Source: Candidatus Latescibacterota bacterium (GTDB lineage Bacteria > Latescibacterota > UBA2968 > UBA8231). From it: a stretch of DNA of 64,000 nucleotides. The stretch is from contig OZ253462.1 of NCBI GenBank assembly GCA_965261395.1, positions 2,912,001 to 2,976,000 on the forward strand. Direction: 5' to 3'. The translations under genes and the position numbers were made by a program. The notes beneath the pieces were generated by a model, which searched no databases, was not told the DNA's origin, and saw nothing but the letters and a program-made list of their open reading frames with translations. Positions 1 to 64,000 of this stretch are shown here, one piece after another (positions within the stretch are counted from its first letter, which is position 1; the number at the start of each line of letters is the position of its first letter).

Positions 1-128
1 ATAAGGCACCTTTTTGGACCCTCTGTCAAGGCGCTGAGCGCATGCAAGGGTCAGGTAAGATTCAACGAGTGGGCAGGGGCTGTGGGGGAGGGGAATGACC
101 GTTATTGGGATTTCGTAAATAGCTTCTG

Positions 129-1520
129 TCACAGCGACTGCAAAAAGGCCACGAGCGCGTCCCGATCGTTGCGGTCTAGTTGGCGCACAAATTCCCGCGC
201 TGTTTCCGCCTCGCCGCCGTGGAACATGATGGCTTCCATCAGCGTGCGCGCCCGTCCATCGTGCAGATACGCTGGAATGCCATTGACCGTTGCCGTCAGG
301 CCAATGCCCCACAGCGGCGGCGTGCGCCATTCGCGGCCATCGGCCTCAAAGTCGGGACGGTCGTCGGCCAACTCTTCTCCCATGTCGTGCAGCAGCAGAT
401 CCGTGTAGGGATGAATGGTCTGCTTGGCTAGGGCCGCAATCTCGTGGTGGCCCGTCCGCAAGGTGGGGATATGGCACCCCGAGCATTGGGCCGTCGCAAA
501 GAGTTCTTCGCCGCGCAACGCCTGCGGATCGTCGATGTTGCGGCGGGCGGGCACCGCTAGGGTGCGCACGTAAAAGGTGTTGATATCCAGCGTCTCCTGG
601 CCGATTTCAGGGTCGTCTTGGTGGCTGTCTATTTGCGGCTGGTCGGCGGTGGATTCCTCGGGGAAATAAGGGCTGGTGATGCCCATGTCTTGGTGGTAGG
701 CCCCGGCGACCTGCTGCAACAGGTCGGGATTGTTGGCCTTGAGGCCAAAGCGGCCCAATTCGGTCTGTTGCGTGCGGAAGTTGTACACCCGGTTGGGACG
801 GCCGGATATGCCGTCGCCATTGCTGTCACCGGGGTCGGCCAGCGCCAGAATAGCCTCTTCGGGGATGGCTTCGAGTAGGCCGCGGCCAAAAACCGGCGGG
901 GCCATGCGCGGCGAGAACAGGGCGTCCGCCGGCAGTGGTTGATAGGCTTCCACTATGTCGTAAACCGGAAAGCGCAAAGAGTACGCTGCACCGTCGGCAA
1001 AATGGCGGGTCTCCTCAAAGTAGGTGACGTCGATCCGCGCTTCGGGTGCGACCCCGAAAACGGCGCGATCCCCAATCTGTTCGCCAAAGCCCGGCACCGG
1101 CTGCGGTCCCCCAGGCACTGCGGGATTGGTGCCGGGCAGGCTGACCCGCATGAGCATGGAGCCGATAAAAGGGGAGACATCGCCAAACCCTTCGCGCCCC
1201 CGGCCATCGCGGGCGTGACAGCCGACGCACGAGGTTTGATTAAAAACCGGTCCTAGGCCATGCCCCACTGCGGCTGGCGCGGTGACAAAGACCTGTTCAA
1301 AGGTCGCGTCCCCGGCCAAGAAGCGGTCCAGTTCCATCCCGTTCAAAGAGGGGATGGGGTTTTCAAACGCCAGACTGCTGGCGTCAAAGACCGTCGCCGC
1401 CCCGCCGGATAGTGCGCGGTCGTCCTCCACGGGAGTCGGTCCTAACCCACGGTCGTCGCCGCACTGGGTGAGCGTAGCTAGAAGGCCCATGTAGAGTATG
1501 GACTTACAGGTAATGATCAT
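129..1520 (-). CDS. Di-haem oxidoreductase (DHOR) family lipoprotein
   Basis: Two CxxCH motifs (CVGCH, CSGCH), WRTPPLWGIG and YLHDGRARTL motifs; downstream of imelysin gene. Confidence 0.9.
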   Translation of the reverse strand: MIITCKSILYMGLLATLTQCGDDRGLGPTPVEDDRALSGGAATVFDASSLAFENPIPSLNGMELDRFLAGDATFEQVFVTAPAAVGHGLGPVFNQTSCVGCHARDGRGREGFGDVSPFIGSMLMRVSLPGTNPAVPGGPQPVPGFGEQIGDRAVFGVAPEARIDVTYFEETRHFADGAAYSLRFPVYDIVEAYQPLPADALFSPRMAPPVFGRGLLEAIPEEAILALADPGDSNGDGISGRPNRVYNFRTQQTELGRFGLKANNPDLLQQVAGAYHQDMGITSPYFPEESTADQPQIDSHQDDPEIGQETLDINTFYVRTLAVPARRNIDDPQALRGEELFATAQCSGCHIPTLRTGHHEIAALAKQTIHPYTDLLLHDMGEELADDRPDFEADGREWRTPPLWGIGLTATVNGIPAYLHDGRARTLMEAIMFHGGEAETAREFVRQLDRNDRDALVAFLQSL

Positions 1521-1534
1521 TGCGAGCAGTGAAT

Positions 1535-2611
1535 TTAATTACCTAAAACCAGCGGCAGGATATCTTTCTCCAAGGTTTGCTGGACTTTGGCCACTGCGGC
1601 CTGTGCCTTTTCGATTTGGTCCCGATCCGAGGCAATGGCGTCGCGGAAGGGCTGCTGGATGCGGCCGATCTCGGCGATGGCCGTCTGGATTTCCCGTTTG
1701 AGCCGCTGATCTAGGTCGGCGTCGGCTTGGCGGATGAATTCGTCCAAGCCCTCGCCGGTGCCCGCGTAGTCGCCGGTATAGACGTGCTGGACGCTGCGGA
1801 GGTTGTTCTGGAAGTCGGCGATGGAATTGAAGCTGAATTGGGATTCGACGAGGCGGGGATCGTTCTCGACGAAGGGGTCGGCGATTTTGCCGTTGGCCAC
1901 TTCGTCGCAGATGCCGATCATGCCGTTGACCATTTCCTGGACTGCCGACTGGGCGGACGGATACGCGTCGCTGCCATTGCCGGCGTCGCGGACCTTTTGG
2001 CCAAAGTTGCCGCCGCTGGGGATCCAGCTATTGTGCAGGGCACTGGCCGTGGCCCACAGATCTTGGGTCGTGGCGATCAGATAGGCGAACTCACGCTCGG
2101 TGAAGTCGGCCGTGGTCTTGCTGCCTCCTTCGTCAAAGAGCAGGTACTCGATGGTGTGGAAGCCCTTGAGGGTTCCGTCTAGCCCGCCCACGTACGCGGT
2201 CGTCAAGTCGTTGTCGCTGGCCAACACTCCGTCCAAGTCCGTGCGGTTGACCGGCCAACTGTCGAGCGACGGATCGTAGCCGTTGAAGTCCACCGGCCCA
2301 AAGAGAAATCCCTCGCTGGCTTCCCAGGGGATGCGCGTGGCCACCCAAGCGTCCCGGGCAGCACGGAGGTTTGCAGCCGTAGGATCGCCGCGCAGGGCCT
2401 CGATCGCGGCGAGCAGGTCGCTGGCCCGCTCGTCTAAGTCCGCGTACGTGGCAATGACGACGTTGTCGGTGAAGTTGCTCAAGATGGGCGCAAAGTCGAA
2501 CTCGGCCGCGGCTGGCCCGGTGGGCGCGTCGCTGTCGTCGCCGCAGCCGGCAATTAGCAGCAGGCTGCAAGCGGCTAGTCCGATCCCCAATCGCAAGAAC
2601 ATGGCTTTCAT
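1535..2611 (-). CDS. Imelysin-family iron-regulated lipoprotein
   Basis: Lipobox IAGC, DSWP and KGFHTIEYLLF (GxHxxE) motifs; start at MKAMF with AAGGAG RBS. Confidence 0.9.
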   Translation of the reverse strand: MKAMFLRLGIGLAACSLLLIAGCGDDSDAPTGPAAAEFDFAPILSNFTDNVVIATYADLDERASDLLAAIEALRGDPTAANLRAARDAWVATRIPWEASEGFLFGPVDFNGYDPSLDSWPVNRTDLDGVLASDNDLTTAYVGGLDGTLKGFHTIEYLLFDEGGSKTTADFTEREFAYLIATTQDLWATASALHNSWIPSGGNFGQKVRDAGNGSDAYPSAQSAVQEMVNGMIGICDEVANGKIADPFVENDPRLVESQFSFNSIADFQNNLRSVQHVYTGDYAGTGEGLDEFIRQADADLDQRLKREIQTAIAEIGRIQQPFRDAIASDRDQIEKAQAAVAKVQQTLEKDILPLVLGN

Positions 2612-2697
2612 AAGGGTAGCTCCTTTTCGTCCGAATTGAAATCCAGCGCACAGGCGACTTCCACTAGTGCCTGGTTTCACAGTGGATGGCTCTTTTT

Positions 2698-3954
2698 TTA
2701 GAACTGAAACCCCAGCCCCAGGCTCAGGGTGTTTTCAGGGTTAAAGCGGGCGGCACCGAGTCGCCGCATGGCGTAATCGGCCTTGAGCACCACGGTATCT
2801 TCCATGTTGTAGTTTGCGCCCAGGGTATAGACCCGGCGCGCAAAGCGCGGATTGTCAAAGGTTTGGTCCGGGACCGCAGCCATACTGTCGTACGAGTCTA
2901 AGCGGATGAACAGGTCCAAGCGGTCGGGCGAGGGAGCGGCCAGCCAAGGCAGTACGTCGTAGCCGACCTCGGCCCAGGCCGCGTACGCCGCCTGGGCCAC
3001 TGGCGAGCGCAAGACATTGAGATTGTTCGACAGGGTGCGGTTGCGGGCGCTGACGAGGGCGGCATTTTGCAGGTGCCCATAGAGGTATAGCCCGCGCGCG
3101 CGGACCCGCCCCCAGTCGAAGCTGCCGTGTACATCGACGATGGAGACGTGCGCGTCAATTCCTTCCATATCGGGCTTGGGGCGGTTGTCGGCGCTGTCGC
3201 CGCGATAGCCAGAAATACCCAGCGCACAGTGCGGCGCGAACTGATAATCGAGGCGGGCGACCCAAGCCATATTGGTCGCCTGAATCGTCTCAAAGCGCTT
3301 TTGGTGGCCGCCGACAATCCAGTTTTGCGAGCTGAAACCGGTCGCGTCCAAGCCGTTGACTAGCTGTAGCTGGTAGCGCCAGTCCCGGTAGGCTCCGGAG
3401 ACTTCCACGCCGGTCTCGTGCCAGAGGGCCGGGATGATGGAAGTCTCGGCTTCCGAGCGCCGAGTGCCGAAGAAATCGGCGGGATGGAAATGATCGCTCA
3501 AGTGGCCCACGGCGACGTAGAAATGCCCCAAGCGGACGCGGAAGGCATCGCTGAAGGTCCGCTCGACGGCCAGCTCCTCGACTATGACTTCGCCGCCTTT
3601 TTCGATTTCCTGCTCGAACTCGCCGAATTCCTCAAACTCCAATTCCAGCGCGGCACCAGCACCGCCGTGCTCAAATTCCACCTCGGCTGCCAACTCCGTA
3701 TCTTTGAGCAACTCGACTTCCAGTTCGAGCGCGAGGCGGGTGATGTCGATGATGGCGCGGCTGTCCGGGGGGGAACCATTGGGGCCGCTTTTTTGGTCGG
3801 GGCCGAAATCGAAGTGGGAATAGAGCAGTTCGCCGTAGCCTTCTAGATGGAAGGACAGCCTTGCAGACGCATTCGCACCTTGCACGGGCAGGAAGGCAAG
3901 GAGGATAAATAGCTGAAAAATATGGATATAAGACTTATTGGGTACGCGTCGCAT
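2698..3954 (-). CDS. Outer-membrane beta-barrel/porin associated with imelysin operon
   Basis: Signal peptide, EVEFEHGG motif, C-terminal LGLGFQF aromatic end. Confidence 0.75.
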   Translation of the reverse strand: MRRVPNKSYIHIFQLFILLAFLPVQGANASARLSFHLEGYGELLYSHFDFGPDQKSGPNGSPPDSRAIIDITRLALELEVELLKDTELAAEVEFEHGGAGAALELEFEEFGEFEQEIEKGGEVIVEELAVERTFSDAFRVRLGHFYVAVGHLSDHFHPADFFGTRRSEAETSIIPALWHETGVEVSGAYRDWRYQLQLVNGLDATGFSSQNWIVGGHQKRFETIQATNMAWVARLDYQFAPHCALGISGYRGDSADNRPKPDMEGIDAHVSIVDVHGSFDWGRVRARGLYLYGHLQNAALVSARNRTLSNNLNVLRSPVAQAAYAAWAEVGYDVLPWLAAPSPDRLDLFIRLDSYDSMAAVPDQTFDNPRFARRVYTLGANYNMEDTVVLKADYAMRRLGAARFNPENTLSLGLGFQF

Positions 3955-4048
3955 GGGTCGGATGAGGAATCATCGTATCGCTATTACATAGTTTCTGCAA
4001 ACAGAACCAATGTTTATTTTAACGCCTTTTTGTTTTATATACCAAACA

Positions 4049-4077
4049 AAAGTATGAGTAGTATTCCTATTAGTCAA
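4049..4077 (-). promoter_or_regulatory. Putative sigma70 promoter (TTGACT-17-TACTTT) with Fur-box-like sequence between the hexamers
   Basis: AT-rich intergenic region upstream of an iron-uptake operon; TGAGTAG-T-ATTCCTA partly matches the 7-1-7 Fur consensus. Confidence 0.35.
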
Positions 4078-4167
4078 GGACATTATTTCAGTTAAGTCGC
4101 TCAACTCGCAGGGCTTTTTTGCACTCAACTTCGCAGTATATTTATTGGTCTTGGATTGGAAAAAGCT

Positions 4168-6768
4168 ATGGGATTTGTAGAAACATTTGCCGACTCGCTA
4201 AAAGAGATGCCCCCCGCGCCGATGGGGGAGGCTCTGCGGCCGCTGTGGCACGAGGCCCTCGCGGACATCAAAGCCGAGCACGAGGCCGGAGCCGACGGGC
4301 AGGTCGTGGCCCGGCGGATCACCGAGGCCATGGACGCCGTGGTACTGTCTATCTACCAAAGCGCCATGCCCCAAACGTCCGGCCCCCACGCGCTGGTGGC
4401 GCTGGGTGGATACGGCCGCTGCGAAATGGCGCCGCATTCCGATGTTGACTTGCTGTTCCTGTTCGCCAAGAGCCAAGACAAGGTCCCCGAAGTTGTCGCT
4501 GGCGTATTCAATCCGCTCTGGGACTTGGGGTTTGAGGTAGGGCATAGCAGTCGCACGTTGGACGAGGTGGTCCGGGCGGTGCGCGAAGATTTGGAATCGC
4601 GCACCGCGATGATGGATGGCCGCCTGCTGGCCGGCGACGCCGCGCTTTTCGCCCAGTTCCAACAGCGGCTCTACAAGCGCGTGCCCAAGCGCACGATCAC
4701 CGAGCTGAATCGGCTGCGCCAGCAGCAGCTCGAAGCGCGGCAATCGGTCCAGCTTTTGGAGCCGAATGTCAAGGAAAGCCCCGGGGGTCTGCGCGAGATA
4801 CAGATGTTCGAGTGGGCGCTCAAGGCCAAGGCCAAAGCGCCCGAGTGCGGCGATTTGTGCGTGCAGTATCTCGATGGCGGCAGTGAGAGTCTCGCCAAGA
4901 GCCGCGCCTTCCTCTGGCGAGTGCGGCACGCGCTCCACTTTGCCGTGGGCCGCAAGCGCGATGTGCTAGAGCACGATATCAAGCCGCAGATCGCGGCCGC
5001 CTTGGGCTATGAGGACCAGGGACACGAGTTGGCGGCCGAGTGCTTTATGCGCGATTACTACCTCCATGCGCGGACTGTGTACCATCTAGTAGAGCGGGCC
5101 TTCCAGCGGTTGACGCGCAAGCCGCGCAACAGCAGCCGCAGCATGTATATAGAGCGCGGCGTAGCTGCGGTGGAAGGGGAGATCGTCCTCACCGATGACG
5201 AGGCGTACTTTGCCGCCGACCCCCTGCGCCTGCTAAAGATTTTCCTCACGGCTCAGACCAAGAACTTGAAGCTGAGCGATCAGGTGCAGTGTGCGGTGCG
5301 CGCCAATCTGCCGCTGATCGACGACGAATTCAGACGCCTGCCGGCGGCCCGCGACTTGTTCTTCAAAATACTCAAGCGCAAATACCGCACGGCGCTAACG
5401 CTCCGGCGCATGCACGACCTAGGAGTCTTGGGCGCGTATTTGCCCGAGTTCGGGCGGTTGACCTGCTTGGTCCAGTACGACATTTACCACATCTACACGG
5501 TCGATGAGCACACGCTGGTCGCGCTGGAAAACTTGGAAGCCCTCGGTCAGAAGGAGGGGAGCATGTCGGCGATCCTCGCCCAATGCACGCGCCGCGATCT
5601 GCTGTTCTTCGCCGTGCTCTTGCACGACGTGGGCAAGTGGAAGCGCAACGATCATATCGCGCGCGGCATTGAGATGACCGAGGAGTTGAGCGAGCGAATG
5701 GGGCTGGACCAAGAGGAGCGGTCCATGCTGCGCTTCCTCGTGAAGCACCACCAAGACATGGTGCTGATTTCCAGGCGGCGCAATCTCGACGACTACGAGA
5801 TGATCGCCGAGTTCGCCGGTTTGTTCGCCAGCGAGGAATGGCTGCGCGCGCTCTACTTGGTTTCGTACGCCGACCTGTCGGCCGTTGCACCCGATGTGTG
5901 GACCGACTGGCAAGGGGCCTTGCTGTGGGAATTGTACTACAAGACGGCCGAGCAATTGCACTCGGACATGCAGGCTTTAGAGGCCAAACAACGCGCTCGC
6001 CAGAAGCTCAACGAGCACCTCGATCACATCGAGGGCCGCTGGTCGGCCCAGCGGGTCGTCCAGTTCCAAGAGCACATTGAGCAGTTATCCCCCAGCTACT
6101 TGGTGGCCTACAACCGCGAGCAAATCAAGGTGCATCTGGAGATGATCGCCCGCCTGGGCCGCGAGCAGCCTTTTGTCTTGGAATTCATCGAGCACGAAGG
6201 GCACACCGAGGTCGTCGTCTGCACCCGCGACCAGCGCCAGATCATCGCCAAGATCTGCGGCGCTTTGGCCGTCAACGACATCAACATCCTCCGCGCGGAT
6301 GTCAATACCCGCGCCGACGATGTCGTGCTCGACATTTTCCAAGTGACCGACATCGACGACAGCCCGGTGCTGCCCGACTGGAAGAAGGAGCGCATGCGCG
6401 AGCGGGTGGCCGAGGTCATTTCGCTACAGCTAAAGGCCCGCGACTTGATAGCGCGCTACAGCAGCAGTTGGGATCGCCGCCGTCGGCAGCGGCAGTACGA
6501 CCAGCCGCCTCGCATTGCGTTCGACAATCAGATTTCGGCCCGCTACACAGTCGTCGATATCGAAGCCCAAGACACCGTGGGTCTGCTCTACAGAATCGCG
6601 TACCTGTTGGACGAGTTGGATCTCAACATCCACCGCGCCATTATCAACACGGTGGCGGCGCGGGCGCAAGACGCCTTCTACATCGTCGATGCCGAGGGGC
6701 AGAAGATCGCCAGCTACGAAGAGCTCGACCGGATAGAGCAGTACCTGCTCGACGGGCTGGCGTCTTGA
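4168..6768 (+). CDS. glnD: [Protein-PII] uridylyltransferase/uridylyl-removing enzyme
   Basis: ALGGYGR..PHSDVDL NTase motif, EPNVKESPGGLR, YHIYTVDEH, LLHDVGK HD domain, two ACT domains. Confidence 0.97.
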   Translation: MGFVETFADSLKEMPPAPMGEALRPLWHEALADIKAEHEAGADGQVVARRITEAMDAVVLSIYQSAMPQTSGPHALVALGGYGRCEMAPHSDVDLLFLFAKSQDKVPEVVAGVFNPLWDLGFEVGHSSRTLDEVVRAVREDLESRTAMMDGRLLAGDAALFAQFQQRLYKRVPKRTITELNRLRQQQLEARQSVQLLEPNVKESPGGLREIQMFEWALKAKAKAPECGDLCVQYLDGGSESLAKSRAFLWRVRHALHFAVGRKRDVLEHDIKPQIAAALGYEDQGHELAAECFMRDYYLHARTVYHLVERAFQRLTRKPRNSSRSMYIERGVAAVEGEIVLTDDEAYFAADPLRLLKIFLTAQTKNLKLSDQVQCAVRANLPLIDDEFRRLPAARDLFFKILKRKYRTALTLRRMHDLGVLGAYLPEFGRLTCLVQYDIYHIYTVDEHTLVALENLEALGQKEGSMSAILAQCTRRDLLFFAVLLHDVGKWKRNDHIARGIEMTEELSERMGLDQEERSMLRFLVKHHQDMVLISRRRNLDDYEMIAEFAGLFASEEWLRALYLVSYADLSAVAPDVWTDWQGALLWELYYKTAEQLHSDMQALEAKQRARQKLNEHLDHIEGRWSAQRVVQFQEHIEQLSPSYLVAYNREQIKVHLEMIARLGREQPFVLEFIEHEGHTEVVVCTRDQRQIIAKICGALAVNDINILRADVNTRADDVVLDIFQVTDIDDSPVLPDWKKERMRERVAEVISLQLKARDLIARYSSSWDRRRRQRQYDQPPRIAFDNQISARYTVVDIEAQDTVGLLYRIAYLLDELDLNIHRAIINTVAARAQDAFYIVDAEGQKIASYEELDRIEQYLLDGLAS

Positions 6769-6791
6769 GCTACCTCGTTGGTGAGAGCTAA

Positions 6792-7543
6792 ACCCGTGCC
6801 CGACGAAGACCCGGCAGACCTGATCCGAGAGGTGGAGGAATGACACAAGTTACCGACGAGCTCCTCGACCAGATGGTCCAGGCCATTGTCGAAGAGGTTG
6901 ATCCCGAACAGGTGATCCTCTTCGGCTCTCGCGCTCGCGGCGACGCGCGGGAAGATTCGGATGTCGATCTGGTGGTGGTGGTGGCCGAGCCGTTTGGACA
7001 AGACCGGAGCCGGTACCAAGAGGCGGTCCGACTGTACAAGGTGCTCGCCGGATCGGGCGTTTCAAAGGACATCCTCGTTTATAGCCGCGACGACGTCGAG
7101 TACTGGCGCGACTCCCTCAACCACGTCTTGGCGCGGGCGTTGCGGGAGGGGAGGGTGCTCTATGAGCGACCTTAAATGTGTGCGCGTGCTGTTGGCCGCC
7201 GCAGACCGCGACATCGAGATACTGCAACTCATGCACGATTCCACCGGCGGCCCCGATGAGATTTTCGGCTTCCACGCGCAACAAGCCGCCGAGAAGTCGC
7301 TCAAGGCGTGGCTTGCTCTCCTTGGAGAGGTGTACCCGTTGACGCATGATCTCGATGCCCTCATCGAGAGGCTCTCCGGGAGAAATGCCGATGTAGGCAG
7401 GTATCGGGGGTTGACGGTCTACAGTGCATTCGCCGTTCAGTTTCGATACGAGGGAATGACCGAGGGGATCTCCATTGATCGCGAACACGCTCTGCATCTT
7501 GTGAGTGCCCTTCTGCAACAGGTCCGGCGGATGGCGGAGGTGG
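6792..7543 (+). repeat. ~750 bp near-identical direct repeat, copy 1 (copy 2 at 14264-15015): hsdM-like tail + MNT + HEPN
   Basis: Copies differ by only a handful of SNPs by eye. Confidence 0.95.
6840..7175 (+). CDS. Minimal nucleotidyltransferase (MNT) antitoxin
   Basis: LFGSRARGD..DSDVDL motif. Confidence 0.9.
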   Translation: MTQVTDELLDQMVQAIVEEVDPEQVILFGSRARGDAREDSDVDLVVVVAEPFGQDRSRYQEAVRLYKVLAGSGVSKDILVYSRDDVEYWRDSLNHVLARALREGRVLYERP

Positions 7544-7551
7544 AGGAATGA
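7162..7551 (+). CDS. HEPN-domain toxin partner
   Basis: FHAQQAAEKSLKA, THDL, FRY motifs; overlaps MNT stop. Confidence 0.88.
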   Translation: MSDLKCVRVLLAAADRDIEILQLMHDSTGGPDEIFGFHAQQAAEKSLKAWLALLGEVYPLTHDLDALIERLSGRNADVGRYRGLTVYSAFAVQFRYEGMTEGISIDREHALHLVSALLQQVRRMAEVEE

Positions 7552-7883
7552 CACAAGTTACCGACGCGCTCCTCGACCGGATGGTCCAAGCCATAGTCGC
7601 TGAGGTTGGTCCCGAGCAGGTGATCCTCTTCGGGTCTCGCGCTCGTGGCGATGCACGAGAAGATTCGGATGTCGATCTCATTGTGGTGGAGGCCGAGCCG
7701 TTTGGGGAGACTCGGAGCCGACGTTTAGAGGCCGCCCGCGTTTACGAGGCGGTGGCCGGTTTCGACGCTTTGACGGACATCTTGCTTTATAGCCGCGACG
7801 AGGTCGAGCACTGGCGCGACTCAGTCAACCATGTCCTTGCCCGTGCATTACGAGAGGGAACGGTGCTATATGATCGACCTTGA
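7548..7883 (+). CDS. MNT nucleotidyltransferase (second paralogue), followed by a short HEPN stub at 7870-7910
   Basis: GSRARGD/DSDVDL motif; stub MIDLDEARALIQA resembles the HEPN N-terminus. Confidence 0.85.
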   Translation: MTQVTDALLDRMVQAIVAEVGPEQVILFGSRARGDAREDSDVDLIVVEAEPFGETRSRRLEAARVYEAVAGFDALTDILLYSRDEVEHWRDSVNHVLARALREGTVLYDRP

Positions 7884-8045
7884 TGAAGCGCGTGCGCTCA
7901 TTCAAGCTAGCCCTTTTCCGTAGATTATTCCGCATAACTCAACAGCTTCTTAAGCCTCACCTAGCGCATGTGTGTGCCTCGATACGCTCGCTCGCTAGCT
8001 GCCACTCGGAGAGTGGGTGCGGCTCTTTCTTTGGAGGGATTCACC

Positions 8046-8648
8046 ATGCACAAAGTAACCATAGCCCTTGCCACTTTCGCCGTTTTCTTGGGCTGTGAAG
8101 TAGGTAGTCCTACTTCGCCTAGCGCAGCCAAGAGTACCAAGGCTGCGGCCGAACAATGTCCGATGCCGATTTTGGGCATAGTGGGAACATGGGCGGGGCA
8201 GGGTTCTACTATCTTGGAGAACATCAACACCGCCGACACGTTGTGGATAGAGTTTGCTCCCGATCCGAACCCAGCGGGCGAACCGGGCGTAACGTATTAC
8301 GACTACACGCTGCTTTCGTACTATTCCCCGTCTGATGGGGATGATCTAATACTTGCCGAACTTGCCGACATGCTAGGGCTTACCGACTTGGGCTTGCCCA
8401 GCCTTTTAGAGGAGCGACGCGGTAAAATGGGCGTGTACTATGCGGACGGTGGTAAGTGGGCGTTCAACCATACTGTAACCTATATCCGAAGTTGGAACCT
8501 AGAAGAGTATGAAGAGTGGGGGGGGCGGTCTGAGCCGAGTTGGGGCCATGAGATAAAGATGTTTGATGGGTGGCTTGTTTTACAGAGGACGTGGTATGAC
8601 ATATGGGACGAGGACTATGAGTATGAGTATGAGCGCGTTGACGAATGA
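8046..8648 (+). CDS. Hypothetical lipoprotein
   Basis: GGAGG RBS, MHK + hydrophobic stretch + LGC lipobox. Confidence 0.65.
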   Translation: MHKVTIALATFAVFLGCEVGSPTSPSAAKSTKAAAEQCPMPILGIVGTWAGQGSTILENINTADTLWIEFAPDPNPAGEPGVTYYDYTLLSYYSPSDGDDLILAELADMLGLTDLGLPSLLEERRGKMGVYYADGGKWAFNHTVTYIRSWNLEEYEEWGGRSEPSWGHEIKMFDGWLVLQRTWYDIWDEDYEYEYERVDE

Positions 8649-8761
8649 CTGACCGCTTGCCCATACACGTTGATTCGCGGCTAAGGAACTGCTCCAAAGG
8701 ATGTAGCGGCAGGCGAAGGTGCTCTCTCACGTAGAGACGAAACCGAGGTAATTTCAGTAAT

Positions 8762-11700
8762 ATGTCCTTGAGCACAACAAAGCTGGACAACCAAGAAAAA
8801 CTCAAGCGAGAGCTACATAACGCCCCAAAAGCGTCTAAGCTTGAACATCTCGCGGCGGCTCTGATTGGTCGTCTTCTCGATGTGCCGATTGCGGTTGCCA
8901 AGTCTGGCTTTCAACATGGCGCAGATGCTGGTCCGGCTGGACAGCAAGGGCGACGATTTCGGGTGGAATGCAAGAAGTATAGTGATAACAGTAGCTTGAG
9001 TGAACGAGAGCTATTGGGGGAGATCGACCAAGCACTAGCGCGGGATGAGGCCCTTGAAGCTTGGGTGCTGGTTGCAACTTGTAGCGTTTCAGAACAGCTC
9101 CGGCAATCGCTTAATCAGCATGGAGAACGGCTAGGCGTTCCTGTCCTGATTATCGATTGGATAGATCACGAAGTGGCACCGCTTGCAGCATTGTGTGCAT
9201 TCGCTCCTGATTTGGTCGAGAAAGAATTCTCAAAGGAAGCTGGCGCGGCGGCTTGCACTCTTCAACCCATATCAGAGCAGGCAATCGAAAGGTTACGACG
9301 CGACCTGCAATCTTGGTGCTTGGGGTTTGAAGCAATACGGACACGCTCTCACGATAAGCTCAATAAGATTTGGAACTTGCCGCAAGAATCGAAGGCTGCA
9401 ATCGGACAAGACGCGGCTGGGGGCGCTCAAAATAAGAAGGTCAAACGCAGCGCAGTGCATGAGGCACTGAATGCGTGGTGGCAAAGACCGGCTCAGGATG
9501 GTGCCCCGGCTGCTGTAGTCGGATTGGAAGGGAGTGGCAAGACATGGGCGACTTTCCACTGGTTGATCGACAGTAAGGACACGCAACCAATTGTTCTGAT
9601 AACTCCATCCTCTGCGGTAGCCGCCATTGGTAATGTCTCCGAAACCATCGTGAAGCAACTCCTAGCGGATAGCCTTCACGAGATGAGCGGGATACGGAAT
9701 CGGGAGCACTGGCTCCGTCGGCTCGATTATCTGCTTAAACGTCCGGTCTGTGAAGGACCAGTCCTGACCATATTCTTCGATGGCCTGAACCAAGAGCCTT
9801 CCGTTCAATGGCTACGACTCTTGCAAGTTTTGCAAGGTGAGACGTTTGCGGAACGAGTACGGGTAATTGTCAGCACTCGCAATCATCATTTTGAAGAAAA
9901 GTTGTCGGAGCTTCGTGGCCTCTCTGTGCTAGCCAAGCGGGTTGACGTAGATCTCTATAATACAGCACCGGGGAGCGAACTCGACCAAATGCTTGAGTTC
10001 GAGAATCTCACGCAGGCCGACTTGCATCCTGATGTGATTGAGTTGGCGCGTAACCCCCGCCTTTTCAAGCTAGTAGTACGTTTCCGAGAAAGGCTGGTCG
10101 AGGCGGGTCAAATAACGGTACATCGGCTGCTTTGGGAGTATGGACGTGACACTTTCGGAGAGCGGACCGGCGAGTCGTTCAGCGAAAACGAGTGGAGGGA
10201 CTGGCTGAAAGAAATTGCTCAGAAACGTCGGAACGGTATCAAAGAATACTCAGAAAGGTCGATCGGCAAGATGGTGAATCGCCCAGACCTCACTAAAAAC
10301 GAAGTGTATGCACGGTTCAGCGACATTATTGACGGTCGGTTCGCTACACGCGATCCATCAGGCGATCTACAACTCACTCCTGCGGTTATTGCACATGCCC
10401 TCGGCGTTGCGCTTCTGAATCATCTTGATCAAGTAACTTCTCCAAAATTCGACAATTTGAATGCCGAGTTGACGAAATGGCTTGATCCCATCGCGGGTCT
10501 TGATGAACAAACGGAAATCCTGCGTGCGGCGGTGTCAATTTTGGTAGAGCAGGGATGTGCGGCAAAAGCACCCGTCCCCGGAGTGCTCGTCACGGCATGG
10601 CTACAAAGCCAGAATATACCGGACGAGCATCGCCAAGAACTTGTCGATCTTGCTCCGCAACTTCCGAATGCTCTACTCGACGCGGTTGAGCATTCGGACA
10701 GTCACGCTCACGATTCCGCTAGATTTTGGGCCGTGAACGCGCTGAGTACAATCCCGCGAGACGATAGCACAGTCCTTGATATGATTGTCAAACGATCCTG
10801 CGGCTGGCTGAGCATTGTCTCTTGGGACGGTGATAGGCAGTCGGATAGGCTTAAACGCCTGATTGGTAGCGATACCTTGGGTCCGATTACGGTCGTCGGC
10901 GTAGAACTCGAACTAGTTGATCAGTCCTCTGGCTTTCTGAAAGATGTGGTCCCGTCAATTGTCGAAGGTTTTCCATTGGCTAATGCCCTGCCGATTTTCG
11001 AGACAGCGACCGTTGCGTTGGAGGTGGAAGATAGTATCTATCGCTGGGATGGCCTGACGTGGCTCTGCTTACTCAATGAAGTTGACCCCGACGAAACGGC
11101 GACGGCTTTACGTGCCTTGTCAGAAGAAATCAGTTGCCGCCAGCCGGAACAGGGTGTACATCCGGATCTTCCGAAGCGTATCGCTGCACTGCTGCTTCGG
11201 CTGACAGGTCAGGAGGGGGACGAGGACGCCGCTGTGTCTATGGATCCCGGCATTGACCGTCCACCCACTTATGAGGAAGACTACCTTCCTCAGCCCGGCC
11301 GAAGCTGGTTTCCGCTGGAGCGGCGACATGCACAGAGCGTCCTCGCCGACACGGAACTGTCTCTGCATTCCCGCATACAGCGGACCGCAGAACTATGGCT
11401 TGATCCGAATTTTGAACCGCCAGCGAGCTTTGTTGCAGAAGTTCGCGCCGCAGCGACCCACATTGATGTTGGGAAGCTGAACCGACACAGCATACTCACC
11501 CCTGAAGATCATGACTTTGAAAGACTGGAACCGGTGCTGGCTCGATGTGCGCCGGACCTGCTTGCGGATCTAATCCGCCGCAAGATGCGGAGTATGGCTA
11601 CCTGTCCGCCGGAGTCCCGGTACCGGAGTGCTATCCATGCGACCGGGTATCTGGTGCTAGCAGGCGAGGATGAGGCGGTGGCAGCGAGAGCGTTACGGCT

Positions 11701-13318
11701 CAGAAACTGCCTGAAAATCCTTGGCGGCCTTCGCACGGCTGCAAAAGCGGTGGGCTGCTTCGCTCGCCTTGTCCGCTACTTTTTCTCTCGTGCTCAGGGC
11801 ACACCCGGAATTTTCAGACAGCTTTTCAGCGGCGGCAAAGACGGAGACGATGATGCCTCTGCCGCCAATGATCTCCTATTGGTGGAGATACGAGATCTGG
11901 ATGCGCAGGCCCAATTCGACGAATTGATCCATGCGGACTTGCAGTCCATCTCGGACAACGCTGAGATCCTCGCTATGATCCTGCGTCCCCCGACATCGGC
12001 TGATGTCGATGTCCTGATCGCTCGCCATGCCGATGGCTCACTCAAACAGCAACGCGATCTGCTCACCTTATTGTCGATCCTCCCGGTTGAACTCACGGAC
12101 ACGGCTTGGTCATGGGTTGAAAGATGTGCGAAATGTCAAGACAATGATTCTCGCGGATTTGCATTCCGTATTCTAACCCATGCTGACCCAGTGCGGTTCG
12201 GTCAAATGCTTGAGACTGACGGTTGGTCTTGGAGTCAGGACGAGCATGACTGGGTCAACTATTACGGAATGGACGCTCTTATCAAGGCCACGCTGGCCCT
12301 TCCTTTCGATCAGTTAGCACCACGGCTTGCACCTTGGCGGCTATTGCAAGCTGCTCGGACGCGTGGTCCCGACCCTACCGAGGTACGACTGGCGGCTGAA
12401 CGCTTCGGTCAATTACTCGATGGGAGGCATCGCTCGAAAGCTATCTCCTACTGCGCGGAAGATTTCGTACCTGTTCTGCAACATACACCGGATATCGTCG
12501 AACAGTGGCTTGAGGGCTTTTGCGAGCCTACGGCTGATTTCCAGCGTCGTGTTCTTTTTGCTGAAAAGGCTTTTCTTGCACTCTGCGAGGCTCTCCTTGT
12601 ACACGACCCCGAGCGAGGCGTACAGTTGTGGAAAACCTTATGGAAAACCCTGAGCGTCACCATGGTACCGCGATACATCAGCACCGCAGACCTCTTACAC
12701 ATAATCTTTCGCGTTCCAGATTCACCGGCAGTAACGGTACTCCGAGACGAACTAGCTGGGCTAGAACATTGCCATACTGATCAGGCACTATTCAATCTGG
12801 CAATTGTTGCGTCCTGTAACGGTAAGGACGATTGGCTCGCCACTCTCATTAAGCAAGATCAAACATCGAAATTCGCTTGGCGACGGAAACGCGCCATAGT
12901 CCTCGCGGGCTTTACCGTGAACAATACGCTACCGGTTGAGGATGCTTGGCCTAGTGGAGAAATCAAAACAGGCTACGCCAATCTTGCTCAGAAAGCAGCT
13001 CGTTATAGGTGGGCCGAGGGATGTGCCCGCCACTGGTGGCGAGCCTACCTTGCGTCCTCTGATCCGACTAAGGCTTATGCCGCTTGGGTTTTGTTTTTGC
13101 GCTCGGCGGATCGTCGTTGTTGGGTATGGATGAACCAAGATATTGAAGCCGCACAAGAATCGGACGACTTCTTCAAGCTCAAGGTGATCCATGCTGGACT
13201 TAATCAAGGAAAGCTAGAGAATGCTTTGAAGAAGCGCGAGGACAAGCTCGACAAGAACTTTTTAGACCGTCGGATTTTTGCGGGTGTAGGTCCTTGGCCA
13301 AAATACGTACCGCGTTAG
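8762..13318 (+). CDS. Avs-like antiviral STAND NTPase with N-terminal PD-(D/E)xK nuclease and long helical sensor region
   Basis: GADAG..VECKKY nuclease motif, Walker A GLEGSGKT, Walker B IFFDGLN, VSTR and NPRL (GxP-like); 1518 aa; defence island context. Confidence 0.75.
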   Translation: MSLSTTKLDNQEKLKRELHNAPKASKLEHLAAALIGRLLDVPIAVAKSGFQHGADAGPAGQQGRRFRVECKKYSDNSSLSERELLGEIDQALARDEALEAWVLVATCSVSEQLRQSLNQHGERLGVPVLIIDWIDHEVAPLAALCAFAPDLVEKEFSKEAGAAACTLQPISEQAIERLRRDLQSWCLGFEAIRTRSHDKLNKIWNLPQESKAAIGQDAAGGAQNKKVKRSAVHEALNAWWQRPAQDGAPAAVVGLEGSGKTWATFHWLIDSKDTQPIVLITPSSAVAAIGNVSETIVKQLLADSLHEMSGIRNREHWLRRLDYLLKRPVCEGPVLTIFFDGLNQEPSVQWLRLLQVLQGETFAERVRVIVSTRNHHFEEKLSELRGLSVLAKRVDVDLYNTAPGSELDQMLEFENLTQADLHPDVIELARNPRLFKLVVRFRERLVEAGQITVHRLLWEYGRDTFGERTGESFSENEWRDWLKEIAQKRRNGIKEYSERSIGKMVNRPDLTKNEVYARFSDIIDGRFATRDPSGDLQLTPAVIAHALGVALLNHLDQVTSPKFDNLNAELTKWLDPIAGLDEQTEILRAAVSILVEQGCAAKAPVPGVLVTAWLQSQNIPDEHRQELVDLAPQLPNALLDAVEHSDSHAHDSARFWAVNALSTIPRDDSTVLDMIVKRSCGWLSIVSWDGDRQSDRLKRLIGSDTLGPITVVGVELELVDQSSGFLKDVVPSIVEGFPLANALPIFETATVALEVEDSIYRWDGLTWLCLLNEVDPDETATALRALSEEISCRQPEQGVHPDLPKRIAALLLRLTGQEGDEDAAVSMDPGIDRPPTYEEDYLPQPGRSWFPLERRHAQSVLADTELSLHSRIQRTAELWLDPNFEPPASFVAEVRAAATHIDVGKLNRHSILTPEDHDFERLEPVLARCAPDLLADLIRRKMRSMATCPPESRYRSAIHATGYLVLAGEDEAVAARALRLRNCLKILGGLRTAAKAVGCFARLVRYFFSRAQGTPGIFRQLFSGGKDGDDDASAANDLLLVEIRDLDAQAQFDELIHADLQSISDNAEILAMILRPPTSADVDVLIARHADGSLKQQRDLLTLLSILPVELTDTAWSWVERCAKCQDNDSRGFAFRILTHADPVRFGQMLETDGWSWSQDEHDWVNYYGMDALIKATLALPFDQLAPRLAPWRLLQAARTRGPDPTEVRLAAERFGQLLDGRHRSKAISYCAEDFVPVLQHTPDIVEQWLEGFCEPTADFQRRVLFAEKAFLALCEALLVHDPERGVQLWKTLWKTLSVTMVPRYISTADLLHIIFRVPDSPAVTVLRDELAGLEHCHTDQALFNLAIVASCNGKDDWLATLIKQDQTSKFAWRRKRAIVLAGFTVNNTLPVEDAWPSGEIKTGYANLAQKAARYRWAEGCARHWWRAYLASSDPTKAYAAWVLFLRSADRRCWVWMNQDIEAAQESDDFFKLKVIHAGLNQGKLENALKKREDKLDKNFLDRRIFAGVGPWPKYVPR
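11703..11825. mobile_element. 123 bp MITE related to the IS5/IS1031 element, inserted in frame in the Avs-like gene
   Basis: TIRs GAAACTGCCTGAAAATCC / AAAGCTGTCTGAAAATTCC resemble IS TIR GAAGCCGTCTGAAAAC; flanked by TCA duplication. Confidence 0.8.
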
Positions 13319-13536
13319 AGGGATTAAAGCGTTCTTGCCTTGCTACAAGACCACGAGGACCGCTAAGTTCAACTGCCAAACCCTAGCGCGAAAAGAGCAG
13401 TGTGCTCGTCCGTACTGTCTATTACCTGAGTGTGGACATGCCTAGGAGATAGCACTAGATTGAGATGGCTCGCAAACCAAGCGATAACGGCCTCGATCTC
13501 GCCCCAAATTTGGACTAGGAACGCCGGAGGTATAAG

Positions 13537-13845
13537 ATGACTAATGTTGACAAAAACGTCGAAATTAACTTGCCCCTCGAAAACCTCATTGACACCCTCT
13601 GCAAACTGCCTCCTGACACTCTGAGGGAAGTCAAACAAAGGATTGAAAGGCAACTCCAAGAACCTGATCAGTCTCAGGAGCCGTTGGATGACCTCCATGA
13701 GGACGACTTGTGGGGCTTGGGAGGGAATCGAGAAAGTGCCGACGGTGCGGATTCTCCGGCCTCGATAGAGGAGGTGCTCAGAATCACATCTAAGTTCAAA
13801 GGATCCATGGCAAAGATCGTGAGCGAAGAACGAGATGAACGATAA
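13537..13845 (+). CDS. Putative antitoxin (VapB-like)
   Basis: Small ORF translationally coupled to a PIN gene; C-terminus SMAKIVSEERDER. Confidence 0.6.
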   Translation: MTNVDKNVEINLPLENLIDTLCKLPPDTLREVKQRIERQLQEPDQSQEPLDDLHEDDLWGLGGNRESADGADSPASIEEVLRITSKFKGSMAKIVSEERDER

Positions 13846-14315
13846 TGGCTTTCTGTTTTTTTGACACGAGTGCTCTGATTAAATACTACCACGACGAGTT
13901 GGGAAGGCAGAAAGTCGTCGATCTCGTTGATAATCCAAACAATCGCATTTTTATTTCGCGGCTTGGACTGATAGAATGGCATTCGGCTTTCTTCCGTCTC
14001 ATGCGCATGAATACGTTTACCCAAGACGAGTTTCAGACGATACGGACTCGATTTCTTGCAGATATTCGGCAGCGGAAATTTCTTATTCAGCCTTTTGAAC
14101 TCACACACCAAAACCAAGCTGTTCGCCTGCTCGCCCGTTATTCTTTCACCGAAAGGTTACGGACCTTAGACGCTCTTCAGCTTGCCGTTGCTCTTCATGT
14201 AAACAGCCATACACCTCTCGATTATTTTGTTTGTGCTGATAGCCCCTTCTGTCAGATAGCCGCACCCGTGCCCGACGAAGACCCGGCAGACCTGATCCGA
14301 GAGGTGGAGGAATGA
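13845..14315 (+). CDS. vapC: VapC PIN-domain toxin; C-terminus replaced by the 750 bp duplicated segment from 14264
   Basis: FFDTSALIKYY, LRTLDALQLA, FVCAD motifs. Confidence 0.85.
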   Translation: MAFCFFDTSALIKYYHDELGRQKVVDLVDNPNNRIFISRLGLIEWHSAFFRLMRMNTFTQDEFQTIRTRFLADIRQRKFLIQPFELTHQNQAVRLLARYSFTERLRTLDALQLAVALHVNSHTPLDYFVCADSPFCQIAAPVPDEDPADLIREVEE

Positions 14316-14647
14316 CACAAGTTACCGACGAGCTCCTCGACCAGATGGTCCAGGCCATTGTCGAAGAGGTTGATCCCGAACAGGTGATCCTCTTCGGCTC
14401 TCGCGCTCGCGGCGACGCGCGGGAAGATTCGGATGTCGATCTGGTGGTGGTGGAGGCCGAGCCGTTTGGACAAGACCGGAGCCGGCACCAAGAGGCGGTC
14501 CGACTGTACAAGGTGCTCGCCGGATCGGGCGTTTCAAAGGACATCCTCGTTTATAGCCGCGACGACGTCGAGTACTGGCGCGACTCCCTCAACCACGTCT
14601 TGGCGCGGGCGTTGCGGGAGGGGAGGGTGCTCTATGAGCGACCTTAA
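14312..14647 (+). CDS. MNT antitoxin (duplicate copy)
   Basis: Near-identical to 6840-7175. Confidence 0.9.
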   Translation: MTQVTDELLDQMVQAIVEEVDPEQVILFGSRARGDAREDSDVDLVVVEAEPFGQDRSRHQEAVRLYKVLAGSGVSKDILVYSRDDVEYWRDSLNHVLARALREGRVLYERP

Positions 14648-15026
14648 ATGTGTGCGCGTGCTGTTGGCCGCCGCAGACCGCGACATCGAGATACTGCAAC
14701 TCATGCACGATTCCACCGGCGGCCCCGATGAGATTTTCGGCTTCCACGCGCAACAAGCCGCCGAGAAGTCGCTCAAGGCGTGGCTTGCTCTCCTTGGAGA
14801 GGTGTACCCGTTGACGCATGATCTCGATGCCCTCATCGAGAGGCTCTCCGGGAGAAATGCCGATGTAGGCAGGTATCGGGGGTTGGCGGTCTACAGTGCA
14901 TTCGCCGTTCAGTTTCGATACGAGGGAATGACCGAGGGAATCTCCATTGATCGCGAACACGCTCTGCATCTTGTGAGTGCCCTTCTGCAACAGGTCCGGC
15001 GGATGGCGGAGGTGGCGGAGGCGTGA
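14634..15026 (+). CDS. HEPN toxin (duplicate copy)
   Basis: Near-identical to 7162-7551. Confidence 0.88.
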   Translation: MSDLKCVRVLLAAADRDIEILQLMHDSTGGPDEIFGFHAQQAAEKSLKAWLALLGEVYPLTHDLDALIERLSGRNADVGRYRGLAVYSAFAVQFRYEGMTEGISIDREHALHLVSALLQQVRRMAEVAEA

Positions 15027-15100
15027 TGGAGTGGCCTGTGGCCCAGCTTGGAGACGTTGTCCAAGCGTTCATCAGCGGCGGTGCTCCGACCACCAAGGTT
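15023..15100 (+). pseudogene. N-terminal stub of a type I RM specificity subunit (hsdS-like)
   Basis: MEWPVAQLGDVVQAFISGGAPTTK resembles HsdS start W...LGD..SG.TP; related stub at 17122-17180 (LADVAQEFISGS). Confidence 0.55.
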
Positions 15101-15284
15101 GGCGCGCCAGCCTTTAAGCCGTAAGCCCCAAGCGTTCACGCTTGAGCTTTACATCAAATTCTGTGATAAGCCTAAAGCATTTCAATACCGAAGCGGAAGA
15201 AATAGGCGTGGGTGATGGGCAGGTTGATGCCAGCGGTGCGCGTTTTGACCTAGGTAAGAACTGGATCCACTGAGGTAGATCGCC

Positions 15285-15851
15285 ATGCTCAAAGAAGGTC
15301 AACTCGTCAAAGCCATTCCCCTAGAAGGAAGACAGGTGCTATGCCGCTATCCGCGCTGGCAGGACATACCCTCGTACGTCGAAATGTGCCAGATTCTGCA
15401 CCGCGAGCGGGTGCGGGCCTATCACGCTGATACGGATTTCGCCCTGGGCTGCCAACGCTTGGCCCAGATCATGGTCGAAGTCGAGACAGGTCAGGCCTCC
15501 CACCTTTTGCTGGAGGTGGATGGACGCATTATCGGCGAGGGCCGCATGGCCCCCCACAACCGGGTCATGGGGATTTTGGGAATCAAAATCATCGGCGAGT
15601 ACCAGGGTCGGCACCTGGGCACGGCGCTGATGGGAGTTTTGGAGGAAGAGGCGCGCAAAATGGAGCTGCAGCAGATTTACCTGACTGTATTCGCCAATAA
15701 CACCCCTGCCCGCCGTTTGTACGAAAAGGTCGGTTACCGGCAAGTGGGGCGCATTGCCGAATGGTTCAGTGAAGAGGACGAAGACGGTCCTATTGCACTG
15801 GTGGACAGAATAGATATGATGAAACACATAGAGCCGGAGACTCGAGAATGA
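15285..15851 (+). CDS. GNAT family N-acetyltransferase
   Basis: YQGRHLG motif A, NTPARRLYEKVGY. Confidence 0.85.
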   Translation: MLKEGQLVKAIPLEGRQVLCRYPRWQDIPSYVEMCQILHRERVRAYHADTDFALGCQRLAQIMVEVETGQASHLLLEVDGRIIGEGRMAPHNRVMGILGIKIIGEYQGRHLGTALMGVLEEEARKMELQQIYLTVFANNTPARRLYEKVGYRQVGRIAEWFSEEDEDGPIALVDRIDMMKHIEPETRE

Positions 15852-15920
15852 AGACACCTGCGATCATTTTCACCGACGACGGCTGGCGTCTTAGATCTGT
15901 AAATTCATAGAGGAGACCAA

Positions 15921-16331
15921 ATGTCAGAGCATCCCAAGCCAACCTGTAAAGTGGTTCGTGGCGGAGAAACCTACGAAGGCAAACAGGCACTCACCTATAT
16001 TTCGGGGATCGCCGCCGAGACCACCGGCTCGCAGAGAATTTGCATGCACCTGCTGAACATGCCTCCTAAAGGACGAGCCAAGGCATACCTGCACGAAAAC
16101 CACGAGACAGCTATTTATGTCATCAGCGGCCAAGCTGGAATGTGGTATGGCGAGCGGCTGGAGGAGCATGAATCCATCAACAGCGGCGACTTTATTTACA
16201 TCCCCGCCGGCGTCCCTCACCTTCCCTACAATCCCAGCGAGACTGAAACCTGTACTGCTGTGATCGCCCGGACGGACCCCAACGAACAAGAGAGCGTTAA
16301 ACTCTTACCCGAACTGGACGAGATACACTAA
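15921..16331 (+). CDS. Cupin domain protein
   Basis: HENHETAIY..G, GDFIYIPAGVPH. Confidence 0.9.
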   Translation: MSEHPKPTCKVVRGGETYEGKQALTYISGIAAETTGSQRICMHLLNMPPKGRAKAYLHENHETAIYVISGQAGMWYGERLEEHESINSGDFIYIPAGVPHLPYNPSETETCTAVIARTDPNEQESVKLLPELDEIH

Positions 16332-16373
16332 AACATCTACTCAACCTTTTTCTCTACTCGCCGGACGCTTCCA

Positions 16374-16748
16374 ATGACACCCAATGAGCCAAAAGCCCCC
16401 ACCGCCAGAGGAATGGCACCCGTCACCGACGCGCTTCTCGACCAGATGGTTCAGGCCATCGTCGCCGAGGTCGATCCCGAGCAGGTGATCCTCTTCGGCT
16501 CTCGCGCCCGTGGCGACGCGCGGGAAGATTCGGATGTCGATCTGGTGGTGGTGGAGGCCGAGCCGTTTGGGAAGACTCGGAGTCGACGTTTAGAGGCCGT
16601 GCGCCTGTGGAAATCTCTATCGGGTTTTATCGTCCCGAAAGACATCCTCGTCTATAGCCGCGACGAAGTCGATTACTGGCGAGACTCCGGCAGCCATGTT
16701 CTAGCGCGTGCATTGCGGGAAGGGCGGGTGCTCTATGAGCGACCTTGA
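16374..16748 (+). CDS. MNT antitoxin (diverged paralogue)
   Basis: GSRARGD/DSDVDL motif. Confidence 0.88.
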   Translation: MTPNEPKAPTARGMAPVTDALLDQMVQAIVAEVDPEQVILFGSRARGDAREDSDVDLVVVEAEPFGKTRSRRLEAVRLWKSLSGFIVPKDILVYSRDEVDYWRDSGSHVLARALREGRVLYERP

Positions 16749-17125
16749 TAAGGCCCGTACCCTGCTAGAGGCGGCTGAGCGTGACCTCCGCGCCCTTCGA
16801 GGCATGAGCGACCCAATGGTCTTCGCTGACGAGATCGTCGGGTTCCACGCTCAACAGGCCGCTGAGAAATTACTCAAGGCTTGCCTTGCTAGGGGAGCCG
16901 TTCCCGTTCACTCACGATATAGATTACTTGCTACGGCTTGTAGAAAAACGCGGGCTCGGAGTGGAGCGATTTGAAGAGCTGATCGAGTACAACCCGTATG
17001 CTGTGCAATTTCGCTACGAATCCTACGACTCGGACGCCGAGCCAATCGACCGGGAAGAAGCCGTCCAGCGTTTGGAAGCGTTACGTCAGCAGGTCCGACG
17101 GCTGGCAGAGGTGGAGGGGGAGTGA
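16735..17125 (+). pseudogene. Frameshifted HEPN toxin
   Basis: FHAQQAAEKLLKA in one frame, FPFTHDI..VQFRY in another; shift near 16885. Confidence 0.8.
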
Positions 17126-20100
17126 TAGACCGGCTGGCAGACGTAGCCCAAGAGTTCATCAGTGGTAGCGCTTCGATCCTCGAAATTCCCCCTCTTTCAT
17201 TTTTAATTAAACAGAAATTTGCAGACTGAAATGCGCTTCCTTCCAAACGGACTGAACATTCCAGACGAACTGCTTGAAGCACGCGACCAAGGGAACGTCG
17301 TGTTCCTGTGCGGGGCAGGCGTTTCCTATCCCGCCGGAATGCCAAATTTCTTGGAATTGGCAAAGTATGTGGTCGAAGAACTGGGGGCACCACAAGACGC
17401 GCCCTCGCGTAAGATGCTGTCGATGTGGGACAACGAGGATATACCAGAAGACGCACGTCCTTCGCTCGATCAGATATTCAACCTCCTTCAACAGAAAGAA
17501 TACGCGCCGGGCGAAATTATTGACTACCTAATTGCGAAGCGGCTGAGAACTAAGCCTAGGGCTTGCGTCTCGACACACGAGACGATCTTACGCCTGTCTA
17601 AGGGTGCTGACGGCAAGCCTCAGATTGTCACGACGAACTTCGATCTTCTCTTCGAGCGAGCCGCTAACCAAAAATTGAAAACCTATGTTCCGCCAACGCT
17701 GCCCGATTTGGCCAATGGACAGCCGTTAAATGGACTTGTCTATCTCCACGGTCGGATTAATTCTAGGATCAAACGAGGTGAAGGTCGACAGGGATTAGTC
17801 GTAAGTAGTTCGGATTTCGGGCGGGCCTACTTAGCAGAGGGCTGGGCGACGCGCTTCATTCGCTACCTCCTCGATCAGTACACCGTTATTCTGCTTGGAT
17901 ATTCCGCAAACGATCCACCCGTCAGATACTTGCTTCAGGGTCTGCACTCCCAGCGACGTGGGAGTCGGGCGAAGCTCTTCGCGTTCGACCGTGGGACTGA
18001 AGAAGAAATCCAGCCACGTTGGCGAGATAGCGGAGTTCGGGTGCTCGCTTATCCTGCGACAGACGATTCCCACTCTGCCTTATGGGACACCCTCTCAGCG
18101 TGGGCAGATCGCGCAGACGACCCCTTGGCGTGGCGGCAACGAATCGTTGATCTAGCTAGAAAAGGACCGAGAAATCTTGAGCCATACGAACGCGGTCAGG
18201 TCGCATCGCTCGTCAGAACCGAAGTCGGTACAAAGCTGTTCGCGGATGCCGATCCGCCTCCGCCCGGAGAATGGTTGTGCGTGTTCGACCGTAATTTTCG
18301 GTATGGGGAGGTTGGTATTCAATCAGATGATTCACAGCCCGCCTTTGATCCGTTTATTGAATACAGCTTGGACGATGATCCTCCTCGTCCATCAGAGAAT
18401 CGGCTTCAGGCTGATCCGCTGGGTGACGATCTTTTATCGCTGAAACCTACGGATCGCCGCATCAATGATGATACAAGACTGGCAAAGAATGGCCGCCATT
18501 GGACCGAGCCTTTATCGTTCAGATTGCTTCACCTTGCTCGATGGATCGCAAAGATAGCACACGAGCCGGTCGTGCCGTGGTGGTCAGCGCAGTACTCGAG
18601 CCTTCATCCCAAGTTGCTTGACGAGATTGAACGGCGTGTCGAACGCGCTGTTGACGAGCTACCAAGTTTGGCCCGATTGACTTGGAGATTGTTGATCGAA
18701 AAATTCCACACGGCCCCCGATGATCCCTATGGACTTAGAGTGTATTGGGACAAAATGCGCCAACGGATTGAGACCGAGGGTTGGACTAACAGTTTCCTCC
18801 GAGAATTCGAGCGAAACGTAATGCCCTATATAGAGACTGAGGCACCTTCACGCCTTGATGTCTCTCGCCCCCCAGATAGAGATTGGTCGCAGCTTCGTCT
18901 GAACTACATTGCGAGATTCAAGGTCGCGTTCCCGACCCCCATCGGACAACGACCCGAAATCCCCAATGATGTTCTACCGAAGATTTATCAGATTGTCCGC
19001 AGGCACTTGGAATTGGCGACGGGACTGCTGGCGGATATCGGAACTAGCTACTGGAAAACCTCGACTTTCTACCCGGAAGACAGGACCGGAGAGAACTATA
19101 TCAGCGGCGAGAGCCCTTGCGCTTATCTCTTTTGGTTCCGCGTCTTGTTCGACCAGATGGTTAAAGCACATCCAGAGTTGGTTAGGGCCGACATGGCTCT
19201 CTGGCCAAAGGAAGATCCCTTTTTCTTTAACAAACTCCACCTATACGCCGGGACCTTCGATGTCCTTTTCTCTGGAGATGCAGTTGGGGATGGACTCCTA
19301 TCGCTTTCTGATAAGGGATTCTGGGAAAAGGATTACCGCCGGGAGTTGCTTCATCTCTTAAAGCGTCGCTGGCATGAGTTGCCTTCGGACAAGCGCGAAC
19401 TGGTGGAACGGCGCTTGATCGATGGCCGAGCAAGATACGACAGTGAATCGGAAGAGGACTTTGAGCAAAGGTGTTCAACCGAGTCTGCTATAGTCTTGGA
19501 TTGGCTTATAAACCAAGGCTGCGAGCTTGGCAGGGAAGCACGTTCAGTCCTGCCTAGTCTCCGCAGTGCTGATCCACGTTGGCGTCCAGAATGGGCCGAA
19601 ATTGCTGATGAAAGTCGTGAGGGTAGAGTAGTATCTATTGAAACAGACTCCGATCCATCTCTCATTATTGACGCTCCGATTAGTCAGATTATTCCATTGG
19701 CTAGACAGCATACAGGACGTGCGTTCCCTGAACCTACTGTTTATAGCCCCTTTGATGGGTTAGTCGAACAACATCCTGTCAGAGCCGTTGCCGCCCTGAC
19801 GCACGCAGCGCGACGAGGCGACTATCCGGCGGAATTTTGGTGCTCTGCACTTCAAGAGTGGCCGGATGAAGCGCGACATCGCCTTAGCTGGCTGTTCGGT
19901 GCGAGGCTGGCACGGCTCCCCTCGAAAACTGTAGTCGAATTGCGAGACGATGTGTTTGGCTGGTTGCGGAAGCATTTGCCGAAGCTGGCCGCACAGGATC
20001 AACCTCGCGCCCTGAGCATATTCGATGTACTGCTCGAAAAGCTATTCACAGGTGAGGAAGAGGTGGAGCAGAGCGGAGAGCATCAAGATCGATCGCGTAG

Positions 20101-20365
20101 GACACACAACTACGTAGTAAGCGCACCCGTCGACAAGGCGACCGTATTGCTTCTCGAGCTTTTGAATTCACAAGGCCCTAGAGTAGGATCGAGCATTCCG
20201 CCAGAAATCAAATCGAGGCTCGAACGCCTATTCGACGCTCCCGGCGAAGGCGCTGATCACGCGGTTTACGTCGTTGCTAGTCAACTCAGGTGGCTCAATG
20301 ATATTGACCCGGAATGGGTTCGTGCTACAATTGTGCCTTGGTTCGACTTGGAGCATCCGGTGTCA

Positions 20366-21295
20366 GAAGCCGTCTGAAAACTCTAATTTTCATTTGATTC
20401 GTTTAAGTAGCAAGTGGATCATGGCAATCTGGATCAAGGCTTCACTATGGCGGGTCAAGACCTCATAATCTCTCGCATGTCGGCGAAAATTCATCAACCA
20501 CGCCAAGGTGCGCTCGACGACCCACCGGCGTTTAACTAGGGTAAATCCGGAGCCTTGTTTGGCGACGACTTCCAAGTCTATTTTGTGCGTCTTTTTTTGG
20601 TTGGCCACCCACGTTCGGATGGCCTCGCCTTGGTAGCCGCCATCAACCCACAGCTTGCGTAACCGAGCCACTCCGGCGGCCTTCAAGCGGGTCAACACCT
20701 GCTTCAAACCCTCTCGATCATCGACATCGGCGGCGGTGACCACCACCTGTCGAAGCAAACCCGACGTGTCCACCAACAAATGCCGTTTGCGGCCTTTGAT
20801 CTTTTTACCGGCGTCATACCCGGTTGTTTTACCATGCGTTGCGGTCTTAATCGTCTGACTATCGACGCAGCCAGCCGACGGCATCGCCGCCCGGCCGCTC
20901 TGGCGGCGTTCCCGCTTGGTCAACCGATCCAACACCGGCGGCCAGACCCCTTGCAGGCTCCAGCGACGAAAGTAATCATACCCCGTTTTCCACGGCCCAA
21001 AACAAGCAGGCAACAAAGCCCAAGGACACCCCGTCTTGTTCAAATATAAAAGGCCGTTGACGATTTGGCGTCGATCCCGCGGCGGCCGACCCGGACCGTG
21101 AAGCCGCCAGCGCGGCGCGGGCAGCAACGGTTCGATCCGCTGCCATTGTCCATCGGTTAGATCGGTGGCATATTGCCTACGCGGCGTACTCATTATACAA
21201 GCCTTTCTGTTCAGATTTTGTGGTGAAACCTGAATATGGCTCGATGAGTACGCCCTTTCAAATTCGGCTACATCAGAGGGTTTTCAGACGGCTTC
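20366..21295 (-). mobile_element. IS5 family (IS1031-like) insertion sequence
   Basis: TIRs GAAGCCGTCTGAAAAC at both ends, 3 bp TCA target duplication. Confidence 0.93.
20390..21193 (-). CDS. IS5 family transposase
   Basis: YATDLTDGQW, DSQT, GKKIKGRKRH, DGGY, RWVVERT motifs. Confidence 0.95.
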   Translation of the reverse strand: MSTPRRQYATDLTDGQWQRIEPLLPAPRWRLHGPGRPPRDRRQIVNGLLYLNKTGCPWALLPACFGPWKTGYDYFRRWSLQGVWPPVLDRLTKRERRQSGRAAMPSAGCVDSQTIKTATHGKTTGYDAGKKIKGRKRHLLVDTSGLLRQVVVTAADVDDREGLKQVLTRLKAAGVARLRKLWVDGGYQGEAIRTWVANQKKTHKIDLEVVAKQGSGFTLVKRRWVVERTLAWLMNFRRHARDYEVLTRHSEALIQIAMIHLLLKRIK

Positions 21296-22009
21296 TCAGA
21301 ATCCGCATGGAACGGCTTCTCGGACGATTGGCTACCAAAACCGGAACTATTCTCGCTGATCAAATCCGACTTCTTGAACGCGATTGTTCATGCAGCGAGG
21401 TGGAACTGGGACGATCATTCTCTTCAAAAACTGCATGAATTTCTAGTTCTCGGCTGCTTCTGGCACCAAGACTATGGTCCCTATATCACCTTTGAGGAGA
21501 CCCGCCAAGTCCTACAGAATACCAACGACAGTGGCCGCGCTCATAGCCTCTGGTTTTTCACCCGAATCATCGATAAAAACCACGCTTGGCGACGCTTTGG
21601 CAAGCCCTTCTTGGAAAGGGCTTGGCCGAGGGAGACTCGTTTCCAGACGGAGGAGACATCGCAGCATCTTGTAGCGTTAGCAAAAGGGGCTGGCGACTTC
21701 TTCCCCGAGGTGGTCCAAACTATTCTTCCCTATCTGGTTCCAATGTCCCGGAACGTCGGCTTCGTGTCTTCCCTAGCTCGGCAGAGTGATGAAGAGACGG
21801 GTGGATTGCAAACGCGGTTTCCAGATGCTACGCTGATGCTCATCAATAAGATAATTCCAGACGATCCTGACCAAGTGCCATACGACTTGGATTCGTTGAT
21901 TGAGATGATTGCAGAAGCCAAGCCAGGCCTTCGCCAAGATAGCCGATGGCGGCGGTTGAAGGCCCTCACACTCCGCGAGTAAATCGCACCAAATTCTATG
22001 ACACGACCG

Positions 22010-22316
22010 AAATTTGGACTAGGAACGCCGGAGGTATAAGATGACTAATGTTGACAAAAACGTCGAAATTAACTTGCCCCTCGAAAACCTCATTGACACC
22101 CTCTGCAAACTGCCTCCTGACACTCTGGTGGTATGGCGAGCGGCTGGAGGAGCATGAAGACATCAACAGCGGCGACTTTATTTATATCCCCGCCGGCATC
22201 CCTCACCTTCCCTACAATCCCAGCGAGACGGAAACCTGCACTGCTGTGATCGCCCGGACGGACCCCAACGAACAAGAGAGCGTTAAACTCTTACCCGAAC
22301 TAGACGGGATACACTG
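22010..22316 (+). repeat. Chimeric relic: copy of 13506-13623 (vapB 5' end) fused to copy of 16142-16329 (cupin 3' end)
   Basis: Near-exact identity to both sources, junction at 22127/22128. Confidence 0.9.
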
Positions 22317-22348
22317 CGGAGCCATCATTTCGAGATAGGGGTTTCCCA

Positions 22349-22528
22349 ATGATTATTCGCTGTATCCTCCCACTTTTGTTTGTATTCTCTTGTCTGCACT
22401 CCGCAATCGCTCAGGAACGCTACAAATTTGCTTTTGGCACGCATGGTGGGCCGGGAAATCCATTCTGGAATGTGGTGATTAAGGGCATGGAAGATGCGGC
22501 CAAACGCTATGATGTCGATGTGCAGTAA
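22349..22528 (+). pseudogene. Truncated sugar ABC transporter substrate-binding protein
   Basis: Signal peptide + THGGPGNPFWNVVIKGMEDAA then stop at 59 aa. Confidence 0.7.
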
Positions 22529-22725
22529 TAGAATCCGCTCGTGCAGCGCATTCTCTGTACGACGGCCGCCGCAGCCGCAGTCCGAGTTCGCCGCCTGACC
22601 TGCCTTCTCGACCCGCCTCCGGGGCCGGCTCTACCGGGCGGGCCTTTCCGTGCCTCGTCGACTCGAGGCGAAGCTACGCTGGAATCCAGTCAACCAGGGG
22701 TGTGTTTCGCTCCCAGCGCCGCCGA

Positions 22726-25455
22726 TCAATCCGGCTCATTGGACCCCATGGCCCGCTGAAGGGCCTGGTAGTTCTCGTTCGCCCGTTGGAAGTGCGGGTG
22801 CTCGTGCCCGGTCTGGCGACGAAAGGTGTCGAAGATTTCCAGAGATCGCCGCATCAACGGCTCGGCTTCCTCGCTCCGGTGAGTGACCTGTAGCAGCGTC
22901 GCCAAGTTGTTCAAGCGGGTCGCCACAGTTGGGTGTTGCTCGCCGAAGGCGGCCACGTCAATCTCCAGCGCACGTCGCATCAGCGGTTCGGCTTCCTCGA
23001 TCCGGTTGGTGGCCAGCAGCAGTTGCACCAGATTGTTCAAGCGGGTCGCCACGTTCGGGTGCTGCTCGCCGAGGGCGGCCACGTCGATCTCCAGCGCACG
23101 CCGCATCAGCGGCTCGGCCTCTCCGAGTCGGTTGGTGCGCTTTAGCAGTTGCGCCAAATTGTTCAAACGAGTCGCCACGTTCGGGTGCTGCTCGCTGAAG
23201 GAGGCCACGTCGATTTCCAGCGCACGTCGCATCAGTGGTTCGGCTTCCTCGATCCGGTTGGTGTCCAGCAGCAGAGTTGCCAAATTGTTCAAGCGGATCG
23301 CCACGGTTGGGTGCTGCTCGCCGAAGGAGGCCACGTCGATCTCCAGCGCACGTCGCATCAGCGGCTCGGCTTCCTCGATCCGGTTGGTGTCCAGCAGCAG
23401 AGTTGCCAAATTGTTCAAGCAGACCGCCACGTTCGGGTGCTGCTCGCCGAGGGCGGCCACGTCGATTTCCAGCGCACGTCGCATCAACGGCTCCGCTTCC
23501 TCGATGCGGTTGGTGTCCAGCAGCAGAATCGCCAAGTTGTTCAAACGAGTCGCCACGTCCGGGTGCTGCTCGCCGAGGGCGGCCACGCCGATTTCCAGCG
23601 CACGCCGCATCAGCAGTTCGGCCTCTCCGAGTCGGTTGGTGCGCTTTAGCAGTTGCGCCAGTTCGTTCGAAGCCCATGCGACAAGCTTCGCATTGGCGAT
23701 TGCCGTTGCCTCCGCAAGCGCATGGCGCTGCTGCTCCTCGGACTCCTCCCAGCGTGCGATTTCCATCAGCACCGCCGCAATTTTCAGGCGCTGCGCGATT
23801 CGCGCCTCGGAACTGCCCACGCTTTCCAGGGTATCTCGCAGAAAAGCCAGTCTGGCCTCGGAGAACGTACGCAGAGTCAGCTTTTCCCCCATCTCCGCGA
23901 GCCGGTGTGCAAACTCCTCGAGCTCGCCGCTTCGGTGCATCTCCCAGCACGCGATCATTTCCTCGATTTCGGAGAGATAGTCGGGAGCGGAAAAAGTGCT
24001 GTTGACAATGCGGGCAATCGACCGGCTCACGCCGTCTCCGGCCAGGGGCGCGGCTTCCAGCACGTAGCTCACCGTCTGCTCGACATCTCCACGGCGGGCA
24101 TAGATTCTGGCCATGTCGAACTTCGCGATCGCTCGCTCCCCTACGTCGCCGACTTCACTCAGGTAGTCGAGGGTCCTTTCCGCGTCGACACTGCCTTTTT
24201 CGACAAGTTTCTTGCGCAAAATGCGGCGTTTCTCTTCGCGGGCATCGATGCTCGGGTAGAAGAGACTGAAGAATTCCAGCAGGAACGGCAGGCGTTTGCG
24301 TGCGCCGCGGGAAAGATTCATCGCGAGCCAGATATCGAAGAATCCCTCGCGAATCGTGTAGAGGCGCGAACGCCGGTCTTGCGGGTGCCGGTCTGCGCGG
24401 AGGTAGTGGGCATCGGTGAGACGCTTGAGCAGCGACGACGTCTCCTGCTGGCTCATCCGGATTCGCGCGGCAATGGCGGCCGGGGTTTTTTCCTGGTCGC
24501 GCATGCTCGCCAGACATTCCAGCAGCGCGCGTTGGCCGGGAGGCAGATCGTTCAACCGGCCCTGATAGAACGGCGAGATCCGGTCGAGCAGCAGTTGGAA
24601 CTGATCCTGCACCCGGGTGATCGACTCGTGCGCGATCAACTCGTAGAGCATCATTGTCAGGCGCGGGTTTCCACCCGTCATGCGGTAGAGGGCCTGCAGG
24701 CGAGGACGCATGCCCTCGAAGTTTTCGAGAATGTCCTCGTGTTTTTCCCAACGGAGGTTGAGCCGGATGACTTCAACCGTTTCCTCGAAACTCAGGTTCT
24801 CCAGGATCTGAATGTCGAAGAAATCGTAGAATGGCTGCCCGACATCGGTGATGGCGTCGAAGTGTAGCGGCGCGGTGGCCAGCAGCAGGCAGCCGTTGTC
24901 GGCCATGAAGAACTTGCGCAGCGAGCCGAGGTCGTTCTTGTCACGGATTTGCCGGGTAAAGATCTCGCCGAGGTTCTCGAGCATGATGAGCAGTGTGCGA
25001 TTGCGCTGGCGATTCTGTTCGCGGATCGCGGGCGCCAGGATATCGACAACCCGGGCGTTGTCTTCCTCGGTCTGCACCCTGGCGAACAACTCCGCCCACA
25101 GCGGTTCGTCTTCGACGACATCTTTCAGGATTTCGCAGACGCCGATAAGGAAATCGGCGAAGGACAATGTCCGATTCGATTCTTCCGGGAACCGGACAAC
25201 AACGACGCTCGCACTGAGCGTTTCATCCGATTGGACGGTATCTTCAATACATGAGAGCAGGTGGGTTTTGCCGATTCCGCGCGGCCCGATAAACAGCAGA
25301 TGGTGTTTCGATTTTCTGCCCACGGAACCCCGTAAGGATTCGATGGCATTGTCGACGATATGTTCACGCGCGACGCTCGTATCGCGCAGGCGCTCGGGGC
25401 TGGTTACTCCGGAGCGATACAGTCCGATGTTCGAATCGAGGGCCGGTTCAGGCAT
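22726..25455 (-). CDS. STAND/AAA ATPase + winged HTH + kinesin-light-chain-type TPR repeats
   Basis: GPRGIGKT, LLIMLEN, TGGNPR, wHTH TPAAIAARIRMSQQETSSLL, 42-aa repeats GEQHPxVAxxLNNLA. Confidence 0.85.
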   Translation of the reverse strand: MPEPALDSNIGLYRSGVTSPERLRDTSVAREHIVDNAIESLRGSVGRKSKHHLLFIGPRGIGKTHLLSCIEDTVQSDETLSASVVVVRFPEESNRTLSFADFLIGVCEILKDVVEDEPLWAELFARVQTEEDNARVVDILAPAIREQNRQRNRTLLIMLENLGEIFTRQIRDKNDLGSLRKFFMADNGCLLLATAPLHFDAITDVGQPFYDFFDIQILENLSFEETVEVIRLNLRWEKHEDILENFEGMRPRLQALYRMTGGNPRLTMMLYELIAHESITRVQDQFQLLLDRISPFYQGRLNDLPPGQRALLECLASMRDQEKTPAAIAARIRMSQQETSSLLKRLTDAHYLRADRHPQDRRSRLYTIREGFFDIWLAMNLSRGARKRLPFLLEFFSLFYPSIDAREEKRRILRKKLVEKGSVDAERTLDYLSEVGDVGERAIAKFDMARIYARRGDVEQTVSYVLEAAPLAGDGVSRSIARIVNSTFSAPDYLSEIEEMIACWEMHRSGELEEFAHRLAEMGEKLTLRTFSEARLAFLRDTLESVGSSEARIAQRLKIAAVLMEIARWEESEEQQRHALAEATAIANAKLVAWASNELAQLLKRTNRLGEAELLMRRALEIGVAALGEQHPDVATRLNNLAILLLDTNRIEEAEPLMRRALEIDVAALGEQHPNVAVCLNNLATLLLDTNRIEEAEPLMRRALEIDVASFGEQHPTVAIRLNNLATLLLDTNRIEEAEPLMRRALEIDVASFSEQHPNVATRLNNLAQLLKRTNRLGEAEPLMRRALEIDVAALGEQHPNVATRLNNLVQLLLATNRIEEAEPLMRRALEIDVAAFGEQHPTVATRLNNLATLLQVTHRSEEAEPLMRRSLEIFDTFRRQTGHEHPHFQRANENYQALQRAMGSNEPD
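22860..23680 (-). repeat. Tandem 126 bp TPR-coding repeats (about 6-7 units)
   Basis: Near-identical nucleotide repeats. Confidence 0.9.
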
Positions 25456-26677
25456 AGTATTTCCTCCACCACAGTTTCAGCACACCGCTCGCGAAGTCGT
25501 AGATCCCCTCTTCGACTTCGACGATGTAGAAATCGTTCTCTAGGTCGAGCAATATTTGATTGAATAATTGTTTGCGCTCATGCGCCGGAAGTTCGATGCC
25601 GCTGTCCACCAACAAGCGATCCGTTTCTTGCAACAGGGATGCACGCTTCAGCCCGGATTCGCTCACACTGATTTGCCCCAACAAGGCGTAGGCGATCGAG
25701 CGTTTGGGATCCGTATAGTATTGCTGGATTCGCGAATAGTAGTGTTGCAACCGTGTGCGCGCACCTGAACTGACAATCAACGCGTCGAAGATGGCATCGA
25801 CATCCGCCGCGAAGATTTTACGTTGCTCCTTTTTCCATAACCTGTAGAGATCCTGGGTTGCCATCTGCATGAAGAGCGGGATCGGACGACCCAGTCGAAC
25901 GCTCATCTGCCGCGGAACCGCCTCATCGTATGGGACGCCTCGCCCGCTAAGCATTTCGTTCACGAAAACCTCAATGTCACCGTCAGTAAGTTGAGGCAGG
26001 GGCACGTCTTCAAGGTCGTTGATGAGATCCACCTGTCCGAGCGCGTCCAGGGTTCCTGCGAGATTGACGGAGCCGCCAACCAACCAGCGGATCGCATCTT
26101 TTGCGGGTGCTGGATTTAATCGCTGGGTGCGAAACCAGGCGAGAAACTCACGCAGCAACACGGCATCCTTCCGGGACAAGTTGAGCAGCATGTCAGGCAA
26201 CTCGTCGACGATGAATAGAATTGGAATATTCATGTTGCGAGCCTGTTGGAGAAACGTGTCGCCATGCTGCCGCCAGTTTTCGCGCCAGTTGGGATCGCTT
26301 TCGCGTAGCGCGAGTTTGAATTCACCGACACCGATCTCCGCGACCAGCCCCAGCGCGCCAGTTACAAGCTTCCAGCCAGCGGCAAGTTGGTCCCGCACTA
26401 AAGCCGGATGCGCATCATGGAAAGCGTCGAGCAGCACCTGGAAGAAATCGGCTGGATGGGTCAAGTCCTGGACGTTGATTGAAACCACCGAGAAATTGTT
26501 CCGGGGATGGTCGCGCAAGTGATCCATGACGCTGGTCTTGCCTGTTCGTCGAGCAGCCGTGAGCACCAGATGCCTCGTGCGCAATGTTTCCCAAAGCTCC
26601 GTGAGAAACTCCTCGCGAAATCGCAAGTCCACTGGGTCGACGGGAGCGCCGGTGTAGAATTCGGGGGTGCTTTTCAT
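25448..26677 (-). CDS. AAA+/STAND-type ATPase coupled to the ATPase-TPR gene
   Basis: AARRTGKTS Walker A, LFIVDE Walker B, C-terminal wHTH-like region; 8 bp overlap with downstream gene. Confidence 0.85.
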   Translation of the reverse strand: MKSTPEFYTGAPVDPVDLRFREEFLTELWETLRTRHLVLTAARRTGKTSVMDHLRDHPRNNFSVVSINVQDLTHPADFFQVLLDAFHDAHPALVRDQLAAGWKLVTGALGLVAEIGVGEFKLALRESDPNWRENWRQHGDTFLQQARNMNIPILFIVDELPDMLLNLSRKDAVLLREFLAWFRTQRLNPAPAKDAIRWLVGGSVNLAGTLDALGQVDLINDLEDVPLPQLTDGDIEVFVNEMLSGRGVPYDEAVPRQMSVRLGRPIPLFMQMATQDLYRLWKKEQRKIFAADVDAIFDALIVSSGARTRLQHYYSRIQQYYTDPKRSIAYALLGQISVSESGLKRASLLQETDRLLVDSGIELPAHERKQLFNQILLDLENDFYIVEVEEGIYDFASGVLKLWWRKYYA

Positions 26678-26884
26678 TTTAACATCACTTCGGTTGTAAA
26701 ACAGAATCGTTTTGTAAATAAAATACGACGGTATTGATGTATGTCAAATTCGTTTTAGGGATGTGCAGAGGCACGTCCCGTGCCCTGCCGTCCCTCGACG
26801 CGCCGGCCACGCCGGAGGCGATCCTGCGCGCGGCGGACGCGATGCGGGTCTGCGGCTCCTGACCCTGATGCAGTCCGGACGGTG

Positions 26885-27093
26885 GGAGGAGCATGAAGAC
26901 ATCAACAGCGGCGACTTTGTTTACATCCCCGCCGGCATCCCTCACCTTCCCTACAATCCCAGCGAGACGGAAACCTGCACTGCTGTGATCGCTCGGACGG
27001 ACCCCAACGAACAAGAGAGCGTTAAACTCTTACCCGAACTAGACGGGATACACTGCTAGACAAAGGCGGGAAGGGAAGGTGCTCTATGAGCGC
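26885..27093 (+). pseudogene. Third cupin 3' fragment plus MNT tail remnant
   Basis: Identity to the cupin 3' end; GCGGGAAGGGAAGGTGCTCTATGAGCG matches MNT end. Confidence 0.8.
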
Positions 27094-27186
27094 AGTCGAA
27101 TGCTAGCGGACAGGTAATCTTTTTTCATTTTGACCTTCAAGTACATCCCTCAAATCGTCCAGATTGTACGCCGACCTGCGCCACCC

Positions 27187-29043
27187 CTAGCGCAAAAAGA
27201 GCAACTTGCGCGTCAATTCCACTCCTTCGGTTTCTAAACGATAAAGATACACGCCGCTGGCCACGACTTGGCCGCTGTGGTCGCGGCCATCCCAAGCGAC
27301 TTCGCCGTATCCGGCTGCGACCGGGCCGATGGTGAGGGTGCGTACCTTCTGTCCGTGGAGATTGTAGATGTGTAGGGCGGCGGGCGCGGAGTCGGGCGCG
27401 ATAAAGGGCAAGATCGTGCCCGCATTGAAGGGGTTGGGGTAGTTGGGCAAGAGGGACCAGCTAGCCGGAGTGGGGCCGGCGGTAGCTTCTATGGCCGTGG
27501 GGAGGGAGCGGATGACCTGCGGCGGGCCGGAGGTGGTTAGCTGCTCGACGACCGCGGCGGCTGGCACACCGACGGGCACGCGGCGCGGGTCGCCAAACGC
27601 GGTAAACGGAAGCGTGCGGAATTCGCGGTCGTCGGCCAACGTGAGGACTAACTCCCATTCTTCGAGCGGAGTCGTCTCCGGGTCGGCGCAATCCCAATAG
27701 GCGTCAGCAGAATGGACGTTGCTCACTTCGGGCAGGTCGGGATTGTAGGCGAACATGGGGTCGAGGGTCATCTCGTCGGCTGAGAGCGTGGTATAGAGCC
27801 GGGTGAGGTACGGCTTTGCTGCGAATACCTCCTGCACCTGTGTCAACGGCTCGACCACGATGCGCTGCAAGTCGTCGGCAAAGGCATTGGCGTCAAAGGC
27901 GAGGTCCGTGAGATAGCTTTCGTAGGTGCGCATGTTGCTGTAGAAAGAGCTTTCGGCTGTGTTTTGGAGCCAGCCTCCCTCCCGCGCTTGCTCATAGGCT
28001 TCGCGGTCGCCGGCAAACACCACTTCGAGCACGCCTTCTGTGAGCACGGCCGGCGGCATGGGGATGTGGCGGCGGATCAGGGTTTGCATCTGTGCGTCGT
28101 TGGGGAAACCCTGCGCTCGGGTGGCGGCGAGGAAGTCGGCGGGGTGATCCTGCTGGCGCAATTTATCTATATCAAAGGTAGCAAAGAAAAAGTTGCCGAC
28201 GACTTCGCTGGAGCCGGCGTACTCCGTGACAAAGGCTTGGCCCCCGGCCTCGTTGGCCGCCTGCGTGACGACACTTTGGTAGTTGAAGCCGCCGAAGAAC
28301 CAATTGATGGCTGCTTTGTTGATCTGCACGTGCCGGTAGTTGGTGGGGACGGCGCGGTGCTCGCCCAAGATGTATGTGAGGATGCCTAGGTCCGGCTCGG
28401 TGGCTACGGCGGTGAGGCGAATGGGGATGCCGGGCACTTCGGCCGCATAGGTTAGGGCGATGGGTTGCAGGTCGCCGACATCGCGGTCTGGCGCGAGTTT
28501 AAGTGCCAAGAAGTAGAAGCCCTCTTCCACATAGGGCGTCAAAAGCTCGACTCCGAGATCGCCGAGCTGGTAGCCGTTGTCCACGAGCCAAGAGATGACG
28601 GCTTTGGCATCGTCAGAGGAAATGACTGCGGTGTCGTAGGGGCCGACGCGCTCCTCGGAGGCGATATCCACATTATATCTAGGGCCCACTGAGGGTCCTT
28701 CGGTGGTAAACGCAATGGGTGGGAACCCACAGCTAACGTCCTCTTGGAAATTTAACTGGAACGAGAGCTGAGTCGCACGCTGCAACTGGGTGAAAATCTG
28801 GTTGTGGCTGACGGCGAGTTCGGGCACCGTCGGCACTGGAAGTATCCACGCAAAGTCCGCGGCCGTGCCGCTGTACAGGATCTGGACGTGGGTAGTGACC
28901 GTGCCTTCCCCTTGGATGAAGAGGATGTTTTCGGCGACTTGATTCATGGGAACCGTGGTGCAGAAGAAGCCGCCGCAGGCGCGGGCCGCTGGGATACTGA
29001 GCGCGAGGGAGCAGAACGTGGCAAGTAGTAGTTTAGCGGTCAT
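27187..29043 (-). CDS. DUF2330 protein with C-terminal FlgD-Ig/T9SS-like domain
   Basis: ACGGFFC, FAWILPVP, IPIRLT; C-terminal NYPNPFN...WDGRD..G..VASGVYLYRL. Confidence 0.85.
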   Translation of the reverse strand: MTAKLLLATFCSLALSIPAARACGGFFCTTVPMNQVAENILFIQGEGTVTTHVQILYSGTAADFAWILPVPTVPELAVSHNQIFTQLQRATQLSFQLNFQEDVSCGFPPIAFTTEGPSVGPRYNVDIASEERVGPYDTAVISSDDAKAVISWLVDNGYQLGDLGVELLTPYVEEGFYFLALKLAPDRDVGDLQPIALTYAAEVPGIPIRLTAVATEPDLGILTYILGEHRAVPTNYRHVQINKAAINWFFGGFNYQSVVTQAANEAGGQAFVTEYAGSSEVVGNFFFATFDIDKLRQQDHPADFLAATRAQGFPNDAQMQTLIRRHIPMPPAVLTEGVLEVVFAGDREAYEQAREGGWLQNTAESSFYSNMRTYESYLTDLAFDANAFADDLQRIVVEPLTQVQEVFAAKPYLTRLYTTLSADEMTLDPMFAYNPDLPEVSNVHSADAYWDCADPETTPLEEWELVLTLADDREFRTLPFTAFGDPRRVPVGVPAAAVVEQLTTSGPPQVIRSLPTAIEATAGPTPASWSLLPNYPNPFNAGTILPFIAPDSAPAALHIYNLHGQKVRTLTIGPVAAGYGEVAWDGRDHSGQVVASGVYLYRLETEGVELTRKLLFLR

Positions 29044-29127
29044 GTTGGCTCTCCTTGGGTGAATGGGGATTGGGGCCCCTTGTCGAGAAGGGTAACGAAT
29101 ACCCTTTCAGGTACAACGTGCGCCGGC

Positions 29128-30816
29128 CTAATACGACCGCGTCGTCCGCCCCAACTCCTCGGCCTCAATCCACTTCCGCAATACAGCACCAGAGCGCGCC
29201 AGCAACGCTCGATAGGGTCGCCCCAACGCCTTGTTTTTTGGGTTTCTTCCCGACTGCCGTGGCACGGCGTTGAACCGTCCCCGCACTTCGACGATGTTGC
29301 GGCTCGGATTGTGCATGGCGATCGTCAATACCCGGGCGCTGTGACCCTCCGCATCGACCTGCATGGACCACACCGACTTGCTGCCCCGTCGGCAGTTGGA
29401 CACATAGGAGGCGACGCAGTGGTTCATCGCCCGTCCCTCGAGCGTGAGCTCTTTCTTGGAATTAAGCTCGCGGATGGTCCAGCGCAGCCCTTCTTCTTTG
29501 TCGTCCAGCCACTCAAAGTTAGCTATGCCCGACCCTTCCCAACTCCCTGAGGGCTGGCGGTTATCGCGGGCTAAGCGCTCGTGCCACTCCTCAACTTGGC
29601 GCAGGAGCTTAACCGCGCTGCGGCCCTTCATGGTGTAGCTGGGTTGCGGCGGCTCGCCCTCCTCTGTGGGGACGTACTTCTGGTGGTTTATATAATCGAC
29701 GATGGGCCCCACCATATCCGGGTCGAGCATGGGGTTTTCCACGAAAAAGAATACGACCGTGCTCCAGAAGGATTCATCGGCAAAACTGCGCCCCAATTCC
29801 GTGGCTATCACGGCCTGGGCTAGCACCTCGCTGCCTTCCTGACCCACCACTTGCGCCCAGCGCAGGGCTTCGGTCGCCGTTAGGTCGCCCGGTGCCTCGG
29901 TAAAGACGTGCGCCATGCGCTTGGAGAGCACCAGCGGCAGGTCTGCCGTGCGGATGTTTTGTCCGCTGCCCACGTGGATGAACCACCCTTGCTGACGTTG
30001 GGCTTCTGGCTCCCAGCCGCCGAACCACACCGAATCCAAGCAGGCCGGCACGTCGTAGCGGGCCAATAAAAACCGCGTCAGCGAGGCGAATTGCCGCCGG
30101 GGGTTGCGGCTGTCTGGCTTCCACTCGGCCGGTGACTGCTGCCAAGCGTTGCTGTGTCGCGCCAACGCGCCGAGGGCCTCGACGAAGGTATTGCCCTCCA
30201 CCCGCCCCAAGCGCTGGAGGGTTGGCCGCGCGTCGAGCAGGTCGGGTGCCCGCTTCTCTACGTGCAGGAGCAAATCCCGTAGCTGTGCCCGCTGGTCGCC
30301 CGCCAATCCGGCAAAGGCCCGATGGATCAGGCGCAAAACCTCGGTGCGCAGCTCTTCCTCGGCGATGGCTCCGGCCCAGAGCTGGTGGACGATGTCTTTG
30401 GTGCGCCGGCTGTGCTTGCGGCCCGCGTGCAGGACTTGGGTGCTCTGGATCTGCTGGTGGAGCTTGAGTTCCTTGCTGCGCTGAGCGTCGCTTTTGTGGA
30501 TGGCGTCGCCGAGTCCCTGTTGCCGACACCATGTCTGATATGCGGCCATCCCGTCTAACCCTAGTTGCGCGACGTGTTGCTGAAAGGCACCTTCGGCTTG
30601 GGCGGCTTGTTGGTCGCGCTGGTGCGCCGCGCGCTCTTGTCGCCGCTCTTGCCAAGTCTTGCTCAGGGCCGCGCTAAATCCGTGTTGGCGGCACCAGACC
30701 TTATAGGCTTCAATGGCCTCTAGGCCCAGCGATTCCATGTGCGCGCCCAACTCGGCATTGGCGCGCGCGGTGGCACCCCGGCGTCGGCTCTTTTTGCGCT
30801 TGAGTTGTTTAGCCAT
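29128..30816 (-). CDS. PcfJ domain-containing protein
   Basis: C-terminal EL..EGRAMNHCVASY and VEVRGRFN. Confidence 0.8.
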   Translation of the reverse strand: MAKQLKRKKSRRRGATARANAELGAHMESLGLEAIEAYKVWCRQHGFSAALSKTWQERRQERAAHQRDQQAAQAEGAFQQHVAQLGLDGMAAYQTWCRQQGLGDAIHKSDAQRSKELKLHQQIQSTQVLHAGRKHSRRTKDIVHQLWAGAIAEEELRTEVLRLIHRAFAGLAGDQRAQLRDLLLHVEKRAPDLLDARPTLQRLGRVEGNTFVEALGALARHSNAWQQSPAEWKPDSRNPRRQFASLTRFLLARYDVPACLDSVWFGGWEPEAQRQQGWFIHVGSGQNIRTADLPLVLSKRMAHVFTEAPGDLTATEALRWAQVVGQEGSEVLAQAVIATELGRSFADESFWSTVVFFFVENPMLDPDMVGPIVDYINHQKYVPTEEGEPPQPSYTMKGRSAVKLLRQVEEWHERLARDNRQPSGSWEGSGIANFEWLDDKEEGLRWTIRELNSKKELTLEGRAMNHCVASYVSNCRRGSKSVWSMQVDAEGHSARVLTIAMHNPSRNIVEVRGRFNAVPRQSGRNPKNKALGRPYRALLARSGAVLRKWIEAEELGRTTRSY

Positions 30817-31780
30817 TTTGCAAAATCCGCGCCAAGTGATCGGCGGGTGCGTTTCCGCCGCTGAGGATGCCAACTACTTTCTTGCCGGCCAAGGACTCGC
30901 GAATCTTCAGGGCCGCGGCTAATGATGCGGCTCCGGCTCCTTCGGCCACTAGCTTGGCCTCGCGTGCCAACAGGCCAATAGCCGCGTCGATCTCTTCGTC
31001 CGTCACTAGTTCAAACCGATCTACCAACTCCCACATCATGCGCGTGGGCATCTCAAAGGTCACCCGCGTCGCCAGCCCTTCGTGTTGAGTAGTCATCGGT
31101 GCGACTACATCGAGCCGCCGCTGTTGCCAAGCCTGGTAGCAGGCCGGGGCACCCTCTGTCTGCACGCCGATGATCTCGACGGCCGGGTTCAAGTGGCGCG
31201 CGACGAGCGCGTTGCCGCAAATCCCGCTGCCAGCGCCCACGGGCACGATCAGCGCTTCTACGTCGGGCAGAGCGGCAAAAGTCTCCAAGCCCATGGTGCC
31301 TACGCCAGCGATAAGCAACGGCTCGTTGGCTGAATGCACGTAGCGGTAGCCTTCGCCCTGCGCCACGCGCTCGACTTCCTCTCTCGCCTCGTCGAAGTCG
31401 CGGCCGAAGAGCCGGACTTCGGCACCGAGGGCGCGCATGGCCGCGACTTTGGCCGGGTTGCTGGCACGTTCCGGCCCGTAGATAACCACCGGCACGCCAA
31501 AGATCCTGCCGGCGTAGGCCAGCGACTGGCCGTGATTGCCGGTGCTGGCGCTGATGACGCCTCGCTGTCGCTCCGAGGCGTCTAAACGCCCGAGCAGATT
31601 GACGCCGCCGCGGACCTTAAAGGCCCCGGTAGGCTGCAAGTTTTCGCACTTGGCATAGTACTGGCAGCCCAGCAGTTGCGACAACTTCCAGCAATGGACC
31701 AGCGGCGTCGGCGCGAGATGCGCTCCGACTAGGCCTTGTGCCGCTTCTACGTCGGCGAACGCAGGTAGATTTGCAGTCAT
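30809..31780 (-). CDS. PLP-dependent threonine/serine dehydratase
   Basis: KCENLQPTGAFKVRGG, STGNHG, SGGN. Confidence 0.92.
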   Translation of the reverse strand: MTANLPAFADVEAAQGLVGAHLAPTPLVHCWKLSQLLGCQYYAKCENLQPTGAFKVRGGVNLLGRLDASERQRGVISASTGNHGQSLAYAGRIFGVPVVIYGPERASNPAKVAAMRALGAEVRLFGRDFDEAREEVERVAQGEGYRYVHSANEPLLIAGVGTMGLETFAALPDVEALIVPVGAGSGICGNALVARHLNPAVEIIGVQTEGAPACYQAWQQRRLDVVAPMTTQHEGLATRVTFEMPTRMMWELVDRFELVTDEEIDAAIGLLAREAKLVAEGAGAASLAAALKIRESLAGKKVVGILSGGNAPADHLARILQNG

Positions 31781-31923
31781 AATCGCTCCTAGGGTAAAAA
31801 AACCTAGCCCGCAAGCTACACTGTAGCAAGTAGAGGCCGCCCTATACAGGCATAGCAACTAGTTGCCCTAATCCTGCTCTCTTGCTATGCTCCCCACACT
31901 TGCTACGAAGGGAGGGGTAGCGC

Positions 31924-32772
31924 GTGAGCAACGAAGTTTGGGGGCTGGTATTGACGGCGGCAGTCGGGCACGCCTTGTGGAACTTTGCCGCCCGCAAAGC
32001 CGCTGGCGATGCGGCAGTAATTTGGCTCTCCGTAGCTGTTGGTACGCTAGTCGCTGTCCTGCTTTGCGCGTACACTTGGTGGCAGGGCACACCGCCGACT
32101 CTGTCGTGGCCAGGCGGCCTTTGCCTCGTGGCCACGGGCATTATTCACGGGCTGTACTTCACCCTGCTGGCCGAGGCTTACGAGCACGGCGAAATCTCCC
32201 TCGTCTATCCGGTCGCACGTGGGTCGGGCGTGGGGCTAACGGCCCTAGCTGCGTGGCTGGCCTTGGGCGAAGACATTTCGCTGTTGGGTGCCAGCGGCAT
32301 CGCCTTGGTCTTGGCGGGGATTTTCTGCTTGGGTGCCCCAGCCCTCAAGCACCAGACACGCGGCTTGCAGCTCGCCTTGGGCGTGGGGCTGACGATTACC
32401 TGCTACTCGCTGGTGGATAAAATAGGCGTCGGCTATGTGCAACCGCTCCACTACATCACCGGCATGTGGCTGATCAGCACCCTCGTGTGCTCGCCTTGGG
32501 TCGTGCGCCGGTACGGGGCAGGGTTGCTGACGACGGCCCGCGTCCGTTGGCAGACTATCGCCTTGATCGGCGTCGCCTCGTTGGGCACTTATTTCCTGAT
32601 TCTCTACGCCTACACCCAAGGCCCAGTTGGCTACATCGTCGCTGTGCGCGAGTCCTCGGTGGTACTCGGGGCACTCCTTGGTTGGGTCTTTCTGCAAGAA
32701 CGGCTCACTCTGCTCAAGGCGACCGGCATCCTCGCCATCGTCGGGGGTTTGGTGCTTATTAAGGCCAGTTGA
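31924..32772 (+). CDS. EamA/DMT family transporter
   Basis: About 10 hydrophobic helices, SLVYPVARG, AVRESSV. Confidence 0.88.
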   Translation: MSNEVWGLVLTAAVGHALWNFAARKAAGDAAVIWLSVAVGTLVAVLLCAYTWWQGTPPTLSWPGGLCLVATGIIHGLYFTLLAEAYEHGEISLVYPVARGSGVGLTALAAWLALGEDISLLGASGIALVLAGIFCLGAPALKHQTRGLQLALGVGLTITCYSLVDKIGVGYVQPLHYITGMWLISTLVCSPWVVRRYGAGLLTTARVRWQTIALIGVASLGTYFLILYAYTQGPVGYIVAVRESSVVLGALLGWVFLQERLTLLKATGILAIVGGLVLIKAS

Positions 32773-32773
32773 C

Positions 32774-33346
32774 ATGGAACCGCGCATTTTCCCCATCCAC
32801 CCGCCATCCGCTGCCCTGTTCGGCAAAGTGCTGGCCGCATCTTTTGCTGTGATTACCGCCTTTTTCGCCGTGCTGACCCTCGCGCTCTACGCGGCCATTG
32901 ACCCGGACGGCCCGGTCGCCCGCATCGCCGCGCCCGTGGCCTTGGGTTCGTCTTACACGCTGATGCTGTTCATATTTTTCTCGGTTTTCACTTGGTTTTA
33001 CTTGAGCGCCCGCCGCACGGATTTCGTCTTGATAGAGGGGCATCTGCTCATCCGCAACAGCGCCCACGGCAAGCACTTCACCTATGACGAGCTAAAGGTG
33101 GAGGAGGCCCGCGTCGTCGATTTGCCGGCCGCGCCCCAATACCGGCCTGGGACCAAAATTTTTGCCATCAGCGCGTTCTTTTTTTACGGCGGGGCGTTTT
33201 ATCTGCGGAGTGGGGAGAAGGGGCACGTGTTCTATACGGGTGCGCCGCGCGCTGTGTACATTCCAACGCACGGCTCCCATGCCCTCTTGCTCGGCCCAGC
33301 CGATCCAGCCGTCTTTTTGCACGCTTTGCAAGAAGCGGCGCAGTAG
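32774..33346 (+). CDS. Membrane protein with bacterial PH-like domain
   Basis: Two TM helices followed by G.F.LRSGEK..VYIPT...LLG pattern. Confidence 0.55.
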   Translation: MEPRIFPIHPPSAALFGKVLAASFAVITAFFAVLTLALYAAIDPDGPVARIAAPVALGSSYTLMLFIFFSVFTWFYLSARRTDFVLIEGHLLIRNSAHGKHFTYDELKVEEARVVDLPAAPQYRPGTKIFAISAFFFYGGAFYLRSGEKGHVFYTGAPRAVYIPTHGSHALLLGPADPAVFLHALQEAAQ

Positions 33347-33370
33347 GGGCGACCGGCCGGTCGCCCCTAC
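33343..33370. repeat. GTAG-type REP palindrome
   Basis: Perfect palindrome GTAGGGGCGACCGGCCGGTCGCCCCTAC; partial arm at 34412. Confidence 0.75.
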
Positions 33371-33398
33371 CTTCTAACACCTTTTGGAGGAGATTTTC

Positions 33399-34415
33399 AT
33401 GGCCTATCACGTATATGTTTCAAACTCGGGCAGCAACTTTTTATCGCATTTCCTGATGGACGAAGACACCGGCGCGTTAGAGCCGCAGCCCAATGTCGAG
33501 TTGGAGGACTCCCCTGGGGCGGTGGCCACGCGCCCAGACGGGACTCAGATGTTCGTGGCCCTGCGCTCGGCCCAAAAACTGGCTAGCTATGCGGTTGATG
33601 GGGAGAAGGGGACGCTGGTCAAGCTGGCGGAGACGAGCCTAGAAGAAGGCCCGCCCTATCTGTTTTTGGACAACACCGGTGCCTTTTTGTTGTCGTCCTA
33701 TTATGGGTCAGGTCAGGTCGCCGTGCACGGCGTGGCTGCGGACGGCGCACTCTCGGCCGAGCCGCTGCAAACGATCCCCACCGCAGTACGCGCCCACAGC
33801 ATTCAAACCGACCGTGCGAACCGCTTTGCCTTTGTGCCGCACACCAACCCATCCAACGCGATATTTCAGTTTCGCTTTGACGAGCAAACCGGGCGGCTGA
33901 CGCCCAACGATCCGCCCAAGATACAACCAGCCACGCCCGAAGGCCCGCGCCACTTTGCCTTCCACCCGACCCGCGACCTGCTCTATTCAATCAACGAAAA
34001 CGGCAGCACGGCTTCGGCCCACCACTTCGACCCGGAGGCCGGGACGCTGTCGTCGTTTCAGGTTATCTCGACCTTGCCGGAGGGGTTTGACCGCGAGGAC
34101 AACACGACAGCGGAAATAAAGATCACGCCCGACGGCCAGTTTCTCTACGGGTCCAATCGCGGCCACGATTCCTTGGCCCTCTTTGCCATTGGCGACGATG
34201 GGCGGCTGACGGCCAAAGGACACTACCCGACTGAGGCCACGCCCCGCTTTTTCGAGCTGGATCCGAGTGGCCGCTTTGTCTGTTCGGCTGGTCAGGGATC
34301 GGGACGGATGACCTCGTACCGCATTGACGCCACTACTGGTGCGCTAACGCCCTTAGAGCAACATGACGTAGGCGACACCCCGCTGTGGATCACCTTCGTC
34401 AAACAGGGATCGTAG
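33399..34415 (+). CDS. 6-phosphogluconolactonase-like lactonase (beta-propeller)
   Basis: GPRHFAFHP, YGSNRGHDS, TPRFF. Confidence 0.9.
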   Translation: MAYHVYVSNSGSNFLSHFLMDEDTGALEPQPNVELEDSPGAVATRPDGTQMFVALRSAQKLASYAVDGEKGTLVKLAETSLEEGPPYLFLDNTGAFLLSSYYGSGQVAVHGVAADGALSAEPLQTIPTAVRAHSIQTDRANRFAFVPHTNPSNAIFQFRFDEQTGRLTPNDPPKIQPATPEGPRHFAFHPTRDLLYSINENGSTASAHHFDPEAGTLSSFQVISTLPEGFDREDNTTAEIKITPDGQFLYGSNRGHDSLALFAIGDDGRLTAKGHYPTEATPRFFELDPSGRFVCSAGQGSGRMTSYRIDATTGALTPLEQHDVGDTPLWITFVKQGS

Positions 34416-34518
34416 GGGCGAGAGGAAGGCGACTGGGTAGAACAAGGCGATACACTAGTAGAGTTGTAAGATGGTCGCGGATTCCGAAAGATAGATTAGG
34501 GTACTGAGCCATCAATGC

Positions 34519-34558
34519 TTGCGAGTCGTCCAAGCAATGTTATCTTTACTAGTAAAGA
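34519..34558 (+). promoter_or_regulatory. TA promoter (TTGCGA..TGnTATCTT) with palindromic operator TCTTTACTAGTAAAGA
   Basis: 16 bp perfect palindrome at 34543-34558 overlapping the -10, upstream of AbrB antitoxin. Confidence 0.6.
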
Positions 34559-34605
34559 ATGTAAAGACCTTTGCTCTCCTTACCTCTACCCAAGCCAATC
34601 CACTT

Positions 34606-34827
34606 ATGGACCCGATCCGAATCAGCACGATCTCATCCAAAGGCCAAACCACGGTGCCCGTGGCCATTCGCCGTTCGCTGGATCTACATCCGGGGGACGC
34701 CATCGCCTATCGAGTAGAAGGCGATAAGGTCAGCATCCACAAAGCCGCAAAAATCGACTTAGAGTGGGTCAAGGCTCTCGAACAAACCCTGGCGGAGTGG
34801 CAGGACGAGGAAGACGATGATCTGTAG
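34606..34827 (+). CDS. AbrB/MazE-type antitoxin
   Basis: SSKGQTTVPVAIR..L.L.PGD. Confidence 0.88.
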   Translation: MDPIRISTISSKGQTTVPVAIRRSLDLHPGDAIAYRVEGDKVSIHKAAKIDLEWVKALEQTLAEWQDEEDDDL

Positions 34828-35152
34828 CCGCTTTGACATCGTTGATGTGCCTTTCCCGTTCAGCGATGTGCCCTACGCCAAACGCCGCAAGGCCCTGGTA
34901 CTGTCCGACGCTGTTTTTAACCAGAAAAACGCCTCCAGCCTGCTTATGATGCTCACCAGCGCCGCCCGCAGTGCTTGGCATCTCGATGTGTCGCTCGAGC
35001 AGTGGAACCAAGCCGGCTTGCGCAAACCCTGTCTCGCCCGGATGAAGCTGTTCACGTTGGACAACGGACTCATTCTCGGTACGGTGGGGCGCTTGACAGC
35101 GGAAGACCAGCGGAGGGTAACTCAGGCACTGCGAGCGGCACTGCCCTGCTGA
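34817..35152 (+). CDS. PemK/MazF family toxin
   Basis: FDIVDVPFPFSD...KRRKALVLS. Confidence 0.88.
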   Translation: MICSRFDIVDVPFPFSDVPYAKRRKALVLSDAVFNQKNASSLLMMLTSAARSAWHLDVSLEQWNQAGLRKPCLARMKLFTLDNGLILGTVGRLTAEDQRRVTQALRAALPC

Positions 35153-35287
35153 CTTAGACCCCAGACCACCCAACCGCAGCGCCTTTTGCGGATTTGTTAA
35201 TCCTTTACGCCGGGTTTCAGCACCAATCCCATCTCGTGTCAGACGGCTGTCCGCACCGATGCTCACCCGGTGTCAGCCGGTCGCAGA

Positions 35288-35782
35288 TTATTGGTCCGCT
35301 AAAGGGCCGAGCAATTCGTCTAGTTTGGCCTTGAGCTTTTTCTCGTCGCCGGGCCGATATCCTTGGTGCTTGTACCACACCGTCCCGTCGGCTGCAATAA
35401 TCAGGGTCGCCGGGACGCCCGCTAGGTGGAACTGCTTGAGCACCTCGTTGGTCTTGTCGAGCAAGACCGGCAATTTGAGCTTGTGGCGCTGCATAAAGGG
35501 CCGCACCTTGGGCAGGTTTCTGGGGCCATCGACATTGATCGTCAGTACTTGGACGCCGCGCTTGGCGTATTCTTCGGATAGGGATTGGAGCTTGGGTAGG
35601 CTCTTGATACAGGGCTTGCACCAAGTCGCCCAGAAGTCGAAGACCACCGGCCCTTTTTTGAGCGTTTCCACCAGCGAAAAGGTTGAGCCGTCGAGATTTT
35701 CCAACACGAGTTGCGGTGCCTTTTCGGCGCGAGCCGCGCCGCCGAGTAGCAAGCAGGTTGCCAATGCGAAAATTGGTTTCAT
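35288..35782 (-). CDS. TlpA-family thiol-disulfide oxidoreductase
   Basis: DFWATWCKPC, signal peptide. Confidence 0.92.
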   Translation of the reverse strand: MKPIFALATCLLLGGAARAEKAPQLVLENLDGSTFSLVETLKKGPVVFDFWATWCKPCIKSLPKLQSLSEEYAKRGVQVLTINVDGPRNLPKVRPFMQRHKLKLPVLLDKTNEVLKQFHLAGVPATLIIAADGTVWYKHQGYRPGDEKKLKAKLDELLGPLADQ

Positions 35783-35817
35783 TTTAAGGCTCCGTTCTCA
35801 GCTATAGGATCCAAGCC

Positions 35818-37341
35818 ATGCGTTCAGTTTTTGCATTTGTACTGCTGCTAGCAGCCCCCCTCCAAGCCGAGTTGCGTCTTTCGACCCTGACCGAAGCCCA
35901 AGTCGGCAATCTGCCCGGCGCACAGCCCAGCGATTTGCGGACGATCTACCATCAGTTCAGCCTCGACTATGCAGTCGCCGATCTCCAGTTCGGAGTTCGC
36001 GGCGAGACCTTCGGCGCTAGCGCCTCCAGCCGCAACTATGGCGAGCTTCTCCAGCGCTCCGCTGTCTATCGCCGGAGTGGCTTCGAGGCCACCGTCGGGA
36101 ATTTCTACACCATCGTCGGCAGCGGCCTGCTCCTCCACGCCTTTGAACTGCCCGGCGTCATCACCGAGGAGCGGGGTCGCCGTCGCCGCTACCAGATCGT
36201 GCGCGACCTCGATGGCGTTCAGGTGCGCTACCGCGCCAAGCGGGCCGAAGTGTTGCTGTTGCGCGGTGCGCCGATCAACAGTGCCCTGCCGCCCGGATTG
36301 GAGGGGATTGACCGTCGGCCGGACGCGCTCCACGCTGGCTCGCTCCAGCTCAAGCCGCACCCGCATTTCGACGTTGGTGTTAGCGCCATCCGCTACCCAG
36401 CCGGCAGGCGGCAAGAAACGAGCGCGGCCTTCAATGCCCGCTGGCGACTCGCGTCTGTGCTGGCTCGCCTCGGCCTCGCCGGAGTCTATGCCGATGTCCA
36501 AGGCGAGTACGCTCAGCGCGATGTGGCGCTCAAGCGCTTCTTTTCGCTCGACCGCAGTTTGGGCCGCGCCCTGTATCTGGCGGTCACCTTGGCATCTGGG
36601 CCGTGGGGATTGAGCTTGGAATACAAAGACTACGAGGATTTTGCCCTCGAACACATCAACAATCCGCCGCCCCTGATCCGCGAACACTCGGCCTATCTCC
36701 TCAACCGCATCACGCACGATGTGCTCGCCGACGACGAGCAGGGCTACCAAGCCGAACTGAGTTACGCCCTACCTAGCGGCCAAACCCTCACCACCAATGC
36801 GACTCGCGCCACGCGCCGCGGCGACCCAGGCGCAGCCGACGACAATATCCTGCGCGAATTCTTTGTGGAGGTGGAGTCGCCCTTGGGGCAACGCGCCGAT
36901 GTGCAGCTTTTTGCCGACTTTAGCCACAATCAGATTCTCCTCGACGACAAGAGCCGCCTCTTGGGCACGCACTGGGAGTGGTTTCCAGACGGGTCCTACA
37001 CCTTCGAGTTCGACGCCCAGTTCCAAGACGTCGATCGGCGGTTCGGCGACCTCGCGCTTCCTTACACCAATCACTACTATGCGCTAGCAGTCCACCGCGC
37101 CCCCAGTCTCTCCGCCGCCGTGCAGATTCAGCGCACCTCCGACGAATTGGAAACCGGGGCCGATCCCTCTGGCATCACTTGGTGGCGGGGCCTCAACATC
37201 GGTGCCGACATTGGCGAGGGCCACATCATCAATGTTTTCGCCGGCCAGCGCCGCTCGGGGCTAGCCTGCACGGCGGGTATCTGCTATGAGGTGCTAGGGT
37301 TCAAGGGCGTCGAAGTCCGGCTGCTCAACCGCTTCTTCTGA
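35818..37341 (+). CDS. DUF6029-like outer membrane protein
   Basis: Signal peptide, GNFY..VGSGLLL, EYKDY, C-terminal GLACTAGIC. Confidence 0.7.
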   Translation: MRSVFAFVLLLAAPLQAELRLSTLTEAQVGNLPGAQPSDLRTIYHQFSLDYAVADLQFGVRGETFGASASSRNYGELLQRSAVYRRSGFEATVGNFYTIVGSGLLLHAFELPGVITEERGRRRRYQIVRDLDGVQVRYRAKRAEVLLLRGAPINSALPPGLEGIDRRPDALHAGSLQLKPHPHFDVGVSAIRYPAGRRQETSAAFNARWRLASVLARLGLAGVYADVQGEYAQRDVALKRFFSLDRSLGRALYLAVTLASGPWGLSLEYKDYEDFALEHINNPPPLIREHSAYLLNRITHDVLADDEQGYQAELSYALPSGQTLTTNATRATRRGDPGAADDNILREFFVEVESPLGQRADVQLFADFSHNQILLDDKSRLLGTHWEWFPDGSYTFEFDAQFQDVDRRFGDLALPYTNHYYALAVHRAPSLSAAVQIQRTSDELETGADPSGITWWRGLNIGADIGEGHIINVFAGQRRSGLACTAGICYEVLGFKGVEVRLLNRFF

Positions 37342-37343
37342 TC

Positions 37344-38186
37344 TCACTGGAGCAGCAGCAGTTTGCGGACCTCTGTGTACTCGCCGGCTCGCAACTGGTA
37401 GAGGTACACTCCGCTGGTCACTGCTCGCCCTGTTTGGTCGCGGCCGTCCCAGCGCACGGAGAACGTCCCGGCCGCGCGAGGCCCCTGTACGAGCACGGCC
37501 ACCGGCTGGCCGAGCAAATTGTAGATCGTCAGCTCGACTTGGCTCGGCTGCGGCAGCGCGAAGCGGATCACCGTATTGCTGTTGAACGGATTGGGCGCGT
37601 TTTGCGCTAGCGAAAAGGCTTGGGGGACGGATGCCTGATTAGACGTCTCCACCGCCGTTTCCACCGTTTCCACCACTTCCTCCTCGATGGGAGGCAGATC
37701 GGCCAGCGCCAGCACCACCTCTTCGCGGAGTTCGTCCATGGGGATCAGGAAATTGGTTTTGAAGCGGATGAAACCCTCGTGGTCGATGATGGCAAAGGTC
37801 TGATAGGCTTGCCCATAGGCGTTTGCCATCTGGCTGGCGTTGAGCAGGAAGGGCATGGTCGCGCCCTTGCCTAAGCGCCAGCGGGTGTGGACCTGTTCAG
37901 CGGTGCCGTCCCACACATCCGCTCCCAAGGCGACAAAGCGCTCGTCGGCAAATTCCTGCCAAAGTTCTTCGAAGCTCTCGGCACGCGAGAGACAAACCCC
38001 TCAGCTATAGCCAAGAAAGAAAATCAGCACGACTTGACCCTCGAAGTCGCTCAAGGTCGCCTGGCCGCCGTCGAGCCGATCTAAGCGGAAATCTGGGGCC
38101 GAATCTCCTATTCGCGACGCTTGGGCATTTATAGCTGAAGCCCCCAACACCGCTAAAGTTGCCAAATGCAATAAAGGTTTGTTCAT
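37344..38186 (-). CDS. Selenocysteine-containing AhpC/TSA-like redoxin (UxxC) with C-terminal FlgD-Ig/T9SS-like domain
   Basis: In-frame TGA at 38003-38001 gives FFLGYS-U-GVC and joins the two ORF-track fragments; hairpin CTCTCG-CGTGC-CGAGAG follows the UGA. Confidence 0.85.
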
Positions 38187-38197
38187 CACTAACCTCC

Positions 38198-39058
38198 TTA
38201 GTTTTGCCGCACGAATTTCTGAATGCGATGATCGGTTTGCACTTCCCCAACGTAGAGGTCGCCTCTTGAGTCCATCCAAATGCCGTGGGGGCAGCCGAGG
38301 AATTCCCCTGGTTGGTCAATGCGCTCGCCCGATCCCCACTGGGCGAGCCATTCGCCGTCGAGGTTGAGAATGCTCACTCGCTGGTCGAGTTCCGCAACAT
38401 AGACCGTATCTCCGTCGAGGAAAATGGTATCGGGATGGTGGAAGCCGCCCCACTCCTCTAGGTAGTTGCCGTCGAGGTCGAAGAACTGGATGCGGTTGTT
38501 GGCGCGGTCGGCCACCATCAGCCGTCCGCGCTGGTCCACGCGCACGCAGTGGGGCAGATCGAACTCCCCCGGGCCGGTGCCCGGACGGCCCCACGTCTTG
38601 ATGAATTCGCCGTCGGGTGAATACTTGTGGATACAGGCGTTGCCGTAGCCGTCAGACACGTAGATACAGCCATCGGCGTCGAGCGCCAAGTCGGTAGGTA
38701 GCCGGAAGGGCTGGCCCTCCGCGCCCTCTTGGTCTGGCGTTCCCAAGGTCATCAGCAGTTCGCCGTCGCGGGTGAACTGGCGCACGCAGTGGGTTTCGCG
38801 CTCGACGCACCAGATTTGGTCGCGGTCGTCGATAAAGATGCCGTGAGCGTCCTTCAGCACCTCTTCGCCCCACGAGGCGATGAAGCGCCCCTCGCGGTCG
38901 AAGACGACCATGGGATGCTCGCTGCGGCTGTACACATAGACCCGATCTGCGGAGTCGCAGGCCACGGCCGGAATCCAGCCAAAGTTCCAGCCCTCTGGCA
39001 ACTCAAACCAGTCTTGCTGTACTGCATAGGTGAATGCTCCGCTACCTACTAATGTCAT
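38198..39058 (-). CDS. NHL-repeat peptidyl-alpha-hydroxyglycine amidating lyase family protein
   Basis: HGIFID, YVSDGYGN, PGEFDLPH, DRANNRIQ. Confidence 0.88.
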   Translation of the reverse strand: MTLVGSGAFTYAVQQDWFELPEGWNFGWIPAVACDSADRVYVYSRSEHPMVVFDREGRFIASWGEEVLKDAHGIFIDDRDQIWCVERETHCVRQFTRDGELLMTLGTPDQEGAEGQPFRLPTDLALDADGCIYVSDGYGNACIHKYSPDGEFIKTWGRPGTGPGEFDLPHCVRVDQRGRLMVADRANNRIQFFDLDGNYLEEWGGFHHPDTIFLDGDTVYVAELDQRVSILNLDGEWLAQWGSGERIDQPGEFLGCPHGIWMDSRGDLYVGEVQTDHRIQKFVRQN

Positions 39059-39104
39059 GGGACTCTCCTCGTTACAATGGTCTGTGTGCTTCTGTTTAGA
39101 TAAC

Positions 39105-40028
39105 TCAAACCGCCCGCAACCTCTCCATTTCGTCGGCGGACAAAAGCCGCGCTCCGGCTGCGGCGTTGGCGCGGGCTTGGGCCGCCGACTTGGCACCGGG
39201 GATGGCCACGGGTGCGGCCGGTTGGGAAATGATGTACTGGAGGGCTTTTTCCACCATGGCCTCTCCGGGCGCGACGACCTCGGCGAGGCGCTCGACTTGC
39301 GCTAGCTTGGCCTCGAATGCGGCTCGTTGCGCTGCGCCCGCGTTGAAGGATTGTCGTATTTCGTCGGTAAAAACCGACTCCTTGGTGTAGCGCCCAGACA
39401 AAAGCCCCTTGGCCAGCGGCCCTCGCACCAGTACGGCAATGCCGTGCTCTTGGCAATAGGGCAAAAGCTCGGCTTCGGACTGGAGGTTGACCAGCGAATA
39501 GTCTATCTCCACCACTGAGCAGTCACCCCGGGCGTTGAAGCGCTGGAGCACTTCTAGGCTGTCAGTCGAAATGCCAAAGGCCCGCAGCCGCCCCTCCTCA
39601 ACGAGCGCGGCAAAGGCGTCCAAGTAGATCGATGGATCGGCGATGTTGCCTTCGTGGCACAGCAGTACGTCGTGCCAGTCCGTGCGCAGCCGGTGCAGGG
39701 ACGCGTGGGCGCACAGGCGGATCATATCGACCGTGGTTTTGGGCACGCCCTGCCCGGTGCGCGCCCCCCAATTGCCGATTTTGCTGACCACAAAAACTTG
39801 GTGCCGGATGCCGGCCAAGGCGCGCCCCAACCGCTCCTCCGACAGCCCGTTGGGCGTGCCGTAGGACTCAGCCGCGTCAAAGAGGTTGACGCCGCAATCA
39901 AAGGCTGTGTTCACGGTGTCCCAAGCTGTGGCTTCGTCTATGGCTCCCCATTGGTTGCCAATGTTCCAGGTTCCCAAACCGATGGCCGAGACCTGCCAGC
40001 CGGTCCGGCCAAATGCTCTGTACAACAT
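39105..40028 (-). CDS. Aldo/keto reductase
   Basis: SAIGLGTW, FDAAESYG, IPGAK. Confidence 0.92.
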   Translation of the reverse strand: MLYRAFGRTGWQVSAIGLGTWNIGNQWGAIDEATAWDTVNTAFDCGVNLFDAAESYGTPNGLSEERLGRALAGIRHQVFVVSKIGNWGARTGQGVPKTTVDMIRLCAHASLHRLRTDWHDVLLCHEGNIADPSIYLDAFAALVEEGRLRAFGISTDSLEVLQRFNARGDCSVVEIDYSLVNLQSEAELLPYCQEHGIAVLVRGPLAKGLLSGRYTKESVFTDEIRQSFNAGAAQRAAFEAKLAQVERLAEVVAPGEAMVEKALQYIISQPAAPVAIPGAKSAAQARANAAAGARLLSADEMERLRAV

Positions 40029-40140
40029 GTGTTGTCTCCTTTCTGCGTTTCAAGGTAAGCGACTGCCTGCGTTGGTCAAGCGGTGCGCGTTGCTGGGGAT
40101 AGCCGAGGTTCCTACCTTAAATACATTAATGGAGGCTGCT

Positions 40141-40341
40141 ATGGAATATTTTGGCAAAGGGCTGTACCTAGTTTTCTTCGCGCTAATTTTCTGGTTCGTC
40201 CACCGGGCTCACGGTCGCGGCCTCGGCCGCCTTGTCGAGGACAACCACCGGGCACACGAGCGGGTCCACCACACCCTAAAAGAGCACCCGGAAGGCGGCA
40301 CGTGGCCCCAATACAAGCAATGGATGGAGGAGGCAGCATGA
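40141..40341 (+). CDS. Small hypothetical membrane protein coupled to msrA
   Basis: GGAGG RBS, one TM helix, ATGA overlap with msrA. Confidence 0.5.
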   Translation: MEYFGKGLYLVFFALIFWFVHRAHGRGLGRLVEDNHRAHERVHHTLKEHPEGGTWPQYKQWMEEAA

Positions 40342-40880
40342 CTTTGGAAACTACTACTTTGGGCGCGGGTTGCTTCTGGTGCGTCGAAGCCGTGTATCAA
40401 GACCTGCGGGGGGTCGCCAGCGCGGTCTCCGGCTATATGGGCGGTCCGTCGGAAAAACCCACGTACCAGGCCGTTTGCAGCGGCCAGACCGGCCACGCCG
40501 AGGTCTTACAACTGCAATTCGACCCCGAGGCCATTAGCTTTGATGACGTGCTCTATATCTTCTGGCGCACGCACGACCCCACCACGCTCAACCGCCAGGG
40601 CGCGGACTCCGGCACCCAGTACCGCTCGGTGATTTTCTACCACAGCCCCAAGCAGCAAGCGGCGGCTATCGCCTCTAGGGCCGCCACGGACGCGAGCGAT
40701 CTTTGGGCCGATCCGATTGTGACCGAGATCGCGCCCGCCAGCGCCTTTTGGCCGGCCGAGTCGTACCACCAAAACTACTACCGGCTCAATTCCAACCAGC
40801 CCTACTGCGCGATAGTTATCGATCCCAAGATGCGCAAGTTCCGCCGGGAGTTTGCCGACCGCCTCCAGCCGACTGCCTAG
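40338..40880 (+). CDS. msrA: Peptide-methionine (S)-S-oxide reductase
   Basis: GCFWC, GHAE, HDPTTLNRQG, AESYHQNYY. Confidence 0.96.
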   Translation: MTLETTTLGAGCFWCVEAVYQDLRGVASAVSGYMGGPSEKPTYQAVCSGQTGHAEVLQLQFDPEAISFDDVLYIFWRTHDPTTLNRQGADSGTQYRSVIFYHSPKQQAAAIASRAATDASDLWADPIVTEIAPASAFWPAESYHQNYYRLNSNQPYCAIVIDPKMRKFRREFADRLQPTA

Positions 40881-40885
40881 GCGTC

Positions 40886-42037
40886 GTGTCCACTGCCATC
40901 AGCCGGCTGCACGCCGCAGACTTTGAAGAGGCCCTCGACGTCCTCAACCTCGCCTTTGGCAAAGCGCCGCCCCGGGATTTTGAGGCCATTTTGCCGGCTC
41001 TGTACCGGTGTGGGGAAGAGGAGATGAACTGGAACTTTGCCTTGCGCGAAAGCGGTCGCATCCGCGCCGTCGTCGGGCTGTTCCCCCTCGCTTACCGATG
41101 GGGAGGTGCGACTCTGCGCGTGGCTGGTATCGGCGGCGTTTCCTGCCATCCGCACGCCCGCGGCCGGGGCTACATGCAGCAGCTCATGGCCCATTGCGTC
41201 CAAGCCGCGCCCGCAGAGGGTTTTCACCTGTCTTGGCTGGGCGGACAGCGCCAGCGCTACGGCTATTTCGGCTACGAGAAGTGCGGCGTTTACTACCGGC
41301 TGACGCTGAGCCAAACCAATGTGCGCCACGTCTTGGGGGCCGCCGATTTTGGGATCGACTTTCACCCGCTCGCGCGCGAGGACCGCACGCACCTGCAAGG
41401 CGCGATTGGCCTGCACGACGCCCAGCCGTTTCGCGGGGTGCGCGATCCTCACCGCTTCTACGACCTGCTCTTGAGCTGGGGGCACCGACCCTATGTGGCC
41501 CGCTCGCGCGATGGCCGCATGATCGGCTACCTCGTGGCCCAAGCTGACCGGACGTGCGTCACCGAACTGTTAGCTGTCAATGAGGGCGAGCCTGAGTTGG
41601 ATATAGCCGCTGCTTGGGTGCAGCGCCACGGGAATACCTGCTTCGAGCTGCCGCCTTGGAGCCGCCTCCTGCCCAAGCTGGCTCAGCTCTGCGAAGGCGC
41701 GAGCGCGTCGAGTTCGGGCAACTGGCAGATTTTCGATTGGGCGACGACGCTCGACGCCTTGCTCAAGACGCGCGCCGCGCTAGTGCCGCTAATGGACGGC
41801 GCGGTCGTCGTGGAGATTGCGGGATACGGCCGGGTGGTGCTGGAGGTGCGAGGCAACGCCGCGCAGTGCGTCCGCACCGAGGCCGCGCCCGCGCTACAGA
41901 TGGATGCCTTCGCGGCCATGCGCCTGCTCTGCGGCCCCCTGCCGCCCTCGCTCGTGTTGCCCCTGCCTGCTGCGGCCGCCCCCCTCGAACAGTGGTGCCC
42001 CCTGCCGCTTTTTTTAGGCCGCCAAGACGCGGTCTAA
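40886..42037 (+). CDS. Eis-like GNAT acetyltransferase
   Basis: GIGGVSCHPHARGRGYM, RYGYFGYE, SCP2-like C-terminus. Confidence 0.8.
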   Translation: MSTAISRLHAADFEEALDVLNLAFGKAPPRDFEAILPALYRCGEEEMNWNFALRESGRIRAVVGLFPLAYRWGGATLRVAGIGGVSCHPHARGRGYMQQLMAHCVQAAPAEGFHLSWLGGQRQRYGYFGYEKCGVYYRLTLSQTNVRHVLGAADFGIDFHPLAREDRTHLQGAIGLHDAQPFRGVRDPHRFYDLLLSWGHRPYVARSRDGRMIGYLVAQADRTCVTELLAVNEGEPELDIAAAWVQRHGNTCFELPPWSRLLPKLAQLCEGASASSSGNWQIFDWATTLDALLKTRAALVPLMDGAVVVEIAGYGRVVLEVRGNAAQCVRTEAAPALQMDAFAAMRLLCGPLPPSLVLPLPAAAAPLEQWCPLPLFLGRQDAV

Positions 42038-42969
42038 TCCTGTAATACCCGCTCGGTGAATAGTTCGAGAAAACGCGCCTGATCCACGTCTATCGCACAG
42101 GCTACGGGCTGCCCTAGCCGCTCTTGGTCGCTTGCCAAGGTGCGCTGGTCAACTACCACCTGCCCGGCGGTTAGCTCGCCGGTGGTTTCCACATCCACCC
42201 ATAGTTGCTGCGTGCGAAAGAGCTGCGGCCACAGGGCCGCTCCCAAGGCCACGGGATCGTGCACGTGCATTCCGGCAAACCCGTAGTGCGCGGACTCAAA
42301 GGCGATCACCGGCTCACACGCTGCTTGGCAAAACGCAGCGCGCGTCCCTGTGCAAGCTTGCAAGGTGGCCTGCTTTAACCAGACCTGCTCAGTGCCGTCT
42401 AGCCCTACTAACACCAGCTCGGCCTCGGACGCGAGGACTTGGCGCGCTGCGTGCGGGTCGGCGTAGAAATTGAACTCGGCCGTTGGCGTGACATTGCCCG
42501 ACACTCGCATGGCTCCGCCCATGATCACCACTTGACGCGCCCGCCGCAGCACGCCCGGCACCTGCGCCTCGGCCTGCGCCAAGTTGGTCAACGGCCCGGT
42601 GGCGACGAGAGTCACCTCGCCGGGCCGCGCCTGCAAGGTACTCAGCAGAAATCCCACCCCATCGCCCGCTGGTGAGGTGCGCGCCTCGGGTAGTTGGGCC
42701 GCGCCTAGTCCCGTCACGCCGTGTACGTCGGCTGCGGCGACCGCGTCTCGCACCAAGGGCCGCTCTGCACCGACGTACACGGAAACGTCGGCCCGGCCCG
42801 CCCACTGCAACAGGCGCAGTGTGTTGTCGGTAGTCCGCAGTAGCGGCACATTGCCGGCCACTGTAGAGACGCCCACTAGCTCTACCTCGGGCGAGGACAG
42901 GGCCAAAAGCAGGGCGAGGGCATCGTCAACGCCCGTGTCGACGTCCATAATCAGGGGAGTTGCAGGCAA
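42034..42969 (-). CDS. Inosine-uridine-preferring nucleoside hydrolase
   Basis: DVDTGVDDA, TGPLTN, AEFNFYADP, HDP. Confidence 0.93.
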   Translation of the reverse strand: MPATPLIMDVDTGVDDALALLLALSSPEVELVGVSTVAGNVPLLRTTDNTLRLLQWAGRADVSVYVGAERPLVRDAVAAADVHGVTGLGAAQLPEARTSPAGDGVGFLLSTLQARPGEVTLVATGPLTNLAQAEAQVPGVLRRARQVVIMGGAMRVSGNVTPTAEFNFYADPHAARQVLASEAELVLVGLDGTEQVWLKQATLQACTGTRAAFCQAACEPVIAFESAHYGFAGMHVHDPVALGAALWPQLFRTQQLWVDVETTGELTAGQVVVDQRTLASDQERLGQPVACAIDVDQARFLELFTERVLQD

Positions 42970-42972
42970 CGC

Positions 42973-43338
42973 CTACTCTGCGACTTGGGCGCTGATGATC
43001 AAGTGCTCGACCCAGTCGTCCCCCGTGTTGGAAAGCTGGTGCTTGACCCTCGGCGGGATGTGTACCGCGTCGCCCTCGCGCACCTCGTACATCTCCCCGT
43101 CGATCTTCATCCGCCCCTGGCCGCTGAGGAAGTAGTACACTTGCTCGGTGGCCTCGTGTTCGTGGTAATCCCCATCCAGCCCCCCTTGTAGGCGATGGAG
43201 CGTCAGCCCGGAAAACCCTAGGAGTACTGACTCGTTATCGTCCAACCCCTCGGCGCTCTGAGCGCGGAAGATCGACCAGATCAGCTTGGATTCATGCCCG
43301 ACGACGGGCGTGACGTTGCGCCAATTGCGAATGACCAA
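42973..43338 (-). CDS. Cupin domain protein
   Basis: HEH..EQVYY..G, GDAVHIPP..H. Confidence 0.85.
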   Translation of the reverse strand: MVIRNWRNVTPVVGHESKLIWSIFRAQSAEGLDDNESVLLGFSGLTLHRLQGGLDGDYHEHEATEQVYYFLSGQGRMKIDGEMYEVREGDAVHIPPRVKHQLSNTGDDWVEHLIISAQVAE

Positions 43339-43492
43339 AATGTCCTCCTCGCGTTTTAAATCGTGTGGGTGAAATTCGTCGGCTTAACATACCAAACGGT
43401 AGGACGCGGGCAAAGCGCGCCCTGTTGCCAGCACACTGTTTGGTTAGATTTGTCCCGAACTTCTCGCACCCCAACCGAGGGAGTAGCTATTT

Positions 43493-44386
43493 ATGACTAC
43501 CGCCTCTATCGACACAGCCCCTCTGCCGCAAGCCACCTTCGGCAAGACCGGCGCACACGTTCCTTTGCTCGGCTTGGGCACGGCCCCCGGAGGCTTTGGC
43601 CTAGCAGACGCGGATGCCATCGCGCTTTTTGAACGGGCCATTGACCTCGGCGTTACCTACATCGACACAGCCCCTGGCTACGAGCGCGCCCAGAGCCAGC
43701 TCGCGCAGATTGTCCCTCATTGTCGGCGCGAGTTGTTCTTGGTTAGCAAAGCCCACACGGCCCACTACCAAGAGGCGCTCGATATCGTCGAAAAGAATTT
43801 GGACGCCTTGGGCACCGACCATTTGGATCTGATGTACGTCCACTCGCTGGGGCACTTAGACGTAGAACAAGTACTGGCCAAAGACGGTGCTCTCGCCGGC
43901 TTGCGCGAAGCGCAGCGTCGCGGTTGGACCCGCTATATCGGCATCACCGCTCACCACGCGCCCTGGAAATCCGCCAAGGTCCTGCGCGAGGTCGAGATCG
44001 ACGCCTGCATGTTCGCCCTCAACTTCGTCGACTGTCACGTTTACAACTTCGAGGAGGTGGTCCTGCCCTTGGCTCGCGCCCAGAACGCTGCCGTCGCTGC
44101 GATGAAGGTGTACGGTGGGGCCATCGACATGGAGTACGACAAGCCCCGGCCCTCGGAGCTGACCAACAGCGGCTTTGACGATCACGAGCGGGCGCTGCGC
44201 TACGCCTTGGGATTGCCGGGGGTGAGCTTGGCGGTCATTGGAGTGTATAACGAGGAAGAGCTGGTGCAGAATATCGAATGGGTGCGGCGCTACGCGGCGT
44301 TGGATGCTGGTGAACAGCAGGGACTGCTAGCGCAGGGACGGGATATGGCGCGTCAATGGGGGCCGCACTACGGGTCGGTGGAGTGA
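43493..44386 (+). CDS. Aldo/keto reductase
   Basis: LGLGT, YIDTAPGY, AMKVYGG. Confidence 0.9.
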   Translation: MTTASIDTAPLPQATFGKTGAHVPLLGLGTAPGGFGLADADAIALFERAIDLGVTYIDTAPGYERAQSQLAQIVPHCRRELFLVSKAHTAHYQEALDIVEKNLDALGTDHLDLMYVHSLGHLDVEQVLAKDGALAGLREAQRRGWTRYIGITAHHAPWKSAKVLREVEIDACMFALNFVDCHVYNFEEVVLPLARAQNAAVAAMKVYGGAIDMEYDKPRPSELTNSGFDDHERALRYALGLPGVSLAVIGVYNEEELVQNIEWVRRYAALDAGEQQGLLAQGRDMARQWGPHYGSVE

Positions 44387-44419
44387 GCCTCCGCAATACA
44401 AAATATTAATGGGGAATTT

Positions 44420-45553
44420 ATGAAAATCACCAAGGTCAAAGCCCTTGTTTCATCAAGCGGCCATTTTTTCGTGAAGGTAGAAACCGATGCTGGCATCTAC
44501 GGTCTCGGTGAAGGTGGCGTAAGACGACGTGCCCTCGCTCTAGCCGAAGTCGTTCGCTCTTTTGAACCGTTTCTCATTGGTGCAGACCCGTTCCAAATTG
44601 AACATCTGTGGCAAGTGATGTTCCGCGGTGGCTTCTTCCCCGGCGGGGTCGTCCAATCCGCCGCAGTGAGTGCCGTCGATATCGCACTTTGGGACATCAA
44701 AGGGAAAGCACTCAATGTTCCTGTGTACGAACTTTTAGGCGGACGCACGAGGGACAAAGTCGTCTGCTATCCGCACAACGGTGGCGGCACAATTGATGCC
44801 CTCGTTGAGAGTTGTCGAAAGACCCATGAAGCCGGTTGGAAATTCGTCCGCTGGGGCTTGGCTGATGGTGCAGACAAAGGGACGTTTGAACCCAGACGCG
44901 CTATTCAGCACGGTGTTGAGCAGGTGCAGGCCGTTCGCAATGCATTGGGCGATCAGGTCCACATATTAGTTGACGTGCATACCCGTCTCGATCCGGCGGA
45001 TAGCCTCGATTTCTGCAACAAGGTTGCTCCCTACAATCCGTTTTTCATTGAAGATCCGCTGCGGAGTGAAAACCCAGCCAGTCTCCGGCGGCTCCGCCAA
45101 CAGACCTCCGTCCCGCTCGCTGTCGGTGAACAATTTGACAGCAAGTGGACCTTCAGAGAAGTCATTGAGGAGGATCTGATGGATTACTGCCGCGTTGACG
45201 TGTGCATAGCCGGTGGATTGACAGAGGCGCGTAAAATTGCCGGGTGGTGCGAAACGCATTACATCCATCTGGCACCGCACAACCCGCTCGGTCCGGTTTC
45301 CACCGCCGCCTGTCTGCATCTCTGTTTAGCATCCTCACTCGTGGGTGTTCAGGAGCTTCCACGGGCACCGATGTCTTCACTGACCGATGAGTTTCCGGTG
45401 CAGGTGCCGTTTGAATCTGGTTACCTCTTACCTCCCGCAGCCCCCGGCCTCGGTATTGAATTCAACGAGGCAGCATTCACCAACGTGTCAACACAGGACT
45501 ACGGACCACCCGCCGGCTATCAGCGCGATGACGGGTCCTATACAAATTGGTAG
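44420..45553 (+). CDS. Mandelate racemase/galactonate dehydratase family enolase
   Basis: DIALWDIKGK, DVH, EDP, GEQ, HNPLGP. Confidence 0.9.
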   Translation: MKITKVKALVSSSGHFFVKVETDAGIYGLGEGGVRRRALALAEVVRSFEPFLIGADPFQIEHLWQVMFRGGFFPGGVVQSAAVSAVDIALWDIKGKALNVPVYELLGGRTRDKVVCYPHNGGGTIDALVESCRKTHEAGWKFVRWGLADGADKGTFEPRRAIQHGVEQVQAVRNALGDQVHILVDVHTRLDPADSLDFCNKVAPYNPFFIEDPLRSENPASLRRLRQQTSVPLAVGEQFDSKWTFREVIEEDLMDYCRVDVCIAGGLTEARKIAGWCETHYIHLAPHNPLGPVSTAACLHLCLASSLVGVQELPRAPMSSLTDEFPVQVPFESGYLLPPAAPGLGIEFNEAAFTNVSTQDYGPPAGYQRDDGSYTNW

Positions 45554-45620
45554 GGATTAAAGAATGGGGGCGCGCTACGGGCCGGTGGAGTGAGCCTTTT
45601 ATCCTTGAGGAGGCGATATA

Positions 45621-45923
45621 ATGGTAAGCCAAGATGTAGATTTACCTATAGAGTCAATCAATATATTATGTCGGCGCTATCAGGTGCGAGAGCTTGCACT
45701 TTTCGGATCGGCTCTCGGGGATAGTTTTGGGCCGGACAGTGATCTCGATTTTCTGGTGGAGTTTCAACCAGAAGCACAGGTAGGCTTTATGAAGCTGGCT
45801 AGGATGCAGAGAGAATTTTCGGCTATACTTAATCGCAAGGTAGATTTAGTACCCAAGGGAGGACTGAAGCCAAAAATACGCCAAGCAATACTTTCCGGTG
45901 CAGAAGTACTCTATGCGTCGTGA
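45621..45923 (+). CDS. MntA-type nucleotidyltransferase antitoxin
   Basis: LFGSAL..SDLDFLVEF, RKVDLV. Confidence 0.88.
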   Translation: MVSQDVDLPIESINILCRRYQVRELALFGSALGDSFGPDSDLDFLVEFQPEAQVGFMKLARMQREFSAILNRKVDLVPKGGLKPKIRQAILSGAEVLYAS

Positions 45924-46060
45924 AGAACTATATCTTACCGACATGGTAGAGGCTGCAGATGCCATAGGTCAATTTCTCCTTGGTGTCGAGCAGGATGCCT
46001 TTTTTCAGAACGACCTCGTACGTAGTGCTGTCCTACAAAAGTTAATAATCATTGGTGAAG
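45913..46060 (+). pseudogene. Truncated HepT/DUF86 toxin
   Basis: MRREELYLTDM...SAVLQKLIIIGE then runs into a repeat; RxxxxH motif missing. Confidence 0.8.
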
Positions 46061-46092
46061 GGGCCGCACTACGGGCCGATGGAGTGAGCCTT

Positions 46093-46473
46093 TTATTCTT
46101 CGTCCAGAGCGATAGGCAAAGGCCGAACGCGTATTCGGTCTTCCTCCAGAATCACAATACTGCCCTGTACAAGCGCCTCCTTAAAGCGATCCATATTGTT
46201 GAGTAGAAGCAGAAGCTGCTGTTCTGGTCGGCGGGTCGTATTTCGGCGGAATAAGATGACAGAAGGTTGGGCTGCACGGCGCATAGCTAGTAGGGTGCCA
46301 AAGTCCGTATCAGCCGAGATCACGACTTGCCCCTCCCGAGCTGCACAATCGAAGATGGCGGTATCGGCGGCATCCTTTAGGCCCCGGTCGCGTACATGTT
46401 CGGCCCGATAGCCGGCCTGCCGCAGTCCCTCTGCTAGTCCAGGCGATAGGGCGTTATCCACCAGGAATTTCAT
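46093..46473 (-). CDS. DUF5615 PIN-like toxin (VapC45-like)
   Basis: [18 protein letters not shown]. Confidence 0.88.
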
Positions 46474-46700
46474 CCTGTGCCTGTCAAAGGCAGCACCTGC
46501 TCGCGTAGCGCTTCCGCCGCATAGTGCAGCGCTTCGCGGATATCTTCCGGTTCAAGGTCGGGATAGGCTTGGAGGATCTCCTGCTGGCTCATGTCTTCGG
46601 CGACCATCCCCACAATGGTTGCCACCGGGATACGCATCCCCCGAATGCAGGGAGTGCCTCCCATTTGAGCTGGGTCTACTGTAATGCGTCTATATCTCAT
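46470..46700 (-). CDS. DUF433 antitoxin
   Basis: [26 protein letters not shown]. Confidence 0.9.
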
Positions 46701-46788
46701 AAAATGAAAGATGTCGAAGAGGCGATGTAATGACAAACCGCAATATAAATACCCCTATAGAGCCAATCAATGTATTATGTCGGTGCTA

Positions 46789-47676
46789 TCAGGTGCGAGC
46801 CTTCGTCCCCCTTTGCTGGTAGAGCAGGCCGGCGACGATGAGCACAAGTCCCGCTAAGGTCGCCCAGCGAATCGCCTCTCCCAGCGCGAAGTGAATCAGC
46901 ACTAGGGAGCAGAACGGGGAAATAAAGATTAGGTTGCCGACCTTGGCGGTATTTTCCGCGTAGCGCAGCGCCCATTGCCACAGGACATACGCAATCCCCA
47001 TTTCGAAAAGGCCGATGTACACCGCCCCCAACAAACCCGGCCAAGCAGGTGCCCGCCACTGGCCCATCAGCAGGACACAGCCGAACGCCAGCGGCAGCGA
47101 CAGAGCGAAATTGAGGAAGAGCCGCACCACGGGATCGCGCTCGTCGCGGGTATTGTAGATCCAATAAAAGGCCCATACCACTGTGCTACCCAGCGCCAGA
47201 GCCACTCCGAGCGGATCGGAAAAGCGCAAGGTCCAGATTTCGCCGCGAGTGGAGATGACCAGTACGCCCGCATAACAAATCAAGCCTGCGGCCAGATCGC
47301 GTCGGCCAATCCGCTGTCCCAAGAGCGGGATCGAGAGCCAAGTCAGGGTGAGAGCCCAAGTATAATTGAGTGCCTGCGCCTCTTGGGCGGGCAGAAGCTG
47401 GTAGGCTTTGAAGAGGATCAGATAGTAGAGCAGGGGATTTAACGCCCCTAGCGTCAGCGAGCGGGCGTAATCAGTCGGCCGGCTGCTGAGTACTTGTCCC
47501 ACCTTCCCCTGCGCGACGACCAGCACCCCCAGCGCCCCGGTCGAAGCGCAGCTAGCCCAGAACAGCAGCTCGGCGTAGTCCATATAGCGGAGGGTGATCT
47601 TGAACGCCGACGCCACGGTGGACCACAGCAACACCGCGGCCAACCCGCAGAGATAAGCCCTTTTTCGATTGTGCAT
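46789..47676 (-). CDS. EamA/DMT family transporter
   Basis: LWSTVASAFK, AQALNYTW, about 10 TMs. Confidence 0.88.
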   Translation of the reverse strand: MHNRKRAYLCGLAAVLLWSTVASAFKITLRYMDYAELLFWASCASTGALGVLVVAQGKVGQVLSSRPTDYARSLTLGALNPLLYYLILFKAYQLLPAQEAQALNYTWALTLTWLSIPLLGQRIGRRDLAAGLICYAGVLVISTRGEIWTLRFSDPLGVALALGSTVVWAFYWIYNTRDERDPVVRLFLNFALSLPLAFGCVLLMGQWRAPAWPGLLGAVYIGLFEMGIAYVLWQWALRYAENTAKVGNLIFISPFCSLVLIHFALGEAIRWATLAGLVLIVAGLLYQQRGTKART

Positions 47677-47690
47677 AAGAAAAATGTATC

Positions 47691-47716
47691 CGCAGATGAA
47701 CGCAGATGAACGCAGA
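47691..47716 (+). repeat. Short tandem decamer (CGCAGATGAA)x2.6 intergenic repeat
   Basis: Directly visible. Confidence 0.6.
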
Positions 47717-47759
47717 GGCGGGGAATGTTAAGACGGCCTCTATGGCAACCGCCACCCCG

Positions 47760-49145
47760 CTAAAACTGCGTAACCTGCTTGGGGCCAATGTCCACGGCTT
47801 GGGCCAGCGCGTCGAAGTTCTGTTTCAGCAGCGCGAAGCGCACGTCTGCGTAGGCGGGGTCGTCCCAGCGGTTGTCGAACTCGCTTGGGTCTTCCTCTAG
47901 GTCAAATAGCTCTCCCAAGGCGCGGTCGTGGTAGCAGACTAGTTTGTAGCGCTGGTCGCGGATCATCGTGCCGTAGGTGCCTTGGAGATGCTCCCGACCC
48001 GGCGCGTCTGGGTTTAAGGCGCGGTAGTACTCGCTGCGGACGTAGGCGCGGTGCGTCTGGGCTTGGCCGGTTAGCAGCGGCCACAGCGAGCGCCCCTGCA
48101 TCCTCTCGGGCGCGGCGACCCCAGCTAGTTCCAGCAAGGTCGGGGCAATGTCCATCAGCTCGACCAGCGCATCGCAGACGCTTCCTTCGCGCACGTGCCC
48201 CGGCCAGGAGCAAATCAAGGGCACCCGCACTAAGCACTCGTAAAATCGGCACCCCTTGCCCACGAGCTGGTGATCGCCCAACAGCTCGCCGTGATCCGAA
48301 GTGAAAATCACTAGGGTATTCTCGCGCTGGCCGCTTTCTTCTAGGGCTTGGATCATGCGCCCTACATTGTCGTCGATCAATTCGATCATCGCGTAGTACG
48401 CCGCCATAACTTCCTTGGCATGAGCCAAGCCAATGGACGCGGCTCCGTCCACCGGCCCCAGCTTCGCATGGGCTTGGGGGTCCTTTGCGCTCCACAGCGG
48501 ATCGGGTAATGCTGCCGGATCGTAGCGGTCTAAGTACTCTTGCGGCGGATCGAAGGGCGCGTGCGGGTCGAACATGTTGACGCTCATCAGCCAAGGCGTG
48601 GTGCGCTCCTCGCGCATAAATTCGATGGCCTTGTCCGCACACCAAGTCGTCTGGTGCAGCGCGGGCGGCATCTGGGCTGGGTCCTCGCGTAGCTCGGCTA
48701 AGGTGCGGCCCTGGGAGCGGATCCAATCGGCGTACGCGTGGCCTGCGGGCCACTGGTCGCGCGAGTCGTGGCTCCAGTGGAAGACGCGATAGCCGTCGTC
48801 GCCGCGCGGCTCGATCCGGCCATGGGCACCGGCTAGGTGCAGCTTGCCGGCCAATCCGCAGTCGTAAGATGCGGCGTCGGTTAGCAGCTTGGTGACCAGC
48901 GGGGCCGCGCCCGACCAGTGGGCATTGCCATTGGTGCAGCCGTGGACGCTGCTCGGGTACATGCCGGTGAGGAAGCTGGCGCGGCTGGGGGTGCAGATCG
49001 GGCTTTGGCAAAAGGTGTGGGTAAACGCGGTGCCCTCGCCGGCTAGGCGGTCGATGTGCGGGGTGCGGATGTGCTCGTTGCCCAGCGCGCCAATTGTATC
49101 GTAGCGCTGTTGATCGGTGCAGATCCAGAGAATGTTCGGACGCAT
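47760..49145 (-). CDS. Sulfatase (formylglycine-dependent)
   Basis: PNILWICTDQQR, CTPSRAS, GKLH, SDHG. Confidence 0.93.
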   Translation of the reverse strand: MRPNILWICTDQQRYDTIGALGNEHIRTPHIDRLAGEGTAFTHTFCQSPICTPSRASFLTGMYPSSVHGCTNGNAHWSGAAPLVTKLLTDAASYDCGLAGKLHLAGAHGRIEPRGDDGYRVFHWSHDSRDQWPAGHAYADWIRSQGRTLAELREDPAQMPPALHQTTWCADKAIEFMREERTTPWLMSVNMFDPHAPFDPPQEYLDRYDPAALPDPLWSAKDPQAHAKLGPVDGAASIGLAHAKEVMAAYYAMIELIDDNVGRMIQALEESGQRENTLVIFTSDHGELLGDHQLVGKGCRFYECLVRVPLICSWPGHVREGSVCDALVELMDIAPTLLELAGVAAPERMQGRSLWPLLTGQAQTHRAYVRSEYYRALNPDAPGREHLQGTYGTMIRDQRYKLVCYHDRALGELFDLEEDPSEFDNRWDDPAYADVRFALLKQNFDALAQAVDIGPKQVTQF

Positions 49146-49195
49146 GGTTGGGTCTCCCATCGTGTCTAGGCGTGGTTGCGTATATTTACCCTATT

Positions 49196-50191
49196 ATGCC
49201 CAATGCTATCAACGCCCTTGTGCTCGCCCTTGTGCTCGCCGGATCGACCTTGGCCGACGACGCCGAGGTCCGCGGCATCACCATTTCCACCCACGGCATC
49301 GGCCGCGACTGGGGCACCGACGCCATCGTGCCGACGCTAGAGGATATTCGCGCCGTCGGTGCCAACTGGGTGGCGATCCATCCCTACGCCAGAATCAGTG
49401 CCGACGGCACACTCCGGTGGTCGGACATCGATCCGGCCGATCCGCCAGCCCATATCGTCCGCCCCATTCGCGAGGCTCACCGCTTGGGATTGCGCATCTA
49501 TATCAAGCCCCATATTGCCTATTGGCGCTCGCCCTTCTCCTGGCGGGGCGAGATCGCCTTTACACGCGATGAGGATTGGCAGCGGTTTTGGCGGGACTAT
49601 CGGGAGTGGATCGCGCTGTTGGCCACTGTCTGCCGGGAGGCCGATGGCTTCGTCGTCGGCACGGAGCTCGACCGCATGTTGGCCTTTGAGGAAGAATGGC
49701 GCGCACTCATCGCCGAGGTGCGCCAGCGCACCGACGCGCCCCTGACCTATGCGGCCAATTGGACCGATTATCGCCAAGTGCCCTTCTGGGACGCTCTCGA
49801 CGTCATCGGCATCCAGGCCTATTTCCCCCTCACCGATGATCCCGCGTACGACGAGGAAGACATCCGCGCTGGTTGGGCGGAGCGCATGAGGGAACTGCGG
49901 GCCTTTGGCGAGCAACACAACCGCAATATCCTCTTCACTGAACTGGGCTACAACCAGTCGCACCAAGCGCCGATCGCGCCGTGGACGTATCCGGTGGATG
50001 GCGAGGATGCGCTCCCCGTTCAGGTGGCCTGTCTGCGCACTGCGCTCGACGCCATCTCCAAGGAGCCGCGCGTCGTTGGTGCCTTGCTGTGGAAGTGGTT
50101 CCCGCATCCGCGCCCGGTCGGTCGCAACTTTCAGCTGGCGATCCCGCCGATCAAGCGCGTCATTGCCGAGGCATGGCTTAGCCCGCAATAA
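49196..50191 (+). CDS. Glycoside hydrolase family 113-like protein
   Basis: IKPH, WRGEI, GTEL, TYAANW, AYFPL, FTELGY. Confidence 0.8.
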   Translation: MPNAINALVLALVLAGSTLADDAEVRGITISTHGIGRDWGTDAIVPTLEDIRAVGANWVAIHPYARISADGTLRWSDIDPADPPAHIVRPIREAHRLGLRIYIKPHIAYWRSPFSWRGEIAFTRDEDWQRFWRDYREWIALLATVCREADGFVVGTELDRMLAFEEEWRALIAEVRQRTDAPLTYAANWTDYRQVPFWDALDVIGIQAYFPLTDDPAYDEEDIRAGWAERMRELRAFGEQHNRNILFTELGYNQSHQAPIAPWTYPVDGEDALPVQVACLRTALDAISKEPRVVGALLWKWFPHPRPVGRNFQLAIPPIKRVIAEAWLSPQ

Positions 50192-51173
50192 GCCCGGTCC
50201 CGCGCAGCAAGGTTTCCTGCACTAAAAGCTCGTGGTCGAGTGAGCGGTCTGGCCCGTGCTCGCCCTTGAGCACTCGTACAAGGGACGCCAATTCGAGTTC
50301 GTAGAGTCCCTGCCGCGAAATTCCTTCAAAAGGCACCATTTGCATGCCTTCTGCATAGCCGTCGGCTGCCTCGGTCAGGCAGAGCCGGATGGTGTGGCCC
50401 GGCTCAAAAGGCTCTAGCAAAATCGCGCTGCCGCGCTCGCCATAGACTTCAAAGCGCCGGGCCATCGGCTGTGGCTCCATCGCCGCAATATCGACCCAGG
50501 CCATGGCCCGCTCGTATTCAAAAACGCCGAGCGTGTTGTCTTGAAACGCAGGCACGATTCCGGTGTCGTTGCGCAGGAAGGTCGTCACCTTGTCCGGCCG
50601 CCCCAGAATCCACACCACTTGGTCGAGCATGTGCCCGGCCAGATCGTAGAAGATGCCGCCGTGGTGACCGGCGGCGATTACTTCGCGCCCGGCTGTGGTA
50701 ATGTTGGTGGACATGTGGGCGCGCACCGAATAGACATTGCCCAAAACCCCCGACCGCGCCCACGCCGCGATCTGGCTGAAGCCAGGATGGTAGCGCAGCA
50801 TAAAGCCCATTTGCACTTGTAGATCGGCGGCCTGCGCCTCCGCTACGACCCGCTGCCACTGCGCCCAATCGTCCCCGGCGGGCTTGTCGTACCACACGTG
50901 CTTGCCGGCTTGGACGATGCGCCCGGTTTGGTCCAGGCTCTCGTCGTTGCGGCCCTCGGAGGCGACGGCGACAATGGAGCTATCGCCGAGCAGCTCTTCT
51001 TCACTGTCCAAGAAGCGGACCTGTCGATAGGGTTCGTCGTCGGCAACTTGTCGGCGGCGCTCGTCGTCGGGTTCGTACAGGCCGACGACTTCGACTTCGG
51101 GGTTGTCGAGCATTGCCTTGAGTTTGCCGGCGGCGTGCCCGTGCTTGGTGCCGTATTGCGCCATGCGGATCAT
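50178..51173 (-). CDS. Gfo/Idh/MocA oxidoreductase
   Basis: AGKHVWYDKP, GFMLRY, DLAGHMLD. Confidence 0.88.
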   Translation of the reverse strand: MIRMAQYGTKHGHAAGKLKAMLDNPEVEVVGLYEPDDERRRQVADDEPYRQVRFLDSEEELLGDSSIVAVASEGRNDESLDQTGRIVQAGKHVWYDKPAGDDWAQWQRVVAEAQAADLQVQMGFMLRYHPGFSQIAAWARSGVLGNVYSVRAHMSTNITTAGREVIAAGHHGGIFYDLAGHMLDQVVWILGRPDKVTTFLRNDTGIVPAFQDNTLGVFEYERAMAWVDIAAMEPQPMARRFEVYGERGSAILLEPFEPGHTIRLCLTEAADGYAEGMQMVPFEGISRQGLYELELASLVRVLKGEHGPDRSLDHELLVQETLLRGTGLIAG

Positions 51174-51200
51174 GGGATCTCCTCGTTGTAAAGGGGGAAG

Positions 51201-51327
51201 CAAAACCCGAGCAAACGTTGAAAATTGTCGTAAGATACTGTTTTTACAAGATATTTTAACATCCGAGACATCCGCTTATCGCCCAAAATCAAAACCCGAT
51301 CAAACGTTGGCCTCTCACGCCCAAAAC
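51201..51327. repeat. ~127 bp direct repeat, copy 1 (copy 2 at 52867-52993), flanking the AlbA_2 gene
   Basis: High identity by eye; each copy contains two CAAAACCCGATCAAACGTTG-like 20-mers. Confidence 0.9.
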
Positions 51328-52778
51328 GGCACGTAGCCCGATTGCGGACGCTCGGGGTCGGCGACTTTGATGAGTTGCCGGTCTCGCGCTCGTCGGATCA
51401 CCTGCGACACTTGTGCGGCATTTCGCGTATCTATACCTAAACGTGCTCGCAGGCTGCTGTTTTTCATCAATTCTCCATTCACGAACTTCAATACGGCGTG
51501 CTGATAGCACGCCCGGATGCGCTCTTCGACCGTCATCGCGGCAAATCGGCGCGGCGCAAAAAGAACCGCACAAGTCGCCTCTATCCCGCCTTCCTGGACG
51601 CGAAAATCCGGTGGCGGCAACTGATAGAGCTCCACAGCCGCCACGACCTTGTCGATACCTGTACCTTGCTCCTCGCACAACTTCATGCGCCGCATGAAAG
51701 CGGCAAGTGCTTCGTTTCTCGAGCGCGGCGGGGAGTCGATAAACCGATTGGGGCTGATCAGAGGCTTGCCCGGATTGGTGACCTCCAGCCGATTGCTGAA
51801 GAGTTCAATCGACGGTCCGGCTCCGGTAATAGTCATGTCTTGGTGAATAAGCGCATTGGCGATCAACTCGCGGAGGGCAATCGGCGGGAACAGCGGCTGC
51901 TCGATTCGGAAAACTTGGTCAATTTGCTCGTTCCTCGGTAACAGCCGGTCGATAAACTCAACAAGCTTGGCAAAGCCAACGGCATAACCGCGTGGTTCGT
52001 CGTGCCGGTGGGTTACCACATCCGCGCGTCCCATTCCATTGTAGGCCGTGAAGCGCACCGCCTTACGCGCAATCCGCGAGTCGAACTCATCGAGGCGATT
52101 GGCAAACAGAATCGCGCCCAGATTGGTGATATTCCAGCGGCCACCGACATCCGGGGTGATGATTCGGTCTTGGTTCAATCGCTCCAAGATTGCTTGCGGA
52201 TTGGCCATCAGTGATTGGTCCATAAGCGCGAAATAGCTCGCATAGTCAATGCGGGCCAGTACGTCATCGTCTGTGAGGAACTGTGCGGCGATGCCGCTTT
52301 CCCAGAGGTATGGCTGGAGTTTGTTCCAGAGAGTTTTCTGACGGTCAGGATAATCGGATAAGCGCGGTGTCGCCGAACCGATTCGGCAATATGCAGTGCG
52401 CTCAAACTCCACCGGACTTGTGGTTGCGGAGGGAATCTCAAGCAGAACCAGCCTTCCCTCTGGATGCGCCACAATCTGAAATGTGAAGGCGACATCTGGG
52501 CTGAGCCGCTGCGCCAGCCAAAACGCCAGCGGCTGGCCATGGCGTTTGACGGCATCCGGATCAAAGTGCGTCCCGGTTATGGCGCGATCAGAATCCCGCA
52601 CCCCCCAAAGCAGATAGGCGAAATCTCGCTCTGCCAGCGCAGCGGCATTGGAAAGAGCCGAGATGTATTTGCCGATCACGGGGGGCGCAAAGTTGTTTTC
52701 CTTGAACTCAACACAGGTGGTTTCGGCAGACGCCGCCAGCAAATCGTCGATCAGCGCGAGGGTGCGGGTGTCGTTCAT
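51315..52778 (-). CDS. Schlafen/AlbA_2 + HATPase_c_4 + HTH protein
   Basis: VEFKEN, SALSN, LRELIANALIHQD, NPG, EEQGTGIDK. Confidence 0.88.
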   Translation of the reverse strand: MNDTRTLALIDDLLAASAETTCVEFKENNFAPPVIGKYISALSNAAALAERDFAYLLWGVRDSDRAITGTHFDPDAVKRHGQPLAFWLAQRLSPDVAFTFQIVAHPEGRLVLLEIPSATTSPVEFERTAYCRIGSATPRLSDYPDRQKTLWNKLQPYLWESGIAAQFLTDDDVLARIDYASYFALMDQSLMANPQAILERLNQDRIITPDVGGRWNITNLGAILFANRLDEFDSRIARKAVRFTAYNGMGRADVVTHRHDEPRGYAVGFAKLVEFIDRLLPRNEQIDQVFRIEQPLFPPIALRELIANALIHQDMTITGAGPSIELFSNRLEVTNPGKPLISPNRFIDSPPRSRNEALAAFMRRMKLCEEQGTGIDKVVAAVELYQLPPPDFRVQEGGIEATCAVLFAPRRFAAMTVEERIRACYQHAVLKFVNGELMKNSSLRARLGIDTRNAAQVSQVIRRARDRQLIKVADPERPQSGYVPFWA

Positions 52779-52993
52779 GCGTTCATCCCCCTGCGGTCCC
52801 GTCTAGTCGGCAGTGCGCCGTGCTTGGTGCCGCTTTGCGCCATACGGTCTCGCGGAAAGGTGGAATCAAAACCTGATCAAACGTTGAAAATCGTCGTAAG
52901 ATACTGTTTTTACAAGAGACTTTAACATCCGAGACATCGGCTTTGCGCCCAAAATCAAAACCCGATCAAACGTTGGCCTTTCACGCCCAAAAC

Positions 52994-53084
52994 ATTGGTG
53001 AATCGGTTTGGGGCGGGTCGTCGTTTCCTCGGACAGGCGCGTATCCAAGCCGCCCGCGGGAATCAGGGCCTTCGTAATATGCAC
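52994..53084 (-). pseudogene. N-terminal stub of a sugar-1-phosphate nucleotidyltransferase (GalU/RfbF-like)
   Basis: KALIPAGGLDTRLSEET..RPKP signature then truncation at the repeat. Confidence 0.7.
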
Positions 53085-53316
53085 TTACTTTTAAATAAAC
53101 AAATCATTGTTTTTTAAGGACATTTGCCTTCGTTGAGCGGCGGGATGCACGTTGCAATAAAATAAAGTTTGCGCCAAAAGTCCAAATCGCCCTGCCGGTA
53201 GCCGAGCGTTTTGTGGATGGCTGCGGCTTGGCACGACAACTCGGATCACACTGCGACCAAGCCGTTATAAAATGCGGAGAAAATCAATTGTCAAACGAAA
53301 GAATGATTTTGCCACC

Positions 53317-56300
53317 CGGCTCATCCCCGCGTGTGCGGGAACATATTGCAGAGAGTCGCGGCGTAACAACTTCACCCGGCTCATCCCCGCGTGTGCGGGG
53401 AACATTTAATAGTTTGCCACATAATGTGGTTAACTAGCGGCTCATCCCCGCGTGTGCGGGGAACATACAATGTGAAATCTACGCTGGGGCACCGCATCCG
53501 GTTCATCCCCGCGTGTGCGGGGAACATCACCATTCGCAGATCGTAGTCGTTCACGCTAACGGTTCATCCCCGCGTGTGCGGGGAACATCAGGTTCATCGG
53601 ATATAGAGCGCCAGCGGCGACGGTTCATCCCCGCGTGTGCGGGGAACATTTGGTAGGCAACCCCCCATCATTGGACCAGGCCGGTTCATCCCCGCGTGTG
53701 CGGGGAACATATGCTGATGCTGGCGAGGGCGAAGGGGTTCATCCCCGCGTGTGCGGGGAACATCTCGACAAGGCCCGCGACCGGTCAGCCAAGACCGGTT
53801 CATCCCCGCGTGTGCGGGGAACATATGGTGGAGGTCATAGTCACCCTCTCCAAGCTCGGTTCATCCCCGCGTGTGCGGGGAACATTTGCAGATGTTGACG
53901 GGTGCATAATGCGTATCCGGTTCATCCCCGCGTGTGCGGGGAACATGATGTAAATTTCCTGTGTCGCGCGCCGTCTGCCGGTTCATCCCCGCGTGTGCGG
54001 GGAACATTTCACGCAGGCGGCCAAAGAAGGCAACGTCCGCGGTTCATCCCCGCGTGTGCGGGGAACATTCCCTGGTCTGCCGAACCGAATCGCTAAAATC
54101 CGGTTCATCCCCGCGTGTGCGGGGAACATATTAACGCTCATAGCATCCAGCCCCACCACGCCGGTTCATCCCCGCGTGTGCGGGGAACATGGGGTCAGAA
54201 TACCCATCAGGATATTTCCTTTCGGTTCATCCCCGCGTGTGCGGGGAACATCGCCCCAAGTGGTGCATCATGCACACCAAGGTCGGTTCATCCCCGCGTG
54301 TGCGGGGAACATTGCTCAATCCAAGTCGAACCCGATCTTTCGAGCGGTTCATCCCCGCGTGTGCGGGGAACATCGGCCTCAGTCCCTCTACAATAACATG
54401 ACCATCGGTTCATCCCCGCGTGTGCGGGGAACATCAACAGCTCGAAGACCTCATCGTCAGACAACTCGGTTCATCCCCGCGTGTGCGGGGAACATTGGTG
54501 GTGGTGGCCCTCCGCCGCCGATGTAAACGGTTCATCCCCGCGTGTGCGGGGAACATAGATTATGTATATATCGGCGCAACATCTACGCCGGTTCATCCCC
54601 GCGTGTGCGGGGAACATACCATGGCAACGCAAAACGTATTTCAGATCATCGGTTCATCCCCGCGTGTGCGGGGAACATCCACTTCGGTTTTTTTGAACGC
54701 GAAGGCTTCCCGGTTCATCCCCGCGTGTGCGGGGAACATCCACTTCGGTTTCTTCGAACGCGAGGGTTTTCCGGTTCATCCCCGCGTGTGCGGGGAACAT
54801 ACGACCTAGGATACAATTACAACTCAGCCGGCCGGTTCATCCCCGCGTGTGCGGGGAACATCAAGTCTCAGCCGAGCCCCATTTCTTCTCAGACGGTTCA
54901 TCCCCGCGTGTGCGGGGAACATAAAAACTCGCCTTTTTTGATCGCGTTGAACGCCGGTTCATCCCCGCGTGTGCGGGGAACATAAGCTCGGCCCCATGAC
55001 GTTGCGGTACTCTAACGGTTCATCCCCGCGTGTGCGGGGAACATCTGGGGCTTGAGCCTATGTCGGGGTCGCTTATCGGTTCATCCCCGCGTGTGCGGGG
55101 AACATTCGCAATGCCTTATTGCTTTGCGCGTCAACGTCGGTTCATCCCCGCGTGTGCGGGGAACATCTCCCTGTCGTCAAGGTGAAACAAGGTGCGACCG
55201 GTTCATCCCCGCGTGTGCGGGGAACATTTCGCGCAAGCCCTTTGCCGCTTCTGCGATCTCGGTTCATCCCCGCGTGTGCGGGGAACATTTCGTCAAAGCC
55301 TTTATGCTCGCCCGCAAAGCCGGTTCATCCCCGCGTGTGCGGGGAACATATGCTTGTAACCTTCTGAATGAGGTTGCAAGGCGGTTCATCCCCGCGTGTG
55401 CGGGGAACATTTCCCTATCGAGCAACAGCAGAGAATCAAAGTCGGTTCATCCCCGCGTGTGCGGGGAACATATCTCCTTCTTGACCGCGCTCGCGTCGAT
55501 GTCCGGTTCATCCCCGCGTGTGCGGGGAACATTTCGCATCTGAGCGCGTCCAGCACAAATTTCCCGGTTCATCCCCGCGTGTGCGGGGAACATTTTCGTC
55601 AAAGCCTTTATGCTCGCGTCGATGTCCGGTTCATCCCCGCGTGTGCGGGGAACATATGCAAGCAACCTGCTGAATGAGGTTGCAAGGCGGTTCATCCCCG
55701 CGTGTGCGGGGAACATCTATTGTATTGATTGTATTGAAACGCGAAACACGGTTCATCCCCGCGTGTGCGGGGAACATTAGGGTCAGTATCCTGCGAAGCG
55801 ATGCAATCCTGGTTCATCCCCGCGTGTGCGGGGAACATAAGCAACTGACGTATTGTATTGACGCGAAACACGGTTCATCCCCGCGTGTGCGGGGAACATT
55901 GTAAAGGAATCGCTCGCCGACTCGCTGCCGACGGTTCATCCCCGCGTGTGCGGGGAACATATCGCCAGTCAATGCAGTCCGGTAGAGTCAAGCGGTTCAT
56001 CCCCGCGTGTGCGGGGAACATACGGCGAAACTGCTCGACACCTATGTCGATAGCGGTTCATCCCCGCGTGTGCGGGGAACATACGCCGGGACAATCCGGC
56101 AAAACGCTTTACCACGGTTCATCCCCGCGTGTGCGGGGAACATATACAGATCAGATCAGATCAGATCAGATCAGCCGGTTCATCCCCGCGTGTGCGGGGA
56201 ACATTTTAAAATAGTGGTGGAAAGTGCTTGACAATGCGGTTCATCCCCGCGTGTGCGGGGAACATAAAAGGCCAGCGGTTAAAATTTAACTATTGACCGG

Positions 56301-57424
56301 TTCATCCCCGCGTGTGCGGGGAACATGTTTAACTCCCCTCACGGGAGGAGCCTATCACCGGTTCATCCCCGCGTGTGCGGGGAACATGCGCGCTCGGGGC
56401 TTTTCTCGATGCGCGTTTTCGGTTCATCCCCGCGTGTGCGGGGAACATAGGTAGGCCGTGTACGGCCCGGTTGCCGATACCGGTTCATCCCCGCGTGTGC
56501 GGGGAACATCGGTTTAACTGCCATTGCTGGCAGCCCATCACCGGTTCATCCCCGCGTGTGCGGGGAACATTGCGATAGGGAGCGCGTTTATTGTGCGTGT
56601 TACGGTTCATCCCCGCGTGTGCGGGGAACATTCTCAATTATTGCTTGTGTTGGTATCGGCTACCGGTTCATCCCCGCGTGTGCGGGGAACATCGGTTTAA
56701 CTCCCGTCGCCGGGAGCCCATCACCGGTTCATCCCCGCGTGTGCGGGGAACATTTCTGCAAAGCCTTTATGCTCGTCCTCAGGGCCGGTTCATCCCCGCG
56801 TGTGCGGGGAACATTGTAAAGGAAACGCCCGCCGGCTCGTCGCCGACGGTTCATCCCCGCGTGTGCGGGGAACATTCCGGTTGGAACAAGGTAGGTTTTT
56901 CCTGCTACGGTTCATCCCCGCGTGTGCGGGGAACATGTGTGGGCTGAACTTTGGATCAGCCCGTGCGGCGGTTCATCCCCGCGTGTGCGGGGAACATCCT
57001 TGTGAGTGTGCTGCGTTTCCTGGGCTGAGCGGTTCATCCCCGCGTGTGCGGGGAACATAATATCGGCCAGCTTGGCCGATACAATGTTCGCGGTTCATCC
57101 CCGCGTGTGCGGGGAACATTGAGCAACTTCGGCAATCAGCAAGGCAAGGGCCGGTTCATCCCCGCGTGTGCGGGGAACATCCTCTATCGTCAAGTATCTC
57201 TGGGTGCTGCGTCGGTTCATCCCCGCGTGTGCGGGGAACATCGGGTGCTAATGGCGTTGAATAGTGCGAGTAGCGGTTCATCCCCGCGTGTGCGGGGAAC
57301 ATCTGGTATTCTTCGTCCAGGTGTTTGCGAGCATCGGTTCATCCCCGCGTGTGCGGGGAACATAATACCCGCACTCACATGAGGTAAATTTCAATCGGTT
57401 CATCCCCGCGTGTGCGGGGAACAT
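53317..57424 (-). CRISPR. Type I-E CRISPR array, 68 repeats/67 spacers, repeat ATGTTCCCCGCACACGCGGGGATGAACCG
   Basis: 29 bp repeat, 61 bp period, mostly 32 bp spacers; degenerate repeats at the 53317 end, leader next to cas2; counted by eye. Confidence 0.98.
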
Positions 57425-57529
57425 ACTTAATCGTAACTGCTTGCTACAGTTTAGGTTATATGCCATGCAAAATAGCTACCGACTATTTGACCCCCGATTC
57501 ACCCACTCCACATATGCCGAGAACATACT
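57425..57529 (-). promoter_or_regulatory. CRISPR leader
   Basis: AT-richer non-coding segment between cas2 stop and first repeat. Confidence 0.75.
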
Positions 57530-57808
57530 TCACTCAGGCAAAAAAGATACGAGTCGAAGACCGTCAAAATCCACAGGTATCCGGCGGTTTGTGCCAAAGG
57601 TTTCAAACTCAAACCCCGCGTCATTGGGGGCGGCCCAAGCAATCACAGCATCACCGTCGCCGATGAGCTCGCACACATTGTCGCGGATCATAGCGCGGGT
57701 CTTTGCCGAGTAGTTGCCGATATAGACACCGGCTCGAAGTTCCAGAAGCCAAACCGCGAGCCGGCCCCGCAGGCGCGGCGGCACATTATTAGTCACCACT
57801 ATCATCAT
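57530..57808 (-). CDS. cas2: Type I-E Cas2
   Basis: VPPRLRGRLAVWLLELRAGVYIG, PVDFDGLRLVSF. Confidence 0.96.
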   Translation of the reverse strand: MMIVVTNNVPPRLRGRLAVWLLELRAGVYIGNYSAKTRAMIRDNVCELIGDGDAVIAWAAPNDAGFEFETFGTNRRIPVDFDGLRLVSFLPE

Positions 57809-58752
57809 CCTCGATGGCCCTCATCTCCGCTTGAAGGTGGATCGGCAAAGGCCGGGCCTACCGCATCATCTGGCATTTTCGGCGGCGGCAACTCGCCCGC
57901 TGCGAGCACTTCTCCGATGGTTGGAATCAGTCGCCTGAGCAGCTTGGTTCTGCGGAACGTGTCCCGACACGCCAAGCGCACTTCGCGCACAGGCTCGGCA
58001 GAACGCCCCTTCGCGTGCTGTCCCGCAATGCGAAACGCTGTCGGCACCGCCGTCTCAAATTTGAATAAATCGGCAATGTCGTACACAAAGGAGAGGGGTT
58101 TACCAGTATGCAAGAAGCCGACTGCTGGGGCATATCCAGCCGCGAGCACGGCGGCTTCCGTAATGCCGTAGAGGCAGGCAGTTGCTGCCGAGAGGCAGCG
58201 GTTGGGCACATCGGAGAAGTTCCAATCCGAAGGATCGTAGCTGCGCCTTTTCCACTGTACTCCAAACTGCCGCGCCAAATTCTCATAAAGCGCACGTACA
58301 CGCGCCCCCTCAATTCCGCGAAGCTGTTCGACAGAACGGCGTTGCGGCGCTCGCTCGTCAAATCGGATTTGATACATCCGCCGCACGATCTTCAGCCGAG
58401 CGTCGGGGTCAAGCGCGAGGCGGCACTGCCACAGAAGCCTGTCGGACCGGGCACCTCCCGGCTGACCAGCCGCGTATAGGCGCACCCCGGCTTCACCGAC
58501 CCATATCAGCAAAGTACCGACCCGTGCGGCGAGTGCCACTGCAGCATGACTGACCCGCGCACCAGGTTCGAGCATGATGCAAGCCAACCCGCCAACGGGG
58601 ATGTGCGTCCGCACCCCCTTTACATCTACGAGCACAAAAGCTCCATCGAGTACGTCGAGTTGGCCCTTCTCCACAAAAACGATAGAGGTGCGGTCCTTTA
58701 TGGGGATCGGCTTGGGGGGCGGAGCACCCGGCATTCTGTCAGGGCTAGCCAT
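57805..58752 (-). CDS. cas1: Type I-E Cas1
   Basis: MLEPGARVSHAA, GEAGVRLY, LRGIEG, GFLHTGKPLSFVYDIAD. Confidence 0.97.
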   Translation of the reverse strand: MASPDRMPGAPPPKPIPIKDRTSIVFVEKGQLDVLDGAFVLVDVKGVRTHIPVGGLACIMLEPGARVSHAAVALAARVGTLLIWVGEAGVRLYAAGQPGGARSDRLLWQCRLALDPDARLKIVRRMYQIRFDERAPQRRSVEQLRGIEGARVRALYENLARQFGVQWKRRSYDPSDWNFSDVPNRCLSAATACLYGITEAAVLAAGYAPAVGFLHTGKPLSFVYDIADLFKFETAVPTAFRIAGQHAKGRSAEPVREVRLACRDTFRRTKLLRRLIPTIGEVLAAGELPPPKMPDDAVGPAFADPPSSGDEGHRG

Positions 58753-58775
58753 CAAGCGATCCTGCGTATAAGCGA

Positions 58776-58865
58776 TGGTTCATCCCCGCATGTGCGGGGA
58801 ACACAGAGGTAGTCATCAGGCGATCCTGCGCATGAGTGGGTCATCCTCGCGTGTGCGGGGAACAT
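58776..58865 (-). CRISPR. Mini-array (2 repeats, 32 nt spacer) at the cas6e/cas1 junction
   Basis: Repeats at 58776-58804 and 58837-58865; flanked by duplicated CTGCGTATAAGC. Confidence 0.92.
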
Positions 58866-59608
58866 CTGCGTATAAGCATCAGGCCGCAGCCAAATGCCTT
58901 GCCGCGCCCGAATCCCTGCCGAAGGCGGGCGAGAAACGAGTTAGGCTCGGTTATGGTCAAAGCACCTTTGAGGTCGAATATGCCCAAAGTGCCGAATTTC
59001 CCACCGCGCCGTGCGAAACGCTCGGCTCGATAGCCTTCGAGCATCAGTGCGTCAAGGCAGAATCCGTATGCTTCGGCCCGCGCCGCTAGCCAGTCGTAGG
59101 CCGCCTTTTTGGCAAACTGCATCCGATACTTGGCGCGGTTGAGGGATTCATCCCCGCGTGTGCGGGGAACATTCTTGAGCAAGTCCATGGCCACATCGCA
59201 GCGTTGCCGTATGGCCGGTTCATTCCCGTGTGTGCGAGAAACTTTCCGATCGACCGTGGCGTTAAGGCGCAGATCGAACGCCAGCCGGTCTCCTGGCGAG
59301 AGTGTCGGCTCGAAGGGCTTCGTCTCGATAGCGAAGAAGGGAGAGTCTTCCAAAGGCTTGGGGCCGAGAAGATAGTACCGCCCGCGCTGGCGGTCGGCCC
59401 GCCAAAGAAACGCGGATTTCGGCGTACCGGCAGTCCGGCTCTGCTCTACCTCAGTACGCACATTTGGCGGGATGACCGTCCAGATCAGCCGGTGATCTAC
59501 CGCGAGGCGGTCAGACGACTTTGATGGCTGAAGGACCTGTAGCAGGGGAGCTATGTCTGCGGCGTCGCGCCGGAGCGTAAGACGCGAAAAGTGGAGTGGC
59601 TCACTCAT
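58841..59608 (-). CDS. cas6e: Cas6e (Cse3) crRNA endoribonuclease
   Basis: HRLIW, LAFDLRLNAT, C-terminal GFGRGKAFGCGL G-loop. Confidence 0.95.
   Translation of the reverse strand: MSEPLHFSRLTLRRDAADIAPLLQVLQPSKSSDRLAVDHRLIWTVIPPNVRTEVEQSRTAGTPKSAFLWRADRQRGRYYLLGPKPLEDSPFFAIETKPFEPTLSPGDRLAFDLRLNATVDRKVSRTHGNEPAIRQRCDVAMDLLKNVPRTRGDESLNRAKYRMQFAKKAAYDWLAARAEAYGFCLDALMLEGYRAERFARRGGKFGTLGIFDLKGALTITEPNSFLARLRQGFGRGKAFGCGLMLIRRCSPHTRG
59144..59244 (-). CRISPR. Two CRISPR repeats embedded in frame within cas6e
   Basis: 59144-59172 matches consensus 27/29, 59216-59244 matches 24/29. Confidence 0.88.
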
Positions 59609-60321
59609 TGCGAAGCCTCCTCTTGGTCAGTGGGAACGTATTCGTATTCGCGCCGTTGCCCGAACTGCCAGCTCGTGCGGTCGCCCGGCTCGTCCATCCG
59701 CAGTCGCATCCGCAAGGAAGCATCGAGAGGACCGAGGTCCGCCCGATCCTCCACGGCGATTAGGCCATTCGGCCCATCGCTATGGCGCTTGAACGCATCA
59801 ACGACCGTTTGTGCTTCAATGATCTCCGGCGCGAGTGGGTGGGACAGTGGGCAGGACTTGCGCCCTAAATACAATGTATAAGCTGGCTTCTCAAACCCAG
59901 CTTTGAGGTCCCGCAACGAGTATCGTCCGCCCGATATGGCTCGGTAAGCCGCCTGATAGCGCACATCTGTGCGGTACTCTCGGTGGGTGATACTCGTCGC
60001 AAGGTCCAAGGGATGGGAAAGTGCCTCCGCTCTAGTTCGGGGATGTCCCTTGGCCGAAGGCAGCGACTGGTAAGTGTGAAAATCCGTCACCAACGTCCCG
60101 GCGCACAGGGTGCGAGTAGCGACGCGGAAAGAGGCAGCAAGCGCCCGCTGCCCTTCCGCATCGGCGCGATCAATACCCAGCGCCGCGCCCGCCATCCCCA
60201 AAAGGGCAGATCGCGTTGGACGGTCGGCCGTGCCACGCCGCACATTGCCTGCCTCTTCGCCGAAGCTGGCAAAGGGTGCGGCCAAGGTAATAATTAACCA
60301 TTTCCTCGGTTCACCATTCAT
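59605..60321 (-). CDS. cas5e: Cas5e
   Basis: APFASFG, PTRSALLGMAGAALG, DFHT, LYLGRKSCP. Confidence 0.95.
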   Translation of the reverse strand: MNGEPRKWLIITLAAPFASFGEEAGNVRRGTADRPTRSALLGMAGAALGIDRADAEGQRALAASFRVATRTLCAGTLVTDFHTYQSLPSAKGHPRTRAEALSHPLDLATSITHREYRTDVRYQAAYRAISGGRYSLRDLKAGFEKPAYTLYLGRKSCPLSHPLAPEIIEAQTVVDAFKRHSDGPNGLIAVEDRADLGPLDASLRMRLRMDEPGDRTSWQFGQRREYEYVPTDQEEASQ

Positions 60322-60353
60322 TTTAGTCCCTTCGGGAATATATGTGGTTCGTG

Positions 60354-60443
60354 CGGTTCGTCCCCGCGGATACGGGGAACATCCTACGTGTAGTTGGATG
60401 TCGTCGCTTCAATCCGGTTCATCCCCGCAGGTGCGGGGAACGT
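60354..60443 (-). CRISPR. Mini-array (2 diverged repeats, 32 nt spacer) between cas7 and cas5
   Basis: Repeats at 60354-60382 and 60415-60443 with intact stems. Confidence 0.9.
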
Positions 60444-60462
60444 TTTGCCAAATAGCAAATTG

Positions 60463-61521
60463 CTACAGTTCCTCCGCTGCGAAGGCGGCTAGCTCCTCCA
60501 ACATGGCACTATCCTCTTCACCTACATGGAGTTCGCTGGCTTCCCAATCGTCGTCGTAGGTCTTCGCAAAGGCGGTACGCTGCTTCTTGAGTACCTTTAC
60601 GGACTCCCCGAGTTGGTCTTCCGATTTTACCGGCTTGGTGAAGGCACTAGCCAAGCTGCGAGGTTGGCTATCCCCGCGCTCTAACAACATGTATTCGGCG
60701 CGTACGTGATTGGCGAAGCTGTTTTTCTTACCGGAAGGCGATGCGGTCGCCGCAGCGCGTACTAGCGCGGAGAGCGCACGGCCTGCCAGTTCTGTATCGC
60801 TCGCAAGATTTTCCAGCAGCAGGACCCTATTTACGCAGATGTAGAGATAGAAGACGCCAGCGCCGAAACCCGCCTCTCCGATGAAACCCGCGCCCGCATC
60901 CTCTTCTGGGGTCTTCAGATCGTCAACAGCCGTGTAGTAGTCATCTTCAATATCGACTCGGTTGGTGGTAAAGGCATGAGCCACTTGCACGGCGGCATCG
61001 CGGTTGAAGTCGGGGTTGTCAGCCAACATGCGCCCGAACATAGCAATGTCCACGGCACCGTCGGCAGTGCTTAGGACCTGTTTCGCCAGTTCCTTTTCCT
61101 TCGGTAAGGTTTCCCCGCTCAGTGCCTTTTCTGCCAAATCGAATGCAGCAGCGCGTTCCTCCGGCGAGATGAAGGCTAGCTGTTCGGTATAGGCCGGATT
61201 TGGGTCTTTCTCATTCTTTACTTTACCGAACAGAGCAGCGATGGTCCGGGCGATTTCGAGCGCCTTGTCCTCCGAAGCACCCTTTTCTAGCAGATGCTCT
61301 CGCACCTTGTCGCCCATACGCTGCGTGCGCTCGCCTAGCTTTCCCGTTAGGGCGGACCGGAAAGCGTCGTCCGTGCGGATGGCGCGTTTGAGGGCTTGGC
61401 TGGAAATGCGCATCCGCGACACACCGCCGATGAAAGCGGTCTTGGGACGGCCGAGGTCGTCTCGGTTGGGGTTAGACGGTGGATAGGCTGTCAGAACGTG
61501 CATTTGCACAAAGCGGCTCAT
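60463..61521 (-). CDS. cas7: Cas7 (Cse4)
   Basis: PSNPNRDDLGRPK, RISSQALKR, DIAMFGRMLA, DYYTAVDD. Confidence 0.97.
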   Translation of the reverse strand: MSRFVQMHVLTAYPPSNPNRDDLGRPKTAFIGGVSRMRISSQALKRAIRTDDAFRSALTGKLGERTQRMGDKVREHLLEKGASEDKALEIARTIAALFGKVKNEKDPNPAYTEQLAFISPEERAAAFDLAEKALSGETLPKEKELAKQVLSTADGAVDIAMFGRMLADNPDFNRDAAVQVAHAFTTNRVDIEDDYYTAVDDLKTPEEDAGAGFIGEAGFGAGVFYLYICVNRVLLLENLASDTELAGRALSALVRAAATASPSGKKNSFANHVRAEYMLLERGDSQPRSLASAFTKPVKSEDQLGESVKVLKKQRTAFAKTYDDDWEASELHVGEEDSAMLEELAAFAAEEL

Positions 61522-62090
61522 AGTTGAGTCTCCTCTTGGGGTTGGGTGTTCTCTGCGGCATCGGTCCGCCGCGTGTGATAGTAATCAAAGGTCCATTTCT
61601 GCCGAGTCTGGTCGTTAAAGAAAAGCACATCGCCGATAAAGCGAGGAACGTCGAATGGCGCATCGCCCAAAATAGCAAGGGTCCGGCGCAGTGCCCGTGC
61701 GAACATGTCCACATCAGTGCCATCCTTGAGCAGGTTGCTGAAGCGCATGGGCGACAGGCGTGGACGGGCGTCGCCTTTGGGGATGGAACCATCCCACGTG
61801 AGGCCCAAGGCGTCAGCGAAGGGGGGGAGATGGGCGGTCCTCTCGGAGGGTTTAACCCGCGCAAGGGCCATAGCCAGCACGGCGAGGCGCTGCTCAAGCG
61901 CGTGGCCGGCGGTAGCCTTTTCATGCACACTGGCGATCAACCTGTGGGTTTCTGGCTCTAAGAGGGCGTCGAATACGCTTTCGCAGCGCTTCAGCCGCGC
62001 CCGTGCACCCCGGTCTCCGTGGTCCGCGTGAAGCGATACCCACCAGTTCACCACTGCATTGACGGTAGGGTTATTTCGGTTGAGCTGCAT
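61518..62090 (-). CDS. cse2: Cas11 (Cse2) small subunit
   Basis: DRGARARLKR, LSPMRF, W..DYY; position in operon. Confidence 0.9.
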   Translation of the reverse strand: MQLNRNNPTVNAVVNWWVSLHADHGDRGARARLKRCESVFDALLEPETHRLIASVHEKATAGHALEQRLAVLAMALARVKPSERTAHLPPFADALGLTWDGSIPKGDARPRLSPMRFSNLLKDGTDVDMFARALRRTLAILGDAPFDVPRFIGDVLFFNDQTRQKWTFDYYHTRRTDAAENTQPQEETQL

Positions 62091-63748
62091 TAAGCGGTCT
62101 CCTTTTTGGTTTTGGATTTTTTCTCTGGCAAAGGAAGTTCGAGCTTGTCGTAAAGCGACTTGCTCTGCTTGGTCCAGCCAGCAAAGGTTGCGTTCAAGAT
62201 GCCGTAGGCATTGACGATTGTCTTGGCCTTCTCGGCGTCTTGCAAGGGCACGGGTGCCAGTCGGTCAAAAGTCGCAAGGGCTGCGCGGCGCATGATACCT
62301 AGCCAGTGCCGTGCGAGAGCGGTCTGGTCGAAGCCCCCATCTTCGGGCATTTCTTGGAGCAGATCGTCGAGCAGGTGGTGGAATTGGTCCTCGGTTGCGT
62401 CGAAGAAATCAGCCCGCGCTTGGTCGAGAATCCCCTTATCGTTTGAGGCATTCTTCTGGCCGCTGAAAAGTGCCTTTTTCAAGGCTGTTAACAACTGAGA
62501 AACCGCTTGATCGGCGGCTTCGGAGAAATGTCGGGCGAGATCGTCGAGAGCCTGTTGTTGATCGGATGTATTCGCCAGATGCAAAGGCTCCTCGGCGATG
62601 AGATAGGCGATTGCTTCCATGTTGTTCATGGCCCAACCGCCAACGCGGATGCGAGCATCGGCCGCTTGTTTATTCTGGCTAAGGGAATGGGAGCGATTAT
62701 TCTTGGAGAGCTTGATATTTGTGGGCTGTTCAGCCAGCTTGCCATCCTTGCTCCCTACCGTGACGGCAACCCAGTCTCGATAGCCAAAGCGTCCTGATTT
62801 TGGCTTGGCCGAATACGGCTCCCCTGCCTCTTTCAGGCGGCGGTAGGGCGTCAGCGGATGCTGCCATAGCCCATAATTTGTGCCGTAGGGCCTCTGGATA
62901 AATCCGGTGACCAGCGGTTCTTTTCTGCCGGTCATGGAGCAGATGCCCGGCTCGCTGGAAAAGACTAGCTGGATGCGGCGCGGCATACCGAAATACGCCT
63001 GCAAGGGGTGGGCGTCTGCTAGAGATACAGTACGACTTTTTTCCGATGTGAGTGTCGGGGCCATCCAAGGCAGGGCCTTGGGCAACTCATCTATTGGGAG
63101 TCGTTTATCGCAAGGCACCACATTGGCGAAAATTTTGTGCCACAAAGGCACGGGCGTTGCATCGTCATTAGTCGCCGGAACGACCAGTGCCGTCAAAGGC
63201 CCGCCTCCACGCATGGAAGTGCGGTTCCCGGCACCGCCGGCCGGCGCGTAGGCTTGCAGGGTGTACAGCGTCATGGCCGCAGCCGGTAGGCCAAGGGCAG
63301 CATAGCGGTTGCGGTGAGTCAATAGGTCCGAGTTTTTGCGCTGGCCGTTTTGCCCTGGTGTGTCGATGAGCAGTAGTTCAATAGGAGTTTCGTTGCCTTG
63401 CAGGGGCTCATAGTCCTGTAGGAAGCGCGGCCCTTCGCCGTTGAGATAGAAGGCAGAAACAAGAGGGGCGAGCTTTTCGGCGAGCGCGTCTCTATCCGGC
63501 GGATTGGTCCAAAAAGGACGCCAGTCGTCCTCTTCGCGGATATCGAAGGCCAACGAAATCACGCCGATGCAGAACTCGAAGCTCGCCATGTTGAAATCCG
63601 GGCGCGGCCAGTTAAACTCGACCGGGTAGTCTTCATCCAAGCCGTTGCTTTTGGGTCCAGCCACTAGTTCGGGAAAGGCAAGCCATCTCTGTGCTCCAGA
63701 TCGCATGACGACCGGGAGAAAGGGATCACTGAGCAGATTAAAAGTCAT
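62090..63748 (-). CDS. cas8e: Cas8e (Cse1) large subunit
   Basis: FNLLSDPFLPV, PRPDF, F.L.GEGPRFLQD, APAGGAG..MRGGGP, MPRRI, HPLTPY. Confidence 0.95.
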   Translation of the reverse strand: MTFNLLSDPFLPVVMRSGAQRWLAFPELVAGPKSNGLDEDYPVEFNWPRPDFNMASFEFCIGVISLAFDIREEDDWRPFWTNPPDRDALAEKLAPLVSAFYLNGEGPRFLQDYEPLQGNETPIELLLIDTPGQNGQRKNSDLLTHRNRYAALGLPAAAMTLYTLQAYAPAGGAGNRTSMRGGGPLTALVVPATNDDATPVPLWHKIFANVVPCDKRLPIDELPKALPWMAPTLTSEKSRTVSLADAHPLQAYFGMPRRIQLVFSSEPGICSMTGRKEPLVTGFIQRPYGTNYGLWQHPLTPYRRLKEAGEPYSAKPKSGRFGYRDWVAVTVGSKDGKLAEQPTNIKLSKNNRSHSLSQNKQAADARIRVGGWAMNNMEAIAYLIAEEPLHLANTSDQQQALDDLARHFSEAADQAVSQLLTALKKALFSGQKNASNDKGILDQARADFFDATEDQFHHLLDDLLQEMPEDGGFDQTALARHWLGIMRRAALATFDRLAPVPLQDAEKAKTIVNAYGILNATFAGWTKQSKSLYDKLELPLPEKKSKTKKETA

Positions 63749-63792
63749 TGATATCTCCTTAAAATATATAACTAACCAACAGCTTACTACAT

Positions 63793-63821
63793 ACTCTAAA
63801 GAGGCAATCGTACCTTGTCAA
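63793..63821 (-). promoter_or_regulatory. Predicted cascade operon promoter TTGACA-17-TAGAGT
   Basis: Consensus -35 at 63821-63816, -10 at 63798-63793, AAGGAG RBS at 63760-63755. Confidence 0.75.
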
Positions 63822-63842
63822 GGGCAAGTTGCGGTCCATCAT

Positions 63843-63919
63843 TAATTAATCCCCGTGTGTACGGGGAACACGTTAGCCGACAGCATACTACGGCTCATTC
63901 CCGCGTCTGCGGGACAACA
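63843..63919 (-). ncRNA. crRNA-like regulatory RNA (CreR-type mini-array) with 19 nt spacer targeting the cas8e promoter
   Basis: Two diverged repeats with compensatory stems; spacer matches 63771-63789 with ATG PAM. Confidence 0.85.
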
Positions 63920-64000
63920 AATCTAAAGCCCAGTCGGGCACAGTACATAAAATAACCGTCATCCTTCGCCCCTTCCAATCGCACCCTACTGCCCCCTTCT

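What the first reader, a model, noticed from the sequence alone, without database searches (positions are those of the whole stretch)
56327..56724. Three spacers capture a covarying GNRA hairpin shaped like a type I-E repeat (candidate RNA anti-CRISPR targets)
Seen in crRNA sense: GTGATGGG-CTCCCG-GCGA-CGGGAG-TTAAACCG (56693-56724), GTGATGGG-CTGCCA-GCAA-TGGCAG-TTAAACCG (56510-56541) and GTGATAGG-CTCCTCCC-GTGA-GGGGAG-TTAAAC (56327-56358). The flanks are fixed, the stems covary and all loops are GNRA. A 6-bp stem, tetraloop and 8-nt tail ending AACCG is the architecture of the local repeat (CCCCGC-ACAC-GCGGGG-ATGAACCG). Established: phages encode solitary repeat units (Racr). Inference: the host repeatedly acquired immunity against a conserved structured element in invaders, possibly a repeat mimic or an undescribed ncRNA or ssDNA origin.
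Basis: partly seen in the sequence, partly recalled or inferred. Interest (0 to 1): 0.7.

Follow-up and report, generated by a model that had tools for sequence, protein, structure and literature searches.

The report
CRISPR spacers copied from twister ribozymes
Three spacers in this bacterium's CRISPR array are copies of the first half of a known self-cleaving RNA gene (the twister ribozyme) carried by phage-like invaders, so the covarying hairpin is an ordinary ribozyme stem and not a mimic of the CRISPR repeat.

Summary
Three 32-nt spacers (56327, 56510, 56693; crRNA sense is the minus strand) share fixed flanks around a covarying hairpin: 3 matches against 0 expected.

The interpretation does not hold. 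The same flanks-plus-hairpin occur in 7 metagenome contigs. There they run on into a second hairpin with a GUCCAAAG loop. Rfam scores such elements as type-P5 twister self-cleaving ribozymes (RF02684); 16 of 19 natural elements pass the curated cut-off.

The spacers align base for base with the ribozyme's 5' half: P2 strand, GAUGG core, closed P1 hairpin, UAA cleavage site and returning P2 strand. The fixed flanks are the catalytic core and the covarying stem is P1.

Several carrier contigs are phage-like, encoding terminase, portal or Sak4. The actual invaders were not found. The spacers alone are too short to score against Rfam.

The trio is one of five related-spacer families in this type I-E array. 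This is a known RNA family captured by ordinary adaptation, so interest is low to moderate.

The parts
56693..56724 (-). Spacer A, the newest of the three. In crRNA sense: positions 1-2 GU (P2 5' strand, completed by the repeat's last G at 56725); 3-7 GAUGG core; 8-25 P1 hairpin (7 bp, loop GCGA); 26-28 UAA (homologue of the twister U-A cleavage site); 29-31 ACC (P2 3' strand); 32 G.
56510..56541 (-). Spacer B. Same register and same flanks as A. P1 differs from A by two compensatory pairs (positions 11/22 and 14/19) and one loop base (17); loop GCAA.
56327..56358 (-). Spacer C, the oldest of the three. Core variant GAUAG, also seen in natural twisters L130 and L078. P1 is 2 nt longer, so the spacer ends inside the P2 3' strand (AC).
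53377..57424 (-). Type I-E CRISPR array of 66 spacers. The leader end is at 57425 next to cas2. Variant repeats lie at the far (old) end, 53377 and 53438.
57530..63748 (-). Complete type I-E cas block in the window: cas2e 57530-57808, cas1e 57805-58755, cas6e 58841-59608, cas5e 59605-60321, cas7e 60463-61521, cse2 61518-62090, cse1 62090-63748.

Best explanation
The three spacers are DNA copies of the first 32 nt of type-P5 twister self-cleaving ribozyme genes. The ribozymes were carried by one or more invading elements, most likely phages.

Shown:
- The array belongs to a complete type I-E system.
- The spacers match the 5' half of natural twister-P5 elements base for base.
- The fixed flanks are the P2 strands, the GAUGG core and the UAA cleavage site. 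The covarying hairpin is stem P1, which is closed by a loop in the P5 permutation.

Inferred:
- Cas1-Cas2 took a 33-bp fragment each time at the same position. A PAM-like trinucleotide ending in G sits just upstream; in natural elements this is often the TAG stop codon of a small upstream ORF. That G is also the first base of P2.
- The three copies came either from paralogous ribozymes in one invader or from diverged relatives. Three of 9 loci examined carry two copies.
- The crRNA seed (positions 1-8, GUGAUGGG or GUGAUAGG) lies in the near-invariant ribozyme core and the mismatches lie in P1. A spacer against one copy could therefore still bind or prime on another copy, which would favour repeated acquisition.
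- In the invader, the ribozyme probably cuts the transcript directly after a small ORF. This is mRNA processing, the role proposed but not proven in the literature.
For: - All 7 continue into a second hairpin with loop (G/A)UC(C/U)AAA.
- Rfam cmscan at gathering threshold calls Twister-P5 in 4 of those 7 (44.2-50.9 bits, cut-off 37.6). It also makes 12 calls in 9 further loci found with a looser pattern (40.4-59.7 bits).
- Anatomy table: all 19 natural elements and the spacers share P2a, GAU(G/A)G, P1, UAA and P2b. P2 pairs 3 of 3 in all 19 natural elements and in spacers A and B; spacer C is cut off before the last base.
- Alignment of the 22 sequences: T3, G4, A5, G8, T29, A30, A31 and A32 are invariant, spacers included.
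- Covariation: 95.1% of 246 cells are paired, against 67.2% in shuffles (0 of 500 reach it) and 24-49% when the partner is slid. Ten of 12 pairs show double changes.
- Phage context: terminase large subunit and DNA methyltransferase in L132; portal protein in L038, Sak4-like protein in L050, amidoligase in L018; glutamine amidotransferase in L018. Eight loci are IMG/VR viral contigs.
- L078 also holds a pistol ribozyme (62 bits) and sub-threshold twister-P1-like and hammerhead-like matches within about 2.5 kb.
- Literature: a U-A cleavage site in twister (PMC6154101, figure legend seen). Bacterial twister and hammerhead ribozymes lie near phage genes and are suggested to process mRNAs (PMC6765202, section 13 read).
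Against: - The spacers alone give no Twister-P5 hit. cmscan over the array at E<=10 found none. cmscan on the isolated 33-nt stretch of spacer A gave only a chance-level HgcC match (E 0.97). Only 32 of about 58 positions survive, so the 3' catalytic half of the invaders' elements is inferred, not seen.
- Three of the 7 metagenome elements (L050, L078, L018) gave no cmscan hit even at E<=1.
- The natural elements were fished with patterns derived from the spacers, so agreement in the flanks is partly by construction. The independent part is the 3' domain and the Rfam score.
- No protospacer or invader was found. There was none in the own genome, none among 75 relatives, and none in GenBank phages; the plasmid search listed only 48 of 102 records and was swamped by repeat matches. 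IMG/VR gave 0 hits for 4 other spacer families.
- The PAM of this system is unknown.
Confidence: 0.88

Rival explanations
1. Repeat mimic or RNA anti-CRISPR: the invader encodes a hairpin shaped like the type I-E repeat that titrates Cas6e or Cascade, and the host targets it.
For: - The layout is the same: a 6-bp stem, a 4-nt loop and an 8-nt tail.
- Right-anchored identity to the local repeat is 14-16 of 29. Best ungapped identity is 15-16, against shuffle means of 11.2-11.6; 0.8-2% of 500 shuffles reach it.
- By homology, twister cleavage would leave a 5'-OH RNA starting AAACCG. This resembles the last six bases of the repeat-derived 5' handle AUGAACCG (what the sequence shows; cleavage chemistry recalled).
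Against: - The stems are unrelated in sequence.
- The tail is the ribozyme's UAA, P2 3' strand and first linker base. It is the same in contigs of 34-66% G+C, so it does not follow any host's repeat.
- In natural elements a P4 hairpin follows after 6-14 nt, not a 32-nt guide plus a second repeat.
- 16 of 19 elements pass the Rfam twister cut-off.
Confidence: 0.03
2. A different structured element that shares only the twister 5' half. This could be a decayed or pseudo ribozyme, or another hairpin element without catalytic activity.
For: - Only 32 nt are preserved.
- Three of 7 metagenome elements with this 5' half did not reach E<=1 against Rfam, so weak or degenerate versions exist.
Against: - All 7 hairpin-bearing pattern matches, found without asking for any 3' sequence, carry the (G/A)UC(C/U)AAA-loop hairpin downstream.
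- All invariant 5' nucleotides are kept in all three spacers.
- Compensatory changes in P1 between A and B argue for selection on the fold.
Confidence: 0.06
3. Ordinary coding sequence, a terminator, or chance similarity.
For: - A and B read through in sense frame 3 (DGLPATGVKP and DGLPAMAVKP), and 3 of their 5 differences would fall at third codon positions.
- Four other spacer families in the array show that homologous sites are resampled in general.
Against: - Spacer C has a 2-nt longer stem between the same flanks, and stops in all three sense frames.
- No U-run follows the hairpin; the next bases are UUAAACC.
- 3 matches were observed against 0 expected.
- In natural loci a mechanically called ORF ends within a few nt upstream of the element rather than running through it.
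Confidence: 0.02

Closest known systems
Type-P5 twister self-cleaving ribozyme (Rfam RF02684, clan CL00120)
   Same: P2 helix, GAxGG core, closed P1 hairpin and UAA cleavage site in the same order and spacing. Natural elements with the identical 5' half pass the family's curated score.
   Different: - The window holds only DNA copies of the 5' 32 nt inside a CRISPR array. There is no P4, no pseudoknot partners and no catalytic potential.
- The subtype reads GGUGAUGGGC...GUUAAACC, where the Rfam consensus printed reads cGCAGAGgG...UAAUGCg.
RNA anti-CRISPRs (Racr, solitary repeat units in phages; recalled, no paper read here) and phage CRISPR-like regulatory RNAs (bioRxiv 10.1101/2024.10.29.618823; listing and start of abstract seen)
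   Same: A small structured RNA gene in phage DNA with a stem-loop-tail outline like a repeat.
   Different: - Identity to the local repeat is only 14-16 of 29.
- The sequence is fixed by ribozyme constraints across hosts.
- No guide-like segment follows.
Repeated sampling of the same protospacer in type I-E adaptation (hot spots and priming; recalled from the E. coli literature)
   Same: Same register and same strand three times. The array holds four further families of related spacers.
   Different: The resampled site here is a non-coding ribozyme core rather than a coding hot spot. Priming was not tested.

Membership tests
Twister-P5 ribozyme (RF02684) | P2 helix bracketing the core and P1 | tested here: met
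   GGU/ACC pairs in spacers A and B, with the first G supplied by the repeat or PAM position. Spacer C is cut after AC. P2 is 100% paired over 22 sequences, with four pair types at its first position.
Twister-P5 ribozyme (RF02684) | Conserved 5' core nucleotides and the UAA at the cleavage site | tested here: met
   T3, G4, A5, G8, T29, A30, A31 and A32 are invariant in all 22 aligned sequences, including the 3 spacers.
Twister-P5 ribozyme (RF02684) | Closed, covarying P1 hairpin directly 5' of the cleavage site | tested here: met
   The five counted P1 pairs are 97.2% paired and all show double changes. A and B differ by two compensatory pairs.
Twister-P5 ribozyme (RF02684) | 3' domain: P4 hairpin whose loop forms the pseudoknots | not testable with these tools
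   Not retained in a 32-nt spacer. Present in 19 of 19 natural elements with this 5' half. P4 is 88% paired.
Twister-P5 ribozyme (RF02684) | Score at or above Rfam's gathering cut-off (37.6 bits) | tested here: not met
   The spacers alone give no hit, as expected for 32 of 58 positions. Of the natural full-length elements, 16 of 19 pass and 3 gave no hit at E<=1.
Twister-P5 ribozyme (RF02684) | Self-cleavage at the U-A step | not testable with these tools
   Needs transcription of a full-length element.
RNA anti-CRISPR / solitary repeat unit | Close sequence similarity to the host's CRISPR repeat | tested here: not met
   14-16 of 29 right-anchored. The stems are unrelated; the only shared run is AACCG in A and B.
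RNA anti-CRISPR / solitary repeat unit | Binding to or processing by Cas6e or Cascade | not testable with these tools
   Biochemical assay needed.
Intrinsic terminator | G+C-rich hairpin followed by a U-run | tested here: not met
   The hairpin is followed by UUAAACC in all 22 sequences.

The most novel reading that the evidence does not exclude
The GUUAAACC subtype of twister-P5 is more than a transcript-processing device. After self-cleavage it would release a downstream RNA with a 5'-OH end reading AAACCG. That end has the same chemistry as, and nearly the same sequence as, the 3' part of a type I-E crRNA 5' handle (AUGAACCG here). Phages could thus make Cas6e-independent handle mimics that load into or jam Cascade, and the host answers by targeting the ribozyme gene itself.

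A milder version: because the crRNA seed lies in the invariant catalytic core, these spacers are hard to escape and they prime on every other ribozyme copy.
Probability: 0.04. Interest if true: 0.8.

Novelty: new member of a known kind. Interest (0 to 1): 0.27.

Why it matters
It removes a false lead. The covarying hairpin is stem P1 of a known ribozyme class, not an RNA anti-CRISPR.

What remains is modest but useful:
- The array is a host-side record that twister-bearing mobile elements attack this lineage. Its 16S rRNA is at most about 80% identical to any full-length match listed from the plasmid collection. None of its 75 relatives carries such a ribozyme.
- The biological role of bacterial and phage twister ribozymes is still open (PMC6765202, section 13). 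Three things give concrete handles for testing an mRNA-processing role: a stop codon abutting the ribozyme, paired copies flanking small ORFs, and CRISPR targeting of the catalytic core. They also allow a test of whether conserved RNA cores are escape-proof CRISPR targets.

Tried and rejected
- Exact flank pattern in IMG/VR: 7 loci, none with a hairpin, so chance matches.
- Own genome: only the three spacers match. No spacer of the array has a self-match (best 18-20 nt).
- 75 genomes of the same family, which is also the whole order:
  - no match to the flank pattern;
  - no Twister-P5 by Rfam model under stricter filters, and the tool warned that nothing rang in its control genomes either, so this is weak evidence of absence;
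  - no match to a pattern that includes the 3' domain;
  - 8 matches to a loose 5' pattern, none with a hairpin and comparable to the reversed-pattern control.
- BLAST of 2.1 kb of the array against GenBank phages and PLSDB plasmids: only repeat-driven or chance hits. The plasmid list showed 48 of 102 records.
- None of the other spacers matches the 7 twister-bearing metagenome contigs (best 14 nt). Those contigs are relatives of the element, not the invaders.
- IUPAC consensus patterns of four other related-spacer families: 0 IMG/VR hits each.
- Genome-contig scan with the 3' domain added: 2 loci, 1 real (L130, a MAG contig) and 1 chance.
- Rfam on the array and on spacer A alone: no twister hit.
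- Small ORFs upstream of the ribozymes: no informative Pfam or PHROG family.
- Host identity: 16S against plasmids gave about 80% identity for full-length hits. One record at >=99% was counted but not listed. I did not pursue the taxon further.
- Coding reading rejected because of the 2-nt stem length difference and the stops in spacer C.
- Not run: complex prediction, structure tools, sequencing-run tools and the protein database searches. None bore on the question.
- Supplementary files of papers were not opened. The gene-association tables of the twister discovery papers, which might list this subtype's neighbours, were not seen.

Full report
**What is in the window.** Positions 53377-57424 hold a CRISPR array of 29-nt repeats and 66 spacers. 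It is the only array in the 6.55-Mb, 59% G+C, single-contig genome.

The adjoining minus-strand genes are a complete type I-E set by NCBIfam: cas2e, cas1e, cas6e, cas5e, cas7e, cse2 and cse1. The crRNA sense is therefore the minus strand. The leader end is at 57425, and variant repeats mark the old end.

In crRNA sense A (56693) and B (56510) share the flanks GTGATGGG and TTAAACCG; C (56327) reads GTGATAGG and, being cut off earlier, ends at TTAAAC. The flank pattern occurs 3 times in the window against 0 in 100 shuffles, and nowhere else in the genome.

A and B differ at five positions: two compensatory pairs and one loop base. With the preceding repeat G, A and B fold into an outer 3-bp helix enclosing an 8-bp hairpin, with z-scores of -4.15 and -3.46. 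C folds less well (z -1.6) and its best fold has a hexaloop, so the GNRA claim is firm for two of the three.

**What it is.** The same flank pattern was scanned in public collections.
- IMG/VR gave 7 loci, all without a hairpin.
- Among the 125 loci examined, exactly 7 have a clean hairpin between the flanks (fold energy -7.6 to -16.4 kcal/mol; the next best is -3.1).
- All 7 continue, after AGTTAAAC and a short linker, into a second hairpin whose loop reads (G/A)TC(C/T)AAA. That downstream part was not in the query.

Rfam's covariance models then called type-P5 twister ribozyme (RF02684) above the curated cut-off in 4 of the 7 (44.2-50.9 bits against 37.6). The other three (L050, L078, L018) gave no hit even at E<=1.

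A looser pattern that includes the 3' loop found 8 IMG/VR viral loci and one MAG contig. In these, Rfam made 12 calls, all above the cut-off (40.4-59.7 bits). One of them, L131b, was not matched by my pattern. In total, 16 of 19 natural elements pass.

**How the spacers map onto the ribozyme.** The Rfam alignment printed and my anatomy table agree.
- The base before the spacer (the repeat's last G) plus spacer positions 1-2 form the 5' strand of P2 (GGU).
- Positions 3-7 are the core GAUGG, or GAUAG in spacer C. GAUAG also occurs in natural L130 and L078.
- Positions 8-25 are P1, which in the P5 permutation is a closed hairpin.
- Positions 26-28 are the UAA holding the U-A cleavage step. The cleavage site is named in the Figure 1 legend of PMC6154101, seen.
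- Positions 29-31 are ACC, the 3' strand of P2.

In a MAFFT alignment of the 19 natural elements with the three spacers, eight positions are invariant in all 22.

Pair counts on that alignment:
- 95.1% of 246 cells are paired, against 67.2% in shuffles; 0 of 500 shuffles reach the observed value.
- Only 24-49% are paired when the 3' partner is slid by 1-3 columns.
- Ten of 12 pairs show changes on both sides.
- P2's first pair appears as G-C, C-G, U-A and A-U.

The natural P1 loops vary (UUCG, GAAA and others), so GNRA is not a family trait.

**Limits of that inference.**
- A spacer keeps only 32 of about 58 positions. Rfam therefore finds nothing on the array or on spacer A taken alone.
- The natural elements were found with patterns derived from the spacers, so the flank agreement is partly circular.
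- The independent evidence is that every hairpin-bearing match carries the 3' domain, and that most reach Rfam's cut-off.

**Where such elements live.** The carrier contigs span 34-66% G+C, and none is hit by any other spacer of the array. They are relatives of the invaders' element, not the invaders.

Phage character is clear for several of them:
- L132: terminase large subunit and DNA methyltransferase downstream of the ribozyme.
- L038: portal protein.
- L050: Sak4-like annealing protein.
- L018: amidoligase plus glutamine amidotransferase.

L078 also holds a pistol ribozyme (62 bits) and sub-threshold twister-P1-like and hammerhead-like matches within about 2.5 kb.

In all 7 metagenome loci, a mechanically called ORF of 79-135 aa on the same strand ends 0-4 nt before the ribozyme or overlaps its first bases. 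In the other set, 7 of 12 copies have an ORF ending within about 5 nt. Three of the 9 loci in that set (L130, L131, L136) carry two copies 562-723 nt apart, bracketing small ORFs.

This fits the proposal, still unproven, that bacterial and phage twister and hammerhead ribozymes process polycistronic transcripts (PMC6765202, section 13 read).

**Why three times.** The trio is not unique in the array. Seven spacer pairs are identical at 23 or more positions (of 32-33), where 50 shuffles never exceeded 21. They define five families, of which this is one. The array therefore records repeated encounters with diverged relatives, sampled at the same sites.

For the twister site, the base before the spacer is the first base of P2, usually G. 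In 7 of 19 natural elements the three bases before the spacer start are TAG, the stop codon of the upstream ORF. That trinucleotides ending in AG can serve as type I-E PAMs is recalled, not tested here. This system's PAM is unknown.

The seed end of the crRNA lies in the near-invariant core, and the differences between copies lie in P1. Cross-binding or priming between copies is therefore plausible, but it is inferred.

**The mimic idea.**
- Right-anchored identity of the spacers to the repeat is 14-16 of 29. Best ungapped identity is somewhat above shuffles (0.8-2% of 500 reach it).
- The stems are unrelated. The shared AACCG is P2 plus linker of the ribozyme and is the same in unrelated hosts' contigs.
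- A P4 hairpin, not a guide, follows.
- I give this reading about 3%, and keep a bolder form of it (a ribozyme-made handle mimic) as the novel case at 4%.

**Searches for the invader that failed.**
- No self-targets.
- Nothing in 75 relatives.
- Nothing in GenBank phages, and no spacer-specific hit among the listed plasmid records.
- Nothing in IMG/VR for four other spacer families.
- Literature searches for twister with CRISPR spacers listed no paper holding 'twister ribozyme' together with 'CRISPR spacer' among the 20 shown. One search listed general ribozyme papers only. I therefore cannot say the link is in print, nor that it is absent beyond those two searches.

**Verdict.** The element is a known RNA family, so this is a new member of a known kind, with interest about 0.27.

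Noticed in passing
window 58776-58865, 59144-59244, 60354-60443 (minus strand): Degenerate repeat / 32-43 nt / repeat units sit inside the cas operon at three places:
- between the cas6e stop and the cas1e start;
- inside the cas6e ORF, which is 255 aa against a 208-position profile;
- between cas7e and cas5e.

The first unit's 32-nt 'spacer' (58805-58836) is 26 of 32 identical to the adjacent native cas6e/cas1 junction (58741-58772), and cas6e now ends inside a repeat.

Four relatives (G046, G035, G043, G042) have a contiguous cas6e-cas1 junction without the unit. It looks like a CreR/CreA-type degenerate mini-CRISPR (bioRxiv 10.1101/2023.03.10.532045; passages seen) or an ectopic integration scar.
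   Followed up: partly
window 54679-56846: Besides the twister trio there are four families of related spacers (23-28 of 32-33 positions identical): 55350/55656, 55900/56815, 54679/54740 and 55289/55594/56754.

Spacer 55594-55626 (33 nt) looks chimeric. Its first 15 nt equal those of spacer 55472, and the rest equals spacer 55289.
   Followed up: partly
window 56144-56175: One spacer is almost entirely a pentanucleotide tandem repeat, (GATCT)n in crRNA sense. The older neighbours at 56205 and 56266 are A+T-rich and look like promoter or intergenic DNA.
   Followed up: no
window 53711-53763: Array irregularity: a 24-nt spacer followed by a repeat variant starting GGG, giving a 53-nt unit instead of 61.
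   Followed up: no
L078:3088-5551 (minus strand): Ribozyme-dense stretch in a 34% G+C metagenome contig. It holds a twister-P5-like element, a twister-P1-like match (42.6 bits, below cut-off), a hammerhead-like match (31.4 bits, below cut-off) and a pistol ribozyme (62 bits), all within about 2.5 kb and separated by small ORFs.
   Followed up: partly
L131:6089-6744, L136:3953-4735, L130:6448-7071: Pairs of twister-P5 ribozymes 562-723 nt apart bracket one or two small ORFs of unknown function in viral or MAG contigs. In L136 the two copies share the same P1 but have different P4 stems.
   Followed up: partly
G000:C1:106811-108367 (outside the window): A single 16S rRNA match in the genome. Full-length hits in the plasmid collection are only about 80% identical, so the host belongs to a lineage poorly represented there.
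   Followed up: no

What the first reader, a model, noticed from the sequence alone, without database searches (positions are those of the whole stretch)
58741..58879. Mini-array inserted at its own target: spacer is a homologue of the cas6e/cas1 junction
Seen: the spacer (crRNA sense CTCATGCGCAGGATCGCCTGATGACTACCTCT) matches the adjacent CTTATACGCAGGATCGCTTGATGGCTAGCCCT (58772-58741, covering the cas1 start) at 26/32, with mismatches at 3, 6, 18, 24, 28 and 30. It reads LMRRIA*/MTTS versus LIRRIA*/MASP. A 12-bp duplication (58762-58773 and 58866-58877) flanks the unit. The pre-insertion site would have had an ATG PAM, whereas the full match now has TCG. The cas6e stop codon now lies inside a repeat, 3' of the predicted cut, so cleavage would leave a non-stop mRNA. 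Inference: a spacer from a related cas locus was placed at its target site and may act as a regulator of cas1-cas2.
Basis: partly seen in the sequence, partly recalled or inferred. Interest (0 to 1): 0.8.

Follow-up and report, generated by a model that had tools for sequence, protein, structure and literature searches.

The report
CRISPR unit inserted beside own target
A single CRISPR repeat-spacer-repeat unit sits between two genes of the CRISPR machinery itself, next to the sequence its spacer resembles; it looks like the scar of an immune system that once attacked its own genes, and may show how small CRISPR-derived regulators are born.

Summary
A 104-nt block lies between cas6e and cas1 of a complete type I-E locus, all on the minus strand. 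It holds repeat R1, a 32-nt spacer, repeat R2, 2 filler bases and a 12-nt duplication. The spacer matches the adjacent native junction at 26 of 32. That is the best match in the 6.55-Mb genome; the next best is 23. None of 10 related loci carries the block. One metagenome locus (L118) shows an empty site whose 75 nt equal G000's flanks with the block removed. A contig from another study bridges it, so it is not a misassembly.

My best explanation is a scar of self-targeting. R1 starts exactly 32 nt after an AAG motif. This fits a second, self-derived spacer in the array that templated repair of a break and dragged R1-spacer-R2 along.

The claim that it regulates cas1-cas2 through Cascade is weak, for four reasons:
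- the PAM is lost (TCG);
- there is a seed mismatch;
- the 5' handle has decayed and the R1 hairpin is weakened;
- no relative conserves it.

A conserved CreR-like mini-array upstream of cas8e meets all these criteria. Two further mini-arrays lie inside the operon, one of them in frame within cas6e.

The parts
58898..58900 (-). AAG, a canonical type I-E PAM, exactly 32 nt upstream of R1
   Evidence: AAG makes up 1.64% of trinucleotides in the operon sense strand.
58866..58897 (-). The last 32 nt of native cas6e sequence before R1. It is in register as a PAM-flanked protospacer ('S0'). Its last 12 nt (58877-58866) are the left copy of the duplication.
   Evidence: The same sequence is in the empty-site locus L118.
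58837..58865 (-). Repeat R1. It has 3 changes from the array consensus, one of which breaks the stem. It holds the cas6e stop codon TGA at 58843-58841.
   Evidence: Hairpin energy is -7.4 against -14.3 kcal/mol for the consensus.
58805..58836 (-). 32-nt spacer, a homologue of the cas6e/cas1 junction of an unsampled related locus
   Evidence: It has 0 hits at up to 3 mismatches in 167 other genomes of the phylum. Its 23-nt core has 0 hits in metagenome and viral contigs.
58776..58804 (-). Repeat R2. It has 3 changes from the consensus and an intact stem.
   Evidence: exact query match. Hairpin energy is -14.4 kcal/mol.
58774..58775 (-). TC, filler bases between R2 and the right copy of the duplication
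   Evidence: 3 of the 67 main-array spacers begin with TCG.
58741..58773 (-). Right copy of the duplication (58773-58762) and the native 32-nt junction homologue (58772-58741). It carries the former cas6e stop (58754-58752) and the cas1 ATG (58752-58750).
58745..58816 (-). 23-codon upstream reading frame. It starts at the cas1-type ATG carried in the spacer, which keeps its AGGA. It ends at a TAG 5 nt past the real cas1 ATG.
   Evidence: Read; not tested
58841..59608 (-). cas6e (255 aa). Its tail is now LIRRCSPHTRG instead of LIRRIA.
   Evidence: NCBIfam TIGR01907, 94.9 bits against a cut-off of 45.2.
57805..58755 (-). cas1
   Evidence: NCBIfam TIGR03638, 363.9 bits against a cut-off of 215.6
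59144..59244 (-). Second mini-array, in frame inside cas6e. It has a degenerate repeat (59244-59216), 43 nt of native cas6e sequence, and a near-perfect repeat (59172-59144).
   Evidence: Hairpins are -5.3 and -14.3 kcal/mol.
60354..60443 (-). Third mini-array, between cas7 and cas5. It has a repeat, a 32-nt spacer (60414-60383) homologous to the 3' end of cas7 in related loci, and a second repeat.
63771..63919 (-). Conserved CreR-like mini-array (63919-63843) and its ATG-flanked target (63789-63771) at the cas8e promoter-like site. The cas3 stop codon lies inside its first repeat-like sequence.
53321..57424 (-). Main CRISPR array: 68 repeats and 67 spacers

Best explanation
The block is a genuine, lineage-specific insertion of one CRISPR repeat-spacer-repeat unit at the cas6e/cas1 boundary of an intact type I-E locus. 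The closest record titles read Candidatus Latescibacterota.

Proposed origin. Every step below is inferred:
1. The array acquired spacer S from the same boundary of a sibling locus.
2. S cross-matched the cell's own boundary imperfectly. This primed acquisition of a neighbouring spacer, S0, that matched the cell's own DNA perfectly. S0 is the AAG-flanked 32 nt that now abut R1.
3. The resulting break inside that protospacer was repaired by copying from the array. The copied stretch was the last 11-12 nt of S0, then R1, S, R2 and the first 2-3 nt of the next spacer. The end was then joined back.
4. This one event would create the 12-nt duplication, leave R1 in register with AAG, and place S beside its own partial target with the PAM displaced.

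Present-day effects shown by the sequence:
- Cas6e has a new 5-residue-longer tail, and its stop codon lies inside R1.
- The cas6e/cas1 stop-start overlap is lost.
- cas1 keeps its own ribosome-binding site and ATG.

Present-day effects that are inferred:
- Cas6e probably still cuts at R2, severing cas1-cas2 mRNA from the Cascade genes. It probably cuts R1 less well.
- Any guide RNA released cannot attack its own locus.
- The unit is now mostly a decaying scar.
For: Insertion and empty sites:
- 0 of 10 related loci carry the block.
- L118 has an empty site whose 75 nt equal G000's flanks with the block removed.
- L118 and L042 align to both flanks with a 12-nt overlap in the subject.

The block is real. 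Independent contigs cover it.

The spacer is a homologue of the junction:
- It matches the adjacent site at 26 of 32, the best match in the genome.
- It matches other alleles at 23-26 of 32, and all of them have an ATG PAM.

Array-templated repair:
- AAG lies exactly 32 nt before R1. The chance of this is about 0.016.
- The duplicated 12 nt are the 3' end of that in-register 32-mer.
- The two bases after R2 fit the start of an ordinary spacer; 3 of the 67 main-array spacers begin with TCG.
- None of the 67 present-day spacers matches the operon or the genome, as expected if the self-matching spacer had to be lost.

Decay:
- R1 and R2 each have 3 changes, whereas 63 of 68 array repeats are identical.
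- The R1 hairpin is -7.4 against -14.3 kcal/mol.

Background. Self-targeting that is resolved by mutation, deletion or recombination is documented (passages of PMC6990116).
Against: - No array holding S0 next to S has been seen. The spacer was found in no other genome or contig.
- The AAG register is a post-hoc observation with a chance probability of about 0.02-0.06.
- The right-hand join needs end joining with 1-2 nt of microhomology, which is assumed.
- The other two intra-operon mini-arrays do not show the same register. The cas7/cas5 one is a roughly 170-nt replacement that includes unrelated sequence. So one mechanism may not explain all three.
- The block survives nearly unchanged in a second lineage, X16: 3 differences in 539 nt, while upstream cas genes differ by 2.9-6.8%. 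This could mean it is kept or spread by selection rather than being a neutral scar.
Confidence: 0.5

Rival explanations
1. CreR-like regulator. The unit makes a guide RNA that brings Cascade to the partly matching junction. Cascade binds without cutting and lowers read-through into cas1-cas2.
For: - The geometry resembles known regulatory mini-arrays: the unit lies just upstream of a partly matching target on the same strand (passages of bioRxiv 10.1101/2023.03.03.530964 and 10.1101/2023.03.10.532045).
- 4 of the 6 mismatches fall on every-sixth positions. Those positions do not pair in type I Cascade (recalled for I-E; stated for I-F1 in a passage).
- The left partial copy keeps an ATG PAM.
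Against: - The full target has PAM TCG and a seed mismatch at position 3.
- The partial target matches 9 of its first 11 positions and has the same seed mismatch.
- 2 of the 8 handle bases are changed, and the R1 stem is broken.
- No promoter-like site lies nearby.
- The guide has the same sense as the mRNA. In E. coli that is the weaker orientation for blocking elongation (recalled).
- 0 of 10 related loci have it.
- The conserved upstream element of the same locus shows an intact seed, a PAM, a promoter target and covariation.
Confidence: 0.12
2. Cas6e processing site. The repeat hairpins work in cis. Cas6e cuts the operon mRNA at R2 (and weakly at R1), and at the other in-operon repeats. 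This uncouples cas1-cas2 from the Cascade genes and feeds back on cas6e itself. This is compatible with a scar origin.
For: - At least four hairpins inside the operon are as stable, or nearly as stable, as array repeats. They start at 60443, 60382, 59172 and 58804, with energies of -12.1 to -14.4 kcal/mol.
- One lies inside the cas6e reading frame.
- In the cas7/cas5 unit the stems are kept while loops and ends vary among 4 loci.
- cas3 and cas6e both end at the TGA at repeat positions 23-25.
Against: - No RNA data were laid.
- The R1 stem is damaged.
- The junction unit is not conserved.
- I found no paper describing Cas6e cutting its own operon mRNA (search, which is far from exhaustive).
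Confidence: 0.2
3. Homing-like or anti-sibling element. The guide cuts empty alleles of sibling loci (ATG PAM plus protospacer). Its own allele is immune because the insertion separates PAM from protospacer. Cutting followed by recombination would spread the unit.
For: - The G003-type allele has an ATG PAM, an intact seed, and only 2 mismatches (28, 31) outside every-sixth positions.
- The insertion splits the PAM from the target, as a homing endonuclease gene splits its own site (recalled analogy).
- In X16 the junction and cas1-cas2 segment is about 0.5% different, while upstream genes differ by 2.9-6.8%.
- The cas7/cas5 spacer likewise matches sibling cas7 alleles at 27-29 of 32 with an AAG PAM.
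- Arrays whose spacers match cognate cas genes are known (passages of PMC2886076).
Against: - The exact empty allele (L118) has the seed mismatch at position 3, so it would be a poor target.
- The handle and the R1 hairpin have decayed.
- The unit was seen in only one species representative plus one run.
- No mechanism for merodiploidy is known here.
Confidence: 0.07
4. Assembly artefact that joins two strain variants.
For: The genome comes from uncultured material (record titles of relatives). Repeats break short-read contigs: contig ends are seen at 59145-59172.
Against: - A contig from another study bridges 58634-59172 with 3 differences and no gaps.
- 7 runs from 3 studies hold all sampled words.
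- The structure is a clean insertion with a duplication, not a chimeric join.
Confidence: 0.01

Closest known systems
CreR / CreA-type regulatory mini-arrays (crRNA-like RNAs) in cas loci. Passages read in bioRxiv 10.1101/2023.03.10.532045 and 10.1101/2023.03.03.530964.
   Same: Two repeat-like sequences flank one spacer inside a cas locus. The spacer partly matches a nearby site in the same locus, on the same strand and downstream of the unit.
   Different: - Known type I-E cases sit between cas3 and cas8e and target the cas8e promoter, with a PAM and an intact seed. This one sits between cas6e and cas1.
- It has a full-length spacer, a lost PAM and a seed mismatch.
- It has no promoter at the target and is not conserved.
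- The locus already has a canonical element of that kind at 63919-63771.
Residual arrays whose spacers match cognate cas genes (the 'anti-CRISPR' arrays of Touchon and Rocha 2010, PMC2886076; passages read)
   Same: The spacers derive from cas genes of the same subtype, which suggests conflict between related CRISPR-Cas loci.
   Different: Those arrays are orphan and occur in genomes that lack the matched cas genes. Here the units lie inside an intact operon, next to the homologous sites.
Self-targeting spacers and their escape routes (review PMC6990116; passages read)
   Same: A spacer matches the cell's own chromosome and is made harmless by PAM loss and a seed mismatch.
   Different: The escape routes in the passages I read are point mutation, deletion, spacer loss and cas loss. 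I did not see the repeat-spacer-repeat unit being copied into the target itself in those passages, or in the listings.
Off-target ('neo-CRISPR') spacer integration by Cas1-Cas2. Recalled: I saw only the term in the listing and did not read the paper.
   Same: A spacer ends up outside the array.
   Different: That route would flank the spacer with a duplication of about one repeat length of ordinary target DNA. Here the flanks are true CRISPR repeats and the duplication is 12 nt.
Homing endonuclease genes (recalled general knowledge)
   Same: The element is inserted within its own recognition site and thereby disrupts it.
   Different: Nothing shows that empty alleles are cut or that the unit spreads. 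The nuclease is supplied by the host locus.

Membership tests
[quoted passage not shown] | cas3, cas8e (cse1), cse2, cas7, cas5, cas6e, cas1e and cas2e in this order | tested here: met
   NCBIfam type I-E models hit above their cut-offs for 7 proteins. For Cas3 (927 aa) the cas3_core and HD domain models pass their cut-offs; the full-length Cas3 model scores 451 against a cut-off of 569.
[quoted passage not shown] | 29-nt palindromic repeats with 32-nt spacers downstream of cas2 | tested here: met
   There are 68 repeats, and 64 of the 67 spacers are 32 nt. The hairpin energy is -14.3 kcal/mol.
Mini-array in a cas locus (in the sense of bioRxiv 10.1101/2023.03.03.530964) | Two repeat-like sequences flanking one spacer-like sequence, inside the cas locus and apart from the main array | tested here: met
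   R1, spacer and R2 lie at 58865-58776, about 1.35 kb from the array.
CreR / CreA regulatory RNA | The spacer matches its target through the seed, and the target carries a valid PAM | tested here: not met
   The PAM is TCG and there is a mismatch at seed position 3. The left partial copy has an ATG PAM but the same seed mismatch.
CreR / CreA regulatory RNA | The target lies in or next to a cas promoter | tested here: not met
   No promoter-like site lies on the minus strand near 58700-58900. The only strong one is at 63821-63793. The scan uses a sigma-70 consensus, which may not fit this phylum.
CreR / CreA regulatory RNA | Conserved across related loci, with spacer and target changing together | tested here: not met
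   0 of 10 related loci have the junction unit. The upstream element is in 8 of 11 loci and covaries with its target at positions 5 and 9.
CreR / CreA regulatory RNA | A processed RNA that loads into Cascade and represses its target | not testable with these tools
   No RNA reads were laid; the one read-laying run was used on DNA contigs.
Self-targeting spacer with escape | The spacer matches the cell's own chromosome far beyond chance, and the target is disabled | tested here: met
   The match is 26 of 32 against a genome-wide next best of 23. The PAM is displaced and the seed is mismatched. The seed variant CTT also exists in the empty alleles L118 and L042, so it predates the insertion.
Off-target Cas1-Cas2 integration (neo-CRISPR) | The spacer is flanked by a duplication of about one repeat length of the non-CRISPR target | tested here: not met
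   The flanks are CRISPR repeats and the duplication is 12 nt.
Homing-type selfish element | Inserted within its own recognition site, which it disrupts | tested here: met
   The ATG PAM at 58880-58878 is separated from the full protospacer at 58772-58741 by the insert.
Homing-type selfish element | Cuts empty alleles and spreads by repair | tested here: inconclusive
   The G003-type allele looks cleavable, while the exact empty allele L118 has a seed mismatch. The similarity gradient in X16 is only suggestive.

The most novel reading that the evidence does not exclude
The junction unit is a newborn regulatory mini-array. It would reveal how CreR-type regulators arise. A spacer taken from a sibling cas locus primes self-targeting, and repair templated by the array then places repeat-spacer-repeat directly upstream of its own partly matching target. 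Decay of the repeats and trimming of the match would later turn it into a Cascade-guided repressor.

The conserved cas3/cas8e element of the same locus has the same layout. The upstream gene ends at the TGA of the first repeat, in the same frame, and the target lies downstream on the same strand with an ATG PAM. It would be the old, domesticated version.
Probability: 0.2. Interest if true: 0.8.

Novelty: new variant of a known kind. Interest (0 to 1): 0.6.

Why it matters
Mini-arrays that regulate cas genes are known. In what I read, I did not find an explanation of why they sit next to their targets, or of where they come from. This locus offers a dated example:
- an exact empty site;
- a filled site;
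- a boundary in register with a PAM;
- a conserved, mature counterpart a few kilobases away.

If the array-templated repair route is right, three things follow. Autoimmunity would be a source of new regulatory RNAs. Spacer-to-protospacer homology would be a force that reshapes cas operons. And the question of origin could be tested in a standard E. coli type I-E system.

The operon also carries strong Cas6e hairpins inside its own mRNA, one of them in frame within cas6e. This raises the untested possibility that Cas6e processes and limits its own operon transcript.

Tried and rejected
Ideas I raised and then dropped:
1. I first read the CTT at spacer position 3 as an escape mutation unique to this genome, because all 7 loci have CTC. 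This is rejected: the uninserted loci L118 and L042 carry CTT too.
2. I first read a recombination breakpoint exactly at the insert. The left flank is 94-96% identical to G021-type loci and the right flank 90-93% to G003. This is rejected as a consequence of the insert: the uninserted L118 and L042 are 92-96% identical on both sides. The mosaic is older than the insert.
3. I asked whether carriers of the cas7/cas5 unit have specially mutated cas7 targets. This is weakened: L118 and one G005 locus lack the unit but have the same diverged cas7 stretch.

Searches that found nothing:
4. Source of the spacer. There were 0 hits at up to 3 mismatches in 167 other genomes of the phylum. A 23-nt core had 0 hits in metagenome and viral contigs.
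5. None of the 67 main-array spacers matches the operons of G000 and 6 relatives, or the cell's own genome beyond chance.
6. I looked for a remnant of the donor site in the present array. No repeat ending in A is followed by TCG. 3 of the 67 spacers start with TCG, which proves nothing.
7. Other genomic targets of the junction spacer. 23 sites have a PAM plus a seed match, against about 50 expected by chance. The longest run is 12.
8. The AAG-plus-32 register does not hold for the other two in-operon units or for the cas3-side element (read).

Limits of the evidence:
9. The fold of the whole 171-nt region is not unusual, with z = -1.27.
11. Supplementary files of the two mini-array preprints were not opened. 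Their tables may list similar cases.
Full report
WHAT IS THERE. The window holds a complete type I-E locus on the minus strand.
- Genes, in order: cas3 (927 aa, just beyond and overlapping the window end), cas8e, cse2, cas7, cas5, cas6e, cas1 and cas2. NCBIfam type I-E models hit above their cut-offs for the seven window-encoded proteins. For Cas3 the core and HD domain models pass, while the full-length model scores 451 against a cut-off of 569.
- Main array: 68 repeats and 67 spacers, consensus ATGTTCCCCGCACACGCGGGGATGAACCG. 63 of the 68 repeats are identical.
- It is the only locus with this repeat in the 6.55-Mb genome.
- Record titles of the nearest relatives read Candidatus Latescibacterota.

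THE OBSERVATION. It is correct to the base.
- After the cas6e sequence GCTTATACGCAG (58877-58866) come R1 (58865-58837), a 32-nt spacer (58836-58805), R2 (58804-58776) and TC. The same 12 nt then recur (58773-58762), continuing into the native junction (58772-58741).
- Spacer and native junction agree at 26 of 32, with mismatches at 3, 6, 18, 24, 28 and 30.
- Across both strands of the genome the next best match is 23 of 32, at 3 sites.
- The mismatches are what divergence between homologous genes gives. Positions 3, 6 and 18 are third codon positions of cas6e. Positions 24, 28 and 30 change the variable second to fourth residues of Cas1.

IT IS AN INSERTION, AND IT IS REAL.
- A DNA search of 60 relatives found homologous cas6e-cas1 in 6 genomes of the genus, at 7 loci. 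All 7 lack the 104 nt.
- A protein-guided scan added L042 and L046. A metagenome scan added L118. None of these has the block.
- L118 is the exact empty site. Its 75 nt around the junction equal G000's flanks with the block removed, including ATG directly before the protospacer.
- No junction unit was seen in the 65 loci of at least 7 kb out of the 80 fetched, or in the 80 loci. This scan used G000's own repeat core with up to 6 substitutions, so it could miss units in loci with diverged repeats.
- 7 runs of 3 studies hold all 41 sampled words.
- A contig of run X16, from another study and with another organism label, covers 58634-59172 with 3 differences and no gap. A 9260-nt contig of X3 is identical but may be the source of this DNA.

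THE UNIT IS NOT ALONE. The operon holds further repeats.
- Between cas7 and cas5 lies a repeat-spacer-repeat unit (60443-60354).
  - Its spacer is homologous to the 3' coding end of cas7 in sibling loci, always after an AAG: 29 of 32 in L042 and 27 of 32 in G003 and G013.
  - It is shared by 4 of 11 loci.
  - It is part of a roughly 170-nt replacement that also gives cas5 a new start.
- Inside cas6e, in frame, a degenerate repeat and a near-perfect repeat flank 43 nt of native cas6e sequence (59244-59144).
  - Only G000 and, in decayed form, G008 have this.
  - In G003, G021, L042 and L118 the first 32 of those 43 nt are preceded by AAG.
- None of the 67 main-array spacers resembles any cas operon. 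Spacers derived from cas genes are therefore a property of the in-operon units only.

A POSITIVE CONTROL IN THE SAME LOCUS. Between cas3 and cas8e lies a degenerate mini-array (63919-63843) with a 19-nt spacer.
- Its target (63789-63771) follows an ATG and lies directly after the -10 of the only strong promoter-like site (63821-63793), about 40 nt before cas8e.
- Spacer and target were found in 8 of 11 loci. Outside the every-sixth positions, mismatches fall only at 15 and 19 in 7 of these loci, and at 9 and 19 in L041. In all 8 the seed positions 1-5, 7 and 8 pair.
- The two sides change together at position 5 (L118) and position 9 (L038).
- This fits the published CreR-type mini-arrays of type I-E, which sit between cas3 and cas8e (passages).
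- It also shows that ATG serves as a PAM for this system.

HOW THE JUNCTION UNIT COMPARES WITH THAT CONTROL. It fails every criterion.
- The PAM of its full target is TCG, and seed position 3 is mismatched.
- The left partial copy keeps ATG but pairs at only 9 of its first 11 positions.
- No promoter-like site lies near it.
- It is in no relative.
- R1 has lost a stem pair, at -7.4 against -14.3 kcal/mol, and 2 of the 8 handle bases are changed. R2 is intact at -14.4 kcal/mol.
I therefore rate Cascade-guided regulation of cas1-cas2 as unlikely, though untested.

ORIGIN. One detail points to a mechanism. R1 begins exactly 32 nt after an AAG (58900-58898). The native cas6e end thus reads as a canonical PAM-flanked protospacer that runs straight into a repeat, as a spacer would in an array. 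AAG makes up 1.64% of trinucleotides in the operon, so this register has a chance probability of about 0.016.

The duplicated 12 nt are the 3' end of that 32-mer. A single event explains all of this:
- An array carried, side by side, a self-derived spacer (S0) and the older sibling-derived spacer S.
- S0 directed a break inside its own protospacer.
- The left end copied from the array the rest of S0, then R1, S, R2 and two or three bases of the next spacer. It was then joined to the right end.

The adjacency of S0 and S is what primed adaptation would give if an imperfect match of S to the cell's own junction triggered uptake of a neighbouring spacer on the same strand (established for E. coli type I-E; recalled). 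The self-matching spacer must then have been lost, and the present array has none.

Every step of this route is inferred. The register was noticed after the fact. The route does not obviously explain the other two units.

PRESENT-DAY CONSEQUENCES.
Shown by the sequence:
- Cas6e ends LIRRCSPHTRG instead of LIRRIA.
- Its stop codon (58843-58841) is at repeat positions 23-25.
- cas1 keeps its AGGA and ATG.
- The spacer brings a second AGGA-ATG that opens a 23-codon frame, which ends 5 nt past the cas1 ATG.

Inferred:
- Cas6e cutting after repeat position 21 would remove the cas6e stop codon (at R1) and separate cas1-cas2 mRNA from the Cascade genes (at R2).

One fact tempers the non-stop concern. 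In 6 of 8 loci cas3 also ends at the TGA at positions 23-25 of a repeat-like sequence, in the same frame. This layout is old and tolerated.

SIBLING TARGETING.
- Against the G003-type junction the spacer has an ATG PAM, an intact seed and only two mismatches (28, 31) outside the every-sixth positions.
- The cas7/cas5 spacer behaves likewise against sibling cas7 alleles.
- Spacers against cognate cas genes are known from orphan arrays (passages of PMC2886076).
- A homing-like or exclusion role cannot be excluded. In X16 the junction and cas1-cas2 segment differs by about 0.5%, while cas5-cas7 differ by 2.9% and cse2-cas8e by 6.8%.
- However, the exact empty allele L118 has the seed mismatch, and the guide's handle has decayed.

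CORRECTIONS MADE ALONG THE WAY. Two early inferences fell when L118 and L042 were added. One was an escape mutation at position 3. The other was a recombination breakpoint caused by the insert. Both features exist in uninserted alleles.

NOVELTY. Mini-arrays in cas loci, self-targeting spacers and spacers that match cas genes are all known. I did not find two things in print. One is a repeat-spacer-repeat unit placed at its own target, with an empty site and a PAM-registered boundary. The other is CRISPR repeats in frame inside cas6e. My searches were made, with passages of four papers. Supplements were not seen, and subscription journals are not covered. I class the finding as a new variant of a known kind.

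Noticed in passing
window 59144-59244 (- strand), inside cas6e: Two CRISPR repeats lie in frame inside the cas6e coding sequence and flank 43 nt of native cas6e sequence. One is degenerate. The other matches the array consensus at 27 of 29 positions and has a -14.3 kcal/mol hairpin. Only G000 has this, plus G008 in decayed form. In other relatives the same protein segment is 7 codons shorter and unrelated. Cas6e may cut its own mRNA here.
   Followed up: partly
window 60354-60443 (- strand), between cas7 and cas5: This is a repeat-spacer-repeat unit whose spacer is homologous to the 3' end of cas7 in sibling loci: 27-29 of 32, always after an AAG PAM. It is shared by 4 of 11 related loci. Stems are kept while loops vary. 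It is part of a roughly 170-nt replacement that gives cas7 an earlier stop and cas5 a new N-terminus.
   Followed up: partly
window 63771-63919 (- strand), cas3/cas8e spacer region: This is a conserved CreR-like mini-array with a 19-nt spacer. Its ATG-flanked target lies right after the -10 of the cas8e promoter-like site. It is found in 8 of 11 loci, and spacer and target covary at positions 5 and 9.
   Followed up: yes
window 63895-63897 (- strand), and loci L039-L043: The cas3 reading frame runs into the first repeat-like sequence of the upstream mini-array. In 6 of 8 loci it stops at the TGA at repeat positions 23-25. This is the same frame and the same stop that cas6e now uses in R1.
   Followed up: partly
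window 56875 and 55960 (- strand), main-array spacers 10 and 25: Two main-array spacers are 27 of 32 identical to each other. The array has therefore sampled two variants of one target, as the junction spacer and its neighbour would have.
   Followed up: no
window 53710-53763 (- strand), main array unit 61: A variant repeat ending in C is followed by a truncated 24-nt spacer. This is a sign of an old deletion inside the array.
   Followed up: no
L038 817-955 (G008), upstream of cas8e: Here the upstream mini-array has a third, perfect repeat and an extra full-length 32-nt spacer with no match in any of the operons. The regulatory mini-array seems to have taken up a spacer.
   Followed up: partly
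L060 and L093: In these distant type I-E loci the array starts about 130-165 nt after the end of the cas6e match, with no room for cas1-cas2 in between. I did not check whether cas1-cas2 lie elsewhere.
   Followed up: no
Main arrays of L038-L046 and L118: Related loci differ in the 4-nt loop of their array repeat (ACAC, ATAC, AGGC, ACGC), while the stems are identical. The exact empty-site locus L118 has an AGGC-loop array, unlike G000's ACAC. The operons and arrays are therefore mosaics.
   Followed up: no

What the first reader, a model, noticed from the sequence alone, without database searches (positions are those of the whole stretch)
58776..63919. Whole cas operon punctuated by eight extra-array repeats: a multi-layer RNA self-regulation circuit
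Seen: repeat copies start at 63891, 63843, 60415, 60354, 59216, 59144, 58837 and 58776. All are on the cas sense strand and most keep pairable stems despite divergence. The three intergenic spacers each resemble sequence of the cas locus itself (promoter, cas7 end, cas6/cas1 junction). Inference: Cas6e could dice the polycistron into cas8-11-7, cas5-cas6' and cas1-2 segments with different stabilities, tuning Cascade stoichiometry (Cas7 is the multi-copy subunit) and adaptation, while Cascade represses the promoter. An alternative is ectopic repeat insertion or recombination focused on the cas locus.
Basis: partly seen in the sequence, partly recalled or inferred. Interest (0 to 1): 0.88.

Follow-up and report, generated by a model that had tools for sequence, protein, structure and literature searches.

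The report
CRISPR repeats scattered inside cas operon
A complete type I-E CRISPR-Cas locus carries four extra two-repeat mini-arrays: one is a known kind of self-repressor of the cas promoter, and the other three, one of them in frame inside cas6e, hold pieces of the cas genes themselves and look like healed self-attacks that may now let Cas6e cut its own messenger RNA.

Summary
All eight repeat copies sit at the stated coordinates on the cas sense strand, and nowhere else in the 6.55 Mb genome. The locus is an intact type I-E system.

Mini-array A overlaps the cas3 stop. Its 19-nt spacer matches a site with an ATG PAM directly after the -10 box of the cas8e promoter. It occurs in 10 of 10 related loci, spacer and target co-vary, and it is far more conserved than silent sites. 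This is the published CreR/crlRNA type of autorepressor.

Mini-arrays B, C and D are unusual. Their spacers come from the cas operon itself, and AAG, AAG/AAA or ATG flanks the ancestral sequence. Each lies at or within 80 nt of its own protospacer. C flanks native cas6e codons in frame, and Cas6e still models well.

I read B-D as fixed products of self-targeting. Cas6e cutting of the operon mRNA is a probable but untested consequence. Only B looks conserved (4 of 10 loci). C has decayed in a relative, and D is unique to this genome.

I found no description of such intra-operon arrays in what I searched.

The parts
63895..64000 (-). 3' end of cas3. The whole gene is 927 aa and runs to window coordinate 66678, beyond the window. 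Its last codons and TGA stop (63897-63895) lie inside repeat A-R1.
   Evidence: ORF. Pfam Cas3_HD 3.3e-35, Cas3-like_C_2 2.2e-35, DEAD.
63891..63919 (-). Mini-array A, repeat 1 (21/29). The stem is kept by a C-G to U-A change.
   Evidence: Present in 10 of 10 related loci.
63872..63890 (-). Mini-array A spacer, 19 nt (sense TAGTATGCTGTCGGCTAAC).
   Evidence: 0 differences from L046, L047, L049 and L050.
63843..63871 (-). Mini-array A, repeat 2 (22/29). The stem is kept by a C-G to U-A change, and the 3' end has degenerated.
63793..63821 (-). Promoter-like site of cas8e: TTGACA, 17 nt, TAGAGT (10 of 12).
   Evidence: the best of the 6 sites found in 57400-64000.
63771..63792 (-). ATG PAM (63792-63790) plus the target of spacer A (63789-63771). 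14/19 match; the mismatches are at positions 6, 12, 15, 18 and 19.
   Evidence: It is the only genome hit to the seed that has a consensus PAM.
62090..63748 (-). cas8e (Cse1), 552 aa.
   Evidence: Pfam CRISPR_Cse1 5.6e-79.
61518..62090 (-). cse2/cas11, 190 aa.
   Evidence: Pfam CRISPR_Cse2 8.1e-11.
60463..61521 (-). cas7, 352 aa.
   Evidence: Pfam Cas_CT1975 8.2e-100.
60521..60552 (-). Relic protospacer of spacer B inside the cas7 3' end. 20/32 here, with GAC in place of the AAG seen in relatives, plus a 3-nt deletion.
60415..60443 (-). Mini-array B, repeat 1 (26/29, perfect stem).
60383..60414 (-). Mini-array B spacer, 32 nt. 29/32 identical to the cas7 of relative L049, where AAG precedes it.
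60354..60382 (-). Mini-array B, repeat 2 (25/29, stem with one U-G pair).
59605..60321 (-). cas5, 238 aa. Its start was rebuilt by the B insertion (MNGEPRKW against MTEW in loci without B).
   Evidence: Pfam Cas_Cas5d 7.4e-33; alignment.
58841..59608 (-). cas6e, 255 aa. It reads through mini-array C in frame and ends at a TGA inside repeat D-R1.
   Evidence: Pfam CRISPR_assoc 1.6e-33 over residues 6-248. AF2 model pLDDT 86.1.
59216..59244 (-). Mini-array C, repeat 1 (24/29, weakened stem). It encodes KVSRTHGNEP and replaces the ancestral KVGVDSQGK loop and its AAG.
59173..59215 (-). The 43-nt 'spacer' of C. This is native cas6e coding sequence (AIRQRCDVAMDLLK) still in place.
59144..59172 (-). 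Mini-array C, repeat 2 (27/29, perfect stem). It encodes NVPRTRGDES in a loop of variable length.
58837..58865 (-). Mini-array D, repeat 1 (26/29, one C-A mismatch in the stem). It supplies the last 6 codons and the stop of cas6e.
58805..58836 (-). Mini-array D spacer, 32 nt. A diverged copy of the cas6e-stop/cas1-start junction.
   Evidence: (family D13).
58776..58804 (-). Mini-array D, repeat 2 (26/29, perfect stem).
58741..58772 (-). Retained protospacer of spacer D (26/32), now preceded by TCG. Relatives have ATG there (8 of 8).
57805..58752 (-). cas1. The ATG is at 58752; the ORF listing starts the ORF at a TTG at 58755.
   Evidence: Pfam Cas_Cas1 5.2e-16; alignment.
57530..57808 (-). cas2 (I-E type), 92 aa.
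   Evidence: Pfam Cas_Cas2CT1978 4.1e-33.
53317..57424 (-). Main CRISPR array: 68 repeats, mostly 61-nt period, transcribed in the sense of the cas genes. The leader is 57425-57529.

Best explanation
This is a complete type I-E CRISPR-Cas locus: cas3, cas8e, cse2, cas7, cas5, cas6e, cas1, cas2, leader and a 68-repeat array.

1. Mini-array A is a CreR/crlRNA-type autorepressor. It is transcribed behind cas3 and cut out by Cas6e. Its 19-nt guide loads Cascade onto an ATG-flanked site that starts 3 nt after the -10 box of the cas8e promoter, which lowers Cascade expression. At 19 nt, with mismatches, the guide is too short to bring Cas3 cleavage.

2. Mini-arrays B, C and D are not regulators of DNA targets. 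Their spacers were taken by Cas1-Cas2 from the cas operon itself. The ancestral sequence carries AAG, AAG/AAA or ATG directly 5' of each. Each unit now lies at or within 80 nt of its own protospacer, whose PAM or seed is destroyed. I read them as fixed survivors of self-targeting. CRISPR repeats were copied next to the attacked protospacer, most simply by break repair templated on the array. The self-spacers may have been primed by the short guide A acting on the operon's own promoter.

3. A consequence is that the cas polycistron now carries six Cas6e-type hairpins: between cas7 and cas5, inside the cas6e ORF, and before cas1. Active Cas6e should therefore cut its own operon transcript, giving negative feedback on cas5, cas6e, cas1 and cas2.

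Shown: the anatomy, the origin of the spacers, the conservation and co-variation of A, and the intactness of the genes. Inferred: the repair mechanism, the priming, the RNA cleavage and any benefit.
For: **Locus intact.** Pfam matches all seven genes plus cas3. The 68 array repeats are near-identical.

**Mini-array A.**
- The target has an ATG PAM and starts right after TTGACA-17-TAGAGT, the best promoter-like site in the region.
- The mismatches fall at positions 6, 12, 15, 18 and 19. Positions 6, 12 and 18 are the every-sixth positions that do not pair; I saw this stated in a passage on I-F1 systems in PMC10120712, and its transfer to I-E is recalled.
- It is the only seed match in the genome with a consensus PAM.
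- It is present in 10 of 10 related loci.
- Spacer and target changed together in L045: position 9 T to C and position 12 to A, in both. The Vicinamibacterales locus L053 has an unrelated spacer whose first 17 nt again match a site right after a -10 box.
- R1, spacer and R2 differ from L046 at 1 of 77 positions, against 52 of 244 fourfold sites in cas8e (Fisher p = 4.6e-6).
- A published precedent exists for I-E.

**Mini-arrays B-D.**
- Ancestral PAMs: AAG before the cas7 segment in 5 of 5 loci that lack B and keep the old allele. ATG before the junction segment in 8 of 8. AAG in 3 and AAA in 4 of the 8 relatives in which the cas6e segment was scored; 7 of these keep the ancestral flank, L045 has the repeat end CCA there, and L053 has CGC.
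- C's spacer is the native codons in place, and repeat 1 replaces the PAM.
- D is an insertion flanked by a 12-nt duplication of GCTTATACGCAG.
- B carriers have a mutated cas7 protospacer.
- All three protospacers have the orientation of target A.
- No B, C or D spacer has a credible trans target.

**Priming.** The abstract of PMC5159557 says crRNAs with spacers down to 14 nt cause primed adaptation, and only those above 20 nt also interfere.

**Cas6e.** H39 and the GFGRGKAFGCGLM loop are kept. The AF2 model has pLDDT 86.1 and pTM 0.81. The repeat-encoded segments lie in blocks of pLDDT 71-80, in loops that vary in length across 31 homologues.

**B conserved.** 11 of 130 positions differ from L046, against 30 of 125 flanking fourfold sites (p = 0.001).
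Against: - No RNA evidence exists. The two metatranscriptome runs gave only low-depth contig pieces and no ends.
- In the one relative that shares C (L045), both hairpins have decayed (7-8 mismatches, several unpaired cells). There the RNA element is not maintained.
- D is in 1 of 10 loci. Its first repeat and C's first repeat each carry a stem mismatch.
- Translating ribosomes may keep the in-ORF hairpins unfolded.
- The repair model does not fully account for the 11 native nt between C's 32-nt protospacer and repeat 2, nor for D having two repeats plus a retained full protospacer.
- A point mutation in a PAM is a far simpler escape than a templated insertion.
- L050 lacks B yet has the same diverged cas7 segment as the B carriers. 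That divergence is therefore not tied strictly to B.
- None of 708 main-array spacers in the 10 loci matches a cas operon, so no self-spacer survives in an array as a witness.
- B's low divergence could reflect a recent recombination patch. The operon is visibly mosaic.
Confidence: 0.55

Rival explanations
1. All four mini-arrays are parts of one selected, multi-layer circuit. Cas6e cuts the polycistron into cas8e-cse2-cas7, cas5-cas6e and cas1-cas2 segments of different stability. This sets Cascade stoichiometry and adaptation levels, and Cascade also represses the promoter.
For: - Hairpins are kept in most copies, with changes on both sides of pairs.
- The copies stand at gene borders: the cas3 stop, cas7/cas5 and cas6e/cas1.
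- B is shared by 4 of 10 loci and is about 3 times more conserved than flanking fourfold sites.
- An independent repeat-like hairpin lies at the cas7/cas5 border, inside the cas5 start, of a distant locus, L100.
- A is functional by co-variation.
Against: - D is in 1 of 10 loci and C in 2 of 10, with decayed hairpins in the second.
- B and C have incongruent distributions in a mosaic operon.
- Most of the changes on both sides of pairs come from the A copies.
- Among the 109 other I-E loci in which an array was found (66 of 80 and 43 of 80), interior repeat-like hits were seen only in L046, L047, L051 and L100, plus two unexamined 5-mismatch hits in L099 and L199. Such a circuit is therefore not a general feature of I-E systems.
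- There are no RNA data.
Confidence: 0.2
2. B, C and D are neutral scars with no present effect. They are left-overs of recombination between the array and the cas genes. Cas6e does not process them to any meaningful extent, and they are on the way to decay. Only A matters.
For: - C has decayed in L045, and D-R1 and C-R1 have stem mismatches.
- The C repeats differ between G000 and L045 at 7/29 and 8/29 positions (counted). That is close to the 0.38 fourfold divergence of cas6e.
- The repeats landed in Cas6e loops of variable length, where insertions are tolerated.
- No DNA targets were found.
Against: - Each of B, C and D keeps at least one hairpin with a perfect stem and 25-27 of 29 repeat positions. 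These lie inside a transcript that must be made if the system is expressed, and Cas6e has to recognise the same hairpin 68 times in the array.
- The B block is significantly more conserved than the neutral proxy.
Confidence: 0.22
3. Assembly artefact: array reads wrongly collapsed into the cas operon of a metagenome-assembled genome.
For: The genome is a MAG. This is inferred from the record titles of its close relatives. Repeats are a classic source of misassembly.
Against: - Contigs of run X2 cover C and D, B, and A with 0 differences. A variant strain in run X6 (21 differences, all in cas1) has the same C and D.
- Homologous mini-arrays occur in separately assembled genomes.
- The copies are diverged from the array repeat and in frame with the genes.
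Confidence: 0.01

Closest known systems
CreR (Cas-regulating RNA) mini-CRISPR of type I-E, described for Salmonella enterica (bioRxiv 10.1101/2023.03.10.532045; abstract and passages seen)
   Same: - Two degenerate repeats around a spacer, between cas3 and the first Cascade gene.
- Partial, PAM-flanked, 5'-anchored match to the promoter region of that gene.
- No toxin gene seen.
Mini-array A fits all of these.
   Different: - Here the spacer is only 19 nt and the PAM is ATG rather than AAG.
- The target abuts the -10 box, about 25-40 nt before the start codon, rather than about 140 bp upstream.
- Repeat 1 overlaps the cas3 stop codon.
- B, C and D have no counterpart in the passages I saw.
crRNA-like regulatory mini-arrays (crlRNA) surveyed across CRISPR-Cas types (PMC10120712; abstract and passages seen)
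   Same: - Mini-arrays in about 19% of bacterial I-E loci.
- Concentrated next to cas3, with the target in the cas8 promoter, downstream of the mini-array.
- Canonical PAM and conserved seed, and tolerance of mismatches at every sixth position.
   Different: - The passages seen place type I repeat-like sequences in long intergenic regions next to cas3 (next to cas6 in I-B).
- 'Inside' and 'within the cas' have 0 occurrences in the main text.
- Mini-arrays between cas7 and cas5, in frame in cas6e, or at cas6e/cas1, with spacers that are copies of the flanking genes, are not described there.
CreTA, the CRISPR-repressed toxin-antitoxin RNA pair of type I-B (as described in the passages)
   Same: A degenerate two-repeat mini-array inside a cas gene cluster, whose guide binds a neighbouring site by partial complementarity.
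   Different: - No toxin gene or toxin promoter target was found next to any of the four mini-arrays. I did not search for one systematically.
- B-D lack a usable PAM and seed target.
Non-canonical (ectopic) spacer integration by I-E Cas1-Cas2 that creates new CRISPR-like loci (recalled from the literature, not fetched here)
   Same: Array-like units appear outside the array. Cas1-Cas2 is implied by the PAMs of the spacers.
   Different: As I recall it, ectopic integration duplicates the local non-repeat sequence on both sides of the new spacer. Here the flanks are genuine CRISPR repeats, and the unit sits at its own protospacer.
Self-targeting spacers and their escape routes (review PMC6990116; search listing only)
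   Same: Spacers derived from the host's own genome, which co-exist with it only because the target or PAM is altered.
   Different: The usual escapes I recall are target mutation, spacer loss, cas loss or large deletions. I did not find conversion of the protospacer into an array-like unit described in searches.

Membership tests
[quoted passage not shown] | Gene set cas3, cas8e (Cse1), cse2, cas7, cas5, cas6e, cas1, I-E cas2, in this order. | tested here: met
   Pfam hits for all eight, all above the curated cut-offs. Order.
[quoted passage not shown] | 29-nt repeat with a GC-rich hairpin and about 32-nt spacers, with the array downstream of cas2. | tested here: met
   68 repeats, mostly 61-nt period. 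Hairpin.
CreR / crlRNA regulatory mini-array (applies to mini-array A) | Two repeat-like sequences around one spacer in a cas intergenic region. | tested here: met
   63843-63919 between cas3 and cas8e.
CreR / crlRNA regulatory mini-array (applies to mini-array A) | Spacer partly complementary to a site at the promoter of the effector genes, anchored at the 5' seed and flanked by a valid PAM. | tested here: met
   ATG PAM. Positions 1-5 and 7-11 match. The site starts 3 nt after the -10 box.
CreR / crlRNA regulatory mini-array (applies to mini-array A) | Conservation of the spacer-target relation among relatives. | tested here: met
   10 of 10 loci have the element. Co-variation in L045 and an independent spacer/target pair in L053. 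1 of 77 differences against 52 of 244 fourfold sites.
CreR / crlRNA regulatory mini-array (applies to mini-array A) | Cascade-dependent repression of the promoter. | not testable with these tools
   Needs a reporter assay.
CreR / crlRNA regulatory mini-array (applies to mini-arrays B, C, D) | A PAM-flanked, seed-matched target that could be bound. | tested here: not met
   - B: its own cas7 site has PAM GAC and mismatches at positions 7 and 8.
- C: the only match is itself, flanked by a repeat.
- D: PAM TCG and a mismatch at seed position 3.
- No better site exists genome-wide.
CreTA toxin-antitoxin module | A small toxin gene beside the mini-array, whose promoter is the guide's target. | not tested
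   No dedicated search was made. The target of A lies in the cas8e promoter, with cas8e directly behind it.
Ectopic ('neo-CRISPR') integration product | The new spacer is flanked by a duplication of local, non-repeat sequence. | tested here: not met
   The flanks are 24-27/29 identical to the CRISPR repeat. The defining feature itself is recalled, not taken from a call.
Functional Cas6e endoribonuclease (is the interrupted gene still a member?) | Full-length match to the family, conserved His and C-terminal glycine-rich loop, and a foldable protein. | tested here: met
   - Pfam PF08798 covers residues 6-248 of 255.
- H39 is nearly invariant and G232-M244 are invariant in 31 sequences.
- AF2 pLDDT 86.1, pTM 0.81.
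- T. thermophilus Cse3 is the best solved relative.
- Catalytic activity was not tested.

The most novel reading that the evidence does not exclude
The locus shows how regulatory mini-arrays are born. A short CreR guide that binds its own operon's promoter primes Cas1-Cas2 to take spacers from the cas genes. The resulting self-attack is survived when CRISPR repeats are copied next to the attacked protospacer. This 'CRISPRises' the protospacer in place: PAM replaced by repeat, even in frame inside cas6e.

Each such event leaves a spacer beside its own target, which is exactly the unexplained architecture of CreR and CreA elements. D would be a newborn, C a decaying one, B one that has been taken up, and A the old established regulator.

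The same events wire Cas6e to cut its own mRNA. That would give a feedback that senses free Cas6e and crRNA load.
Probability: 0.25. Interest if true: 0.8.

Novelty: new variant of a known kind. Interest (0 to 1): 0.62.

Why it matters
Regulatory mini-arrays next to cas promoters are now known. How they arise, and why they always sit beside their targets, is not. This locus holds one established regulator and three younger units built from the cas genes themselves, each beside or on its own protospacer. That series makes the origin question testable.

It also gives a natural case of CRISPR repeats translated in frame inside cas6e, the gene of the enzyme that cuts those repeats. That suggests a very direct form of negative feedback. 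If Cas6e really cuts its own operon transcript, expression of the adaptation and processing genes would depend on how busy Cas6e is with crRNA precursors or with RNA decoys from phages.

If B-D are only scars, they still record a route of escape from CRISPR autoimmunity that I did not find described.

Tried and rejected
- **RNA evidence.** I laid two metatranscriptome runs (X19, X20) on 57400-64000. They gave only 7 and 8 low-depth contig pieces, several with many differences, and no ends. Nothing can be said about processing or about uncovered parts. The 'joints' in that call are other arrays' repeat-spacer units mapping onto the repeats, not deletions.
- **Trans targets.** I searched the genome for seed matches (positions 1-5 and 7-11) of spacers B, C and D. 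There were 16, 33 and 11 hits, about the number chance gives. None combines a consensus PAM with an extended match.
- **Surviving self-spacers.** None of the 708 spacers taken from the main arrays of the 10 related loci matches a cas operon beyond 14-19 nt.
- **Second spacer of the three-repeat mini-array A of L045.** Its best match to any cas operon is 19/32. It is not self-derived.
- **Leader-like sequence upstream of the mini-arrays.** I saw no resemblance to the leader end (by eye).
- **A 'third spacer' in B.** The 32 nt between B-R2 and the cas5 ATG look like a spacer only in G000. Relatives have 23 nt there, and G000 has a 9-nt tandem duplication. A partial third repeat (GGTGAACCG at the new cas5 start) remains only a possibility.
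- **Period-6 mismatches in spacer D against its target** (positions 3, 6, 18, 24, 28, 30). I rejected this as evidence of Cascade pairing. Several are codon third positions, and four are shared with relatives' alleles.
- **Recombination breakpoints at the repeats.** The operon is mosaic, but the 300-nt identity profile does not place breakpoints clearly at the mini-arrays.
- **Metagenome scan.** It added one close relative (L125, with mini-array A only). Among its 43 loci with arrays there was no interior mini-array.
- **Not run.** Fold search and complex prediction.
- **Supplementary files.** They were closed. Table S5 and Supplementary files 3 and 4 of PMC10120712, and Figure S7 of the CreR preprint, could bear on the novelty claim.
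- **Not-in-print claims** rest on searches and on the passages.

Full report
**What is there.** The window is G000:C1:2912001-2976000 of a single-contig, 6.55 Mb genome. Its closest relatives are filed as Candidatus Latescibacterota MAGs.

On the minus strand lies a complete type I-E system (Pfam; ORFs):

| Gene | Window coordinates |
|---|---|
| cas3 | 66678-63895, mostly outside the window |
| cas8e | 63748-62090 |
| cse2 | 62090-61518 |
| cas7 | 61521-60463 |
| cas5 | 60321-59605 |
| cas6e | 59608-58841 |
| cas1 | 58752-57805 |
| cas2 | 57808-57530 |

A roughly 105-nt leader follows, then an array of 68 repeats (57424-53317), mostly at a 61-nt period. In the sense of transcription the repeat is ATGTTCCCCGCACACGCGGGGATGAACCG.

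**The observation.** All are in the sense orientation.

Genome-wide they are confined to this locus. 73 of 73 core matches with up to 3 mismatches lie here, and none for the reversed control. 75 of 75 matches at 22/29 or better lie here. At 21/29 there are three further hits elsewhere.

They form four pairs:

| Mini-array | Coordinates | Spacer |
|---|---|---|
| A | 63919-63843 | 19 nt |
| B | 60443-60354 | 32 nt |
| C | 59244-59144 | 43 nt |
| D | 58865-58776 | 32 nt |

I aligned 32 extra-array copies from ten related loci, 26 of them distinct. The 7-bp stem is a standard pair in 94.0% of 182 cells, and 12 cells changed on both sides. No shuffle of 500 reached these values, and slid registers give 43-65%. 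The unpaired cells fall in the C and D copies and at the closing U-A pair of the A1 copies.

Independent contigs confirm the arrangement. Run X2 covers 57400-59670, 60251-60729 and 62412-64000 without a difference. A variant strain in run X6, with 21 differences that all lie in cas1, has the same C and D.

**Mini-array A is a CreR-type autorepressor.** Its first repeat contains the cas3 stop codon, so it can be transcribed behind cas3.

Downstream lies the best promoter-like site of the region, TTGACA-17 nt-TAGAGT at 63821-63793. It is followed at once by ATG and then TAGTAAGCTGTTGGTTAGT. This matches the spacer TAGTATGCTGTCGGCTAAC at 14 of 19 positions, with mismatches at 6, 12, 15, 18 and 19. 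Of five genomic matches to seed positions 1-5 and 7-11, one is the spacer itself, and this is the only one with a consensus PAM.

The element is present in 10 of 10 related loci, and spacer and target co-vary:
- In L045 both carry C at position 9 and A at position 12.
- In the Vicinamibacterales locus L053 (66% Cas6e identity) an unrelated spacer matches, over its first 17 nt, a site that again begins right after a -10-like box.

R1, spacer and R2 differ from L046 at 1 of 77 positions, against 52 of 244 fourfold-degenerate sites in cas8e (p = 4.6e-6).

This is the arrangement published for I-E systems:
- CreR in Salmonella has 15 matching nt and an AAG PAM, and was shown to repress the casA promoter (bioRxiv 10.1101/2023.03.10.532045, abstract and passages).
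- Mini-arrays occur in about 19% of bacterial I-E loci, next to cas3, with targets in the cas8 promoter (PMC10120712, abstract and passages).

**B, C and D are made from the cas operon itself.**

*B.* Spacer B is 29/32 identical to the cas7 3' end of relative L049. It is 24-27/32 identical in L045, L048, L052 and L053. In all five of these the segment is preceded by AAG. The four loci that carry B (G000, L046, L047, L051) have a diverged version of that segment (20/32). G000 also has GAC in place of AAG and a 3-nt deletion. L050 lacks B but shares the diverged allele.

B is a roughly 140-150 nt insertion that replaced the overlapping cas7-stop/cas5-start junction seen in the six loci without it. 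It gave cas5 a new start.

*C.* The 43 nt between the repeats are the native cas6e codons for AIRQRCDVAMDLLK. They are conserved in all relatives and recognisable in 31 homologues as R.R.DV.MD. Eight relatives were scored. In L045 the flank is itself the repeat end CCA. Of the seven that keep the ancestral flank, the 32 nt that start this segment are preceded by AAG in three, AAA in four and CGC in one. In G000 repeat 1 stands exactly where that trinucleotide and the KVGVDSQGK loop were. Repeat 2 sits in a second loop of variable length. The frame is kept.

*D.* The spacer is a 26/32 copy of the cas6e-stop/cas1-start junction. The junction is preceded by ATG in 8 of 8 relatives. The unit is inserted after position 11 of that sequence, with a 12-nt duplication (GCTTATACGCAG) on either side. 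The full junction is retained behind it, now preceded by TCG. cas6e now ends at a TGA inside repeat D-R1.

*What follows.* Three spacers each preceded by a consensus I-E PAM, each within 80 nt of its source in a 5-kb operon, cannot be coincidence. These are spacers chosen by Cas1-Cas2, and they were placed by a local process.

**How they probably arose (inference).** None of B, C or D has a usable DNA target today. The products share one property: the protospacer has lost its PAM or seed. I therefore read them as survivors of self-targeting.

The simplest mechanism has three steps:
1. Cas3 damages the protospacer.
2. A broken end invades the only immune homologue, the spacer in the array 1.5-3 kb downstream. 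Synthesis runs into the flanking repeat.
3. The end re-joins through microhomology. AAGTT at the left edge of C-R1, and GGA..ACC at the right edge of C-R2, fit this.

This explains C-R1 well. It explains D and C-R2 only with extra steps.

A likely source of the self-spacers is guide A itself. In E. coli, crRNAs with spacers from 14 nt up cause primed adaptation, and only those above 20 nt also interfere (abstract of PMC5159557). Guide A is 19 nt. All three protospacers have the orientation of target A, as I-E priming would give; that strand rule is recalled.

None of 708 array spacers in the ten loci targets a cas operon today. The donors are gone.

**What they do now (inference).** The genes look functional:
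- Cas6e matches its family over residues 6-248.
- It keeps H39 and the invariant C-terminal loop.
- Its model has pLDDT 86.1 and pTM 0.81, and the repeat-encoded residues 122-131 and 146-155 fall in blocks of 71-80.

The operon transcript therefore contains six Cas6e-type hairpins. At least one in each of B, C and D has a perfect stem. Cas6e, which must cut the same hairpin in the array, should cut the transcript between cas7 and cas5, inside its own ORF, and 23 nt (repeat end) to 31 nt (the expected cut, 8 nt before the repeat's 3' end) before the cas1 start codon. That amounts to negative feedback on cas5, cas6e, cas1 and cas2. It would also yield crRNA-like species. A 43-nt spacer can be accommodated by Cascade (abstract of PMC5009729).

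**Evidence for selection is uneven:**
- B differs from L046 at 11 of 130 positions, against 30 of 125 flanking fourfold sites (p = 0.001). A recent recombination patch in this mosaic operon could give the same result.
- C is shared only with L045, where both hairpins have decayed.
- D is unique to G000 and its near-identical strains.

**How unusual it is.** Arrays were detected in 66 of the 80 genome loci and in 43 of the 80 metagenome loci found with Cas6e. In these, interior repeat-like sequences (22-mer, up to 5 mismatches) were seen only in:
- the three B carriers;
- one distant locus, L100, where a repeat-like hairpin lies in the cas5 start codons;
- two unexamined 5-mismatch hits, L099 and L199.

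That threshold misses decayed copies such as those of L045. I found no description of in-ORF or intra-operon mini-arrays with self-derived spacers in searches or in the passages read. Supplements were closed.

**Verdict.** A is a new member of a known kind. B-D are a new variant: self-derived mini-arrays at their own protospacers, one translated inside cas6e. Their origin and their effect on RNA remain to be tested.

Noticed in passing
window 54651-54800 and 55288-55716: Some array spacers are near-duplicates. Two neighbouring spacers are about 80% alike (54678-54711 against 54739-54772). A block of two spacers recurs five units later at 63-89% identity (55288-55410 against 55594-55716). This points to repeated acquisition from variant targets or to a diverged internal duplication of the array (families D2 and D4).
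   Followed up: no
window 51139-51327 and 52818-52993: Two direct repeats of about 140-190 nt (90-92% identical), 1.67 kb apart, bracket a 487-aa gene (51315-52778, minus strand). The gene has Schlafen AlbA_2 and HATPase_c_4 domains and lies just beyond the distal end of the array. It looks like an insertion with a duplicated flank.
   Followed up: partly
L100:6240-6300 (an 'uncultured proteobacterium' MAG, by its record title): In a distant I-E locus a repeat-like hairpin (GTGTTTCCCGCGCGGGCGGGGA, 3 mismatches to a 22-nt core of that locus's repeat) lies inside the first codons of cas5 (MIATRDGVSRAGGDF...), right after the cas7 stop. This is an independent case of a repeat at the cas7/cas5 border. 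In this locus the array follows cas6e directly.
   Followed up: partly
L045:2814-2951: In relative G008 the upstream mini-array has three repeats. The regulatory 19-nt spacer is followed by two perfect repeats around an ordinary 32-nt spacer that has no match in any cas operon. This suggests the mini-array can itself receive spacers or recombine with an array.
   Followed up: partly
window 58306-58663 (cas1): A strain in run X6 differs from the window at 21 positions within these 360 nt of cas1. It is identical across the adjacent mini-arrays C and D. This is a sharp recombination patch, in line with the mosaic identity profile of the whole operon among relatives.
   Followed up: no
window 60444-60461: The 18 nt before repeat B-R1 (AATTTGCTATTTGGCAAA) contain the palindrome TTTGC-N6-GCAAA. 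They are identical in all four loci that carry B, and L046 has part of them duplicated. This could be a protein-binding site or a small hairpin.
   Followed up: no
L050 and L051 (two contigs of one MAG, G005): One genome holds two closely related I-E loci with identical Cas6e scores. One has mini-array B and a degenerate A. The other has an intact A and no B.
   Followed up: no
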